From positions 43,524,001-43,588,000 of the forward strand of contig NW_026262668.1 in NCBI RefSeq assembly GCF_021869535.1: a DNA stretch of 64,000 bases, written 5' to 3'. A program made the translations under genes and the position numbers. The notes beneath the pieces are model-generated. The model did no database searches. It worked only from the letters and a program-made list of their open reading frames with translations, and was not told the DNA's origin. Numbering within the stretch: position 1 is the first letter of the stretch; the number at the start of each line of letters is the position of its first letter. Source of the DNA: Mytilus californianus. Its lineage: Eukaryota. Positions 1 through 64,000 of this stretch are shown one piece after another.

Positions 1-529
1 TAAATCATAAGCTTTATTAATATTTTGGCCATTAACTGTCACAGCCTTAGCGTTTAATTTAGAATTTTAGAAAAGATTGTAACTATCTTATCAATAAATT
101 CTAACCTTCAAGTACGGAACAATGTTGAGTTGTGAATTTCTTTCAAACTTGTTGCTATAGATGTACAAAACCCTTCTTCGTTATATTTCTAACACAGGTA
201 TTTACATGTAGAATCTCACATCCAAAAAGATTAATACTAGTACTAACATTCGTGAAGTGTATCCATACTATAGTTTAAAGAAAAATATTACGTTTTAATC
301 CATTTTGAAGACATTTTCCTACATGGAAAAACTTGACCACACACTAGAATCAAAAATAAATTGACTTTGTAAATACAAATTAAGCATATATTAGTAAATT
401 CCTACAAGAAGATACCAAGGGGGTAATTTGAATGATTAGAAAAAAGATTTTTAAAAACACAACCACACCCAAAAGGAATTTATTCTGTTAATATCTCTTT
501 TTGGTAAAAAATCTCCAAATATTTCTACA

Positions 530-610
530 TTTTTATACACCCCTGACTTCCAATTGTTCAGGTTTGAGCGTTCTAATGACCGTAAATCCAGAAAAGCGCT
601 TCGGACGCAG
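530..610 (+). mobile_element. Degenerate retrozyme remnant (family A) with mutated hammerhead core
   Basis: GAGCGTT-CTAATGA-CCGTAAATCCA-GAAAAGCGCTTC-GGACGC aligns with the copy at 55892-55933; core CTGATGA is changed to CTAATGA. Confidence 0.7.
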
Positions 611-646
611 GTTTATACCGTGTGTATTTTATTTGTTTTCTTTTAA

Positions 647-1326
647 AGGGGAATTAGCTGTCAAATTCATGTTCACCGATTTGACTCAAATTCTCATATT
701 TGATCTATAACATACTAAAACGTATATCCAAATTACAATAAGTCTGAAGTAAACAATTAACAATGCATGGACTCGATGATATATATCAGCATTTCGTGTG
801 TAATTTAGTCTAGACGCCATCTAATTAACCATCGATATGACCTCCGAAGACTTCCGACGGTCACATAACCCAATATAAACTTGAACATTTATATAAATAG
901 ATAGCGACCTCGTGCAATTGGACTTTTCTAGTCTGTTTGATTTCATGTTATAGGTAAAAAAAAATAATCATCGTTTTTACCTGTATAAGTATGATTTTTT
1001 GTGGTTCGAATCAGTCAATCAAATGGTTCACCTTTGTTTCACTTTAAATGTTGACATTCTTTTCCTTTTAATGGCTGGACACGACTAATACATGTGTAAC
1101 CAATCTCTAGTTAATGGGTTAAATTGAAGGTCACATGAATACGGATTCAATGAGGTCGAATTATACACTTGCAAGTGAATAATTCATCAGCGATGTTTCT
1201 CAGCTTATTTTGACAAAATTGAACTAAACTGGCTGCTAAGAGTGAATTATCATTTCACTATTTCACTTTCATTAATGATTGAACAAAAAAAAAATCATAT
1301 TTTAGTTTTTTTTATATCTCGTAGCT
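647..1326. mobile_element. Non-autonomous DNA transposon/MITE, Kolobok-like (copy 1)
   Basis: Reverse complement of 26337-27033 over about 680 bp (about 80% by eye); begins ttaa|AGGGGAATTAGCT and ends TCGTAGCT|ttaa. Confidence 0.7.
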
Positions 1327-2219
1327 TTAAAGTATAAGATACCTTTTCAAGAAAAAAAAGTTGTTCGAAAAAGTTTAATAAATAATAAAGACATGTTTAA
1401 GTTAAAGGGTTTATTTAATGTTTGACATTGCGTGTTATTCTATTCTAAAACGAGCAAAAATTCTTTTCAGTCAGTGTTTAATTAATCATATGAATACGCC
1501 ACATGTGGGACAGAAAATGGGACGTTTTATAAATAAGTAAGTATATAAATAAGAGATATCATTAAGCAGGTAGTCATTTACCGATATGTTATCAGAGAGT
1601 ATTAAAATCATTAATATTCAAATAAGTAAACGTGTCATGTATTGACATTTAAAAATGGTTATTCGTCCTAAGTTAATAAGAATAAAGAGAAGTTTCATCT
1701 ATTTCTCAGACTGTTTCTTTAATCATTCAGAATCCTATGGATATAATTGATTTACTCTTGTCTTTTTCAATGTCTTTGATGTTCTTGATAACATGCAAAG
1801 TCCAACCGTACTCCAAACCCCTCCAAAAAATAAGTTAAGATTATAACAAAAAAATCAACGCCTGAGTGTGTGTGGGAGAGAGTTCCGCAACCCCGTTAAA
1901 AGAATACCAAATAAAACCAAACGCGAACTCGGTTTGAAACTCATAACCTTGCAATAACATAAAATACGCTAAAACAGGGAGATTAAAAATTTGTGGAAAC
2001 AGATGTTAATGATTTGAAAACAAAATAACACTTTATAGATTTGGTGATGTTCTGGATTTACTTTCATCGTATATAGTCGTGATGAGCTATATATATAACC
2101 AAAGGTACCTAACAACAATAGCCAAATCCATTAAAGGTCAACTTTGCATGAGAGAGTTGAAACCTTTTGTTTCATAATAATTGCTAAATTAGTCAACGGA
2201 ACTGTCGAAATGCACTTAC

Positions 2220-2345
2220 TGGCGGTGCAAAGAGTTGAAATGAAGTAAGCATTATCTAACATAGCTGCTTTTCGGAATTTACTTTGTTTAAAGTTTGAAC
2301 ATAATTTTTCAAATATTTCTCAAGGTGCGACATTTAATTTAGTGT
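2220..2345 (-). pseudogene. Candidate phase 1-1 exon with one in-frame TGA (unidentified protein)
   Basis: Acceptor catatctccag| and donor |gtaagt; 126 bp; reads TKLNVAP*EIFEKLCSNFKQSKFRKAAMLDNAYFISTLCTA. No family recognised. Confidence 0.3.
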
Positions 2346-3348
2346 CTGGAGATATGAATCTAAATTCAATTTAACTAAAACTGCTGCATTTAACATACAT
2401 TATAAAGTGACACACGTTGACCAATTATAATTAAATGTTGTCAATTTGTGCGCCTATTTGTTTCATATTCAGTGAGTTTTTATTATATTTTAAAAGCCTG
2501 ATTTGCACTTTGATGATCAAATGTAAATATTTAAAACCCGCTGATAATTTGAAATGTAATACTTATTTCAGTACGCGTGTACCAAATTTATAAGAAATTA
2601 TAACAAGGACTTTATATCTGCACCGTGTTCCGTTTTGCATTAACAAAAAAAAAGGCGATCGGCAAACGTTCTTTACACAAATGTTATATACTATTAAAGA
2701 GCAACCATTTGCATTTCGGGGGCTGAGAAGAAATTTGAATTAAAGGGCAGGATCGAATATTTAGAGAGAAAAATCAAGGATGTCCTATAGCCGCCCAAAG
2801 TTTAGGCAGTATGGATATGTCAAAGTCGCAATAACGCGAAACTTAAATTAACAAGTTTTTCAACAAATAAAGTTAACATGGTTTGCCTCAATCAGTACCA
2901 ATTTTGGATCTAATAAAAAGGTAGAAAGTTTCAATTAAGTTTTATATAATGGAGATACAACATATTGAGATGTACAAGGACCAAAATAACTGTAGCCAAA
3001 ACTTTATTACACGGGTGTATAGCAGAAAAAGACAAATACGTTTGTTTCTAGGTTGGTTTCATCTCTCAAAAAGTTTCATTGTCTTCTTCGTGACTTTGTT
3101 GGTATATTGTCACGGAATATTCATCTTCAAAAAAGAACATCATCCGTAGTTTTTTTCCTCTTCCTTGAATTGACTTTTACCACAATTGACATGAGTAAAA
3201 CCTAGATAGAATCCAATAAGCGGCAGTCGATGCTTACCCTTCTGGATAACCTGAGCCAATCTCTTGCATTCCTTCGTTGGATTTCAGAATGAAAGTGAGC
3301 TTTTGGTTTTCATTTCTTCTTGCTATTCTATCAGTGTCATAGTTGGTA

Positions 3349-4275
3349 GGGAGCCTTGGTGGCCGAATAGTCTAAATAGTTCAACTACTGTATCACTATA
3401 AAAATAAGGAGATGTGGTATGATTGCCAACGAGACAACTATCCACCACAGTTCAAATAAAGTGGATGTAAGCTATTATAGGCAACCGTACGGCCTTCATC
3501 AATGAGAAAAACCCATACCGTATTGTCGGCCATGAATAGTCCCGACATGAAAAATATGAAACAATTTAATTGAGAAAACTAACGGCCTAATTTATAATAA
3601 AACAATTTACGAAAAACAAATATGACAGACGTCAACCAACGACAACCACTGAACTACAGGCTCCTGACTTGGGACATGTACATAAAGAATGTGGCGGGGC
3701 TAAACATGTTTGTGAGCGCTAAACCCTCCCCAAACCAGGAAGTGGTGTAAGAACACAACATAAGAACAAAATATAAAAATCAGTTGAATAAGGCTTAACT
3801 CATCAGATCGATTAAAAGAAAAACATCAAACAAAAACACAGACAGGACAGGACGTGGCAGGGTATATATCCATCCCTCATCCCTAACAACAAAAAAGACA
3901 CTAGGTACAGATCTGAGAGTACTCTCAGTTACTGACAGCTACTTCAAAGCCAATAACAACTAATAAAACAAATCATGTATCTAAGACTAAAATATCTATC
4001 AGTACACATCCAACATCCAATGGATTCAGTGAAAAGACGTCATTAATAGTCAGAGAAAAACATGACCTTAGTCTGTCAACGCTAAAGTGGTGAGTTCGAA
4101 TCCCGCATGTGGCAGGTGTGCTCGACTTCAATCTTTATTGGCAATGATAGTCAGTTTTCCTGTCGAAGGTCCGTGGTTCTCTCCAGGCACTCCGGCTTCC
4201 TGTGCCAATAAAAACTGACCACGAAATAGCCAACATTGCTGAAAGTGGCGTTAAACACAAACCACTCAATCAAAC
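3349..4275 (+). mobile_element. tRNA-derived SINE (V-domain type, BivaV-like) split by an insertion
   Basis: A box TGGCCGAATAG (3360-3370), B box GTTCGAATC (4094-4102), V-like core GGTTCTCTCCAGGCACTCCGGCTTCC; homologous to the uninterrupted copy at 60090-60335. Confidence 0.8.
3399..4068 (+). mobile_element. High-copy bivalve interspersed repeat (HINE/Helentron-associated-like), nested in the SINE
   Basis: Starts AAAATAAGGAGATGTGGTATGATTGCC, a head motif recurring near 26035, 32845, 47660, 53318 and 61135 (+) and 31800 (-); homologous to 23390-24140. Confidence 0.75.
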
Positions 4276-4614
4276 AATCATAGTTGGTACCTCATATACA
4301 AAAGGTTCCTTGATGTCTAAATCACCTTTATTGATCAATACATTTAGCAGTTTTTGGATTAATATCAAACTATATGGACAAGATGAGTTTCTGATCTGTA
4401 TATAAAATGATGGTCAAAGATTGATATCAATGAGTAATGAATCAAAATGTTGTAATTTCCCATTTGGTGATTACAGCTTTAACCTATATAAACAAAAAAT
4501 AAAACTAAACTAAACTAAACACAAAACAGGAGCGGATTGTCCCATAGTTATTGAAGATTTTAAACAGTATATGAAGGTTTTAAGAAAATGCAGCATGTGT
4601 TTTAATTGGAAAAT

Positions 4615-4675
4615 GCGGACGAACGAACGACAGGACGAACAAACGAACGCGTACGAGCACACGGAACGAGGGACA
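4615..4675. repeat. Degenerate (GAAC)n microsatellite
   Basis: GGACGAACGAACGACAGGACGAACAAACGAACG; this kind of tract is typical of pearl/HINE-like elements. Confidence 0.55.
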
Positions 4676-6024
4676 ATTAAAATACGAACGTAAAATTGAA
4701 GAAATGTGGTTAGTGTATATATATAGAATACGTACTGGAATATGATGTCCAGTGCAATCACGTACAAGAGAAATTTTATCATAAATCATATTCCAAAATC
4801 GTACAAAAAATAACTGTTAATTTGCAGTTGAAATCGTGGCTTAAAAACCCTTTAATTTCTTTTATAATAAAAGTTGTTTTATATCTTGGTTGTAGTATGT
4901 ACCTTCTTCGTGGTAATCGTGCTGACGTGGGTTCATTTTTATTTATTCTTTTTGAATTAAACAGTGATTTCAACAGTGATAAGGAAAGTTCCTATTTCAT
5001 TTTTCAAATTAAAAAATATATGAATAACGAAACATAAAAAGCACCCTATTCATTATCATATTTTTGTTATACCTCATTATGTAAAAATTGCCCCTAAAGA
5101 GACATCTGAACTTTAAATGAAATCAAATCTTTGAAACATGTGATTAAGGTAGGCATTTGTAATCATTATAATAGTTTCTTTAAAGATAATATTGAAAACC
5201 TGCGTGAGGTAGAATAATGTTTTCTTTTTTAGTGTCTAAAAAATAATTACACAGAATTAAATCAACATATTCCATTCAAATTTTGAATTTTCGTTAAGTT
5301 GGGTATTTATAAAAGAAAAATAGTACATCGTTTATATCTTAGAATATATTATTTTGCTTTAGGAGTAATGATGAAGATGGTGAATTTTACTTCTTCTTCC
5401 GTTTCGAAAGAAATGAAAATGTAAGAAACAATACATTTTCTGTACTGAGTTCTCCAAATACTTATTGAGTTTCATTGATAAAAAAAACAACAATATACTA
5501 TTTTCAACAAGTACAAAGTCAGCCAACTTTTTTAAAAGGCCAATGGGCCTGAGAAGAATTAAGGGATTCTTGATGAACTGATTGTCACAAGTTGTTTTTA
5601 TGCTTTTATAACGATAACGACTATATCAAACAATCTTTAAATGTGAATAATGAATAACAGGATAGTTCTGAATTCACATTTCAATGAGAAATATTGAAAC
5701 ATGTCATTAAAATTTCGTAAAGTAAAAGTAGGATCAATAAATCATGTCCACAACTAAAGTATGTGGTAAGCTGATACATAACAGAACTACTGAACATAGA
5801 CGTCTGGCCATTCTAATAACAAATTTTAGCTCCAAATTATTTTCTTGTTTAATCGACCATATTGCCTAGGTCATAAATGTATGAATTTGTTGGCCCAACT
5901 GGTAATTCTTACACAGCAGTTTATAAACATAATTAAGAGTCTCAGTTACACCCTGGTCATGACCCTATTTACTGAACTAATTATTTGTTTTGTACCCGCT
6001 GGATATTGTACATGTAATACATAC

Positions 6025-6078
6025 TGGTGACATTGCGTGAAATAGATTTAACACGGGTGACCGGAATGTTAGGACGTT
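6025..6078 (-). other. Candidate 54-bp phase 1-1 exon
   Basis: Pyrimidine-rich acceptor tttctcaattcatttactgatttag| and donor |gtatgt; open frame (E)RPNIPVTRVKSISRNVT. Confidence 0.3.
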
Positions 6079-6559
6079 CTAAATCAGTAAATGAATTGAG
6101 AAAGTTAAAAAAAAACTGTTTAATTATATTGAACACTGAGTCTTGAGGCTTAAAGATGAAATTTAATATTCTAGTCAAGAGGATTTTTTCTGACGGAATA
6201 TTCATTTTAATCTTTAAGCGAGTGTCTTTTCACTTTTGTACCATTTATATCTTGCATTTTGTTTTGCAGAATATTCATGTTACATCCTGTTTTGAGCTAT
6301 AAAAACATTATGGAGAACATATACATGATATTGAATTTTTGGTTTTCAATGCTCTTCCGCTTCGTTTTTCATTTAGTCCTCCGAATGATTTGATTCGGGC
6401 ACCACAAGACAAAACGTGCATCTGTCGTACCAGATTATATGACTGGTATCTTTGTGTGTTTCTGTGTCTGGGTTTTAAATATAAGAAGATTCAGTGTAAT
6501 CCATGTTACGTATTTCCACATGAGACATGAAAGGTATAGAAAATGGACAAAACTACGGA

Positions 6560-6658
6560 TGAGGGATTTTCTCGCTGCGTTGAGGACCCATTGGGATGCT
6601 TTCTGCTCTTTGGTCGGGTTGTTGTATCTTTGACACATTCCACGTTTCCATTCTCTAT
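6560..6658 (+). repeat. 3' fragment of the interspersed repeat family at 15810-16312 and 35401-36104
   Basis: GGGATTTTCTCGCTGCGTTGAGGACCCATTGG...TTTCCATTCTC matches the ends of the two longer copies. Confidence 0.75.
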
Positions 6659-7929
6659 TGCATAACTTGTATCATTTCATTACTTCTATTTATTTATTTC
6701 CCTTTTCTTAAGAATTAATACGTTTCTGCATAATACGTTACCTTTAAATTTCTTTACTTGCTCGGGCTATTACGTAAATTATTATCATACATTAGAAATA
6801 CCTATAGTGTATAGAAAATGCCATCAAATATTATTGTCTTCTTCTCAAAGTAGTTTTCCTATGTTAATCCGTCTTTGCATTTTTTTTTAATATTTCTAAA
6901 GTTTTTGTTTGGTTTATTAATGAACACATGGATGTGTATTACGTAACTCACTACTCTAAATTTAATTATTCAAACTTTTTAAAATACTTTACGTCGAAGT
7001 CAACAATGGGACATAGATCTAATCTATTCATTAAACATCACGATCTATGAAAGAGTCGCATTTTATATTCACGTGATAGGAATGAAAAGCGGTATTTACT
7101 GCCTATAACGACATGAAATTGAATCTGTGTATATGCTTACATAATCAAAAGATAAGTTTATCATGTAGTTATACCTATTGATCAGACAGATGACATCGAA
7201 TCTCTCTCTGGTTTTCAATTATTATTCAAATTCATTCCCATGGTCCATGTATGAAGACAACAACTTGAATAATATAAACAACAATACTTGATAGGTTATT
7301 GCTTGTTTCAGGCATAGTATATTTCTCATATCCATTGCAAATACTTGTCAGAAGCATTACAGTTTTCAAGATTTCACTTAAGCAGCCTATTTTGAATGCG
7401 AAGACTATACTAAATATCTCTTTAACATACTTACATTTCAATTAGCGATGCAAATTTTACATTTTCATCGCTTGTGAAAGTGAAAATGAGACATCAATAT
7501 ATTTTAAATTCTAGTTATATATATTGTTATTACTTTGATGTTTTTCCTCTGTGGTCATCTTGTATGTCTGTCCTGCTCCTTTGTCATAGTTTCTGATGTG
7601 CAACAAGAATGTTCGTATTTCATATTTCTTGTACCATCTTTGAACTAACTAAATCGACTGTAAACAAATATATAAATTCTAATTTGGACTTTTTCGTTAT
7701 ATGTAAAATATGTAGTAATCCGGCAAATAGATAGCACTGGCACTTGTCTCTGAATTTTTTGTTTTTTTAAGGTATATAGGACATTTTTTTTCAGAGACAA
7801 GTGCCTGTGATAGAAAGGGCAAATCGCAATCACATTCTTTAAAGGTAGAATCTATTTTAAAAAGGTCAAGGAATTTTTCATAGTGTCGCATCTTTTATAT
7901 GAAAATAACCTTTTTTTTTCAAATTTGGT

Positions 7930-8010
7930 GCAACCAAAACGCTTTTCTGGATTTACCTCCAACAGGAAACCTTACACCCATAAATTTGAAAGCCAAGGGC
8001 GTATAACTAT
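7930..8010 (-). mobile_element. Degenerate retrozyme remnant (family A)
   Basis: Minus strand reads CTGTTGG-AGGTAAATCCA-GAAAAGCGTTTT, preceded by a TTGGCTTTCAAATT-like segment homologous to 55860-55930. Confidence 0.6.
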
Positions 8011-8781
8011 TCTTTAAAGTTCTGACACGATATCATGTCATATATATTATATATGTAACGTTAAATGACATGCCCGCCTCCTCATTCTTCCAGACTTCAT
8101 TTTATTATACTTTGAAATGTGTTACAGAAGATATGTTTTGTCTCTCAAAAACCTTGTTCTTATGCTATTCGTTAATCAATTTGCAATTATTTGCAATCTT
8201 ATTTCGAAATTGTCTTTACCAGCAACGCATGCATGAAGATTTGAATATCTTTATTTTTAAAAATTGGTGATGACATTTTAAGATTCTTCAATGTTCAAAT
8301 TCTAGTAGGTTTACCCCCTTTCAATTTTGACATTTTAGTGACACGTATAAATAGGACAATTATCCATACTTCTGGTCAGTCTTTAAATTGGAATTCTAAA
8401 CTTTGAATTAATCAGTTGTAAAAAGTTATTTTAATTAATAGAATTTGTTTAAAATTTAAACCACAATTATACACAACACATAAAATTGATTTATTTACAG
8501 GGAAAATATTAAATACAAAGTTTATTAAAGTTAACGTTAGTATTCAATCATTCGCATGTAGACTGATATCTTTATAATTCGTTTTCGCTTTAAATACCTT
8601 GCTATTTTTAAATAAAATAGATAAATCTTTTACTATTTTTTAAAATTTAAATATGACTGTTCATTTGTAATAACCGTGTGAATGGACTGGTCAATTACCG
8701 ACAGATATCCTATTTTACACCCCAGTTCTATTGTTATACTTCATAGTTTCTATTTCTGAAACAAGTGTAAATTGAATAGAT

Positions 8782-8893
8782 CTATTGTTACGAATAACAA
8801 TGGATTTTGACCACAGGGTGTGACGAGCGGGGTTTCTGGAAACCCCTGATTCTACATCCCGAAAACAAAGTCCATTGTTATCCATTACAATAG
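8782..8893. mobile_element. Short palindromic element
   Basis: Arms CTATTGTTACGAATAACAATGGATTTT and AAAGTCCATTGTTATCCATTACAATAG (22/27 complementary); central perfect hairpin GGGGTTTC-TG-GAAACCCC. Confidence 0.65.
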
Positions 8894-9084
8894 AAATTGA
8901 TTATTTTTTAAAAAGCATGAACATAAGAAATTACTAATAGTGTTCACTACAAGTTGTTTCAAGATATTAAAAACACATTTTAGGAAATTTCAATAGCGAA
9001 AAAATATTAAGCATCTATTTTTAATACAAAAAATCCTTCAAGGGAAAAATAATTTGATTGATAGCGTTGCAAAACTAGATAAAA

Positions 9085-9187
9085 TTGTTTCGCGATTTGC
9101 GAGAAAAAAAAATTCTGACTCCGACAAAAAACCATACCCCCCCCCCCAAAAAAAAAACCCTTTGAAATTAAAATGGTTGCTCCCTAA
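9085..9187. mobile_element. One end of a Harbinger-like MITE
   Basis: Ends GAAATTAAAATGGTTGCTCCC|taa, similar to the TIR of 51002-51115. Confidence 0.55.
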
Positions 9188-9304
9188 ATACTCCTTTGCT
9201 TGAAGGTAAAATTTGTGATCTTAGTCATATGTCTCTATTCTAAAGCATTGATCTTAAAAAAAAAACAGGGATTCTAACTCCCAGACCCCCACCCTCCTTG
9301 GATC

Positions 9305-9355
9305 CCGGTCGTCGGGTTTCTAATCCAGACACACCTATGATCCCTCAGTGTGTCC
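9305..9355. repeat. Right half of the palindrome family at 9887-9990
   Basis: CCGGTCGTCGGGTTTCTAATCCAGACACACCTAT-GATCCCTC matches 9940-9980. Confidence 0.65.
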
Positions 9356-9886
9356 GAATATGAATGTTTGTTTATTCTCGAGAAAGGGGGGGGGGGAGGC
9401 TTTTAAAAAAAAAAAACCGTAACATAAAAAATACATTTATGATTACCTTCATTAAACTGATACAGGTAAGTACTTTGGGTTATAATATTGCCTTTATCTT
9501 TAGTCTGTTCTACCAAATCCAACGCTTGACTCAAAATGTCGTCCGTCTTATACCCCTCTATATTACTAACTGCATACAAGGAGCATGATGTATTTTTTTT
9601 TGTGATAAGAATGCACGAAACGGTCAACCTTGAACTTCTGATCCATATTAGCACCAGGATTTAACGGGAATATGCAAAACAGCAACTTTGACATTTGTAA
9701 AACCTACTCACTTGTCAAAGTTTGAAAGAACATAGCCAGAGAAAGGTTACTAGTGGGGTTTCATGTAAAAAAAAATAGTATTTTTCTTATAATTTATGGT
9801 TCGATTTTGTCAATAAATATGCTATCCATTCTTTTTCATTTAGTAATCAATGTTAACAAATATAGAGTTTAGAACTGGGTGTAAGT

Positions 9887-9990
9887 TAGTTATACACCTC
9901 GGGATACGGCGTGTCTGGATAAGAAACCCCTCCGGCCTCCGGCCGTCGGGGTTTCTTATCCAGACACACCTATCCCTCGGTGTATAACTA
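9887..9990. mobile_element. Palindromic miniature element (Crypton-like non-autonomous class, inferred)
   Basis: About 44-bp arms TAGTTATACACC...GATAAGAAACCCC / GGGGTTTCTTATC...GGTGTATAACTA around loop TCCGGCCTCCGGCCGTC. Confidence 0.75.
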
Positions 9991-10365
9991 TTACGGAAAA
10001 CCAAAATACCGTGAGGAAAAAAAGTGGTTGATCACGAAGACCTTTTATGCTTCACAGAATTTGATTGAATAGCCTAAGCAGGTCAAAGGTTCATAAAGTT
10101 TAATTAAATAATTTTCAATCAAATTACAAGCTTTATGGTCACGGAAATTAAGTTTTTTTTAAACCCGAACAAACCCCAGGGGTCAAACTAGTGCTTAATG
10201 TTAACATTATAATGTGTATGCCAACTTGTTTAAAGCAATAAAAAAGTTGATTTTCAAAAAAAGGTTTTATAGGTTGAACTGAATAAAAATTCATCATATT
10301 AGACGTCGTTTCCCAGCCTACCGTAAATTGTAATATCGTAAATGAAACAAGGTAAACATATAGAT

Positions 10366-10518
10366 TTCACCACTGCAACAAGTGTGTTACGATATTTCTC
10401 CACTCGAGACAGTTAAATTTTAATATTTAAAGCGCGAGGCTTGCCGAGCTTTTTAAATACTTTAAATTTAACTGTTGAGAGTGGAGAAATATCGTAATAC
10501 ACGAGTTATAGTGGTGAA
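10366..10518. mobile_element. Palindromic miniature element
   Basis: About 65-bp arms TTCACCACT...ACGATATTTCTCCACTC...CAGTTAAATT and their complement; centre GCGCGAGGCTTGCCGAGC. Confidence 0.75.
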
Positions 10519-10684
10519 TGGTGTGTTTAAACTCGGGGAAAGTTCTTGTGTCTTTCAGCAGTGAGGTTGCAGACGTGAAGTGCTAAAATGGTTCTTTCTT
10601 CCGATAGTTTGACTATTTTAAGTTATTAATTGCCTCTCACAAATACTGTCATTTCAATTATTTTCTATCATGAGACTTCGTTAA

Positions 10685-12049
10685 GGGACTTATCATTTTT
10701 TACCTGGGAGGGGGGCTGGTTGGTCATTTTGAAATGAAACATACAAAAAATTTCTTGATCCCCCCCATAATATTTCACTATTTTTATTTGATCCCCCCCC
10801 GTAAAAAACATTTAAAAATTGTGAACCCCCCCTCTATTAAACATGCCAAAATTTTAACATGCAAAACACGTATCATGTTGTTTCACGAAAATATTGAAAA
10901 TGAAATATTCTCAGTGTATTGAGTCCAAAAACACATTTGAGGGATAATTGCCTTGCAATAGGGCTCTTCCATGAGTCCTCTTCCATGAATATTAGTAGGT
11001 AGAGCAAGCCAGTGCTTTGAATAGCTTTTTCTGACTTTTTTTTCTAATTTCCTATATTGGGCTATTAAAGAAAACTTTATCCTAAGTAACTCTGTACAAA
11101 ATATACATTAAAAAGTAAACTTTTTGAAACAGTAACAACACATGATTTACATAGAGGGATCTATTATATGTCCCTCTCTTGAACGCTGCTTAAACTTAAG
11201 TTTTACGTAAGGCCTTTTGAAACCTCCATTGAGTCGCTAAACTTTTATATGGATAGTTCATGCTTACAGCTTGAACAATTCAATTACTCATTTGTTGTCA
11301 CATTTCATTCATAAATGTTTGATAGTAACCTCAAAATTTTGATTTATTAGCCTAAAAAGTACAAATTTTTAGGGAGTGAGAGGTATAAATGGACCCAAAG
11401 CGATCTTGTAATGAAACAAAAAGATACATTAGTGTTGGTCATCATCTCAGAATCATCTGTTGTATCAATATTCAACTGTTTGTATGCAGATTAGATGAAT
11501 ATTTAATCATTTATTGGAGAATTTATTGCTCTACACTATATTCTTCCATGATGCAGCGTGATTTGTATTTTTGGACAAAATTTTGCACAAATCGCTGTAG
11601 ATTTCGTTTTAATTTATGCTTAATTTCTCTCAAACTATTAAGCTAATTATAACAAAACTTGGCAGTAATGCTTGTTAATTCAGTGATCGAAGTGAGTGAG
11701 ATAACGACTAAATTATTCGGATTATGAAGCACCTATGCATTTTATATGGGACAAAATGACACAAAATGGCAGCTTCAGATCCTACTTCACTAAAGTCTTG
11801 TGATGTCTTACTTAATTGTATATGAATGGTGTTGAAAATATATTTCGATTTGACTGTTGTAATGTTCTTCTTGACATTTTGTCTCCGTTGAAGTTTGTGA
11901 ACTACTTATTTCTATGTGCAACAAATATTGATCCCCCCACAACGAATTTATAAAAAAAAAATTGAACCCCCCTTTTCCACACACAGAAAAAAACTTGATC
12001 CCCCTGCATTTTGACCAGCCCCCCTCCCAGATAAAAAATGATTAGTCCC
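10685..12049. mobile_element. Non-autonomous PIF/Harbinger-like transposon, 1365 bp
   Basis: TIR GGGACTTATCATTTTTTACCTGGGAGGGGGGCTGGT / ACCAGCCCCCCTCCCAGATAAAAAATGATTAGTCCC; TAA target duplication at 10682-10684 and 12050-12052; subterminal GATCCCCCC/GAACCCCCC repeats at both ends. Confidence 0.85.
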
Positions 12050-13722
12050 TAAACACGTGAGAATGTTGTATCTGATTTATTTTCTTGAGCGGCAGTATTC
12101 AACCAACAGTTGTGGCTACATTAGCTAGCCTCCTGTTAATAATAGCGATCACATTTTGACCCAGCTTTCCCAATTGTGTGCGCCTTTATGTTCCTGTTTA
12201 AATTATTGGTCATCTTGTTGGCTTGGCAGTGGAGGTCTTTGATTGTGAGTTTTACTTCTGACATATGGTGTAGATAGACAAATGGGTCAGTTCGTGAGCA
12301 CGTAAACCTGGTTAAACACCACCATGAGTATGTGCCTGTACCAAGGCTATCTAGACTATTTGTTGTTCGTTGTTCTTTGTCTTTGTTTTTGCGTCTATAT
12401 ATTTTTTGTTGATGGTTGATCTGTTCAATATATTAGGGAATTCCTGTTAGATATTTGTGCATTATTATGAGACAACAAATTCATGAAATACTGATGGAAA
12501 AACTTGTCATATGCATTTTTTTTTATTTTGATTTTAATTAGCTGTTCCCACTCTACCTGGGTCTTCGCGTCAATCATATTTTTTTTTGTATTAAGGCCCC
12601 GGTATTGTAACAATTTTCATTCATTAACATTGGAGTTGTACACAATGTAAGTCTAAGTCAAATTAAGTATAAATTGATGTAATTTGACACGGTCATTGAC
12701 ATTCTGAATGTATGATATGCACAGTGGAAGGGAAGAGAGAATATGTTTGATATATTTTTCAATTCATTTATAGCATATTTTTCTTGAGTTTTCTGAATAA
12801 GAACCACGAGAGAGAGAGAGAGAGTATCCCATATGCCCTTAAGTTACAAGTTTAAGTTGAATTGAGGATGACGGGTAGATAAAATTAATTCAACAATCAA
12901 AATTGTTATTTCATGCGTTTAGTTAAAAAGATTTATGATAGTGAATATCAAAACTGGTGTAATTATGGTGTGAAATACAATTGGTTTTTTTTATCTATAC
13001 ATTCTGTACTTAAATGACAAATTTGAAATCTTTACGTACCACGCCTATATTGGACAATGAAATTGAAAAAATCTGGATTATATATAATTTATTGACCTTT
13101 AATGATGATATCGACTGAACCAGTACCTTTTTTAATTATACAAGCCTTTGTCATTTGACCATCAAACTCCACACCTTTTTGTAAAGAGGACAACCTAATT
13201 ACACTTACTATCTAAAAATCAGCATGTCCCCATTGTCCACTTTAAGATTGACGATCCTGATAAAAATGTCCTTTTTATGTAAATATTTGTAAAGATAAAC
13301 ACTAAGTTGTCCATCTTTATTAAAAGGAAAACAACTGAAGTGTAGCGGCGTGGTGTCAAACATAGTGGAGGAAATCCAGTAGATATTGGTATTAAAGTGG
13401 GTATTTTCAATAATTGATATCATAAATCCGAACATTCAAACTTTTATTTGCTGCTCAGACGTTGGTATATATATGTCAGTGCCTGCAAGCTTTTTTTATA
13501 CGATATCATTCAATATTGTTGTATGTACGATTAATTTTTTTCTTCTTCTGTTATCTTATATTATAGAGTTAGTACTATGAACACTTTGATACTTTAAAAA
13601 GTGTCTTCTACGTAGTTTTTTATTCTACTCATATAGCTGAAAAAGGGGTCAGTTATAAAAACACTGGAATAACAACAAGTGTACCGTTTGCAATTATTCA
13701 CAAAAACTTGCTCCTCACTTAC

Positions 13723-14040
13723 CCCTGAAATAGGATATGGTGACGCTGTTTCTGTTTTCACAGAAAACTTTTTACTTTCTATTTTTTCATCAAATTTCTA
13801 TGCATCTTTAAGGCAAAGCATTGTCACTTCCTTTTTAAGTAAAAATTTACTGGCTCTACTACATTTTCACTCGCCTGTGCTTGTTGGCTTGTGATTAATC
13901 GTGAAGACTGTTGTTTTTGAGTCATATATTCTTTGGGTTAAAAATGTTTATGCTTCCTCAATCTTTCCTCTATCCACGGACAGTGGTGCAACAGCACAAA
14001 CAAGCGTTGCATGAAACTTTATGTCCGAACAGCCAATTTC
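13723..14040 (-). pseudogene. Candidate 318-bp phase 0-0 pseudo-exon (unidentified)
   Basis: Acceptor tttccattag|G, donor GG|gtaagt, exactly 106 codons with three in-frame stops (EIGCSDIKFHATLVCAVAPLSVDRGKIEEA*...). Confidence 0.3.
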
Positions 14041-15207
14041 CTAATGGAAAGTTTTTTATGAAGTTGAAAAATAATTAAAAGATGTTTTGCATGACAATTT
14101 CAAATCTTATTTCATAACATAAAGTACAATGGAACCTAAATTTTTATGATTATAATAATCATTGACAATTTTTACATATTTTTAATGTCGATAAATCTTT
14201 ATAACTGGGTGTTAACCAGTAATCTCAAATTTCATGTTTTTATGTTAAAAAAAAACCTATATATTGTTATAGATTTGTTTTTATACATATTAAGTACTTT
14301 CCCATCAAAGAAATGCAAATAATGAAGCTATAAACATAAAAATTTAACAAAAGCATTAGAAATATTAAGTATTTTTCGTAAAGTACTTCCTTTCCATGAG
14401 TAACTTTTCATTACAAGAGTTTATTTGTGTAATAGCTGCAGTTTACTTCATGTACTGTACAATATTTATTCAAGTCATTAGACTGTGTAACTATATACTC
14501 TAAAGCTTCCAAAATTCCTTTGAGAAACTGCAAATATTGTAATAAACTTGATAAAAGATATACGGCAATGTGTTACTAATATTTTTGTTTATTTTCAAGG
14601 ATGTAGTCAGGTGAAATTTGAAAAATCTGGAATTTAAAATTGATACTATAAATCAGAAGAGCATTAGTTAAGGAACAAAATAAGCTAAAATATTAATAGG
14701 TTATGGAACTCCTTTTCGAAATATTTTATTTATAAAATGTCGGGAAAAGACTGACTCGAACTTTAACATTATATTAAGCATTGGTATTAGTTGGGTCTCA
14801 AATCGTAAGACAAGAAATCTATAGAATCTGCTTTTTTTGGACTCTGAAATTGCAAAAGTTATAAACTTATACAAGCATTTTAAATTTATGTTACTTTTAT
14901 TCATATATTTAATAGGTTGGTATAATCTTTGCACTTTAGTACAGAAAGGTCATTTGTGGTGTCACTATGACGCCAATTTCACGCATAGTTTTTAGTAACA
15001 TATCGCGATTTAGGCAGAATTTTTTATTATTAATTAAATTATTGCACATGTTTATAAAGCAGAACCTAACTTAACTTGTCGTTGTTGTTCGAATGCTGGA
15101 CATTCCATCAGAAAAGGAATTCCATTTTCAATTGAATTTGAAGAACAGAATTTTACAAATTATTTTATCTTTGTCAGTCTTCTTTTTTTAACGACCCTGC
15201 TCAATAG

Positions 15208-15645
15208 CCCGGCGGGGGGTACTTCCTATATTTTTAGTGGTAAGAGTGTGCCGCAAAACAGGGTCACTTTTTCATGCCCTGCTGGTTAGAACATGGTCCC
15301 TTTTTCATGCCCTGCTGGTTAGAACAGGGTCGCTTTTTCATGCCCTGCTGGTGAGAATAGGGTCTTTTTAGAAACAAAGTATTTGTCTAGAACCGTCTAG
15401 AACCCGGGTCTAGAACAGCATCTATTTTATACGGTCTAGAACAGGATCATTCCCGGTGCATATTTCTGAGCGTGTCTAGAACAGGGTATACATTTTCTGA
15501 GCGTGTCTTGAACAGGGTATGTTTTCAATATTTCTGTTTAGAACAGGGTATGTTTTTCAATGTTTTCTGGTTAGAACAGGGTATGATTTGGCAAGTGATG
15601 TCGGCACAGTTATACCCGAAAGGATAGTCAGTAACCCCACCCGGG
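15208..15645. mobile_element. Non-autonomous DNA transposon with 8-bp TSD (superfamily unassigned)
   Basis: Termini CCCGGCGGGGGGTACT / AGTAACCCCACCCGGG; perfect TSD CTCAATAG at 15200-15207 and 15646-15653; about 12 internal direct copies of a TAGAACAGGGT-like motif. Confidence 0.85.
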
Positions 15646-15809
15646 CTCAATAGCTAATTTATGAGCACTTATTCTCATTTGTGTTAGGTGCTTTCTAGTT
15701 TCAAACTTCTTTAGAACATTAATGTTGTATGTAAGACAAAAATTCTAAAACATGAATACTGATTTCCTACAGACTAATGTATTATGAACATCTGGTAGAT
15801 TTATACTAC

Positions 15810-16312
15810 TCTTTCAATCAGTTTAATTGAGGTCTGGAGCTGGCATGTCAGTAACTGCTAGTAGTCCTTTGTTAATTTATGTATCATTGTCATTTTGCTT
15901 AGTTTCTTTTGTTACCTATTCTGAAATCGGACTCAGACTTCTTTTAAACTGAGTTTTACTGTGCGTATTCCTATGTTTTTCTTTATTCTACATTGGCTAG
16001 AAGTTGAGATCTCACAAAACATGTTTAACCCCGCCGCATTTTTGCGCCTGTCCCAAGTCAGGAGCCTCTGGGGCCTTTGTTAGTCTTGTATGTTTTTTTA
16101 ATTTTAGTTCATTTATATGTTTTGGAGTTTAGTGTGACGTCCATTTTCACTGAACTAGTACACAATTTTATTAAGGGGCGAGCTGAGGACCACCTCCAGG
16201 TGCGGGATTTTCTCGCTGCGTTGAAGACCCATTGGTGGCCTTCGGCTGTTGTCTGCTCTTTGGTCGGGTTGTTGTCTCTTTGACATATTCCCCATTTCCA
16301 TTCTCAATTTTA
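15810..16312 (+). repeat. High-copy interspersed repeat, 5'-truncated copy
   Basis: Over 90% identical by eye to 35590-36104; contains CCTGTCCCAAGTCAGGAGCCTCTG. Confidence 0.8.
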
Positions 16313-16559
16313 CTTTTTGATTTTCGAATTCAAGGAGCCAAAACAATTGGCAGTATCATACCACCTCCTTTCAGTTTAATAGTCGTTGCAAGGATAGGAT
16401 AATTTACAAGATTTACACAATGCTGTAGTCACGGCTTACATTTCCATACTAAAATATTTGTTTGGTATTGTATACTAGTATGCGAGCGTCTTATTACTTA
16501 TGTTTTAGTTACATATATAACTTGTATTCTTTGATCTTAGGCAAAAGGTACTCCTTCAA

Positions 16560-17800
16560 TCTTAGCCAACCGATGTTCATTCGATCTTGGGCAACTGACA
16601 TTCATTCGACCTTAGGTAACTTGTACTCCTTTGATCTTGGGCAACTGATGTACCATCGATCTTTGGCAACTTATGTTTCTTTTATCTTTGGCAACTGATG
16701 ATTCTTTGAAAATCTTAGGCAACAAATATTCATTCGATCTAAGGCAACCAAAAAATGAAAGATTGTTTACATTAAGGTCACTAGTGTTCCTTTGATCTTG
16801 AGCATTAACATTTCTTCGATGTTCCTGCGATCTTAGGCAATTGATGTTACTTTGATCTTAGGCCATTGATGTTCCTTCGATCTTAGACAACTGATGTTCC
16901 TGCGATCTAAGGCAATTGATGTTACTTTAATCTTAAGCAATTGATGTTACTTTAATCTTAGGCCATTGATGTTCCTTCGATCTTAGACAACTGATGTTCC
17001 TGCCATCTTAGGCAATTGCTAGTAGTTCGATGTTAAGCAACTGATGTTCCTTCTATCTAAGGCCAGTGATGTTCCTTTGATCTTTGGCAACGGATGTTCT
17101 TTCGATCTTAAGCAATTGATAGTCCTTCGATGTTAGGCAACTAATGTTACTACGATCATAGGCAATTGATGTTACTTTAACCTTAAGCAATTGATGTTAC
17201 TTTAATCTTAGGCCATTGATGTTCCTTCGATCTTAGACAACTGATGTTCCTGCCATCTTAGGCAATTGCTAGTGGTTCGATGTTAGGCAACTGATGTTCC
17301 TGCTATCTAAGGCCAGTGATGTTCCTTTGATCTTTGGCAACGGATGTTCCTTCGATCTTATGCAATTGATAGTCCTTCGATGTTAGGCAACTAATGTGTT
17401 ACTACGATCGTAGGCAATTGATATTACCTCGATCTAAGGCCACTGATGTTCCTGCGATCTTTGACAACGGATGGTCCTTCTATTTTAGGCTACTTATATT
17501 CCTTCGATCTTTGGCAACGGATGCTTCTTCCATATTAGGCCACTTATGTTCCTTCGAACTTTGGCAACGGATGTTTCTTCGATCTAAGGCCACTGATGTT
17601 CCTTCGATCATTTGCAACGGATGCTTCTTCGATTTTAGGCCACTGATGTTACTGCGATCTTAGACAATTGATATTACTGTTCATTCGATCTTAGACCACT
17701 GGTGTTCTTACGCTCTTTGGCCGCTAATGTTCCTGCGATCTTAGGCCACTGATGTTCCTTCTATCTTATGTCACTAATGTTCCTTCGATCTAATTTATAT
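16560..17800. repeat. 25-bp minisatellite (consensus GATCTTAGGCAACTGATGTTCCTTC), about 45-50 diverged units
   Basis: 25-bp periodicity is directly visible; 16911-17160 is repeated at 17161-17412. Confidence 0.9.
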
Positions 17801-18411
17801 AAAACCTAATGATGTTCCTTTGGTCTTGAGCAATTGCCATATTTCCAATGTTCCTGCGAAAACAAAATGGCGAAGATAGATTTTTATAAGATAATGAACT
17901 TTCTGTGGTATTTGTAAACGTTGATATCTTATCGTCTTAACATTTACCGCCTAGCAAAGAAAAACAATAAAACATTTTTTTAAAGATAACGAATTTAGTA
18001 ACAAATCATTGCGGAAATCATTTTAAATATATAACAAAAGATTGTGTGGTTTCATTCACAAAATATACACATTATGTTGTATATTTGAAGTCTAAACGGA
18101 TGTATATTTGTACTGGTTGCCTTTTATACCAAATGCAAGTTCTCAAATTCTAACATGATCTTATCGTATGGGTCAACTTGTTCTTAAAAACATCATGAAA
18201 CAAGAGAATGGGTGTGGCAAAATCATGACAAGCTTTTTATCCTTTCAAAACTATATCAGTAACTTTATGATAAATCATTTATCATGGTGTTTTTGTTACT
18301 TTTTTTTTAGCTTAACGATTAGACTTTCCCGATAGCGGCACATTTTGAACTGTCTGATTCCCTACATCTTCGAAGTTTATATATTTAATCGACAGTATGA
18401 CAAAGTGAACT

Positions 18412-18600
18412 CATTGGTTGATTGATTGTTGGTGTTTAACACCTCTTTCGTCACTCTTGGCTATATGATGGCGGATAGTTTCTATTGGTGGAGGATGCCG
18501 GGGTACCAGGAGAAAACCTTTGGCAGGAAAACTGGCAAGCTGGGTCAATTAAGATGGAAAGCGAACCCACAACCTCAATGTGACAGGCTAGTGGTCCCTA
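18412..18600 (-). mobile_element. tRNA-derived SINE (V-type), degenerate
   Basis: Minus strand has GTTGTGGGTTCGCT, TTTTCTCCTGGTACCCCGGCATCCTCCACCAATA and a GTTAAACACCAACAATCAATCA tail. Confidence 0.7.
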
Positions 18601-18744
18601 TAGAAGAACTTCTTAAACCAATCGGTCATCGAGCCCTCCCCCTTTCCCGTTAGCTCATTGGTACCCATACAATTGCTCATAACAATGCTGTTATTATGCT
18701 TTTCAATATAAGTATGGTAGCATACTCTCTAAACTAATTGCTTT

Positions 18745-19465
18745 GGGATACCATAAGGCATATTTTGTTTATTAAGAACAAAAAGGTAAAACATGCTTCA
18801 CATAGGAACAAGTTATCAGTAAGCTGGAGTTTCTTATTGACAACATATTTGTTGAATTTGGAGGCAGACTTTTTCAACAAATTGTCGGCATTCATATGGG
18901 AACGAACTGTGCGCCTCTCCTTGCCAGCCTCTTCTTATTTTCATATGCGTCGGAGTTCCTTCAGACAACTGTCAAAAACAGGAAGATAAAAAAAGCCAGA
19001 TTATTTAATTTCACATTCAGATATATTGATGATGCTATTTCCATTAACAATCCAAACTTTCTGATTGGGTTCTATTAATAAATCCTCCAGAACTAGAAAT
19101 TAAAGAAACAACAGACACGGCTTCCTTCGCCTCAATTTTAGACTTATACCTCGAATTTGACATAAGCGGTCATCTCAGTACCAGAATCAATGACAAACGA
19201 GGCGATTTTAATTTTGAAATTATAAATTCCCCCCAGCTTTGCAGCAATATACCAACTTCACCTGCATATGGGTAATACATTTCCCAACTCATTCGATATT
19301 CAATAGCTTGCAGCTGCTACTCTGACTTTAAACATGTCACCAGTGTCTGAGCAGAAAGTTGAACGAGACGTCTCGTCCTTTTACTAAAAAAAATTCATCA
19401 GAAGATACCAAGACCTATTCCGTATCAACCTCACAAATAATACATGACGGACTTGAAGTATATCT
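18745..19465 (+). mobile_element. Penelope-like (Naiad-type) retroelement RT fragment, frameshifted
   Basis: Piecewise translation gives EFLIDNIFVEFGG..QQIVGI.MGTNCAPLLA..., FTFRYIDD, ELEIKETTD..S.A..LDL, DKR.DFNF.I and ISQLIRYS. Confidence 0.9.
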
Positions 19466-19569
19466 TCTAGGTACTGACGTTGTTTATCATCTTAATAATG
19501 TGTTATAGTGTTCCTTTTATTTTTCATTGTATATTTTTAACCTTTACTGTTTAGTCCATTTTTGGTAAT

Positions 19570-19960
19570 ATACTTTTGACGTGGCTCGGTATTTATACAT
19601 CCCGCCATTGTGATATTGTGCTATGGTAATTTTTGTATCTGTATGCCATTTTGTTTTTCTTTGTTGAAATAGTTATTGTTTTTATAGGGATTAAGATTAT
19701 AACACAATGTTGACTGCTGAACCCCAATTTTTGACATTTTTAATGATTTTTTCTGTTTGCTTTGTTCATACATTATTGTCAATATAATTGAATTCTATGC
19801 GACAGTCATACAAGTGAGAGGTTTAGCTAGCTATAAAACCAGGTTTTATCCACCATTTTCTACATAAGGAAATGCCTATATCAAGTCAGGACTTTCCTTT
19901 TTGAATTTCCCTTGGATTTCGGTATTTTTTTTATTTTACTTTCATGGTTTTCTGATATGT
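19570..19960 (+). repeat. Bivalve interspersed repeat fragment
   Basis: Contains ATCCACCATTTTCTACATAAGGAAATGCC...CAAGTCAGGA, also at 28031-28192 and 26080-26105. Confidence 0.6.
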
Positions 19961-22900
19961 CACTTTTATTTCTGTTTAAAGAATGTAAATTTGGTGATAC
20001 TTAAGATTCTTTTTTTTTTTCTCTCTCTGTGTTATATTTTTCAAATTCCAATACTTTACTTCGAGCATCATTTTCGAGAAATAAATTTAAAAAAAAAAGT
20101 TTGTTTGATGTATCAAATTACATTTGATATTTTTGTCATTTTGTATTGTTGTACCAAAACTTTATAGATTGTATCAATATCTTCTTTAATAGTAAACGCT
20201 TTACTGTGGTAATTCGAGTTTCTTGTTGTTTAAATTCTGCATGGATCCATCATTAAAACAGCAAGTTCAAGGGAAGTCAAGACGAATGTATGAAACTGTG
20301 TCAATTCATTTCTTTCTTTTAATACGCTGAAATTTATATATGTCAAACAATTTCTCATGTTCAACCAAACTGTTAAAAGAACAAGCAACAAATACAATAA
20401 ACAAGTGTGTGTGCAATTAAAAACCACAAGTCGAAGAATGACTCCCAGACAACATCAAAGTAAAAAAAATGTAAAAAACGATTTTAAACAATTGTTACAG
20501 TCCAGGGAAAGCAGGTCCTGCTTTATCAGTGACATCCGTCCTGTTCAATATTGTATTACAACACATTACATCCAACTTGCATTGAAAATACGGAATATGC
20601 ACAAATAACAAAATTAACAGAAACAAAAAGTAAAGGTCAGTTCACTCTACTAATATATTTTTTTTTAATTTCTTTTATTGTCTAGGTTAACATAGTTAAT
20701 AGTGAATGTCGAAAGACGCGCGACAATCTACAACTATGTCAAAATATACATGCATTTTTTAAAGAAAGATATTTTACTTTTTTAAACGTCATATGTCATG
20801 ATGTGTAGAAGTATTTTTTTCACATTTGGCATCAAGATCTTGAGGATCTTATTGGTTTACTTAATTCAGTGGTTACACCAAAAAATATGTGAATGAATAT
20901 GTTGAATAAGCGTTGTCAGCTTAAACAAAAACAAACCTTCACTTCCTTTTCTTTTTCATTCAAAAAAAAATAATTGAATTAAATTGAACATATTCATGTC
21001 AAACCCCATATTCAATTTTCAATCTGTATATACTTGGTGCAAATAGCAACGAATACTGTTTGACCTATTTCAGAAATAAATTGCTCCGTCACTGTACAAA
21101 CTATTAAGTTACGGGTGTGTCAATATACATTCGTTCAAAATGGATCAAATTACATATTAGCAAACACAAATTGTATGCAGACCATCGTAGGTAGCTGACA
21201 TAGAGTGAAATAATTTTCTCTCTTTCTCTATAGATATCTGTGTTTATTTTTTAAAACATACTTCAGTCGTATCATATACGGATGCGAAATTGTATTTTCA
21301 TTTTATTCTGTGATCATTTCCGGAAAATCAAAAGGATTGTATGCATAAGACAAAAGAAAAACTAAACAGGAAACTCCTATAAGACACACACGAAATGCAA
21401 CTTAAAGTTAGATAAGATAAAATAGTTGTATAAAAGAACTATTATATTGGTTCAGTGTGTCTTACGCGCAATTGTGTGAAAATATGTTGTTTAAGGTCCT
21501 TGTATGGGGCTAACTACATGTACATTAAGTCCGAGAATGAGTTTTAATAATAATTTAAGACAGGTTCAAAACACTTGGACACCAATTAATTAAACAGTTA
21601 ACTTTTCGTAATAGCACTGTATGCTGATCTTACTCACATATGGTAAAGTTGCATATCAGTGTCAGCATTATACTTACACCGTATGGATGAACTTACAAGG
21701 TAATAATATTTGGAAAATACATCTATTATGCTGCTGGGCTAATGTTTTCTTGTGTTATTGACATTGCTGTTAGTGTATTAGGAAGTATATTGCTTCTTAT
21801 ACTGTACCTCAGATGTCCATTAATAAAGGAGTCATATTGGTAACAATTTATGTATAGTACCCACTTTTTTATACATGCACCAGTTCTATTTATTTTGATT
21901 TACGTAGTAGTTCATATTCACGAGGAAAAGTATATTTATGCAACGACCATACATCTTATATGTGTGTTTCTGTGTGCGTGTGTGTGTGTGAGTGAGGGGG
22001 GGGGGACTGGAAAAAAATAATTGGTTCATAAATGAAGCGAAAACATTGAAAACATTGAAAACTAGATATAAAATTAATATTACATTAGAATTTCAAAACT
22101 GATTTTCTTGCTCCTGTATATTATTGGGGAAACACGGATTTTTGTTACAGTCGAAAAAAGATTTTGTTACAAGAAAAAAAGACATTACTCAATTGATGAA
22201 TAGTCGGTACATGTGTACCATTGTTTAAATGAAATATGTATGCTTCCATGTGAAACTAATGTATTCTATAGAATTTCAAATTCTTCCCAAACAAACCCGC
22301 CCACAAAGTATCTTATCTTGAAGTATTGCAGGCCAACACCTATCCGTGTGCACTTCAACGGGGAAATAGAGTTGTAAAGTTATTTTCGACCCATGGAAAA
22401 TGTCGAGAGATAATCTTACATGCAGTATTGTTATTATGAAGGACAAAGTATATAAAAAATAAACGGCAAAGTTTTACATAAAAGACGACTCGCGTCAGTG
22501 TACACAAATTACAAATCATTTCTTCATTGTGGAATGAACAATGTATGTGTATTTAAACTCAAGATTGTCGATGTGGTTAAATGAATTGCATGCCTCGACA
22601 GAATGATTTTGTGGTTGGAGATGTTGATTTCTTTTAATAATAATCAAAGTCAACAATTAGGAATTAAAAACACGCATTTTTTCAGGTGTCAATATTAATG
22701 TGCAGGATAAAAACAATTGTCTGAAAATATAAGATCAATATTTTCTAGCTACGAAACAAGAGAAGAGTGAGGCGTCTTTGGTAAAAATGTCAACTATCAT
22801 AAGGAACTAAACCTGTAAAATTATCCTTGACAACATTTATGTACGTCAATATATATTTATATATCACAACTCGTTTTCTATGCCCGTGCCTGTAGTGACG

Positions 22901-23389
22901 TTTTAGAGTTCAATGAACGTAATCTATGTATCAGTGGTAACTTATTAAATTGGGGGAAATATTTCGTTACCACAGATTTCTTAAAACCTTTACTCAATTA
23001 TTTCATAGATTGGGTTTGGCTTTACCTGTAGAAAAAAACTATTTACAAACGGGAAGTCACATCATAATGTTTACGGTGATGTTGTTTATAGAGCTCGTAA
23101 ATTTAGATACGATCCATGTAAACTTATCGATCCTTTAAATACGTTTGTTCTAAAAGGCTATCCATTTAACACTGAAATAAAATCTTTGAATATTGTGTTT
23201 ATGTGTGCAAACATTGATTTTGTAATCAATAAATTAAAATATAATACATATAGTTGATAACGTTTGATTTTGTCAGTTTTTGTGGACTTCCCCTTTTTGA
23301 TCTTACTTTAGAGTTCGGTATTTTTGTTATACTTTTTATTCCGCTTTGAAAATTTACGGTCCTACATTCTATCGATACCGAAATTTGGC

Positions 23390-24140
23390 ATTGCACTAGG
23401 TCATGTTTTTCTCTGACTGTTTATGACGACTTTACGCTAAATGTGTACTGATTGATAGTTTAGCCTTAGACATTTGATTTTCTTATAAGTTGTTATTGGC
23501 TTCGAACGTGTTTTCAGTTACTGCTAGTACTCTCAGATCTGTTCATTGTGCTTAATACCTTTTGTTAACTGTTTTTTTTTTTTATTTGTGTCTACCTGAT
23601 GAGTCGAGTCTTTTTTAAACCGATTTTTTTATAGTTTGTTCTTATGTTGTTACATCACTATCCGAGGTCAAGGGACGGGTTGGGCACCCGCAAATATATC
23701 TAACCACGCCACATTCTATATGTGCCTGTCGCAAGCCTGGAGCCTGTAATTTAGTGGTTGTCGTTTGTTGCTGTTTATCATATTTGTTTTTCGATTTTTT
23801 GTTTTGTATAGTTTGTTCTTGTGTTGTGCTGTTGTACAACTGTCCCAGGTTAGGGGATGGTTGAAAGCCCGCTAACATTTCAAATCTTGCCTCATCATGT
23901 ATGTGCCTGTCCTAAGTCCGGAGCCTTTTATTCAGTGGTTGTAGTTTACTGCTGTAGATTATATTTGTTGTTTTTTTTTTTTATGAATCTCGTTATGTTC
24001 TCGTTTGAATTGTTTTACATCTGTCTTTTACAGCTTGCGATGTGGTATGGGTTTTTCTCATTGTTGAAGGTTGTTGTCGTAGGGTGACCAATAGTTGCTA
24101 GCTTCTACGTTATCTGAACTCTGGTTTTCAGTTGCAGTTC
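23390..24140 (-). mobile_element. HINE-like interspersed repeat with two internal core repeats
   Basis: Reverse complement of 3399-4068; the core TGTGCCTGTC..AAG..GGAGCC..TAATTCAGTGGTTGT occurs twice (about 23720 and 23903). Confidence 0.7.
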
Positions 24141-25635
24141 TAAAAATCGGCATCTTTAAAGTATGATAAAATATCGCGTAGACATTTAAAGTAGGATAAA
24201 TATACTTAGTGAAAAGGTTAATAAAAACTTTATTTTATTCAAACTGTTATTACGCTTGGACATTTCACATTACTTTTCATATGGCGATTTTACATATGGA
24301 AGAAATTACCAACCATATTAAATGAAAACTGGGGTATCATTTCAATTTGTTTTCATAACTTTGATTTGATTGATATATCCGATAAATAAATTTTCAATAA
24401 TGCAGTAAAAATTGTAACTTGATATTTTTCAACTGAATAACTTTACTTAAAACATCTTACGAGAAAAACAATTTATAATGAACAAAACATGCACACACCA
24501 TTCTAAGACGAGCGGTAATGTACTTCCGTTTTTCCGATGGTTGAATGTCGTTAATCCATCTTAATATATACAAACCAAGATAAACCAAACGTAAGAAATC
24601 GCATGAAACCAAACGAAGCCATACCGGATACGTTAACAGGGTAAGCGTCTTAAAGATCGGACTTCTTTTCTGTAACATTATGATCTAAGACCGGCATCAA
24701 CAATGGACTAAACCCATACATAGTAAGCTAAAAAAAAAGCCTCGACATGACAAAAAGGAAAACAACAAGAACGAGAAAATCAATAGCAACCACTGAATTG
24801 TAGGCTCCTGGTTTCGAACAGGTAAATACAGAATGTGACGGAAAACATGCATAGCAACATTTGTAGCGCAGACAGCAGATATATACTAATAGGACTTAAC
24901 AAGCGTTTTATGCTTGGTTGCTGCATGTTTAGAATTTTCAGCTGATCATCAGTAAACTTCAAGGACTTTCAAGTACTTACAAGTACTTTCATAATATTAT
25001 ACATATATGGACATATTTCTGTAATTATTTGTAAACGAGAGTCAGAAATATATATAGAATGTTGTCATTCAGCTTTTCTATAACATATATGTAAATAATA
25101 TTAATAACTTCAATATCTTTTTTTACAATATACATATACATTTTCCCTTTTTATTACGTGTTTTACTTTCAATAAGTTTGATTGAAATCAACATCGCTTA
25201 AGCATGGCCAGTGGAAACGCAACATAAGCTGTTAAACATTCAAAAGTTATCAGTTGCCATGAAAAGTAAGTATAGGAGCTGGATACCAGTCGGCTTTAAT
25301 ACTTCAAAGTTTTTGATTTTGTAAATAGTTATTCCAGGTTTTTCAAAAGTTTTGCATATAAATGGACATTTAATCAAACATGAGAACGGAAAAAATAAAC
25401 GTTTATTTTTTTTAAACCGTTTTTGAAAATACTGAATTATAGATTCGAACAGTGTAATTTCTGTTGTAACACAATTTGGATTCGAACAATTCTCTAGATA
25501 TTACATAAAAACAAATGTGTATTTCATTAATAGACTTTACATTTTGTTATATACAATCATATTTGACATTCGTACATGTACTACTACAATTACGCTGATA
25601 CATGTATCCTGCAGCAAATTAATAACTTTGTACAG

Positions 25636-25716
25636 ACAAGGAAGATCGAACAGTATATAAAAACTGTGCAAAAAAATAGAAAGGAGAGATTCCACCAGGT
25701 CTTCTCCCCCTCATGG
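25636..25716 (+). other. Candidate 81-bp exon
   Basis: Acceptor aactttgtacag|, donor GG|gtaagc; open in phase 0 (TRKIEQYIKTVQKNRKERFHQVFSPSW). Confidence 0.3.
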
Positions 25717-26336
25717 GTAAGCAGGAATTCATTCACCACCAGAATTCAAACTCATCATGACCAAAAATAAACCAAACGATCACGTGCCCGTGTGACAATT
25801 TGTGAACTTTCGAACAATTGAAAATTTGAACTTTAAAACATTTTTATCTTTGTATTTTCGCAATAAATTTTTTTTTTTATTTCTAAATCGACTTCGGTAT
25901 ACTGTTTATTTAATTTTCAGACTCATCTATTAGGATAAATTCAAAATTGTTTAAGACACTTTGCGTCAGTCAAGACCTGTTCATTCAAAATAATTACTTA
26001 GCTACTATTTACATTTGAAAAATAGTAGATATAGAAATAAGATGTGGTAAAAGTATAATTGCCAATGAGACAACTTTCCACCATTTTTTACATAAGGAAA
26101 TGTTTAAACCGCTAGCGATACACTTGTATGAGTGAACAGCATTGAAATTACAGACAGAACAATTAGTGTCAGAAAAATAGATTAAACTCTAAGTAATCTA
26201 TTAAAAGAACTAAAAAAAAGAACATCTTCAGAAAAGTCTGAAATTTCAGTATGAAAGGTCACCATCATCTGTGTTATAACATAAGCCCATTTACTGACTG
26301 TTACATTGTAGAGGGTTGAATTGGTCATAGTTTAAT

Positions 26337-27033
26337 CATTGGCTACGATTTAGAAAAAAAATTGAAATACGATTCTTTTTGTTTCAAGTAATAATAAAAG
26401 TGGAATTTTGAAATAATATTTCGTCATAAGCAGTGATCAGTTTGGCCCGAATTTGTCAAAATTAGCTCAAAAACATCGCTGTTGTATTATTGACTTGCAA
26501 AGCAATAACTCAACCTCATGTATATTTGTATTCATGTGACCTCCAATTTAACCCATTAGCTGGAGATGTGTTACACATGTACTAGTCGTGTTCAACTTTC
26601 AAAGTAAATGAATGTCAAAATTGAAAGTGAAACAAAGGTGAACCATTTCGTTGACTGATTCGATCCACCAAAAAAACATTCTTATACAGGTAAAAACGAT
26701 GATTTACATATTTTATTAAACCTATAACATGAAATCAAACAGACCCAGAAAAATACAATTGCAGGTGCTCACTTTTTATATCTATTTATTTTTATATCGG
26801 GTTATATGACCGTCGGCAGTCTTCGGTGGTCATGTCGATGCATGGTTAATTAGATGGTGTCTAGACTAAAATACACACGAAATCAGGATAAAAATTATCG
26901 AGTCCATGCATTGTTAATTGTTTATTTCAGACTTTTTGTAATTTGGATAGACGTTTTAGCATGTTATAAATCATATATGAGAATTTGAGTCAAATCGGTG
27001 AAACAGAACATGAATTTAACAGCTAATGCCCGT
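26337..27033. mobile_element. Non-autonomous DNA transposon/MITE, Kolobok-like (copy 2, inverted relative to copy 1)
   Basis: Reverse complement of 647-1326; TTAA at 26333-26336 and 27034-27037. Confidence 0.7.
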
Positions 27034-27479
27034 TTAAATTCTCCGTAACGATGACAAGAACTGCGTTTTACTAAAGTTGGTACGAAATACGACCAGTGAC
27101 TATTTATAGAATATTGATTTTTTTAACTGGTTGTACACGAAAGTCGACAATGTTTAGGAAACATAAGCCAAATATAAAGGTCATATGTATTGTGTAATGA
27201 ATTCATGCTATCAAATGTGTATACAATTGTATATATCCATTATACTTGATCCTTAAAAAGCCTAGTACAGCAATCGATTGTAGTTTTGTTTTCTTTTTTA
27301 CACGAACCTTTTATTAGTGAATGTTCCTATTTAAAATTCCTAATATTAAAAATTTTATTATTTTTAGGAAACTGGCCTTATCAATTCTTTTGATGCATGC
27401 ACGATATGTAAGAAATTCTAAAAAATATATTTGATCACTGACTGTACTTTGCAAGACTATATTCAATATCTAGTGTGCT

Positions 27480-28489
27480 ATCTATAATTGCTTGTTTCTT
27501 GTTGTATAGAAATAAGGGACTTTTGCTTGTTACCTGTTGTATAGAAAAAGGGCTGGTGCTTGCTTTTTGTTCTTGTATAGAAATAAGGGACTATTGCTGT
27601 TACCGGTTTTATAGAAAAAAAAGGTACTATTTTACTTGTTTCTTGTTATGGTATAGACATAAGGGACTATTGCTTGTTACTTGTTATTGTATTAAAATAA
27701 GAGACTAATGCTAGTTTCGTGTTATTGTATAGAAATAAGAGACTAATGATTGTTACTGGTTGCATAGAATTAAAAGACGAATGCTTTTTATATGTTACAG
27801 TATAGAAAAAGGGACCTTTGCTTGTTACTAGCTATTACATAGAAATAATGGACTAATGATTATTACTTGTTATCGTATAGAAATATGAGACTATTGCTTG
27901 TTACTTTTTATCGTATAGAAATAAGAGACTAATGCTAGTCCCTTGTTATTGTATAGAAATAAGAGACTATTGCTTGTTACTTGTTATTGTATAGAAATAA
28001 GAGACTTATGCTAGTTTCTTGTTATTGTTTAATCCACCATTTTCTACAGAAGGAAATGTCTGTACCAAGTCAGGAATATGACAGTTGTTTTCCCTTCGTT
28101 TGATGTGTTTGAGCTTTTGATTTTGCCATTTAATAAAGGACTTTCCGATTTGAATTTTCCTTGGAATTCGGTATTTTTGTTATTTTACTTTTTTTGTATA
28201 GAAATTAGAGTTTAATGACTGTTACTTATTGTATAGAAATAAGACACTAATGATTGTTATTTGTTGTATAGAAATAAGACACTAATGATTGTTATTTGTT
28301 GTATAGAAATAAGGGACTAATGCTGGTTACTTGTATAGAAATACGGGTCGAATGCTTGTTACGTGTTACAGTATAGAAAAAGGTACCTTTGCTTCTTTGC
28401 TTATTACTAGCTATTATATATAAAAATAAGAGACTATTGCTTGTTACTTGTTATTGTATAGAAACCAGGGACTATTGCTTGTTACTTGT

Positions 28490-28492
<3 letters not shown>
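27480..28492. repeat. About 38-bp minisatellite (TTGTATAGAAATAAGAGACTATTGCTTGTTACTTGTTA), interrupted at 28031-28192
   Basis: Repeated TATAGAAATAAG(A/G)GACTA units are visible throughout. Confidence 0.85.
28031..28192 (+). repeat. Interspersed repeat fragment inside the 38-bp array
   Basis: TAATCCACCATTTTCTAC...CAAGTCAGGAATATGACAGTTG...GAATTCGGTATTTTTGTTATTTTACTTT; homologous to 19850-19945. Confidence 0.7.

Positions 28493-28558
<66 letters not shown>
28493..28558. repeat. (TA)n microsatellite, about 33 units
   Basis: Perfect TA run ending the minisatellite. Confidence 0.95.
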
Positions 28559-28560
<2 letters not shown>

Positions 28561-30349
28561 TAAGGATCAAACGAATAGATTCAAGTGTCCTATTTACTTA
28601 GAATAAAGGTTAATTAAAAAAGTTAAGAAAATGTCTATTCAGTATTACAATTCGTAATATGATAGACAGTTTTGTTAATGTCGTATAAATTGGACATATA
28701 CGCTTGAATGCGCGTGGTGTAGACAGCTGGTCCCCATTTTAAATATTTGAATTTATCACTTACAGTTAAGCATCTTTTTGTCAACAGCTACGTGCAGTCT
28801 CTTATAAATTTATCAAATTTTATGCAGTCAAATATTTGCAATATTGGTGTCATTATGGTTTTTTTTAACTTAATTTATTTTTTATAGTACCCTTTATAAA
28901 ATATTTCAAACCATACACATTCATTGAATGATAAAACCACGCCATAAAGATCCCACCTTTCTTTCATAATAAGATCATGATTAAACAGTAAAATAAAGTA
29001 TAAATTTCATGAACCCTGAACTACGACTTATATATATTTTGATAAAAAAAACTATCATGAAAGTCGCTACAACTATTAGTATCTTGTCGCATGATTGGTG
29101 AAATGTAAAATTATGATATACATTCTTTTTGTTGACATTTTATAGTTTTTCTAATGAGTAGCATTGTTGATATTGTATAACAAGATTCAATTGTGTATAT
29201 ATGATATATAGTGGTAACGTAATCGAGAAAGGGCAGCTCATCTTACTTTTAATAAAAACGAAGTACGTTGGTCGGGGAATGAAATAAGAGAAGAGGCTCT
29301 ATTTGATACCCAGTTAAATGTCACTAAACCATAGTTACGCTTATACATCAAGCTTTACATCTCTGATTTGGAAATCATCATTCGTCTCTTATTACATTTA
29401 TTTGTAAAATGAATGTCACGGTTTTCCGTACAAGGGTAATAAGTGGTATAGTTCAGTTACTTGAGGACAATGACATCGTTTGCTGCTGTGATTGATGACA
29501 CGTTGGGGGAATGATTTAGCCCTATTGGATATGAATATAACTATACCCGTAGTTTTACTGATATTAAGATAAAAATTCTAGCTGTTTATTACAGGACTTA
29601 AAAGACTTGTATGTCTTTTTTATCATCTTTACTTTTTTTTTTAAATAGTACGATTTCAGTATGGTTCGTGTTACTCAACATGATCTTAAGTTTTCTGGAC
29701 TGTTGTTTGTCATTTCGTCGTTTCTTCTTCTTGGTCATGGTGTTGTCTGTTTTTATTCGACTTATAATTATTCTATTTCCTCCTGAATATCTGCTCCCCG
29801 ATCAGTCTATCGGTATTTTCTACGGAACTTTACTTTTGGTAGGCAAGGAACGTTCCAAGGTAGTCCAAAGAAAAACGCAAGTCAGAGTCTTTAGAAATTT
29901 GCGTACTTACTAAGTACATGAAATGAAATTCTTTTATAAATTATTTCTGTATTTTAATGGATTGATTACTTTTCATGGCTATAAAAGACGGCATGATAAA
30001 AATTTAACATGTATGAATCAGTTATTGGCCTCACTGTATTATTATGTAAATTGATCAATTAATTGTCTATTCTCGTTATAAATTTTTTTTTATCTTATAG
30101 GTTTACTGATCGATGGTCTTGATCAATTACCCATGGAGAGATAGGAAGTCTGTTGAAATGGAAAAAAAAAGTACTTTAGAAAACGTTTCCAACATAATGG
30201 ACTTTAAATAGAAGTTCAGTTTAATAATGATACATGTGTGTATTGTAGATCTTCATAAAGCAGAAAATCAATATTAAGATATAACCATTTAAGAACGAGT
30301 GTAGCGATTTAAACCTTTCTAAATGCTGCTACTTAGAAGTTGTCTTCTA

Positions 30350-30426
30350 CTGTGACGACCTTCTCACGAAAGTGCTCTCTTTATATACCCAGTTTAAAAT
30401 AGATCATCGTTGGGGGTGTCACGTGA
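30350..30426 (-). promoter_or_regulatory. Possible TATA/Inr core promoter with upstream E-box
   Basis: Minus strand GGGTATATAAAGAG (TATATAAA 30387-30380), Inr-like TCACAGT about 30-34 bp downstream, GTCACGTGA at 30418-30426. Confidence 0.3.
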
Positions 30427-31042
30427 TTATTGACCGAGTGCCCCGGATATGCCAGGCCTAGTAAAAGCTCAAAGACTACTAAACAAAAGGGAAATCTTCT
30501 TACACAATAAACATAAGTAAATCCTTCTTTACTTAGAGGATTGGAAACTGACTTTTATATACCACAGTAGCTTAAAGGATTAATATTGAAAAGACAAACA
30601 ATTCTTGTGATAATGGCTTTTAAGAATTAGATCGATGATTTGTACCGTGCCTAAAGGATTTTGTGGTTATCATAAATTGAGCCTATTTAATTGAAGAAAT
30701 TTAGTGGTATTTTCATTCTGTCACACCTACACGACTCTGAGCGCTTAAATTAAATACTATAGTACATCATATATAGTATGATTCAAATCATTATTATTGT
30801 TCACGTATTATAGAAAGTAACATGATATACTCTTACTTTTACTACCCTTCCATTGCTTTTCATTTGAATACCAAGTATTCGGTTTTATTATGGTGTTCTA
30901 TATTGTAATGTGGTTGGCTTCCTGTTCAATAATTAATTGCTGCTTTGTGAATCCTTTTGTTTTAAAAGCGATGTTGGGGTAAAATTAACGATTTAGAAAC
31001 TTAGCAACACAATCTGCATGTCAAATTACGATCGTTTTGTTT

Positions 31043-31336
31043 TATTTTAACAAAGATGTTTTTTTAATGTGTTTTAAATATTTTTTGGGGTAAAACTGTT
31101 GCTCATATATATTTTGATAAAAAACTATCGTTAAATAGCCTTTTTTACTTTAAATTCGTAAATCATTTCCACAATCTGGACACTTGTGATGTTGCTGTGA
31201 TGTCATAAACATGTGGAAATTTACGAATTTAAAGTATAATGGCTATTTCACGACAGTTTTTTTTTATCAGAATATATATGAGCAACAGTTTTACCCAAAA
31301 AAATATTTTAAACACATTAACATCTTTGTTTAAATA
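31043..31336. repeat. Long AT-rich palindrome / foldback MITE
   Basis: Arms 31043-31173 and 31212-31336 are near-complementary (about 85-90% by eye) around a 38-bp spacer. Confidence 0.85.
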
Positions 31337-31489
31337 CATTTTGTAGCAAAATATCTTTTTGGATAATGTTGTGCTCATATCTAAATATTAATGAAAGGAT
31401 TTCAAAATGTGCTATTTTGGCAGTGTTTGCTGTTTTGTTGTTAATGTTGATTCAATTGTAGTTTGAATCCCCAATGCAAATATGTAAGA

Positions 31490-31826
31490 CAAAACACAAA
31501 AATATAAAGACTGATATAACAGACACCATATTCTGTATGTGCCTGTCCCAAGTAAGGAGCCTGTAATTCAGTGGTTGTCGTTTGTTGCTGTATATCATAT
31601 TTGTTTTTCGTTCATTATTTTGTACATAAATCAGGCCGTTAATTTTCTTCGTTTGAATTATTTTACATTAGTCATTTCGGGGATTTTTATAGCTGACTAT
31701 GCGGTATGGGTTTTACTCATTGCTGAAGGCCGTACGGTGACCTATAGTTGTTAATGTTTGTGTCATTTGGTCTCTTGTGGAAAGTTGTCTCATTGGCAAT
31801 CATACCACATCTTCTTATTTTTATAT
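31490..31826 (-). mobile_element. HINE-like repeat, 5' part
   Basis: Reverse complement of 3399-3700; ends GTTGTCTCATTGGCAATCATACCACATCTTCTTATTTT. Confidence 0.75.
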
Positions 31827-32149
31827 TATGTCTAATGAACGTAAAAAGGGTGTTATTTTGGTATATTTATAATACCTTTTGATTTTGAAATTCAAGAGGC
31901 AGAAAAGTTGCCTTATCATACCTTCTCCTTTATTTCAACCAAATATTCAGGACAAATTGACTTAAAGTAGTTAACCCTTGAATCGCCATTGCTGAAAATA
32001 AATACTAAATATGTCTTCTCCCCAGCAATTGAAACACAGTGTTTCATGTTAATGTTTTAGAGACGTGCAGATTTAGAAATGAATTTCGGCAAAGAGCTAT
32101 AAGCAGACTTGCATTAATGATTAAACTCATCATAGTTACGAGGATTAAT

Positions 32150-32240
32150 ATTTTGTATGTCTACATAAAACTCACCAGCGACGTTCGAATCAAAAAAGTT
32201 AAAAGGTCAAATAAGGTACGAAGTTGAAGAGCATTGCGTC
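32150..32240 (-). mobile_element. Truncated hammerhead family B remnant
   Basis: Minus strand ACGTCG-CTGGTGA-GTTTTATGTAGAC; homologous to 33620-33700. Confidence 0.55.
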
Positions 32241-32529
32241 TTTCTAAAAATATATATGTATCCAAATATAGCGTTCACATCAAATAAGATATATTATTAA
32301 TAATAAATTGTTACACTTTAACAATTTCGTGCTAGCTCTTGTTTATGTAAAAGACTGAAGAACCTTCGTCTCTAAATTATACGTTTCATTTTTTGTACTT
32401 TTGTGACTTATTAGTTTAGTCTCACCTGAAGCATAAGAGTATGTAAGTAAGTATATACTTATAACAACATTAATATGTATGCCAAGTACTTCCTGTTCAT
32501 GTTTACGTTTTGAAATTATATATCAGTGA

Positions 32530-32670
32530 AAGTCTGTCCTCCTGGTTAAAGTACATGTACATTTATTTATGTATATTTCACACATGCAAAATATGTTGTA
32601 TTGTATATATTTTCATCTCTGTAACTATGTTATTTAGTTAATGATAATAAAGATATATATATCTATCTAA
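32530..32670 (+). repeat. Retroelement-like 3' tail (AATAAA followed by ATCT repeats), copy 1
   Basis: ATGCAAAATATGTT...CATCTCTGTAACTATGT..TTTAGTTAATGA.AATAAAGATATAT(ATCT)n; same as 52940-53030. Confidence 0.6.
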
Positions 32671-32842
32671 AATTAACTTGATATGCACATTAACTTTCAT
32701 TTTATTAGTGTTTTGTATGTTAATTGTCAAAATATTGCTTCTATTTATGTATAGATTACATGAATCACATGTATCACATGTATCTACATAATGTGCTTGG
32801 TGAGTAAGTGACAACTACAAGCAGCATTAGATTAAGATCAAA

Positions 32843-33010
32843 TTAAAATAAGGAGATGCCGTACGAATGCCAATGAGACAACTATCAACCAGAGACCAAA
32901 GGATAGGGGTTTAACTAAAGGTTATTGTACGGCCTTCAACAATGACTGAGCAAAACACATACCATGAATTAAGTAAGCTAAAGAAGGCCCATGCATGAAA
33001 AAATGTTAAA
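32843..33010 (+). repeat. HINE-like repeat, 5' fragment
   Basis: AAAATAAGGAGATGCCGTACGAATGCCAATGAGACAACTATC...GTACGGCCTTCAACAATG. Confidence 0.65.
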
Positions 33011-33197
33011 CAATTCATGAGACAAAAATTCAAATTAACAAAAATGAAGTTCTTTCAGAGGACATAAAATATCTGCATGTTTTATATTACATTAAATGTC
33101 GATAAAATATTCTTTTTCAAAGCAAAAAAAAAATTAATAAAAAAAAATAAAAGAATAAAAACATTAGTTCGCTTATCGTGCCCAAAAATAATAACGT

Positions 33198-33900
33198 AAA
33201 TAAAGGCAACAGTAGTATACCGCTGTTCGAAACTCATAAATCGACAGAGATAAAAACAAATCCGGGTTACAAACTAAAACTGAGGGAAACGCATCAAATA
33301 TAAGAGGAGAACAACGACACAACAAAAACACAACATTAAAATGTAACACACACAGAAACGAACTATAATATAACAATGGCCATTTTCCTGACTTGGTACA
33401 GGACATTTTAAGAAAAAAATGGTGGGTTGAACCTGGTGTTGTGGCATGCCAAACCTCCCGCTTTTATGGCAACGTCAAACACAACACCAAAACGACAACA
33501 TCACATGACAGGAACACAATACAAATAAATGGGAGAACATATAGGACAAAGAAACACACGAATAATAGCTAACAAAAGGTACTAGGCTTAAAATTCAATA
33601 CGCCAGACGTTGCGTCTCGTCCACACAAGACCAACCAGTGACGCTCAGATGAAAAAAGTTTGAAAGCCAAAACAAGTACAAAGCTGAAGAGCACCGAGGA
33701 CCAAAACTTCCAAAAAGTTGCGCCTAACACGGCCAGGGTTTTCTGCCTGGGACAAGAACATCCTTATTATTTAGAATATTTTATAATTTTGCAAACAGTA
33801 AATTTTATAAAATGACTTTTTAATAGATATACATGATGAAACCGAAATGGGGACTAACTACAGAATAAAAACGGGTACATTACATAAAACAACTTAATCC
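33198..33900 (-). mobile_element. Composite high-copy repeat with a degenerate family B hammerhead at 33646-33600
   Basis: Minus strand GAGCGTCA-CTGGTTG-GTC TTGTGTG GAC-GAGAC GCAAC GTC-TGGCG: stems I and II still pair, core nucleotides are mutated. Confidence 0.6.
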
Positions 33901-34447
33901 AACACATAAAAATACACAGCCGAGTTAGAAAAAGCCTCAACGCACAAAGTGACGTCACATTTGAATTTGTAAAAACATTTCCCAAAAATAAGATAGGATT
34001 AGGATTGATTCAAGATTAGATTTGTAATACTGACATTACATTTATTAATAACAATGAAAATTATAATACTTTTTAATATCAAATTATGGTAGTAATTAGA
34101 TAATTAATTGTATTATCTAGCTATGTCGGTGTTTCTTCTGAATCAAACTGTAAACCAAATATATCGTATAAATTTCGTTGAACCAAACTAAAATCTAATA
34201 AATGAAGGGGGTGATTAATTATCTTTACCATAACACACGAATATAACAGAAAAGACGTTAAGACATTTGACAAAATCCGACGAGAATAACAAATATAACA
34301 TCAAAATTAAATACATGAATTTGGGACAGAAAAGTACCGTGACACGTCTTATAGCAATGCGGTTTCACACTAAGCAAAACAGTCACAATCGGGAATAAGT
34401 CACGTTCGGTAATTAAAAGATCAGACGACGTAATGACAAACCACAAT

Positions 34448-34880
34448 CTAACACGTGGTAAAAATGTCCTTAGTTAGTTTGGACAAAGACACATCGTATG
34501 CATCAACCAATTCGTGATGGTGTCCGTAAAATTTACGGAGTGTCATTTTTAATCTGTCCTCCTCATAACTTTGTTGGAGCAGTTTCTGCGTAAGGAGCAC
34601 ACTCCTGTATATGAAGTCCGTATAGTCTGAACAAGCACGAGAATAACGTATCAATTGAGATATGTAAACACCATACGAAGGGGCAGAGGGTATGTTACTG
34701 CTGAGAAATGGGAAATTGATAATTGGGAAGTTGAAATCCTCCCGTTTATCATAGATTTTCGTGTGAAGTCGTCCATCTGTGTCAATATTGAGGAAAAGAT
34801 CAAGGTATGAAGCAGTCCTTCTAGTATCAGTAGTATCCTTAGACTAGCTTCATCAACAAAACATTCTAAAGAAACAAAAT
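34448..34880 (-). mobile_element. Penelope-like (Naiad-type) RT C-terminal fragment
   Basis: Frame reads YDKREDFNFPIINFPFLSSNIPSAPSYGVYISQLIRYSRACSDYTDF...LRKFYGHHHELVDAY...DIFTTC*. Confidence 0.9.
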
Positions 34881-35400
34881 TGTACATAATATTTAATTGG
34901 AAAATATGTTAACTGTTTAATTTAATGATGATTTAAGCTTCACAACATATGTTATTGCACATAAAATATAAAGGATTACGGACGGTAGTTTATTCTCTTT
35001 TTCTTTATTCTTTCTATTTCTTTTTCGGCATTTCGAAATTTGAAAATTTATAATCTAAAACCAATAATCACAATCTTGCTCTTTTACTTCATGACCTCTT
35101 ATAAGCATGGTGATTTTTTGTTCGTCTATTCTTTTCTTTATTATAGGAGTATAGTTTACAATATGTCTGTCAGTTATATAATCGCATCCAAATGACAAAA
35201 AAAAAAAAAAAAAAAAAAAACGATGAACGTGTTTCATAAAAAATTTTAATTTTTGTATTTTTTTTTATGTAGATATACATCCTGTTTTTTGTCTACATAA
35301 AAATTTCTACAATGTATATTTGAATAGCAATTTATTGTAGCCAATTCGACATTTCACAATCTTTCGGAAGGGATAGTGTTACGATACAGTTGTCAGATCA

Positions 35401-36104
35401 TTAAGGATGACATATTTTGGTATTAATATTGATTCACTCATAGGGTCTTTGCATCGGAAATAAACACATTTATTCTAAAACCAGTTGTTGGCATGATACG
35501 GGTTATGTTCTTCTCATATATTTTATGATGGTATGATACTAAACCCCTAACGAGAGGGATTGTACTTGATTTTCATATGATGAAGACATAATCTTTCAAT
35601 CAGTTTAATTGAGGTCTGGAGCTGGCATGTCAGTAACTGCTAGTAGTCCTTTGTTAATTTATGTATCATTGTCATTTTGCTTAGTTTCTTTTGTTACCTA
35701 TTCTGACATCGGACTCGGACTTCTTTAAACTGAGTTTTACTTTGCGTATTGCTATGTGTTTCTTTATTCTACATTGGCTAGAGGTATAGGGGGAGGGTTG
35801 AGATCTCACAAAACATGTTTAACCCCGCCGCATTTTTGCGCCTGTCCCAAGTCAGGAGCCTCTGGCCTTTGTTAGTCTTTTATGTTTTTTCATTTTAGTT
35901 CATTTATATGTTTTGGAGTTTAGTGTGACTTCCATTTTCACAGAACTAGTACTCAATTTTATTTAGGGGCCATCTGAGGACCACCTCCGGGTGCGGGATT
36001 TTCTCGCTGCGTTGAAGACCCATTGGTGGCCTTCGGTTGTTGTCTGCTCTTTAGTCCGGTTGTTGTCTCTTTGACATATTCCCCATTTCCATTCTCAATT
36101 TTAT
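35401..36104 (+). repeat. High-copy interspersed repeat, longer copy
   Basis: 3' 500 bp nearly identical to 15810-16312. Confidence 0.8.
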
Positions 36105-37594
36105 TAAGATTCTGTTTTATAATAGCAGTCAAATTGAAAATTGCGTTTGAGCTTTAATACTAGCTTGCAAAGGGGTATGACGAAGTCACCTTCTAAATTC
36201 AATACTATTTTGGTTTGTTTTCCTTTGATTTTGTGTTATTTATTTTGCACAGTGTTGAAGTGCTGTACAAGGTACGTCCAGTCAGAATCGCAATAACTGT
36301 TAAATCCAATATCCCATGTAGTGAGAGTGCCATACTCTCTTCACGTAAATTAACACATGCAAATAATGTCCCAATATACCCTCTACAATGATAACATGTT
36401 TCGTCTTGTTAATGCATTGACTATTTTATAGATATTTTCTATTGAACCAGCTATCAATCAAATTGTATATTGAAAACTTATTAATATATTTAATTTATGT
36501 AATGCATGCTAGCTTTTTTGTAACTTCCTGGTTTAATATAATGCATTGTCAGTATGCTTTTCTACGCACTGTTACTTGTATTTAATGTTAGAATTTCATT
36601 ATGAAAATGACATCTTTAGCTTTGAAGTATATGATGTTTTAAAATCATGCCATACTGAAAGTTTTTGTTCCATGACAAATGATACAGACTTTTAAAGGTG
36701 TATTAGCATATCTATCAAAAGATATATTTATCAGTCAACAGAGATTTTTTTTTCGTTAGTACATATGTTTTACAATCGAACGTCACTGTCCAAACACTAG
36801 GATTATCAACAAAAATGTACTTCAAAATATAAAATAACATAAATGCTGATTAGTTTGATAATCATTCTAAATTCCTATTTTCCAACCCTAAAATATTAAA
36901 ACATTTATAAAGATTAACAATGACAGTTAATATTACTTTTCAAGACAGGTACCGTTCATTCTTTTTATCTTGGCTTTTTAATAAAATCCCAAACCGGGCC
37001 TGGTTAAATATACACCTAGTCATTCTGTAACCATATATTTTTATTGAAGACAAACATGTACAGATTTGATAACCATATTTTATAATATTTTTCATAGTGA
37101 ATTTAATCTTCATTCTTATAAACTTGTTGGCAGCCTGAATCTGATTCGGTTATTCAAATGATGAAGAATTGGCACGGGACACAGCAAAAGATCTCATAGT
37201 TTCAAGCTTGTACATGTAACCAATAATCAATAAATTATTGGATTATTTAATGATGTACATACTGGTTTAGTCACGTTTCTTCACATTAGACAGAAATATT
37301 TATTTCAGTAAATTAAAGCGTTAGATTAGTATTGCCAGGGATATATCATCTATAAAACCCGATTAAAATCTCTGTAATTGTTTTCTTTCTTTTCTTTTCT
37401 TGCCTTGTATTAAGTGTTTGATATTACAAAATCATTACTTTATACTGCATCCCGAATTTGTTTGCATGGGTATGAGTTGGATGTTTAAAATCTCTAATAC
37501 AAGACATCAAAAGAACAAGATAATAAAATATCAACCATATGTTTTTAACGATTTCAATTTTGCCAACTCATCATGCGTTTGTAGTTTCGTTCAG

Positions 37595-38850
37595 GGGCCT
37601 GTTTATCGAAGCAGTCTTAGGATTAGGACGTGTCCTAAGACCAACTTGGGACATATCTTAGTCCTAAGTGGGTTTATCAAACATGTCGTAACTTAGGAAA
37701 ATCCTAGGAATTGTCCTAACTTTAGGATACCAATTTAGGTGTCTTAAGATGGTCTTAGGATGGTCCTAACTTTAGGATATATTTAGGATGGTTATTTTAT
37801 AAACAAATATAGCCTGTATTGGTTGCATTTACTTTAGGGAACTACCATTTGGACCGGAAGGAGGGGGGGGGGGGGGGGGGGGTAGCTAGGATGAAAAATG
37901 TTTTTCTGCTTATTTTTGTAATTTCTGTCCTTCCTTTTTATTTTCATTCTATTCGGTCCTGCCTTTTTTTATTAGTTTATCCTGACTTTTTTTACATACA
38001 TGTAAATTGTCATCCTGCCTTTTTTTATGCAAAGTTCCTCATCCTGCATTTTTTTTTACTCCCAAACTCCTGTCCGGCTTTTTTTTTCAAATTTCATCCT
38101 AGTCCCCCCCCCCCCCCCCCCCCCTATAAAAATCAAATGGTAGTTCCCTTAATTCATATTACATCCCTATCCCTCTTTTCAGCACAATTTGTTGCAACAT
38201 TTGACAATTTACCAAAAAGCAAAGTGTTACTCTTGTCCACGTCGTCCAGGAGAGTCTGTAGTTTTGCATCGGTAGAATTCGAATTTCGTATCTTATATTC
38301 ACACGTATCATTGCATGTTTTTTGCAATAATAAAATAGTTGAAGTACTCGGTATTTATATGAAAAATGCACGAGATTTGCCTTTGAACTTTTAAGTATGA
38401 AACCGTGACACTTCGAATTCAGCTCACTCAAAGCATATGATTTTACCGATTATATATTTTATTTTAACTATTTACAATTCGTTTGTTTCAATTCTAAGAA
38501 AACGCAGCTATATTTTTTGTTTTATGATTTTAAATGTACAATTATAATAAAAAAAAGTATTTACCACCTTTAATTTAAAACTGATAATTATTTTCTAATT
38601 ATTTATCTTTTTTTTAAAATGATAGTAATTGGTTAAATTTGATACAATATTTTCATTTTTTCATTTTTATTTGTTATTTTCTTTTACGCGAATACTTAGG
38701 ACAGCGGTTAGGACATCTTAGCTAAGATAATCCTAAGATAGCTTCGATGTGCATGCTGAGACATGTCGTAAGTCGGTCCTAACTTTATCCTAATTTCTAT
38801 CCTAAGAAATTCTTAGGACCGATCTTAGGATAGTTTCGATAAACAGGCCC
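37595..38850. mobile_element. Non-autonomous Harbinger-like element with CWG TSD, composite (copy 1)
   Basis: TIR GGGCCTGTTTATCGAA / TTCGATAAACAGGCCC; CAG at 37592-37594 and 38851-38853; many subterminal CCTAAG/CTTAGG motifs. Confidence 0.85.
37837..38148. mobile_element. Harbinger-like MITE nested in copy 1
   Basis: TIR GGGAACTACCATTTG / CAAATGGTAGTTCCC with TTA duplication (37834-37836, 38149-38151). Confidence 0.85.
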
Positions 38851-39851
38851 CAGGTTCTTAGGTAAAAATTGCTCAAAATGATTTTATTTGTCATATCAAG
38901 AGTTATTAAAAAATTAAAATGGCATGAGTTTGAAACATCATGTACTTCTAAGTTAAAGATGTCATTTTCATAATAGTCACTATTCGTGATAGAAACATGC
39001 AATCAACATTAAATGTGACTTTCTGTTCATTTTCATTTCATTTTCATTTCATTGCATCAATTGCAATTTTAAGTAGAAAAAAAAAAATTATATCCTGTAA
39101 CTCGATCAACTTGTTAATGGAATCCCGTGAGGGCTGTTGTATTGCCATCTTGGGTGGATGCTGCCCTCAGGTACTGGCATTGCACAAGTGGTGGTATCAA
39201 CTTAGATTAATTGACACCTTGCTAACCCTTCCCCGGAATTTAGTAATGTTCGTGGTACTCAGTCTTAATTTTTCTAAGTCGTGTTTTGTATGCTGTTGTT
39301 TGTCTTTTGGTCGTTTTTCGTTTTTTTGCCACGGCGTTGTCAGTTTGTTATCGACTTATGAGTTAAGTTGTTTGAATATCCGTTTGGTATATTCCGCCAA
39401 TCTTTAACTGACACGTATATTACATCCCAAAAAATTGATGATATATGTTTATATGTAAAACAGTTAAGTAGTCAATCGATTGATGATTGGTTGTTGGTGT
39501 TTTACGCCCTCGCATAACGCAAAGACGATCATGAAATGGACGATTTAAAATGAACATGAAATGATTCCAATCTGTTAACAGATACTTGAGTCATAATAAC
39601 TATGTCATCAAGTTAAAGAAGATGCGCACACATACTTTAAGGACGGTATTAAACTACGTGTCGTAGTTATCCTCATTTCATTAAAAAAACAAACATCTCG
39701 AGTCTTAAGAATGAATAGTGTGAACGTAAAAAAGTTACCATTTCATAATATTTTAATACAAAGTTCTTAGGTTGTATTGTTGCTTTAGATTAACCTGGCA
39801 GTTATATTATCTTCTAGATTTATTTTTTTACCATACTTAGTTTGGGATCTG

Positions 39852-41056
39852 GGGCCTGTTTATCGAAGCAGTCTTAGGATTAGGACGTGTCCTAAGACCA
39901 ACTTAGGACATATCTTAATCCTAAGTGGGTTTATCAAACATGTCGTAACTTAGGAAAATCCTAGGAATTGTCCTAACTTTAGGATATCAATTTAGGTGTC
40001 TTAAGATGGTCTTAGGATGGTCCTAATTTTAGGATATATATAGGATGGTTGTTTTATAAACAAATATGGCCTGTGTTGCATTTACTTTAGGGAACTACCA
40101 TTTGATTTTTATGAAAAGGGGGAGGGGGCTTTTTTTGTTGTTGTAATCTCTGTCCTTCCTTTTTATTTTTCACTCTATTCGGTCCTGCCTTTTTTTATTA
40201 GTTTATACTGACTTTTGTTTTACATAAATTGTCATCTTGCTCTTTTTTTTTGCAAAGTTGCTCATCTTGCCTATTTTTTTACTCCAAACTCCTGTCCTGC
40301 CTTTTTTTCAAATTTAAACCTAGTCCCCCCCCCATAAAAATCAAATGGCAGTTTCCTTAATGCATATTAAATCCCTATCCCTCTTTTCAGCACCATTTGT
40401 TGCAACATTTGACAATTTACCAAAAAGCAAAGTGTTACTCTTGTCCACGTCGTCAAGGAGAGTCTGTAGTATTGCATCGGTATAATTCGAATTTCGTCTC
40501 TTATATTCACACGTATCATCGCATGTTATTTGCAGTAATAAAATAGCACTCAGTATTTATATGAAAGATGCACGAGATTTGCTTTTGAACTTTTAAGTAT
40601 GAAACCGTGGCACTTCGAATTCAGCTCACTCAAAGCATATAATGATTTTACCGATTATATATTTTATTTTAACTATTTACAATTCGTTTATTTCAATTCT
40701 TATATAAAACGTAGTTATATTTTTTGTCTTATGTTTTGTTTTATGAGTTTAAATGTACAATTATAATATAAAAAGTATTTATCACCTTTAATTTAAAACT
40801 AATAATTATTTATCTTTTTTTAAATTATAGTTATTGGTTAAATTTGATACAATATTTTCATTTTTTCATTTTTAATTTGTTATTTTCTTTAACGCCAATA
40901 CTTAGGACAGCGGTTAGGACATCCTAGCTAAGATAATCCTAAGATAGCTTCGATGTGCATGCTGAGACATGTCGTAAGTCGGTCCTAACTTTATCCTAAT
41001 TTCTGTCCTAAGAAATTCTTAGGACCGATCTTAGGACAGTTTCGATAAACAGGCCC
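39852..41056. mobile_element. Non-autonomous Harbinger-like element with CWG flanks, composite (copy 2)
   Basis: Same TIRs and orientation, about 90% identical by eye to 37595-38850; flanks CTG and CAG; flanking DNA unrelated to that of copy 1. Confidence 0.85.
40090..40356. mobile_element. Harbinger-like MITE nested in copy 2, same internal position
   Basis: GGGAACTACCATTTG...CAAATGGCAGTTTCC flanked by TTA. Confidence 0.8.
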
Positions 41057-41187
41057 CAGGTGACGGAAGGAGACACTAATTTTATATATTATGCATTCAT
41101 TTTGATTTCATTTAATAATGTCTTTTCCGAAGGAAATTATTCTTTTTTTATTTATAAAGGCCTCAGAAATTGTGAGCTGGGGTGTAA

Positions 41188-41295
41188 AATAGTTATCCCA
41201 TTCGTACTTGGTATGTCAAAGTCAGATCACCCCTCCGGCCTCAGGCCGTCGGGCGATCTGACTCTGACATACCGCGTCCTCATGGGATCACTATT
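41188..41295. mobile_element. Palindromic miniature element sharing its loop with 9887-9990
   Basis: Arms AATAGTTATCCCAT...GGTATGTCAAAGTCAGATCACCC / GGGCGATCTGACTCTGACATACC...ATGGGATCACTATT; loop TCCGGCCTCAGGCCGTC. Confidence 0.75.
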
Positions 41296-41447
41296 ACATA
41301 CTCAAACAATGAATGGACGCATCTGTTCCATAAACTGTGTTCATAATAGTGAATGGCAGTAGATTCTTTAAGTTAAAATTAGAAATTTTGATAAATTGGT
41401 TAATAACATTATCATACGTAAAAATGTTTTGTTTTCATTTCAAACAG

Positions 41448-42469
41448 CAGTGATTTGGAAGGATTTATTCTCTATGGGCCCAGGGCCCCCCAAAAATAAA
41501 TTCAATGGGCCATTTTTAGAATTAATGGGCCATGTTGTCAAATGAGTGGGCCATTCGTTTACAATAAAAAAAAAGTAAAAAAGTGTATATTTCACTGTAC
41601 TTACAAGTATGATTCTAATTAATATCATGGATATTGTTCCTGTGATTTTGTAATTTCAATTTCAATGAATATACAATAACTTCTTCCAAACCGGGCAATA
41701 TTTACGATAACCTTTATTTACAATGTTAAAACTGGTACTGTTCCCTTGTTCATGTTCATGTTTTTTTTTTACATTAAATTTGGGTCTTCGTCGATACCAT
41801 ACTTATTCCAGACGTTCCGTATTAGAGGACGTTTCTGGCATTTTCTCTGCACTTGTATTATTATTACTTCATCACGATGACAAGAATAACAGTAGAGAGC
41901 AACGTTAATTGATAAGACACAACAACAATTCGCTGAAGGCATGTTTACAAAATGTCAAAACGAGCCAAAGACCAAAAAAAGTGACAAGGACAGTTAAGCC
42001 CCTTTTATGGAGACAAATACTATGCTATTCATAAAAAGGCTTTTGGATTTTTCAATGGAAACAATAGCAAGCTTACTTAAAAGATTATAATTAGAGAAGA
42101 ATTCTTGCCTGTACTAGCCAATTTTCACAAATTTAAAGTTGTTTATAAAAAATTATATCATGAATGATGGTTAATTACGTTTTTTGGGTAATCAGTCATA
42201 CCGCATATTGCTATTATTACCATATGAAAACACCCGAGACGTCCCAAAAATATATAGGTGCTCCTATCATTGGAGTAAACACTACACAGTTGTGTACTCA
42301 CACATGGCGGCACGAAATACGATCGGAAATCCATTTGACGATATCTCAACGTTTCAAAACGAAGTGAAAAATATCATGCGCCACGCGGGCGCTTACATTT
42401 GTCACTCTATGCGCCATTTCTGGTCGATAAGCGCAATTGGCGCAAGGCGCACGTCCTTCCCGATCACTG
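41448..42469. mobile_element. Non-autonomous hAT-like element
   Basis: TIR CAGTGATTTGGAAGG / CCTTCCCGATCACTG (13/15); flanks CAAACAG / CAAACAC; subterminal ATGGGCC repeats on the left and GCGCC/GCGCA repeats on the right. Confidence 0.6.
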
Positions 42470-43139
42470 CAAACACAGTTTAACACTACGAAAGAAAAAA
42501 TGTTTTTATTGCGAAAGCTAGTGTGAAAAGTAATAAGTATGTTTATAATTGAGCAAAATAAGATTTAACCATACAATTACTATCAACAATACCAAATTCC
42601 ATCATTGGAAGATAAGTTCTGTGTGTTCATTTTGAATTTAGCTTTCATAAATATATTTCTTACTAATTTTCTAAACCAATAAATTACAATTCTCAAGTAC
42701 AGCTGAAAATATCTTCTTAAAAATACAAAAAGTACATGTAGAAATAAAAACATTTCATTGGGCGTGTATTGAAAATATCATTTTCTTTTTGTATGGTTGA
42801 AAAGATTACCTATTGTGTAATGTCAATCTCAGCATTTAATCCCAAACTGAAAGTTCTATTTATGTACCTTTAAAACACAGCATATCTGGATGTAAGCTCC
42901 AAAATATTGCATGTAATTGGTAAGTTACAAACTAGCGATTTATTTACTATAGGTTGGGGTTGTTCGTCTATGTAACAAACTCATTTTTTTTAATTGAGAT
43001 TTTTTACAAGAAAACAAATCATGGATTTCATAAAACACAATCAAGTAAATTATCAGAAAAACAATAGCACAAATAAAATGATATACAAATAAATGGCCAC
43101 TTTCAAGCATTGTAGACAAGTAATTGATTTATTGACTCA

Positions 43140-43520
43140 AATCTTCTTTGTTGATCTTGTTGTATTGCTGCTTATCATTTAAAACTGTATACAGTTAATT
43201 TCAATCTTCTGTGATTATAAAGTTTTTGCACCAAAAATAATGCTAAAAACCGTCATTCAAAGGCAATAAATCCTGGAAAAAATGGACTGACAATTTCTGC
43301 CTTCTGGCCTTTTTGTAGATCTTGTCTTGCTGATCATGTTTGCTGCTTACAGTTTCTCTCTATCTTTTTAAGTTTTAGCGCTAATCGTAAAAAGAGGTAA
43401 ACATCGTCATATAAGGGCAATCACTCCTAAAAGGAGTCGACTGACAATTTCCGCCATATTGACATATTTGTAGATCTTGTGCTGATAATATTTTTCTTAT
43501 CTAAAGTTTTTCTCTGTCTA
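43140..43520 (-). repeat. Core tandem repeats (about 160 bp) of the HINE family at 62430-63320
   Basis: TTTGTAGATCTTGTCTTGCTGAT is the reverse complement of the ATCAGCAAGACAAGATCTACAAA core repeat; about 2.5 units. Confidence 0.7.
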
Positions 43521-45224
43521 TTATAGTTTCACACAACATAAACATTGCTTGATAGAAGTGGAGAGTTTTGGTGGAATTATCTTATTATCTATTACTTAGT
43601 TGAAAATGATCGTAGATGATCATACCATTGAATTTTTTCTAACTAATAAATAAAATCAAAGTACTGAAGTACTGATCATCGGATGACCGCAAGTTCTGGT
43701 GGACGGTCACAAGCACTTGTCTAAAAAAAAAAATAATATCTCTATATCTGAAAGTTGGGTTAAGGTACAAAGATATTTTTTTTTCTGAGACAAGTTCTTG
43801 TGTGGATGATGAATAAATGATAGGGAATTCAACCTCACCGTAATAATTATTATTATATTGTAATGATATAATCATTTGTTATCAGTATACTCTGGTTTGT
43901 TGTTATATATTATATTAGTATTTGTATAACAGTTATATATATAGCAGACCATCTTAATAACTCTACAGGCAAATTTTCATCCATTTATATATCATTTTTT
44001 TCTACTAATCTAATGATAGTGCAGTGCAAGTGCATGGTGGACACTCTTCTGTAATAATTCGTTTTTCTAATAGATTGGATTTGAGTAGCATTCATATTTT
44101 CCCGCTTTTGTTGCAAAACGTTCTCGAGATATTCTTCCGCATGCGTTAACACAAATTTTCGGTATTCATGATTTGTTATTGATATATATATTTCTCACGA
44201 CAAAACATTTTCATATCATTTATCTATGTTCTCAAAAAAAAAATCAAGAATATTTATTGATGAAATTAAGATATAACAATATGAGGAATGTTATTTTGCA
44301 CTCGATAATATCCGCGTAATTATACGAAATACGTTCGCGGTTATCAGTCAAACGGCAAGGAAATTTCTGCGGCAACATAACATCGGTATGACCTCTCAAG
44401 GTTACATCCGATGTACAAATCACTGTTCAGTTGTAGATTAAGTTATTTTCGCGAAATTCTAATTTTCGTGAATTAAGGAAAACTATTTCCGTGGATACTT
44501 GATTTCGTAGTTTTGAAAAAAATTGCAAACAGCTTATTAGAAATTTGAATTTTATTGAATACTTAAACTTTTTGTTAACACAAGTATTCGTCGATAATGG
44601 ATTACAGCGCAAGAAAGGGTTAAAAATTAACAAGAGAGTGTGAGGGCAACATACAATGCAAAGAATGAATATAATGAATGGGTTGCTAATTTTGCATATT
44701 ATCGGCTTATTTTAATAGAATTAAGTCCTACTTTTTAAGACAATATGACACATCAATCGCATTAACAGAACAAAAAATCAGAAGAATATTCTGTGTAGTT
44801 TTTCAACTATCATTACTATGGTTTTGTTTACATTGTCATGCGTTCGAGTGTGAAATTTTGCTCAAATTTCATGACGAATAAATACATAATAGCAGGAATC
44901 AGCTAATCGATGTTTTCGGTTGAGCTACACGCAGTAGAAGAAATTCTTTCACATTACTGCAGACAAACAAACATGTGTTGGTCTAAATGGTGTATTTGTT
45001 TATTTATACAAATTGGCTCATGGATTCGCGCTAAGCTCATATGAATAACTAAAACATTAGATGTCATGAAATATTGATATAATTTGGATCGATGATGCTT
45101 GCATTAAGAAAAGATAAAACTGCGTTAAACTATATTACTGGTCAATGGATTGAGACAATACATACTTCACCTTTGTTTGAAGCTATTGATTTAGAACAAG
45201 AGTGTTCAAAATGATGAGCAACAC

Positions 45225-45570
45225 GAAAGAAAGGAGAAGTTTTGAAAGGATAAATTACTGAAAGATTAGAATAAATAAATAAATAGATAAATTTAAAGAT
45301 AAAGAAATAAAGAAAGGAGAAGTGTTGAAAGGATAAATTACTGAAAGATTAGAATAAATAAACAAATAGATAGATTGATAGATAAAGAAAGAAAGAAAGG
45401 AAAAATTGTGAAATTAATAATTAAGAAATTAAGAAATGAATAAAGAAAGAAATTAAGAAATGAATAAAGAAAGAAATTAAGAAATGAATAAAGAAAGAAA
45501 TTAAGAAATTAATAAACAAAGAAATACAGAAATAATGAGATAAATAGATAAACAGATAAATAAATGAATT
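45225..45570. repeat. A-rich low-complexity tract with an about 85-bp duplication and 24-bp tandem units
   Basis: AAAGAAAGGAGAAGT..TGAAAGGATAAATTACTGAAAGATTAGAATAAAT occurs twice; TTAAGAAATGAATAAAGAAAGAAA about three times. Confidence 0.8.
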
Positions 45571-46147
45571 TCGAGAGTTGAATAAGGTGTCCTAAATCGA
45601 AGAAGGACAAACAATGCAATGGCATGCAGAAAGACGGAAGGAAGAAATTTTTTCTCGGAATATGTGTTAAGCGAATCAACTCTGACAGTTCTTCAAATTT
45701 CTTTTTATTTCTATTCTTCCCTTAAATGTGCTTAGTTTTTAGTTAGGATATGACAGGTATTCGATTGTCTTTTGAGCATTCTTATGTTGCAATCATTTGT
45801 GATTTTCAATTCTGTGACAAACAGCACAGCCTTTTCATGCCTTCTAATAAAGCTGAAAGATTTTCTGATTTTTATCTGTAATTCTGTCATTGCAAATAAA
45901 ACTATGGGCATATATCTATGAGATAGCCATTCAAGGTCTGAAATTTGTGTAAAGTGTGTTCATGTTAAAGGACTATAGTGTTTTTGTTTTGATGTTGTAG
46001 TATTTCAGATATATGATAAAACTCATAATCTTACATATTATGGTTTTCGGTAGAGGTACCCTTACAAGCAGTAGAAGAAAGGCTTTCACTTAATTTGCAT
46101 GCGACAATCCATATCAATGTAGCGCAATTTGCATGAAACTAGGCGGA

Positions 46148-46225
46148 TTGTGGCATCATACCTAAACCCTTGTGACATCATACCTAAACACTTGTGACAT
46201 CATACCTACACTCTTGTGGCATCCT
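46148..46225. repeat. 22-bp tandem repeat, 3.5 units
   Basis: TTGTG(G/A)CATCATACCTAAAC(C/A)C repeated. Confidence 0.85.
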
Positions 46226-46784
46226 ATGCCAATTCAAACAATTTGAGCTTGATCGGATCTTCAAACCAGAAATTTCATCGAATGACGTACTACTTCATTT
46301 GTTTATCATTGACAGCCGATCTGATATTTAAACTTAATATTGTTCTTTGATGACTTCGATCATGAAGATGCTACAAACGACTAATCAATGGATTATAGAA
46401 AGCTAACGTTGGAAAGACAATTGTTTTATATCTGACCATTTGATCTGATATGTTTATTTATTAATCGATTCGACAACAAACGTGCAACGGTCATTTTGAT
46501 TTCATTCTGCTATATTTCTGAGTGTTATAGTAGTAGCATTTTACAAACATTACATCATTGAGAAAAAAATTGTTTTACAATATAAGTCTTCAATTCATAG
46601 TAATAAGAAAGTCGTTGTACATCAGTTTTATATGTATTGAGAAATCATTTAGAAAACACACACACACACACAAAACACGCTACTATAAAAAGAAAAGGTG
46701 TGTTAATTGATGACATAAAATCCCTGCATGAACTTTAAAAAAAACATGAAATGAAGCAAATAAAAACACGATCGAAGAAAAGTG

Positions 46785-47330
46785 GACGTTATTGTCGTTA
46801 CGACGATCGGAACATATCCGTGGTTATCTGTGACACAGATATTCCATAACGGTCAACCAATTGACAGCGTCCGTAACACTTCCGAAGTGATTTCAACTTT
46901 CGAGTGTCTTCAACTTTATCACTTGGAACCCTGGTTATTCAATAGCTTCCTTGTAAGCTGCAATCCTCTATCAAAGAAATCATGATAGGAAATGCAAGCT
47001 CAGGAATATCATATCAACTGTGAAATATATACTCCATAGGAAGCGCTGTTGGAATGTAGCTACATAGAAAAGGAAAGTTTACAATTAGGAAGCTGAAATC
47101 CTCCTATTTGTCATATACTTTTGTTCTCAACCGACCCTCATTGTCAATTTCTACATGTAAGCCTAAGATACGAGGCAGACTTAATTGTATATGTGGGATC
47201 CTTTTTTTCAAGTTCTATGGGTTAAATACGTTCAACATAGTCACCAAATTTGGATTTATTTAGTGAGAGGACATCAACAATATAGCGGAACGTGATGTTA
47301 AAGGATAAAACTACCAGAGAAGCTGCTGTA
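46785..47330 (-). mobile_element. Penelope-like (Naiad-type) RT fragment, decayed
   Basis: Minus strand pieces LSFNITFRYI.DVLSLN, KFGDYVERI.PIELE, YGVYISQLI and ACISYHDF.DRG..LTRKLLN. Confidence 0.85.
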
Positions 47331-50300
47331 TTAATTCTGTCTTATGTGTTTGCAAAAAAGCAAGTCGGCAAAAAGAGGAGCTCAATTAGTGCCCATAGGA
47401 ATGCCTAGAGTGGTTTTTGACGCTTGTCATTTTGTTTTATGAAACAATGTTTGACTAGTTCTTTCAACCTTGCTTTCAGTATAGAATGAGGTATACTAGT
47501 GTAAGGGTAGAGAAGTCAGTTTGTTTATGCTATTGCAAGAGGAAAAGACTTAAGATTTTATGTTTAACTACTAGTAACAGATCTTTCCAACTTTTTAATT
47601 AGTTGTTTCAAAGTAATTCTGAAGCCTGGCTTTGATTGTTGATGAAATTGATGTTATATAAAAATAAGAAGATATGGTATGATTGCCAATGAGAAAACTC
47701 TCCACCAGAGACCAGCAGTTTGAAAAGAGGTTTCATGGAGCACTTGACAGACCTAACAATATAGCGTTGTTTGAAGGACACTTGTGTTATTTTGGTATCC
47801 AGTACAGTGAAAAAAGATCATGTCCATCCTCTTTGGTAGAAATTCTTAAAGAACATAAATCAGACCTATGATTGTTTAGAATTTCCTCTTTGGTAAGTGT
47901 CGTGGCGTATATGTTGAGTTTCCAAGTAAATTGGCAATACCTTATTCTGTTATTAAGCAGTTTATGTACATGTAATGTGATTTACATACAAAAACGATGT
48001 TATTCGGGGCTTTGTCTGCGTGGACAACATTTGTGTTATGGAGGTAAGACATGTGTTTAGCAACGTTTGGGTTTTTAAAGATAAATGTAGTGTGAGTGCT
48101 CATAGACCCATTCAGTTTTTTTAAATTCTAATTTGCATTAACGACCTTACAACCTTAACGCATTTGGAAAGAGTATACACTTCTTCTCTTTTGCGTTTAA
48201 CCCTTTACCTGATATAAGTAGTAACTGAATCTATTAGAATTTTTTAAGTTGTGTTTTCAATGTATGGATTCAAGTAGGCTAACGGTATTTCGGTCATTTG
48301 GTTAACACATTTCGAGGAGAAGTATTGTTGACAAAGATTTAATAGGTTACCAGTATAATAACTCCGCCAGCTGGATTATATTGATTGGGAACTAACAGAT
48401 GATTAGATATGAAGTCGTCAATACTGAGATCATGCAACACCGTTTTATAATTGAAAATATTTTAGGCGCAATAGGTGTGGTATGTGTTTAAGATAGGAGG
48501 TATTTTTTTTATGGAATTGATTTATGATTAAGGATATTGCCTAAATTTTTTGGCATCGATACCTTAATTTGGAAAAGAAAGTTTTAGAAAAGATCGTTCC
48601 TCATAACAACTTTCCCAAATGCCAACTGGTCAGAAAAGTCTGTGACTGGCAGTATCCGACATGATAGCTGTACTTTTGTATTGGTTTGAATGTTGATTTG
48701 TAACAGGGTTTCAAAATTAGTTGTAATTGCAATTTCTGTTCGACGATACTTTAAATTTTCATTTTTCGCACAGACCATGGAATTGTTTTCGCTACTTATT
48801 GCTCATATTCTATGAATGATTAAATATTTGGAATGGAATTTTATCTTAAACAATGGACAAACGAACACACTGAATAACAAATCGTGTGAACTAATTCCAA
48901 GGAAGACGACCAAATAGCTGGTGCATGTCATCATCATTTTTCCGGATATGATAATGATAAAATGAAATATTTTTGTACTTTTCATATATTCAATGCCATA
49001 AATCAACGTAAAGTTTTATCAAAAAGTTTTAAAAACAAAGAATTTATAAAAGTTGTATTTTGATGTGTACAGTGTAGCAGGTAATGTTTCTGAATAAACA
49101 ATGAGTAATTAATGTGTGAATGAAATGTCCGTTTTTCATTTCCTGTTTCATAAAGGCACGAAGCTGGGCTATAAACTTCAAATTTAAGTACATTAAATAT
49201 TTACCTTTTCACATGATTTATCAGAAAGAGCACAGCTAGGTTATCAGTATCGTTCATAAAAAAAATATATAACTGAAACATGTCTGACGTCAGTAGTCGG
49301 GGCTACTAGAATATCAAAAATGATTCGTTAATCTAAAGTTATTTTCCGATTGTAGTTGTTTTTGGATAATTTTCGATCGAAAATAGGGGTTCAACAAACC
49401 ACAATTTTGTACTCTAAACACACGTCATAATAATACATTTTATAGTTATAAAAGTCACCTTATGTTTCAGGCTGAACAAAGAGAAAAACTTTATCTTTAT
49501 CTAGAAAACGGAAATTCAACTACATGTTAAACCTCATACAAGCATAAATTTCTTGAATGTTCTTTATCCAAAACTCAGTAATTCATATACATAAAGGTTG
49601 AAATTATAATTTATTTTGTATTTTAATTTTAATAATGTTCTCCACAAAAAAAAGACATTTTTTATTATTTTAGTTTATTTGTCCGTTCGTCTGGTTTTTT
49701 TTTTTTAAATTGTCTCTGTTTTATCATTGATTTTGTTAATTTTGTTTTTTGTTATTTTGTATTTGTATGTTTTTTTTCCTTTTTGCTTAGTGAACACGTC
49801 GAAGTGTTTGTACATAAATTCGTCTGAATCCAGGAAATTCTTATTTGTCTTTTAATCATAGATTATAATAATTCCACATATATCATAATCCAAATAGAGA
49901 TAATGTAAACACAAGAATCAAAGATATAACCAATACGTACAGTATGTACGTCGATTTTCATGTTTTATGATTACACCCTATATTTATCCGTGTTGAATGT
50001 CTCCCTATGACATTAAGATGAAGAACAAGACAATTAAGTGCTGTTCTTCTGTTTTGGGTTATGTCAATTGCGTTTAATGATTTCGGGTAATGAATTATTT
50101 CACCATGTCCTTATTGGTTAATGGAATGAATAAAAACTTCCAATCCGGTACGGTTGTGGAAATACAATGTTAAAGTTCATTTTTGATAAAGACGACCAGG
50201 CTTCTTCCTTTTCTATTTCAAATTATCATGTTTCAGTTTGTATGACTGCTATTGAGATAAAATCTCTTCGATGTTTTTATAAATTTAGATTTTACTGAAT

Positions 50301-51001
50301 TTAAGCTGAAAATTAACTAATTTAAGTTTAAATCCCAAAATATTGAAATAAACAAGAACGTGTTTTCTTTTACAATAGCCGACTCGAAATGTATTGAAAG
50401 AGATGTTTAACTCTGTAGTGTTATATTACACCATTCAAATCAAACAAGAGGAAATGAGAAACTCGGGAGGTTAAAATCTTTGAAGATGGTCTAAAAATGT
50501 AACCAAGTATAAAAGGTATTGAATGACAGGCTACGTTGACATATACACTGTCGGTGATGTACAAAGGTGTGAGAAAAGTCAAGTTGACCGATGTTACAAT
50601 ACCTATTTGTCTTGATATTAAACGCATCATTTTCACAACACAGAAATATAAAAATTATTAGTAAATTAACAACAGTTTGATTACTTTCTGATTCAAGTTT
50701 TTATTCTCTTTTTTTCAGTATTTTTTGTTGTATTCTTTTTTGCTTGATTTATTTTTTAAGTTTTTTTTCTGTCTTGAGCATCTGACGTGACGAGCTTGAG
50801 GAAAACTAGCGGTGTTAATAAATTTCCTCAAATAATCAAATTACTTCATTAATACTCTGCTAAAGTTATAGTCCCAAAATCTGTTATTTTGGTGCATTAT
50901 TTGTTGTCGTTACATTAAAGTTTTTTTTTCATTTTCATCTCTAATAATCTCCCTGATAAAACGTGTCTCCTCAATATATGCTGAAGCTACTGTTTCAATT
51001 A

Positions 51002-51115
51002 GGGAGCAACCATTTAACTTCAAGGGGGGGGGGGGGGGGTTATGGTTTTTTGTTTGAGTCAGAATTTTTTTTTTTAGTAACCCCCCCTCCCCCTTGAAGT
51101 TAAATGGTCGTTCCC
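51002..51115. mobile_element. 114-bp Harbinger-like MITE
   Basis: TIR GGGAGCAACCATTTAACTTCAAGGGGG / CCCCCTTGAAGTTAAATGGTCGTTCCC; TTA duplication at 50999-51001 and 51116-51118. Confidence 0.85.
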
Positions 51116-52939
51116 TTAACAGCAATTGAGCAAATTATTACTGCAGTTTGTTCATACATTTCCAACTCTGTTCTGCATGTCTTGGACATTATATATGTCC
51201 CATGCACTTTGTGCATAGTCAAAGGAACGGATTTCTGTAAAGATCTTCTGAATGCAAGTTCCAGTATATAACAACGCCGTTATTAAGTCCCATCACACCT
51301 CCTTGTCCTGCTGAACATACAAAATAACGTAATTTGGCCGTATGGCCAGACTCGGGTCAATTAATGAAATTTTGAATAACATGTAATTAAGTTGTAACGG
51401 GTGAATTGTCTTCGATTTGCAAATAAGATTATCAATTTCTATTCTTTTATATTAGTGTATATTTGCAATGTTCCCATATAAACAATGTGAACAGTACTTC
51501 GCATATTGGATATTTAATAACATTGCAAACTTGTTTGACAAGAATTATGTAAAATTCCGATAAAAGATCTGGGAGAATCCATTCCCTTCGTACTCTATTG
51601 TTGTTATTCATAGTTATAAAATTCGGTAAACAATTATTGTTTAGGTAATGCCATTCTGGGTAGAATTATTTATTTTCGTTTTACCTGAGTAGTCATTTGT
51701 ACATCAAATAGGTTTTCTAAAAATTATTTTCAAATAATGAAAAGGGTAGAGAATCCCGAAGAGTACATTCGTTTGGAAATAACTGGGTGGGTCATAACCA
51801 TGAATCGGTATTAAAAAAATCCGTCGATTTTCATGTTTTGTGATTTTTTTCGAATTGGATAAACTTTTATCATTTTGGATACTTGTGTTACCTGCTTTGG
51901 GATATAAGTAAATTTTCGAAACGGATTAATTTATAATTAATTCAATTTAGGTAAGTTTATTTTCAAGTTTTAATTACACATGGACACTTATGCATCTGTT
52001 AAAAAAAAATATGAAAATGCCCGAGGCAAGTCTGATCTCCCCCAAAACTTTGAATTAAATTTAAATTTACACTGACACATGATAAATATTTGAAATAAAG
52101 ATTAGTGCACTTGTTTACAGAGGATATTTGGAAACTGAACAGGGAATTATTAAAAACGCATTTTTTAAAAAAAATTTAACTTGAAAAGGCGCTTGCATGA
52201 TATTGAAACCTTATTTAAGAAATAGAGATGACTATCTGAAAAAGGCGCTTGCTGAGTATGCAAAACTGAGAATGAAAAAATGACGTTGTGCATACATTTG
52301 CACATAAACTCTCTTATAGATTGAATTATTAATATTAGCTCAACACGTTAATAAAGCTGCTGCAAACACATAGTTGTGCACAGGTCTTTTAATCTATAAA
52401 ATAACATTATGGATTACAAGTTGTATTCATATGTGTACTATTATAACTTCCGCACTTAAGGAAGAAATTGAAAATCATTCTAAGTACCGATAAAACATTT
52501 AAAGCATATGGATTTTAAATACTATTTTGCTTTTATATTATATGTTATTCTATTAAAGGTGTTTAAAAAAAATACCAATGCGTTGAAACGTGTGACTACT
52601 AGACTGAAAGCAATATGGACGAGATACGCGTAATTAAAAATTTAATATTTAACACGTCCGACAATAGATAATCCCTTTTCATTGAAATCCTAAATACTAG
52701 ATAATTCCTATTAATAAGGGTTATTGTGTAATAACAAACAAGGAGATGGATCACAAACAGTAGCTTCGTTAACTATTTTGAAAAAATCGTGACTGGAAAA
52801 GTGTCGACGATAAGATTTAATGGCGTAATGAACTTATTTGAGGCTATTTCAAACATGACTTGACCTATGATATTTTTCATTTATTAATGAAGATTAAGGT
52901 CATTCAAACATATTTTAGTCTTCCTTATTAATTATCAGT

Positions 52940-53030
52940 TATATATGCAAAATATGTTATATTGTGTATATTATCATCTCTGTAACTATGTAATTTAGTT
53001 AATGAGAATAAAGATATATCTATCTGTCTA
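52940..53030 (+). repeat. Retroelement-like 3' tail, copy 2
   Basis: Matches 32580-32670. Confidence 0.6.
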
Positions 53031-55592
53031 AACTATTCAACAGGTAAACTATACGTACAAGTATACTTTTGCAGTGTTAAATAAAATTTAGGAGTCAATT
53101 GGTGATAAATTATGATAAACTATTTGCAAATTATGCTTGTTTTCGATATTCCCAATGAAACTGGCCATTGGCTAATTTAAGTTATTCTAGGTGTTCGAAT
53201 TATTATGTTTTTTAAGGTTTTTTTACTAAAAAGTTTCAAGTAACCACGGTCAAACAAATACTTATTTACTGGTATATCATTTTGTTTGTTTATTTGTTAT
53301 AGATCTGTTAAAAAAAAGATATGGTATGATTGCCAATAAGACAACTATCTATCAAAGACAAAGGGGCAAATATGTAAACTGTTTTGTTCAGAAATTATTT
53401 CTATTAAATCGATAAGTTGTTGCACGGTGTCGTTCAGCAGATTAACACAATCACCAATTTGTATCTGTCAGCACATTTTTTTCAGCAGACTCATAAGTCA
53501 TAACTGACCATTTTCCTATTTTATCGCGACTTTAATAACTCAATAGTATATGCTTCACTTCAATAACGATGAGCGTCTCTAAATTTGTTTATACAAAACT
53601 TTTAAATTGTTCGATATCACATTAAAATCTTAAAATGAAATGTGATCAGTTTCAGTGAATGACTGCTTGGCTGTAAAATAGTTATGGCTGATTGTTCTTT
53701 CTGAACTAAACTGCATTTTCATGCAGCAAGTTGTAAACTGATCTAAAACTAATCGTATGGTTGAATGATTTTTAAGGTGTTGTCGGGTGGGGTTTAAATA
53801 AAGCAACTGCTTTTTTTACCACCTGTGATAATTTTTTCCTTTTTCCTTCTAGCCTTTAAACTAAATAAGTTTCAAATAAGAATTTGAAGTGAAGAGGCCT
53901 GTCACTAAATATACTTCTAAAATTCACATTAGAAATTATCTGTCATATCGAAGAAAAATGCAACAGAACTTAACGACGGAAGGTCCGATTAAAAAATCGT
54001 CCATAGTTTAATGAATGAAAAGGTCTATAGAAACGTCCGTGAGAAACCCACATTCCAAGACAACAATAAGTCCATTTAAACACACGATATAAAGTTTAAA
54101 TAACCTTAAAAGCGTATCAATTCCTTTTAATTTTGTATGGGAGTTTTACTTTATAATAATAGTTTTAAGATTATGTAAATAACAAAAGAGTAGCCGTGTA
54201 TACACATAAATTTGACCACGGGTTCCATTCTTAATGGTTCTAATTATTGGTTTATAGGAATGATATCATCAATACATGTCTAATACAAACAACATGTAAA
54301 ACACATTTCATGTGGCGTTTCTCTCTCTAAGATATGGTTACCTTTCTTATGATGTGCTCGGATTTATTTTGATAAAAACACAAAAATAAAAAATGATAAA
54401 CAGATTGATAAGGTCAAAGAAATATACTTAAATATATATTTTTCTTGACCAATACTAATTTTCACTCCTGGTAAAGTAATTTTTTATAAACTGAAACAAC
54501 AATGTGGGAGAAGTCTAATGGATTATGCGTAATAAATTGGGTGACGTTCAAGATTTTTTGTTTGATTTACAAAATCTGTTGTTGAAGTAAGGCAAGTTTG
54601 CAACGTCCATTTGCCAATATTAAAGAGATATTAAGGACGATGCCCCATCATAAACATAATCTTTATCTTTCCTGTACCTTTTTTCGTCTTTTTCATTTAG
54701 ACCATCAGGTTTTAAAATATGGAGCTGAGCTGGTGGATCCAATAGTTTTCTCGTCTCCTTCTCGCTGCGGTGTCCTACTCCGTGTTCACTTCTATAATTT
54801 GAAAAGTAACTTTATCAAAATGATGTTTCTTTGAGAGAAGATGTCTTGTGAGGGGACAGTTTTTGTTGGTTTTGTACCACGACCGATGGTTATTCAGCCG
54901 ACTATTAAATTTGTCAATTTTCTTTCACGTACTGAATGATACAGGTGTTACATAAATTGAGTTTTCCGTTTAACAGTTGGAATTTACGTATATGGTATAA
55001 CTTTGTATTGTAAAGGAGCTTATAAAAGAACTGCTAGTATTTTCAGCTTTACAACACAAACAATGCCTTCTCCTACATTGTTTGTAGAAAACAGGAGATG
55101 GAGTAGGTTCCTTTGTTAATACAGCTTGAAATAATTTGTAACGGATGTTTTTGGTCTTCTGAAGGCCATGACTGATAGTGAGGGAAACACTTTTTTTTCA
55201 AATTGGAGTAATTTTCTATAATTTTCCAAAGCTTTCGAACAATGGATGACACATTTTTGAAAGCAGGATGGTAATTGAGTACAAGAGGTATTCTGTTGGC
55301 TCCATGATTCTTATCCCTGTACCCCAGAAGTTCTTTTCGGTCAATTCTGTTTGCTTTTTTCGAAACTTGTATATATACTGTGTTCATTGTCTCCTCGAGC
55401 ATCAAGATGTTTACGTAGTTGTCAAAGTCTAGCATTTTGCTTATTTTCAGTTGCGTATATTCTCTTGATTCGCAGTGACTTGACTGAAAGGGATACCACG
55501 GGAGCATTGTTTTGGAAGGCAACTTGTTTGGAGAGAGAAATTGCTTAACGTCCAGTGGCAAATTAAATGCATATTCAGGATGAGAACATGTT

Positions 55593-55967
55593 AACGTGTT
55601 GTTTTCAATTTTTTACATCACTGGGTCGATACCTCTGCTGGTGGACTATCAGTCCCCGAGGGTATCATCAGCTCAGTAGTCAGTACTTTGGTACTGACAT
55701 GATTTATAACAAACCTTTCTAAAATTTTCCGTTTATAAATTTTCAAATTATAAAGAAACTAAGGATTCAACTCCCTCAGGCAAAGTTGACCTTAGATGAA
55801 TTTGGCTATTTGTTTTAGGTATTTTTGTCATATAGCTCTTCAACTGTTTCGGTACTTGTACATCCCTCGGATTTCAAATGTTCGGCTCTGAGCGTTCCTG
55901 ATGAAGGTAAATCCAGAAAAGCGCTTCGGACGCATGAAATTATTAAACGTGTTGTTTTCAATTTTTT
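55593..55967 (+). mobile_element. Retrozyme-like non-autonomous retroelement, 353-bp unit plus 22-bp terminal redundancy
   Basis: AACGTGTTGTTTTCAATTTTTT at 55593-55614 and 55946-55967; contains a hammerhead; homologues at 530-610, 7930-8010 and 58890-59110. Confidence 0.75.
55892..55933 (+). ncRNA. Minimal type I hammerhead ribozyme
   Basis: Stem I GCGUUC/GGACGC, core CUGAUGA (55898-55904), short stem II GG/CC flanked by A residues, GAAA (55916-55919), palindromic stem III AAGCGCUU, predicted cut after UUC at 55927. Confidence 0.7.
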
Positions 55968-57240
55968 GATGTAATATGAATATTACCCCTGCTTTGTACT
56001 AGACCGACAGGATTTTTAATGTGCTCGTTCACAATGTAACAGTCCAAAGGAAGACATGTCTCCCTACCCAGACACATTATTCTTATTCCGAGCCGACATG
56101 TCTTTGCTCTTGCTACTCCTTAATGCAGCATGCTTAGTGGAGAAACAGCAAATACCCAATTTTTAAAGTCTTTGGTATGACCCGGCCGAGGCACCCGAGG
56201 CGAACATGCTACCACGAGACCACAGAGGCGGTTAAAAGAGAGAAATTGATGCTTGTCTGTTTTCTTCATATGGAGATCCGTTATCATTGTTACGTTCTGG
56301 ATGTTACTAGTAGTATCAAGGAAGTTAATTTTTACCATTGATGTTTCGTGTGTAAATTGAATCGAATGATGGAAAGAGTTACAGTGTCCAAGAAATTCAT
56401 TCAGGCGAATCTGTCCATTTAAAATCATTATCATCAATAAATCGACCATGATAATGGCTGGTATGGAGCACTAGCCAAGAGGCGTTTTTTCAAGTTGGTC
56501 TAAATATGTTGTCATATGACAGGACCACTTTTTGCCCATACTAGTGCCGTCTACCTGTAGATAGTGTTTGTCATTAAAAGAGAACTTGTTGCTCTCCAGC
56601 ACTAGTTTCATAAGTGTAATCAGGGACTCAGTTGGAGGATTTTTGTCTCTCCGGTTGTTCCATACCTCTTCATACGCTGCAATTCTATCGTCTTGTGGAA
56701 TATTTGTATACAAAGATTACACGCCCATGGATGCGAGTTTGGTATTGTTTGTAAAGGATTTAGGCTTTCTATTTTCTTTAGATAATCAGTAGTATATTGA
56801 CTCGTCATATAAGAGGGGAGTTCTTTAACACGACCTCTTAAAAGAGTCTATAAATTCATAAATATTTTCTGTTGGATGATCATTTGCAGAAACGATTTGT
56901 CGACCTGGATTCATACCATGTTCATTGGTATATATATATATACCAATGAACATGTTGATAATCTGAGTGTCCTATGAGACGATATCATATGCACAGATAC
57001 TTTCCTGTGGAAGTTTTTTGAAAATTCGTTCTTTTTAGAATCATTCAAATTTAACATGGGGGTGATAGATCCAATGTTTGGTGTAAGCCCTGTGTACATC
57101 AAAGAACCCCTGCAAAAACGGTTTGAGACTGAAAGCAAGTTTTGAACAATTAGTATTTACATTTTGCTGGTTGGTTGTTTTCTATTAAAATAAGGATACT
57201 GATAAAAGGTATGAATATACCAACAAGATGAAATAATATC

Positions 57241-57292
57241 GTATTGACAAATATTTCGGTACAACAAATGGCGTCCCACAGTGTCAATCTTT
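57241..57292 (-). ncRNA. Degenerate PLE-type hammerhead in the 5' pLTR of the minus-strand Penelope
   Basis: ATTGACA-CTGTGGG...GTACC-GAAATATT-TGTCAAT: perfect 7-bp stem I, mutated core. Confidence 0.55.
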
Positions 57293-57504
57293 ATTTGAAA
57301 ATGCAATAATACAACATGAGTTCTTCGTTGTAATATATATATAACACTCTTTATCAAGCTAAATAGGTAACAGGTCGTCTGGAAATGACGATACTACACA
57401 GACAGGAAAACATTACAAGACTAAAGATTTATGCAACCATACTGATTAAAGATACACATGTGTATAATTAATACTGTAAATAGTATGACATAATATCGTA
57501 TGAT

Positions 57505-57920
57505 TATACAAGGGAATACAAAAGATATTCATACTGTATCATTTACTTTTGAACAAAGATCGACACTGACGAAGGACGTTTATTGTGCCGAAATATTTGT
57601 CATTCATTACGATATTATTTCATCTTATTCTTATATATCTTTTACCAGTATCGTACTGTATATAATTCTAAGTACAATAACACCAAGTTATATTGTTTAA
57701 TGCAGCATATCAAGGACACTTGAGCAAGGTCATTTCCCAAAACCAACAAGTTTGCAAATGTAAATAAAAATTGTTCAATCATTGTTTTTTAGCCTTATAT
57801 GGGGTTCTTTGACGTACAATAGGACACGAGACATTCTCCCCCATGGAGCATTGGATTCATTATCCCGTGTCAAATTTGAAAGATTTTTTTAACTTCCACA
57901 GGAAAGTATCTGTGTATATG
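57505..57920 (+). mobile_element. Inverted copy of the Penelope 5' end (pLTR plus start of ORF region)
   Basis: Reverse complement of about 56985-57345, sharing GATATTATTTCATCTT, GGGGTTCTTTGA(C/T)GTACA and AACTTCCACAGGAAAGTATCTGTG. Confidence 0.8.
57559..57604 (+). ncRNA. PLE-type minimal type I hammerhead motif
   Basis: GACA-CTGACGA-AGGAC..GTGCC-GAAATATT-TGTC: intact core, palindromic AATATT stem III, 4-bp stem I. Confidence 0.55.
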
Positions 57921-58623
57921 GAAACGAACACTTTATATCGCTTCTAGTCACGGAAACTTCGAATAACACAAGACGCTACGATTATATTAGCATGCTATCG
58001 TGTTTAAAATTCACATTTAAGGCTTAACCAGTTTACACAAAGGTATACTAAATCGCATACATGGTATTCATACATCTTTCGAATCTTTAAAATTTTCGCA
58101 ACATCAAGAACATTGGTGTTAAATGATGTTTCATTTTAAACTTAACACTGTATGCCGCGGAGGAACCGTATTATCACAAGATTTGGCGGACGAGAGTCAC
58201 AATCATAATTAGTTATTTCATCATTATCTAAACGGTAATTAGATACTTAAAAATGTCAAAATAAGATATTTATATTCAAATGATCAATACAATTTGAGAT
58301 AAGATATCAAATAAACATCTTTTTTATGCGAATGGAAACAAATCATATGTTTTAAAGACCCAATAACCTTATGCAAATCCGAGTCATATATATGCACCTT
58401 TTTATTTGAATTAAAAAAAAAAGTATTCAACAAAAATCGGAAGCCACATCTTTAAGTGGATTAAATTACCTTCAAACACAGATGAAAAGAACTTGAACCA
58501 ATACTTTCAATTGGATTAAAACTGTTTAAATTATAAAGGCAGTAAACAGTATGAATAAAATAATTAGATATGGGATATACGTCAATGAAACAGAAATTAG
58601 AAATCCAACGACAAACAGTATAT

Positions 58624-58762
58624 AAATAACACATAGCTGAGAGGGTGATAGAGCAGATTGTTACCCCGAGAAAACATTGTCAACTGAGGCGAAGCCAAGG
58701 TTGACAATGTATTTTCGAGGGGTAACAATGTGCTCTATCACCCTCTCAGATATGTGTTATTT
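58624..58762. mobile_element. Palindromic miniature element
   Basis: About 61-bp arms AAATAACACAT..CTGAGAGGGTGATAGAGCA..TTGTTACCCC..CATTGTCAAC and complement (about 90%); loop TGAGGCGAAGCCAAG. Confidence 0.85.
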
Positions 58763-58889
58763 AATTTATTATACTGAATGTTCTGTAATTACTGTCTATT
58801 GAATTTCAAATTCAAAGTAATAACTATGACGTCTTGTACATAACAACGAGACAGAATTAGGGGGGGGGGGGGTATTGTTATTATTTGTC

Positions 58890-59110
58890 GAAAGTCAATA
58901 AAGCGCTTTCTGGATTTACTTTCATCAGGAATTTCAAACCCAAAATTTTGAAAGCCTAGGATGTATAAAGACATGAGGAGCCGGCTTTAAGACCAAAAAG
59001 GGACATGTAAAAAAGAATACTCAAATACATCTTTGCATTGCCTGAGGGAGTTCGACCCTTTTATGATTAATTTTATCAATAATGTTTCAAAATAGCCTGT
59101 TCTCTAAAGA
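58890..59110 (-). mobile_element. Retrozyme remnant (family A)
   Basis: Minus strand CTGATGA-AAGTAAATCCA-GAAAGCGCTTT and GAACTCCCTCAGGCAA, homologous to 55765-55927; stem I is lost. Confidence 0.7.
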
Positions 59111-60089
59111 TGGAAAGCCTTATACATAATGTAAGTGTTGTATTAAAATTTTGTCTTTGACAATTATAAACTATACCAAAACAACCGTTTTATGATAAAA
59201 ACTTTATTTGCACAAAATTTTAATACAAATAATGACTTAATTAGCATATCTTTATATATTTCTGAATCCGGTGAGGTTATTGAAAATAACAGATAATAAT
59301 TTAATTAAATTTCTACTGGTGAATAGGAAGAGTGATAACTTATCAAACAATATTTCTATATTTCCTCAATACAAATATTTGTGCCGAAGGATTTCAATAT
59401 CTTTCTTAAGTATCTTATTGAAAAAAAGGTAAGTTAATACTAAATGAAAACATCTCTTTTGAAATTGTAAGAATGAAATGACCTAGACATTTAAATTATG
59501 AATGAAAAATTATCAATAGTCACTTGATTGGCGAGTTCTTACTTGTAAAATTTTATCAATATTAGTTTAATTACATGCGTTGGTATGTACAAGAACGCGC
59601 CTCGATTTAATATATAAAATATTCAAATTTTTAATTGCTAATTTACCAATAATATATACGTAAGGACATGATAAATGACGAAGACGTCGGTTTTAAAGAG
59701 AATGGTCAGGTCGAAAAAAAAAAATGAATTGATTTACAAGAAAAGTTTTAGCAATCAAATAATTTTCAAATACCTGATTAATTACAAGTATAATATGTGT
59801 ACTCAAAGCCAATTCATCAGATAATTGGTGATCAGTTTTGCCATCATATACTATACAGATCGCATAATTTGTCCCCAATGTCTTCAAGTATATGTATGTG
59901 TAAACGCCTTTCTTCTTTTTTTTGTGTAATTACGTTTCTTTTTTCTTTTTATCTTATCTTTCATTGCACCCATTTACGTTTCCATTTAATTGTTGAGATA
60001 GGGACCTCAAACGTTCTTCTACTAGGGGAAAGCTATATTAAATAGCCATCAGGGTCTGGCACGTTTCTCCTATACCCCTTTTCCTCTAG

Positions 60090-60335
60090 TATCCTTGATG
60101 GCCGATTTGTCTACGTAGTTCAGCTACAACGATGACTAGTCTATCATCAATGAAGTTGTGAGTTCGAACCCCGCTCGTGCCAGTTGAGTTCGACTCCGAC
60201 TAGGATTGTTAGTGTTTCTGTCAAAGGGTGGTGGTTCTTTCCGGTTACTCCGACTTTCACCACCAATAAAAATAGCCGCAACGATTCAGCCATAGTGTTG
60301 AAAGTGACTTTAAACTCAAACAATTCATCCATTCT
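60090..60335 (+). mobile_element. tRNA-derived SINE (V-type), full length and decayed
   Basis: A box TGGCCGATTTG, B box GTTCGAACC, GGTGGTTCTTTCCGGTTACTCCGACTTTCACCACCAATAAAA core. Confidence 0.8.
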
Positions 60336-62429
60336 TTTCCCTTACGTTTATCTTATTAAAATAATCGGATGTCATTCTATATCGATTAGAGATAGAATGT
60401 CCCTCAATTAAATAACATGTCATGCTTAGTATACGTTAGATCTTTTAAAAAGGGCTCCTTATTACCCCACATCATGCTTACACTAGTTATCCGCTTTGAC
60501 ACAAAATATCCAGGATTTTAGACCAAACGATGTGGTCTCTGTTCTCGTTTTCAAGTGAGGTATTAGTATATTATCGTTTTTCACCCATATCTTTTCGTTC
60601 TTCGCACTATTTTCGTCATTTCAAGTCATCTTTTTATTTTCATTATTTAGATATTTATTTTCAAAATGATACTAGTATAATTTATAGTCTGGTTCATCGA
60701 TTAAATTTTTTTTATAAAAAGACCCCCTCCCCCCAATAAAAGGACAAAATAACCCAACAATCTACAAAAGAAAACAAAAGAAATAAAAACAGGTAATATT
60801 TTCCAAACCGTGCTCGTTTTACAGACTTTTGTTATTTTATTATCTATTATGGGGATATAAATTATCAGATGCAGTGCTATTACACAGATTTATGATCCAA
60901 AGTTAAACAATATGAAAATTTGAAGTGACTTTTTGAAGGTTTCTTCGCTACTAAATTCGATAGTACAATGCAAAACAAAACACGTTTATTTGCGAAATAA
61001 AGCGAAAAACATCTGGTCTTGTCAAACAAGTTTAATGTTGTAGTCTAAAAGCTACATGTATTAACTAAGAAACCAATGATTAAACTGCTACCTGCATTTA
61101 CATATAATATAAAATAAAATATTTAAAAATAATAAAGGAGATGGTATGTGATTATCAATGAGATAACTACCAACCAAGTCACAAGGATGTGAACACCTTC
61201 AAGTCAAAAGTACAACCTTCAACAATGATCAAAAGACCTATTTAAATTTAAATCATACCTTTTTACGAGGATGTATAATTCATTGAGATCAGTTTATCCC
61301 ACCATTAAAACATGTTGTTTGAACGGAAATAATATTGATATGATTTTCTTTTGAATTAAAAATATTTATCGTTGTAATTTTTCAAACGTTTGCATTTAAG
61401 AAGTCATTTTTTAAATATTTGATGGCTTTAGAAATGTATGTATTTTTCGCTTATTTCATTAATCAAGCCTTTGGTTTTCTCTATTGAATTCTTTCACATT
61501 TTGTCATACCGGAACCCTTTGATAGCTTACTATACAGTATGGGTTTTGCTCATTGTCGAAGGCCATATAGTGCACCTTGTATCATGTATAGTTAATTACA
61601 TCGTCGTTCTTTAGTTTCTTCATCATCTTATCTTTATATATAATTATTTTTTTCATTAAAAAGATAAAGCACTATACAACCTTTATCGCACCTCGGGTAA
61701 ATTACTAATGCCGTCATGTGATGACCCCTTATGGATTCGTAGGGGTCAGTAGATTTTATAGGGGGCATTACAGCGTTACGTCTACTAATATTGTTATTGT
61801 ATTTCATTGTTTAGTTTTAACATTTTGTACAAAACTTGGCAGTAAAAGTCTCCTGTGCGATAAATTCCATTATTTTCGTTTTATTAATATTAATTTTTAA
61901 TTTCCATTATTTAAACTACTCTGAAAATTTATCCAACATACATTGTAAATCATGGCTAGATGACTACGGCCTCACCCCTATATATTTTACTAAACCTGTG
62001 TGGATCCGTAGGGGTCAGTAGCGAAGCATATAAACGATATTGTTGGATGAGATGTTTTTTTTCTCCATTATATGTAGTAAAAAACTTAAAATCATCGAGC
62101 GGCTGTAATCAGTTCTAGATAACAGATAAAGGTACTAGTATTGTTAAACAAGTTTCCTGGATGTTATCGCTTTCTTCTTGCAAGAATTGTCGAAAAGCAG
62201 TGTGCATCCTCAACTTGCAGGGACAATGTTTTTTTTCTAGCGATTTCACACATGAAAACAGCTTCCTACATTTGCTATGACTTAGTATAAAACACTATGA
62301 ATAAGCGACACGTGTTTCACCCTCCAAAACAAGCATTAGTTTGACTGAATAAACCGGAAATCCATGCATGTTAAGCGTTAATGTTGGTCAAGTTAATTGT
62401 CTCATTCGCAATCACCAACATCTTCTAAA

Positions 62430-63320
62430 TTTTAGCTCTTCTGCCTAATAGGGCCAAGCGAGCTTTTCTAGTCGTCGTCCGTTAACTTTTACAAAAATCT
62501 GCTCCTCAGAAAAACTGGTCAAAATTTAACCAAACTTGGCCACAATCATCAATGGAGTATTTAGTTTATAAAATGGTCCGACTGCCAACCAAGATGGCCG
62601 AAACGGCTAGAAATAGAACATAGTGGTAAAATGCAAGTTTTGTCTATTATTTTGAAAAACGCTATAAAAAGAGAAAATCTGACAGAACAGAAATACCTTA
62701 ATATCATAAAAACTACTATAGATAAATAGAAACTTTAAGAAGCAATAATGATCAGCAAGACTAAATCTACAAGTAAGTGTAATGACCGAATTCTTCAGTT
62801 GACTCGTTATTGGAGTAATTGCTCTTTAATGACGATGTTTACCAAATTTTAGTATTTTTGCATATTATCTTGAAAAAATAATAGAAAGTCGACACTTTAA
62901 ATAGCAAAAGGAATCAGCAAGACAAGATCTACAAATAATTCAACATGGCCGAAATCGTTAGTCGATTCGTTATTCGAGTTCTTGCTCTTTAATGACGATA
63001 TTTACCAAATTTTGGCGTTTTTGCTTATTATCTTGAAAACTGTAAAAGATAGATAGAAACTTTTGTTACAAAAATTATCAGCAAGACAAGATCTACAGTC
63101 AAATCAAATGTTACCGATATAGTTAGTAGAATCTTTACAGGGGCCCTTAACAGATAAATTTTTTACCCTCTTTTGTGTTTTGGGCAAAAGCTAAAGAAGA
63201 TAGAGAGAAACTAAACAGAAAAATTTCTAGTCTACAATGTTGGAGAGAGTCCATTGTTGAATATGCACAAAGACCTAGGTGAGCAACACCGGCTCTTTAG
63301 AGCCTAAGAGCCTCTAGTTT
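62430..63320 (+). mobile_element. Helentron-associated interspersed element (HINE; pearl/DTC84-like architecture)
   Basis: 5' TTTTAGCTC..., GTCGTC tract, about three 150-160-bp core repeats (CAGCAAGACAAGATCTAC), 3' subterminal AGGTGAGC and hairpin GGCTC-TTTA-GAGCC, T-rich ends. Confidence 0.75.
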
Positions 63321-63727
63321 GTATTAATTTTTTATAGTAGACATGTTTCAATTCGATAGCTTGTATGGAGATAGGACTAGTGTGTACACATACCAATTGC
63401 TGCTTTATTTAGTACGATCGGTCTTATATGATATAGCCAGACACTTGTGAATTAAATATTATAACTAAGGAAGACGCTTAACAAAGTTATCATATCTTCC
63501 GCTTTAAATTTAAGATTGTCTAAACCATGAAAGGTAATTTTCCAGTTAATCAATTACAGTTCTTTATGATTGACACAATAAATCTATGTAATAAAATATA
63601 TTTTTTTTCAAATATACAATAAAATAAATCATGCTTCAATACAGTTGCAAGAAATATATTCAATAAAATATTATTTAAGTATGAAATAACATAAATCATG
63701 CCTAAAAAAAAGTCTCTAACTTATTTC

Positions 63728-64000
63728 TATGTAGCAACATTCCAGCAGCGCCTGCATACGGAGTATATATCTCCCAATTGATACGATATTCCCGGGCTTG
63801 TATTTCCTATCATGATTTCCTTGATAGAGGACTGCTGCTCACAAGGAAGCTATTAAGCCAAGAGTTCCAAATGGTGAAGTTGAAATCATCCCTTCGTAAA
63901 TTTTACGGACGCCATCACGAGTTGGTTGACCGTTATGGAATAACCGTTTCACAGATGATATCGGATATGTTCCTTATGTCGTAACTACAATACCCTTCCC
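63728..64000 (+). mobile_element. Penelope-like (Naiad-type) RT C-terminal fragment, 5'-truncated
   Basis: Open frame FLCSNIPAAPAYGVYISQLIRYSRACISYHDFLDRGLLLTRKLL...LRKFYGRHHELVDRYGITVSQMISDMF; the element probably runs past the window edge. Confidence 0.9.

What the first reader, a model, noticed from the sequence alone, without database searches (positions are those of the whole stretch)
55593..55967. Circularly permuted retrozyme monomer: possible genomic imprint of a reverse-transcribed circular RNA
Seen: a 353-bp unit with a 22-bp terminal direct repeat and a near-intact type I hammerhead. The predicted cut (55927/55928) lies inside the insert. The copy starts 18 nt downstream of the equivalent cut position, runs through the junction and continues 40 nt past it. 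Known: metazoan non-LTR retrozymes are about 170-400-nt units with type I hammerheads, expressed as linear and circular RNAs and thought to be mobilised by Penelope-like RTs. Inference: a linear monomer cut at both ends could not template this, so the template was circular or multimeric RNA read for slightly more than one round. The A-flanked 2-bp stem II is non-canonical and the palindromic stem III (AAGCGCUU) suggests dimeric activity.
Basis: partly seen in the sequence, partly recalled or inferred. Interest (0 to 1): 0.8.

Follow-up and report, generated by a model that had tools for sequence, protein, structure and literature searches.

The report
Mussel retrozyme copy, 1.06 units long
This is one ordinary insertion of a very abundant, non-coding mussel jumping element (a hammerhead-bearing "retrozyme"); its short end-to-end overlap is real and shows it was copied from an RNA longer than one cut unit, but whether that RNA was a circle or an uncut chain cannot be told, and the element class and the copying model are already published.

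Summary
An exact 22-nt direct repeat lies 353 bp apart (55593-55614 and 55946-55967). A type I hammerhead core sits at 55892-55933, with the predicted cut at 55927/55928.

The 22-mer is not a target-site duplication. Eleven paralogous empty sites, and RNA reads, join 55592/3 directly to 55969. The 22-mer also lies inside tandem arrays of the same unit.

The copy belongs to a family with at least about 2,000 copies in a Mytilus-type genome. It is related to the published Mg353 retrozyme but carries a variant hammerhead with a 2-bp, A-flanked stem II.

Across 55 insertions, nearly all 3' ends fall at unit positions 22-26, 40-44 nt past the cut. The 5' ends vary, giving lengths from 43 nt to about 6 units, and roughly 30% exceed one unit. 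The window copy is therefore one point on a 5'-truncation continuum, not a special "just over one round" event.

This matches Penelope-like reverse transcription, which starts at a fixed internal site. Every template had an intact cut site, so it was either an uncut multimer or a religated circle. The data do not separate the two.

It is a new member of a known kind. Other follow-ups in this scan reached similar conclusions for other retrozyme families in this genome.

The parts
55593..55968 (+). The whole insertion: 375 inserted bases, 1.06 units of a 353-bp retrozyme. It spans 55593 or 55594 to 55968; one A is shared with the target, so the 5' junction is ambiguous by 1 nt.
   Evidence: 11 paralogous empty sites read ...CATGTT-A-ATGTAAT.... 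13 RNA reads in run X21 join 55593 to 55969. The copy differs from the family consensus at 7 of 353 positions.
55593..55614 (+). 5' copy of the 22-mer (unit positions 1-22). It is the tail end of the upstream, 5'-truncated unit.
   Evidence: The same 22-mer followed by ACATCAC is the internal unit-to-unit junction, found 571 times exactly in the genome.
55946..55967 (+). 3' terminal 22-mer. This is the family-wide 3' end of insertions and the inferred start site of reverse transcription, 40 nt past the hammerhead cut.
   Evidence: 3' ends fall at unit positions 22-26 in 23 of 25 loci (one exception at position 74, one array runs off its locus). The 22-mer followed by a non-A base occurs 429 times exactly.
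55968..55968 (+). One extra G between the terminal T-run and the target. It is either untemplated or a miscopied unit position 23 (A in the consensus).
   Evidence: Filled site compared with 11 empty paralogous sites.
55892..55933 (+). Type I hammerhead motif, with the parts and coordinates listed under the observation check. The stem II region has only 2 GC pairs flanked by A.A. The predicted cut is 55927/55928.
   Evidence: Read. Identical to the family consensus. The exact 30-mer occurs 2107 times in the genome. No Rfam hit. The fold is not the MFE. Activity not tested.
55619..55683 (+). Structured block (two hairpins in the predicted fold) that is visibly homologous to the published M. galloprovincialis Mg353 retrozyme.
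   Evidence: Compared by eye between and the Mg353 construct sequence in the supplement of PMC7229834. Hairpins appear in the circular fold.
55542..55592 (.). 5' part of the host repeat into which the retrozyme inserted.
   Evidence: Aligns to 11 paralogous copies up to the base before the insertion.
55969..56235 (.). 3' part of the host repeat (at least 1518 first-look candidates in the genome).

Best explanation
Window 55593-55968 is a single retrotransposition insertion of a young, high-copy, non-coding Mytilus retrozyme family. The family has a 353-bp unit and a variant type I hammerhead.

Inferred mechanism: a Penelope-like reverse transcriptase nicked an AT-rich site inside another repeat. 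It began cDNA synthesis at a fixed internal site of the retrozyme RNA, at unit positions 22-26, 40-44 nt 3' of the hammerhead cut. It copied 375 nt and then stopped. Because 375 exceeds the 353-nt unit, the copy carries 22 nt twice.

Shown: the single clean insertion, the absence of a TSD, the fixed 3' end, the variable 5' ends, and the continuum of lengths.

Inferred: that the enzyme is a Penelope-like RT, and that the template RNA had an intact bond at the cut site. The template was therefore either an unprocessed multimeric transcript or a religated circle. Which of the two is unresolved.
For: - Empty site: 11 paralogous copies of the host repeat are contiguous across the insertion point and lack the 22-mer. 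13 RNA reads join 55593 to 55969.
- The 22-mer is internal to arrays: units repeat at 353-bp spacing with the 22-mer at each junction.
- Fixed 3' end: unit positions 22-26 in 23 of 25 loci.
- Variable 5' ends: in an unbiased sample of 30 insertions anchored on the 3' end, lengths run 43, 45, 53 ... 366, 378, 411, 535, 560, 611, 760, ~899 nt with no break at 353, and 8 of 30 exceed one unit. Clustering the exact 22-mer positions on contig C1 gives 21 of 67 insertions with an internal junction (hand count).
- Every one of the 55 copies is at least 43 nt long, so each spans the cut site.
- Literature: a Penelope-like RT starts internally, downstream of its hammerhead, on unprocessed multi-copy RNA and targets AT-rich DNA (PMC11167929). 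Mussel retrozymes of 350-390 nt, including the Mg353 construct, are abundant circRNAs proposed to be copied into oligomeric cDNA (PMC7229834). Retrozymes are argued to derive from PLE pLTRs (10.64898/2026.07.22.740005).
- The published Mg353 hammerhead 32-mer occurs 1536 times exactly in this genome.
- RNA reads from three runs cross the unit-to-unit junction ('goes back 352/353').
Against: - No autonomous Penelope-like element sharing this hammerhead and tail was identified.
- No TSD was found at this copy. Family-wide there is only a weak excess of 3-8-nt junction matches (mean 4.39 against 3.37, p=0.005), so the integration chemistry is not pinned down.
- An originally longer array could have lost whole units by unequal recombination without changing its ends.
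- The samples are small: 25 biased plus 30 unbiased loci.
Confidence: 0.8

Rival explanations
1. The template was specifically a circular monomeric RNA, and the RT went round it slightly more than once (rolling-circle reverse transcription).
For: - Every copy spans the cut site, so the bond was intact or religated.
- In mussels the circular form is reported as by far the most abundant retrozyme RNA, and RT of circles into oligomeric cDNA is the published model (PMC7229834).
- Lengths pass 353 nt smoothly.
- In arrays L022 and L026 nearly all differences between units are singletons (30 against 2, and 9 against 1), as expected if the units were identical at birth.
- Array L002 alternates strictly A-B-A-B-A at 6 of 6 sites, as a dimeric circle would give.
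- Pure 5'-truncating copying of linear multimers could only shorten arrays over generations (inference).
Against: - All these patterns are also produced by copying a linear multimeric transcript of an existing array.
- Arrays L005, L009, L011 and L018 carry variants shared by subsets of units, for example X-B-C-B-C-Y. That needs DNA-level duplication or a heterogeneous multimer template.
- The only biochemically studied PLE RT used unprocessed linear RNA (PMC11167929).
- Junction-spanning RNA reads cannot distinguish a circle from a tandem transcript.
Confidence: 0.35
2. The template was a linear, unprocessed multimeric transcript of a genomic array. The RT started at the fixed internal site of a downstream unit and stopped in the upstream unit (a Penelope-type partial tandem).
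For: - PAc Penelope-like RT: internal initiation, multi-copy mRNA as substrate, hammerhead cleavage not needed, and no reads ending at the cut site (PMC11167929).
- Here too, no pile-up of read ends appears at 55927/55928 despite a depth of about 120-150 reads in run X21.
- The hammerhead has a weak 2-bp, A.A-flanked stem II. It fails all Rfam models and is not the MFE fold, so many transcripts may stay uncut.
- Genomic arrays of up to at least 6 units exist as sources.
- Several arrays have heterogeneous units.
Against: - The related Mg353 retrozyme self-cleaves and accumulates mainly as circles in mussel tissues (PMC7229834).
- The model does not explain how long arrays are regenerated.
- No parent-daughter pair of arrays was found.
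Confidence: 0.45
3. The copy was inserted as a longer array (2.06, 3.06 ... units) and later collapsed to 1.06 units by unequal recombination between units.
For: Unit loss or gain by recombination would keep both ends. L018 (X-B-C-B-C-Y) shows that DNA-level duplication of units does occur in this family.
Against: - The unbiased length distribution is continuous and dominated by sub-unit copies, which cannot be collapse products. Direct 5' truncation explains 375 nt without an extra step.
- No trace of a hybrid unit: the single unit differs from the consensus at only 7 scattered sites.
Confidence: 0.1
4. The 22-mer is a plain target-site duplication flanking a 331-bp element.
For: Only the local picture: a direct repeat flanking a repeat-family insert.
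Against: - 11 paralogous empty sites and RNA reads lack the 22-mer.
- The 22-mer is the internal junction of tandem arrays (571 exact internal junctions).
- It is the shared 3' end of insertions at unrelated loci.
Confidence: 0.01
5. The copy arose at the DNA level, for example by reintegration of an extrachromosomal circular DNA from an array, without reverse transcription.
For: Tandem repeats can shed circular DNA, and a randomly linearised circle would give a permuted copy (general knowledge, not tested).
Against: Random linearisation predicts variable ends on both sides. Instead the 3' end is fixed and only the 5' end varies, which is the hallmark of reverse transcription from a defined start.
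Confidence: 0.03

Closest known systems
Mytilus galloprovincialis non-LTR retrozymes (Mg353 construct; Cervera and de la Pena 2020, PMC7229834)
   Same: - Same host type: the published Mg353 hammerhead 32-mer occurs 1536 times exactly in this genome.
- Same unit size (353 nt), low GC (38%), non-coding, and tandem arrays from partial dimers to multimers.
- Type I hammerhead with an 8-nt palindromic stem III.
- Clear homology in the block 55619-55683 and around the hammerhead (by eye).
- RNA that crosses the unit junction.
   Different: - The hammerhead differs. Stem II is AGG/CCA, with only two GC pairs and an A.A at positions 10.1/11.1, where Mg353 has the 4-bp GTCT/AGAC.
- Stem III is AAGCGCTT where Mg353 has ACGCGCGT.
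- The 44 nt after the cut, including the terminal 22-mer, are unrelated.
- The paper's two hammerhead consensus families are described as differing only in the loops and the upper part of helix I, so this variant (2107 exact copies) seems not to be among them. Its cleavage and circularisation have not been tested.
Penelope-like element insertion signature (PAc of Anolis; Frangieh et al. 2024, PMC11167929)
   Same: - Reverse transcription starts at fixed, adjacent internal sites downstream of the hammerhead, so genomic copies share a defined 3' end.
- Copies are partial tandems with 5' truncation.
- Targets are AT-rich.
- Hammerhead cleavage is not needed, and no reads end at the cut.
   Different: - Here the element has no ORF, and the whole unit is pLTR-like.
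- The start lies 40-44 nt from the cut, against roughly 85-92 nt in PAc.
- No cognate RT was identified or tested.
Newt satellite 2 / axolotl retrozymes and minimal PLE hammerheads that act as dimers
   Same: Stem III is short in cis (2 bp plus a GCGC loop) and could form an 8-bp helix between two motifs.
   Different: Dimeric cleavage is shown for those RNAs. Here it is only suggested by the palindrome, and cofolding gives just a small gain (-34.9 against 2 x -16.5 kcal/mol).
Plant LTR retrozymes (Cervera et al. 2016, PMC4918200)
   Same: Non-autonomous, hammerhead-bearing, with circRNA intermediates proposed.
   Different: Plant elements have type III hammerheads in true LTRs, a PBS and PPT, 4-bp TSDs and Gypsy-type mobilisation. 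None of these applies here.

Membership tests
Metazoan non-LTR retrozyme | Unit of about 150-450 bp found as tandem copies, from partial dimers to multimers | tested here: met
   353-bp unit. Insertions of 1.06 to at least 5.9 units in 25 loci. 571 exact internal junctions.
Metazoan non-LTR retrozyme | Each unit carries a type I hammerhead motif | tested here: met
   CUGAUGA, GAAA and the UC cut triplet are present. Stem I is open-ended (6 bp), so the motif is type I. The family consensus is the same. Stem II is non-canonical; see the hammerhead rows.
Metazoan non-LTR retrozyme | Low GC and no coding capacity | tested here: met
   GC 0.38. No ORF of at least 160 aa overlaps the element.
Metazoan non-LTR retrozyme | Expressed as linear and circular monomeric RNA | tested here: inconclusive
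   RNA reads from 3 runs cover the unit and cross the unit junction. That cannot distinguish circles from tandem transcripts. No ends pile up at the cut.
Metazoan non-LTR retrozyme | Sequence homology to a described retrozyme (Mg353) | tested here: inconclusive
   Homologous blocks were seen by eye between and the supplement text.
Hammerhead ribozyme, type I (Rfam RF00163 and related models) | Conserved catalytic core C3-A9, G12-A14, A15.1-U16.1, H17 | tested here: met
   All core positions present at 55898-55904, 55916-55919 and 55926-55927.
Hammerhead ribozyme, type I (Rfam RF00163 and related models) | Stable stem II closed by G10.1-C11.1 | tested here: not met
   A.A at 10.1/11.1 and only two GC pairs (55905-55915). 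The family consensus is the same.
Hammerhead ribozyme, type I (Rfam RF00163 and related models) | Scores against the curated covariance models | tested here: not met
   No hit at gathering score over the window, nor at E<=10 over 55400-56200.
Hammerhead ribozyme, type I (Rfam RF00163 and related models) | Self-cleavage at the predicted site | not testable with these tools
   Only indirect evidence: no excess of read ends at 55927/55928 in three RNA-seq runs.
Penelope-like-element-mobilised non-autonomous element | Defined 3' end downstream of the hammerhead, shared by copies at unrelated loci | tested here: met
   Unit positions 22-26 in 23 of 25 loci. 429 exact termini followed by a non-A base.
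Penelope-like-element-mobilised non-autonomous element | 5'-truncated and partial-tandem copies | tested here: met
   Lengths from 43 nt to about 6 units, continuous.
Penelope-like-element-mobilised non-autonomous element | An autonomous PLE in the same genome sharing the 3' region (hammerhead plus tail) | not tested
No RT ORF in the window.
TSD-flanked SINE-like insertion | The flanking direct repeat is present once at the empty site | tested here: not met
   The empty sites lack the 22-mer.

The most novel reading that the evidence does not exclude
The family's insertion scars are a natural record of rolling-circle reverse transcription. A Penelope-like RT would start at one fixed internal site of a hammerhead-made circular RNA and run round it 0.1 to about 6 times. 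The strictly alternating A-B-A-B-A array would then be the copy of a dimeric circle. This would be the first genomic evidence for the circRNA-templated step that is so far only a model for animal retrozymes.
Probability: 0.3. Interest if true: 0.6.

Novelty: new member of a known kind. Interest (0 to 1): 0.3.

Why it matters
Animal retrozymes and their proposed copying by Penelope-like enzymes are published, but the reverse-transcription step has not been shown for them.

This family offers a large, young set of insertion scars: roughly 1,800 insertions by extrapolation, about 97% identical. The 3' end is sharply defined 40 nt past the ribozyme cut, and every copy spans the cut site. A fully processed linear monomer is therefore never the template.

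The family also thrives with a hammerhead whose stem II is degenerate. Either efficient self-cleavage is not needed for spread, or this variant works only as a dimer.

Neither point changes the field's picture. Both make the circle-versus-multimer question testable in a tractable animal.

Tried and rejected
- **Rfam scans.** At gathering score on the window and at E<=10 on 55400-56200 there was no hammerhead hit, only a chance S15 match.
- **Upstream flank as a decayed partial unit.** The stretch TTCAGGATGAGAACATGTT looked like one by eye. Local alignment scored below the shuffle mean (16 against 18.5), so I rejected it.
- **Long TSDs.** The longest common substring between flanks equals the mismatched-locus control (5.9 against 5.9). 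Junction-anchored matches show only a weak excess. No target motif emerged, and the flanks are about as AT-rich as the window.
- **Circle versus multimer from array homogeneity.** Intra-array identity is 97.95% and inter-array 96.67%. Variant patterns are mixed. This is not decisive.
- **Run-off at a cleaved 5' end.** 5' ends are enriched across the hammerhead segment (unit 302-342) in both the first and the second round. They scatter on both sides of the cut, so they are not clean run-offs.
- **RNA reads for cleavage.** No pile-up of ends at the cut. Only about 6% of each run was read, and most reads came from related families.
- **More loci.** The 5'-end statistics therefore rest on 55 loci, and the PLE partner search was not possible.
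- **Nearby features.** The two ORFs of at least 160 aa in the window have no Pfam family. No tRNAs and no tandem repeats lie near the copy.
- **Circular fold of the unit.** Only modestly more stable than shuffles (z about -2).

Full report
**1. The observation**

- One search finds an exact 22-nt direct repeat at 55593-55614 and 55946-55967, 353 bp apart.
- One search shows a hammerhead core on the + strand: stem I 5' strand GCGTTC (55892-55897), CTGATGA (55898-55904), a stem II region AGGTAAATCCA (55905-55915), GAAA (55916-55919), the palindrome AAGCGCTT (55919-55926), C17 (55927) and stem I 3' strand GGACGC (55928-55933).
- The predicted cut is 55927/55928. The copy therefore begins 18 nt after the equivalent cut position and ends 40 nt after the real one.
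- All catalytic-core positions are present.
- Stem II has only two GC pairs flanked by A.A at positions 10.1/11.1.
- Stem III is 2 bp plus a GCGC loop in cis, or an 8-bp helix between two motifs.
- No Rfam model matches at gathering score or at E<=10.
- The hammerhead fold is not the monomer's minimum-energy fold (-3.5 against -16.5 kcal/mol).
- "Near-intact type I hammerhead" is therefore fair for the core. Activity is open.

**2. It is a family, in a mussel**

- Searching the window's own genome (1.65 Gb, 175 contigs) with the 375 bases gives 2149 first-look candidates. The scored copies are 94-98% identical, and many sit in arrays with 353-bp spacing.
- The exact 30-nt hammerhead core of this family occurs 2107 times.
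- The exact hammerhead 32-mer of the published Mytilus galloprovincialis Mg353 retrozyme occurs 1536 times.
- An RNA run labelled "mollusc metagenome" holds the unit.
- By eye, the unit shares blocks with the Mg353 construct printed in the supplement of PMC7229834: the region 55619-55683 and the hammerhead surroundings. Stem II, stem III and the 44 nt after the cut differ.
- That paper describes mussel retrozymes of 350-390 bp. They self-cleave at about 0.1 per min, accumulate mainly as circRNA and are circularised by RtcB. It proposes that circles are reverse-transcribed into oligomeric cDNA.

**3. The 22-mer is not a target-site duplication**

- Both flanks belong to another repeat.
- In 11 paralogous copies of that host repeat, the sequence runs straight across the insertion point as ...CATGTT-A-ATGTAAT... 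The filled site has 375 extra bases there, ending in the T-run plus one extra G at 55968.
- 13 RNA reads of run X21, starting at 12 places, join 55593 to 55969. They carry the paralogs' A at 55986, so they come from paralogs, not from an empty allele of this locus.
- The 22-mer followed by ACATCAC is the internal junction of arrays, found 571 times exactly.
- The copy is thus a single clean insertion with 0-1 nt of junction ambiguity and no TSD.

**4. Architecture of the family**

In 25 independent loci that contain at least 375 bases of the unit:
- The 3' end lies at unit positions 22-26 in 23 loci. One exception ends at position 74, and one array runs off its locus.
- The 5' ends lie anywhere in the unit.
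- Total lengths run from 1.06 to at least 5.9 units.

I then drew a sample unbiased for length by searching the 22-mer followed by a non-A base. This gave 429 exact sites, of which the first 30 were fetched. Aligned back from the 3' end, the lengths are 43, 45, 53, 58, 59, 66, 74, 100, 124, 128, 171, 183, 195, 220, 248, 252, 256, 265, 288, 316, 330, 340, 366, 378, 411, 535, 560, 611, 760 and about 899 nt.
- 22 of the 30 are shorter than one unit, and 8 are longer.
- There is no break at 353.

Clustering the listed exact 22-mer positions on contig C1 by hand gives 46 insertions with only a terminal 22-mer and 21 with at least one internal junction, about 31%.

The window copy (375 nt) is therefore one point on a 5'-truncation continuum with a fixed 3' end. 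Because that end lies 40 nt past the cut, every copy examined (all at least 43 nt) spans the cut site. A hammerhead-processed linear monomer was never the template.

**5. Mechanism**

- A fixed 3' end with variable 5' truncation is the hallmark of target-primed reverse transcription.
- The defined start lies inside the repeat unit, downstream of the hammerhead. That matches what was shown in vitro for the Penelope-like element PAc: initiation at adjacent internal sites not homologous to the target, multi-copy unprocessed RNA as substrate, AT-rich targets, hammerhead cleavage dispensable, and no reads ending at the cut (PMC11167929).
- A 2026 preprint argues from phylogeny that animal retrozymes derive from PLE pLTRs.
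- I therefore read the copy as a Penelope-type insertion. The enzyme assignment is an inference, because no partner element was identified here.

**6. Circle or multimer?**

The data do not decide.
- Intra-array unit identity (97.95%) only slightly exceeds inter-array identity (96.67%).
- In L022 and L026 nearly all differences are singletons, as if the units were identical at birth.
- L002 alternates strictly A-B-A-B-A at 6 of 6 informative sites, as a dimeric circle would give.
- L018 reads X-B-C-B-C-Y, and L005, L009 and L011 have variants shared by subsets of units. These need DNA-level duplication or a heterogeneous template.
- RNA reads from three runs cross the unit junction. Tandem transcripts and circles give the same reads.
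- No pile-up of read ends appears at 55927/55928, although only about 6% of each run was read.
- 5' ends are enriched across the hammerhead segment in both the first round (lengths 43-74) and the second round (391-425). They fall on both sides of the cut. This looks more like pausing at a structured region than run-off at a cleaved end. The samples are small.

**7. Other checks**

- The upstream flank is not a decayed partial unit.
- There are no long TSDs. Junction-anchored matches of 3-8 nt that begin in the T-run show only a weak excess.
- There is no target motif.
- No tRNA, tandem repeat or Pfam-bearing ORF lies nearby.
- The circular fold is modestly more stable than shuffles (z about -2, 58-62% paired).
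- Older related fragments in the window keep the block GTAAATCCAGAAA(A)GCG invariant.

**8. Verdict**

The template was longer than a processed monomer, and the 22-mer is not a TSD.
- The "circularly permuted imprint of a circle" reading is not distinguishable from the ordinary Penelope-type partial tandem. The predicted variable permutation points are absent.
- The element class, its host and the copying model are all published.
- The variant-hammerhead family and its insertion statistics appear to be new detail.
- Other follow-ups in this scan reached similar conclusions for other retrozyme families of the same genome. These are unchecked notes, not independent evidence.

**Limits**

Noticed in passing
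window 55542-55592 and 55969-56235; also 55440-55543: The retrozyme landed inside another abundant short repeat (at least 1518 first-look candidates). A different repeat family (at least 2182 candidates) abuts it upstream. Neither was classified.
   Followed up: partly
L002:927-2582 (G000:C143:64135252-64136907): A 4.69-unit array whose units alternate strictly A-B-A-B-A at 6 of 6 informative sites, giving a 2-unit higher-order period. L018:850-2925 reads X-B-C-B-C-Y, a local duplication of two units.
   Followed up: partly
G000:C13:18398559-18398913; C13:32966914-32967144; C35:31122778-31134613 (positions): The internal-junction 29-mer recurs at 163-bp, 202-bp and about 700-bp spacings. This suggests arrays of internally deleted short units and arrays with a dimer period in the same family.
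   Followed up: no
G000:C13:44792172, 44797610, 44803051, 44808494: Four identical insertion termini 5.44 kb apart: one copy carried along in a 5.4-kb segmental tandem repeat.
   Followed up: no
55 loci of this family: 5' ends of insertions are enriched across the hammerhead segment (unit positions 302-342) in both the first round (lengths 43-74 nt, 7 of 30) and the second round (391-425 nt, 9-10 of 25). They fall on both sides of the cut. This suggests RT pausing at the folded ribozyme rather than clean run-off at a cleaved end.
   Followed up: partly
window 533-609 (+), 2092-2201 (-), 7922-7999 (-), 58901-58968 (-): Older fragments of related retrozyme families, 77-82% identical to the unit. 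The three that cover the hammerhead region keep GTAAATCCAGAAA(A)GCG invariant while the CTGATGA box has decayed in two of them.
   Followed up: partly
window 55941 and 55967 (loose ends in RNA reads): Reads from another expressed subfamily diverge after 55941 but carry a similar tail (...AAGTGTTGTTTTCATTTTTTTAC...). Several families may therefore share the 3' tail and perhaps the same helper enzyme.
   Followed up: no
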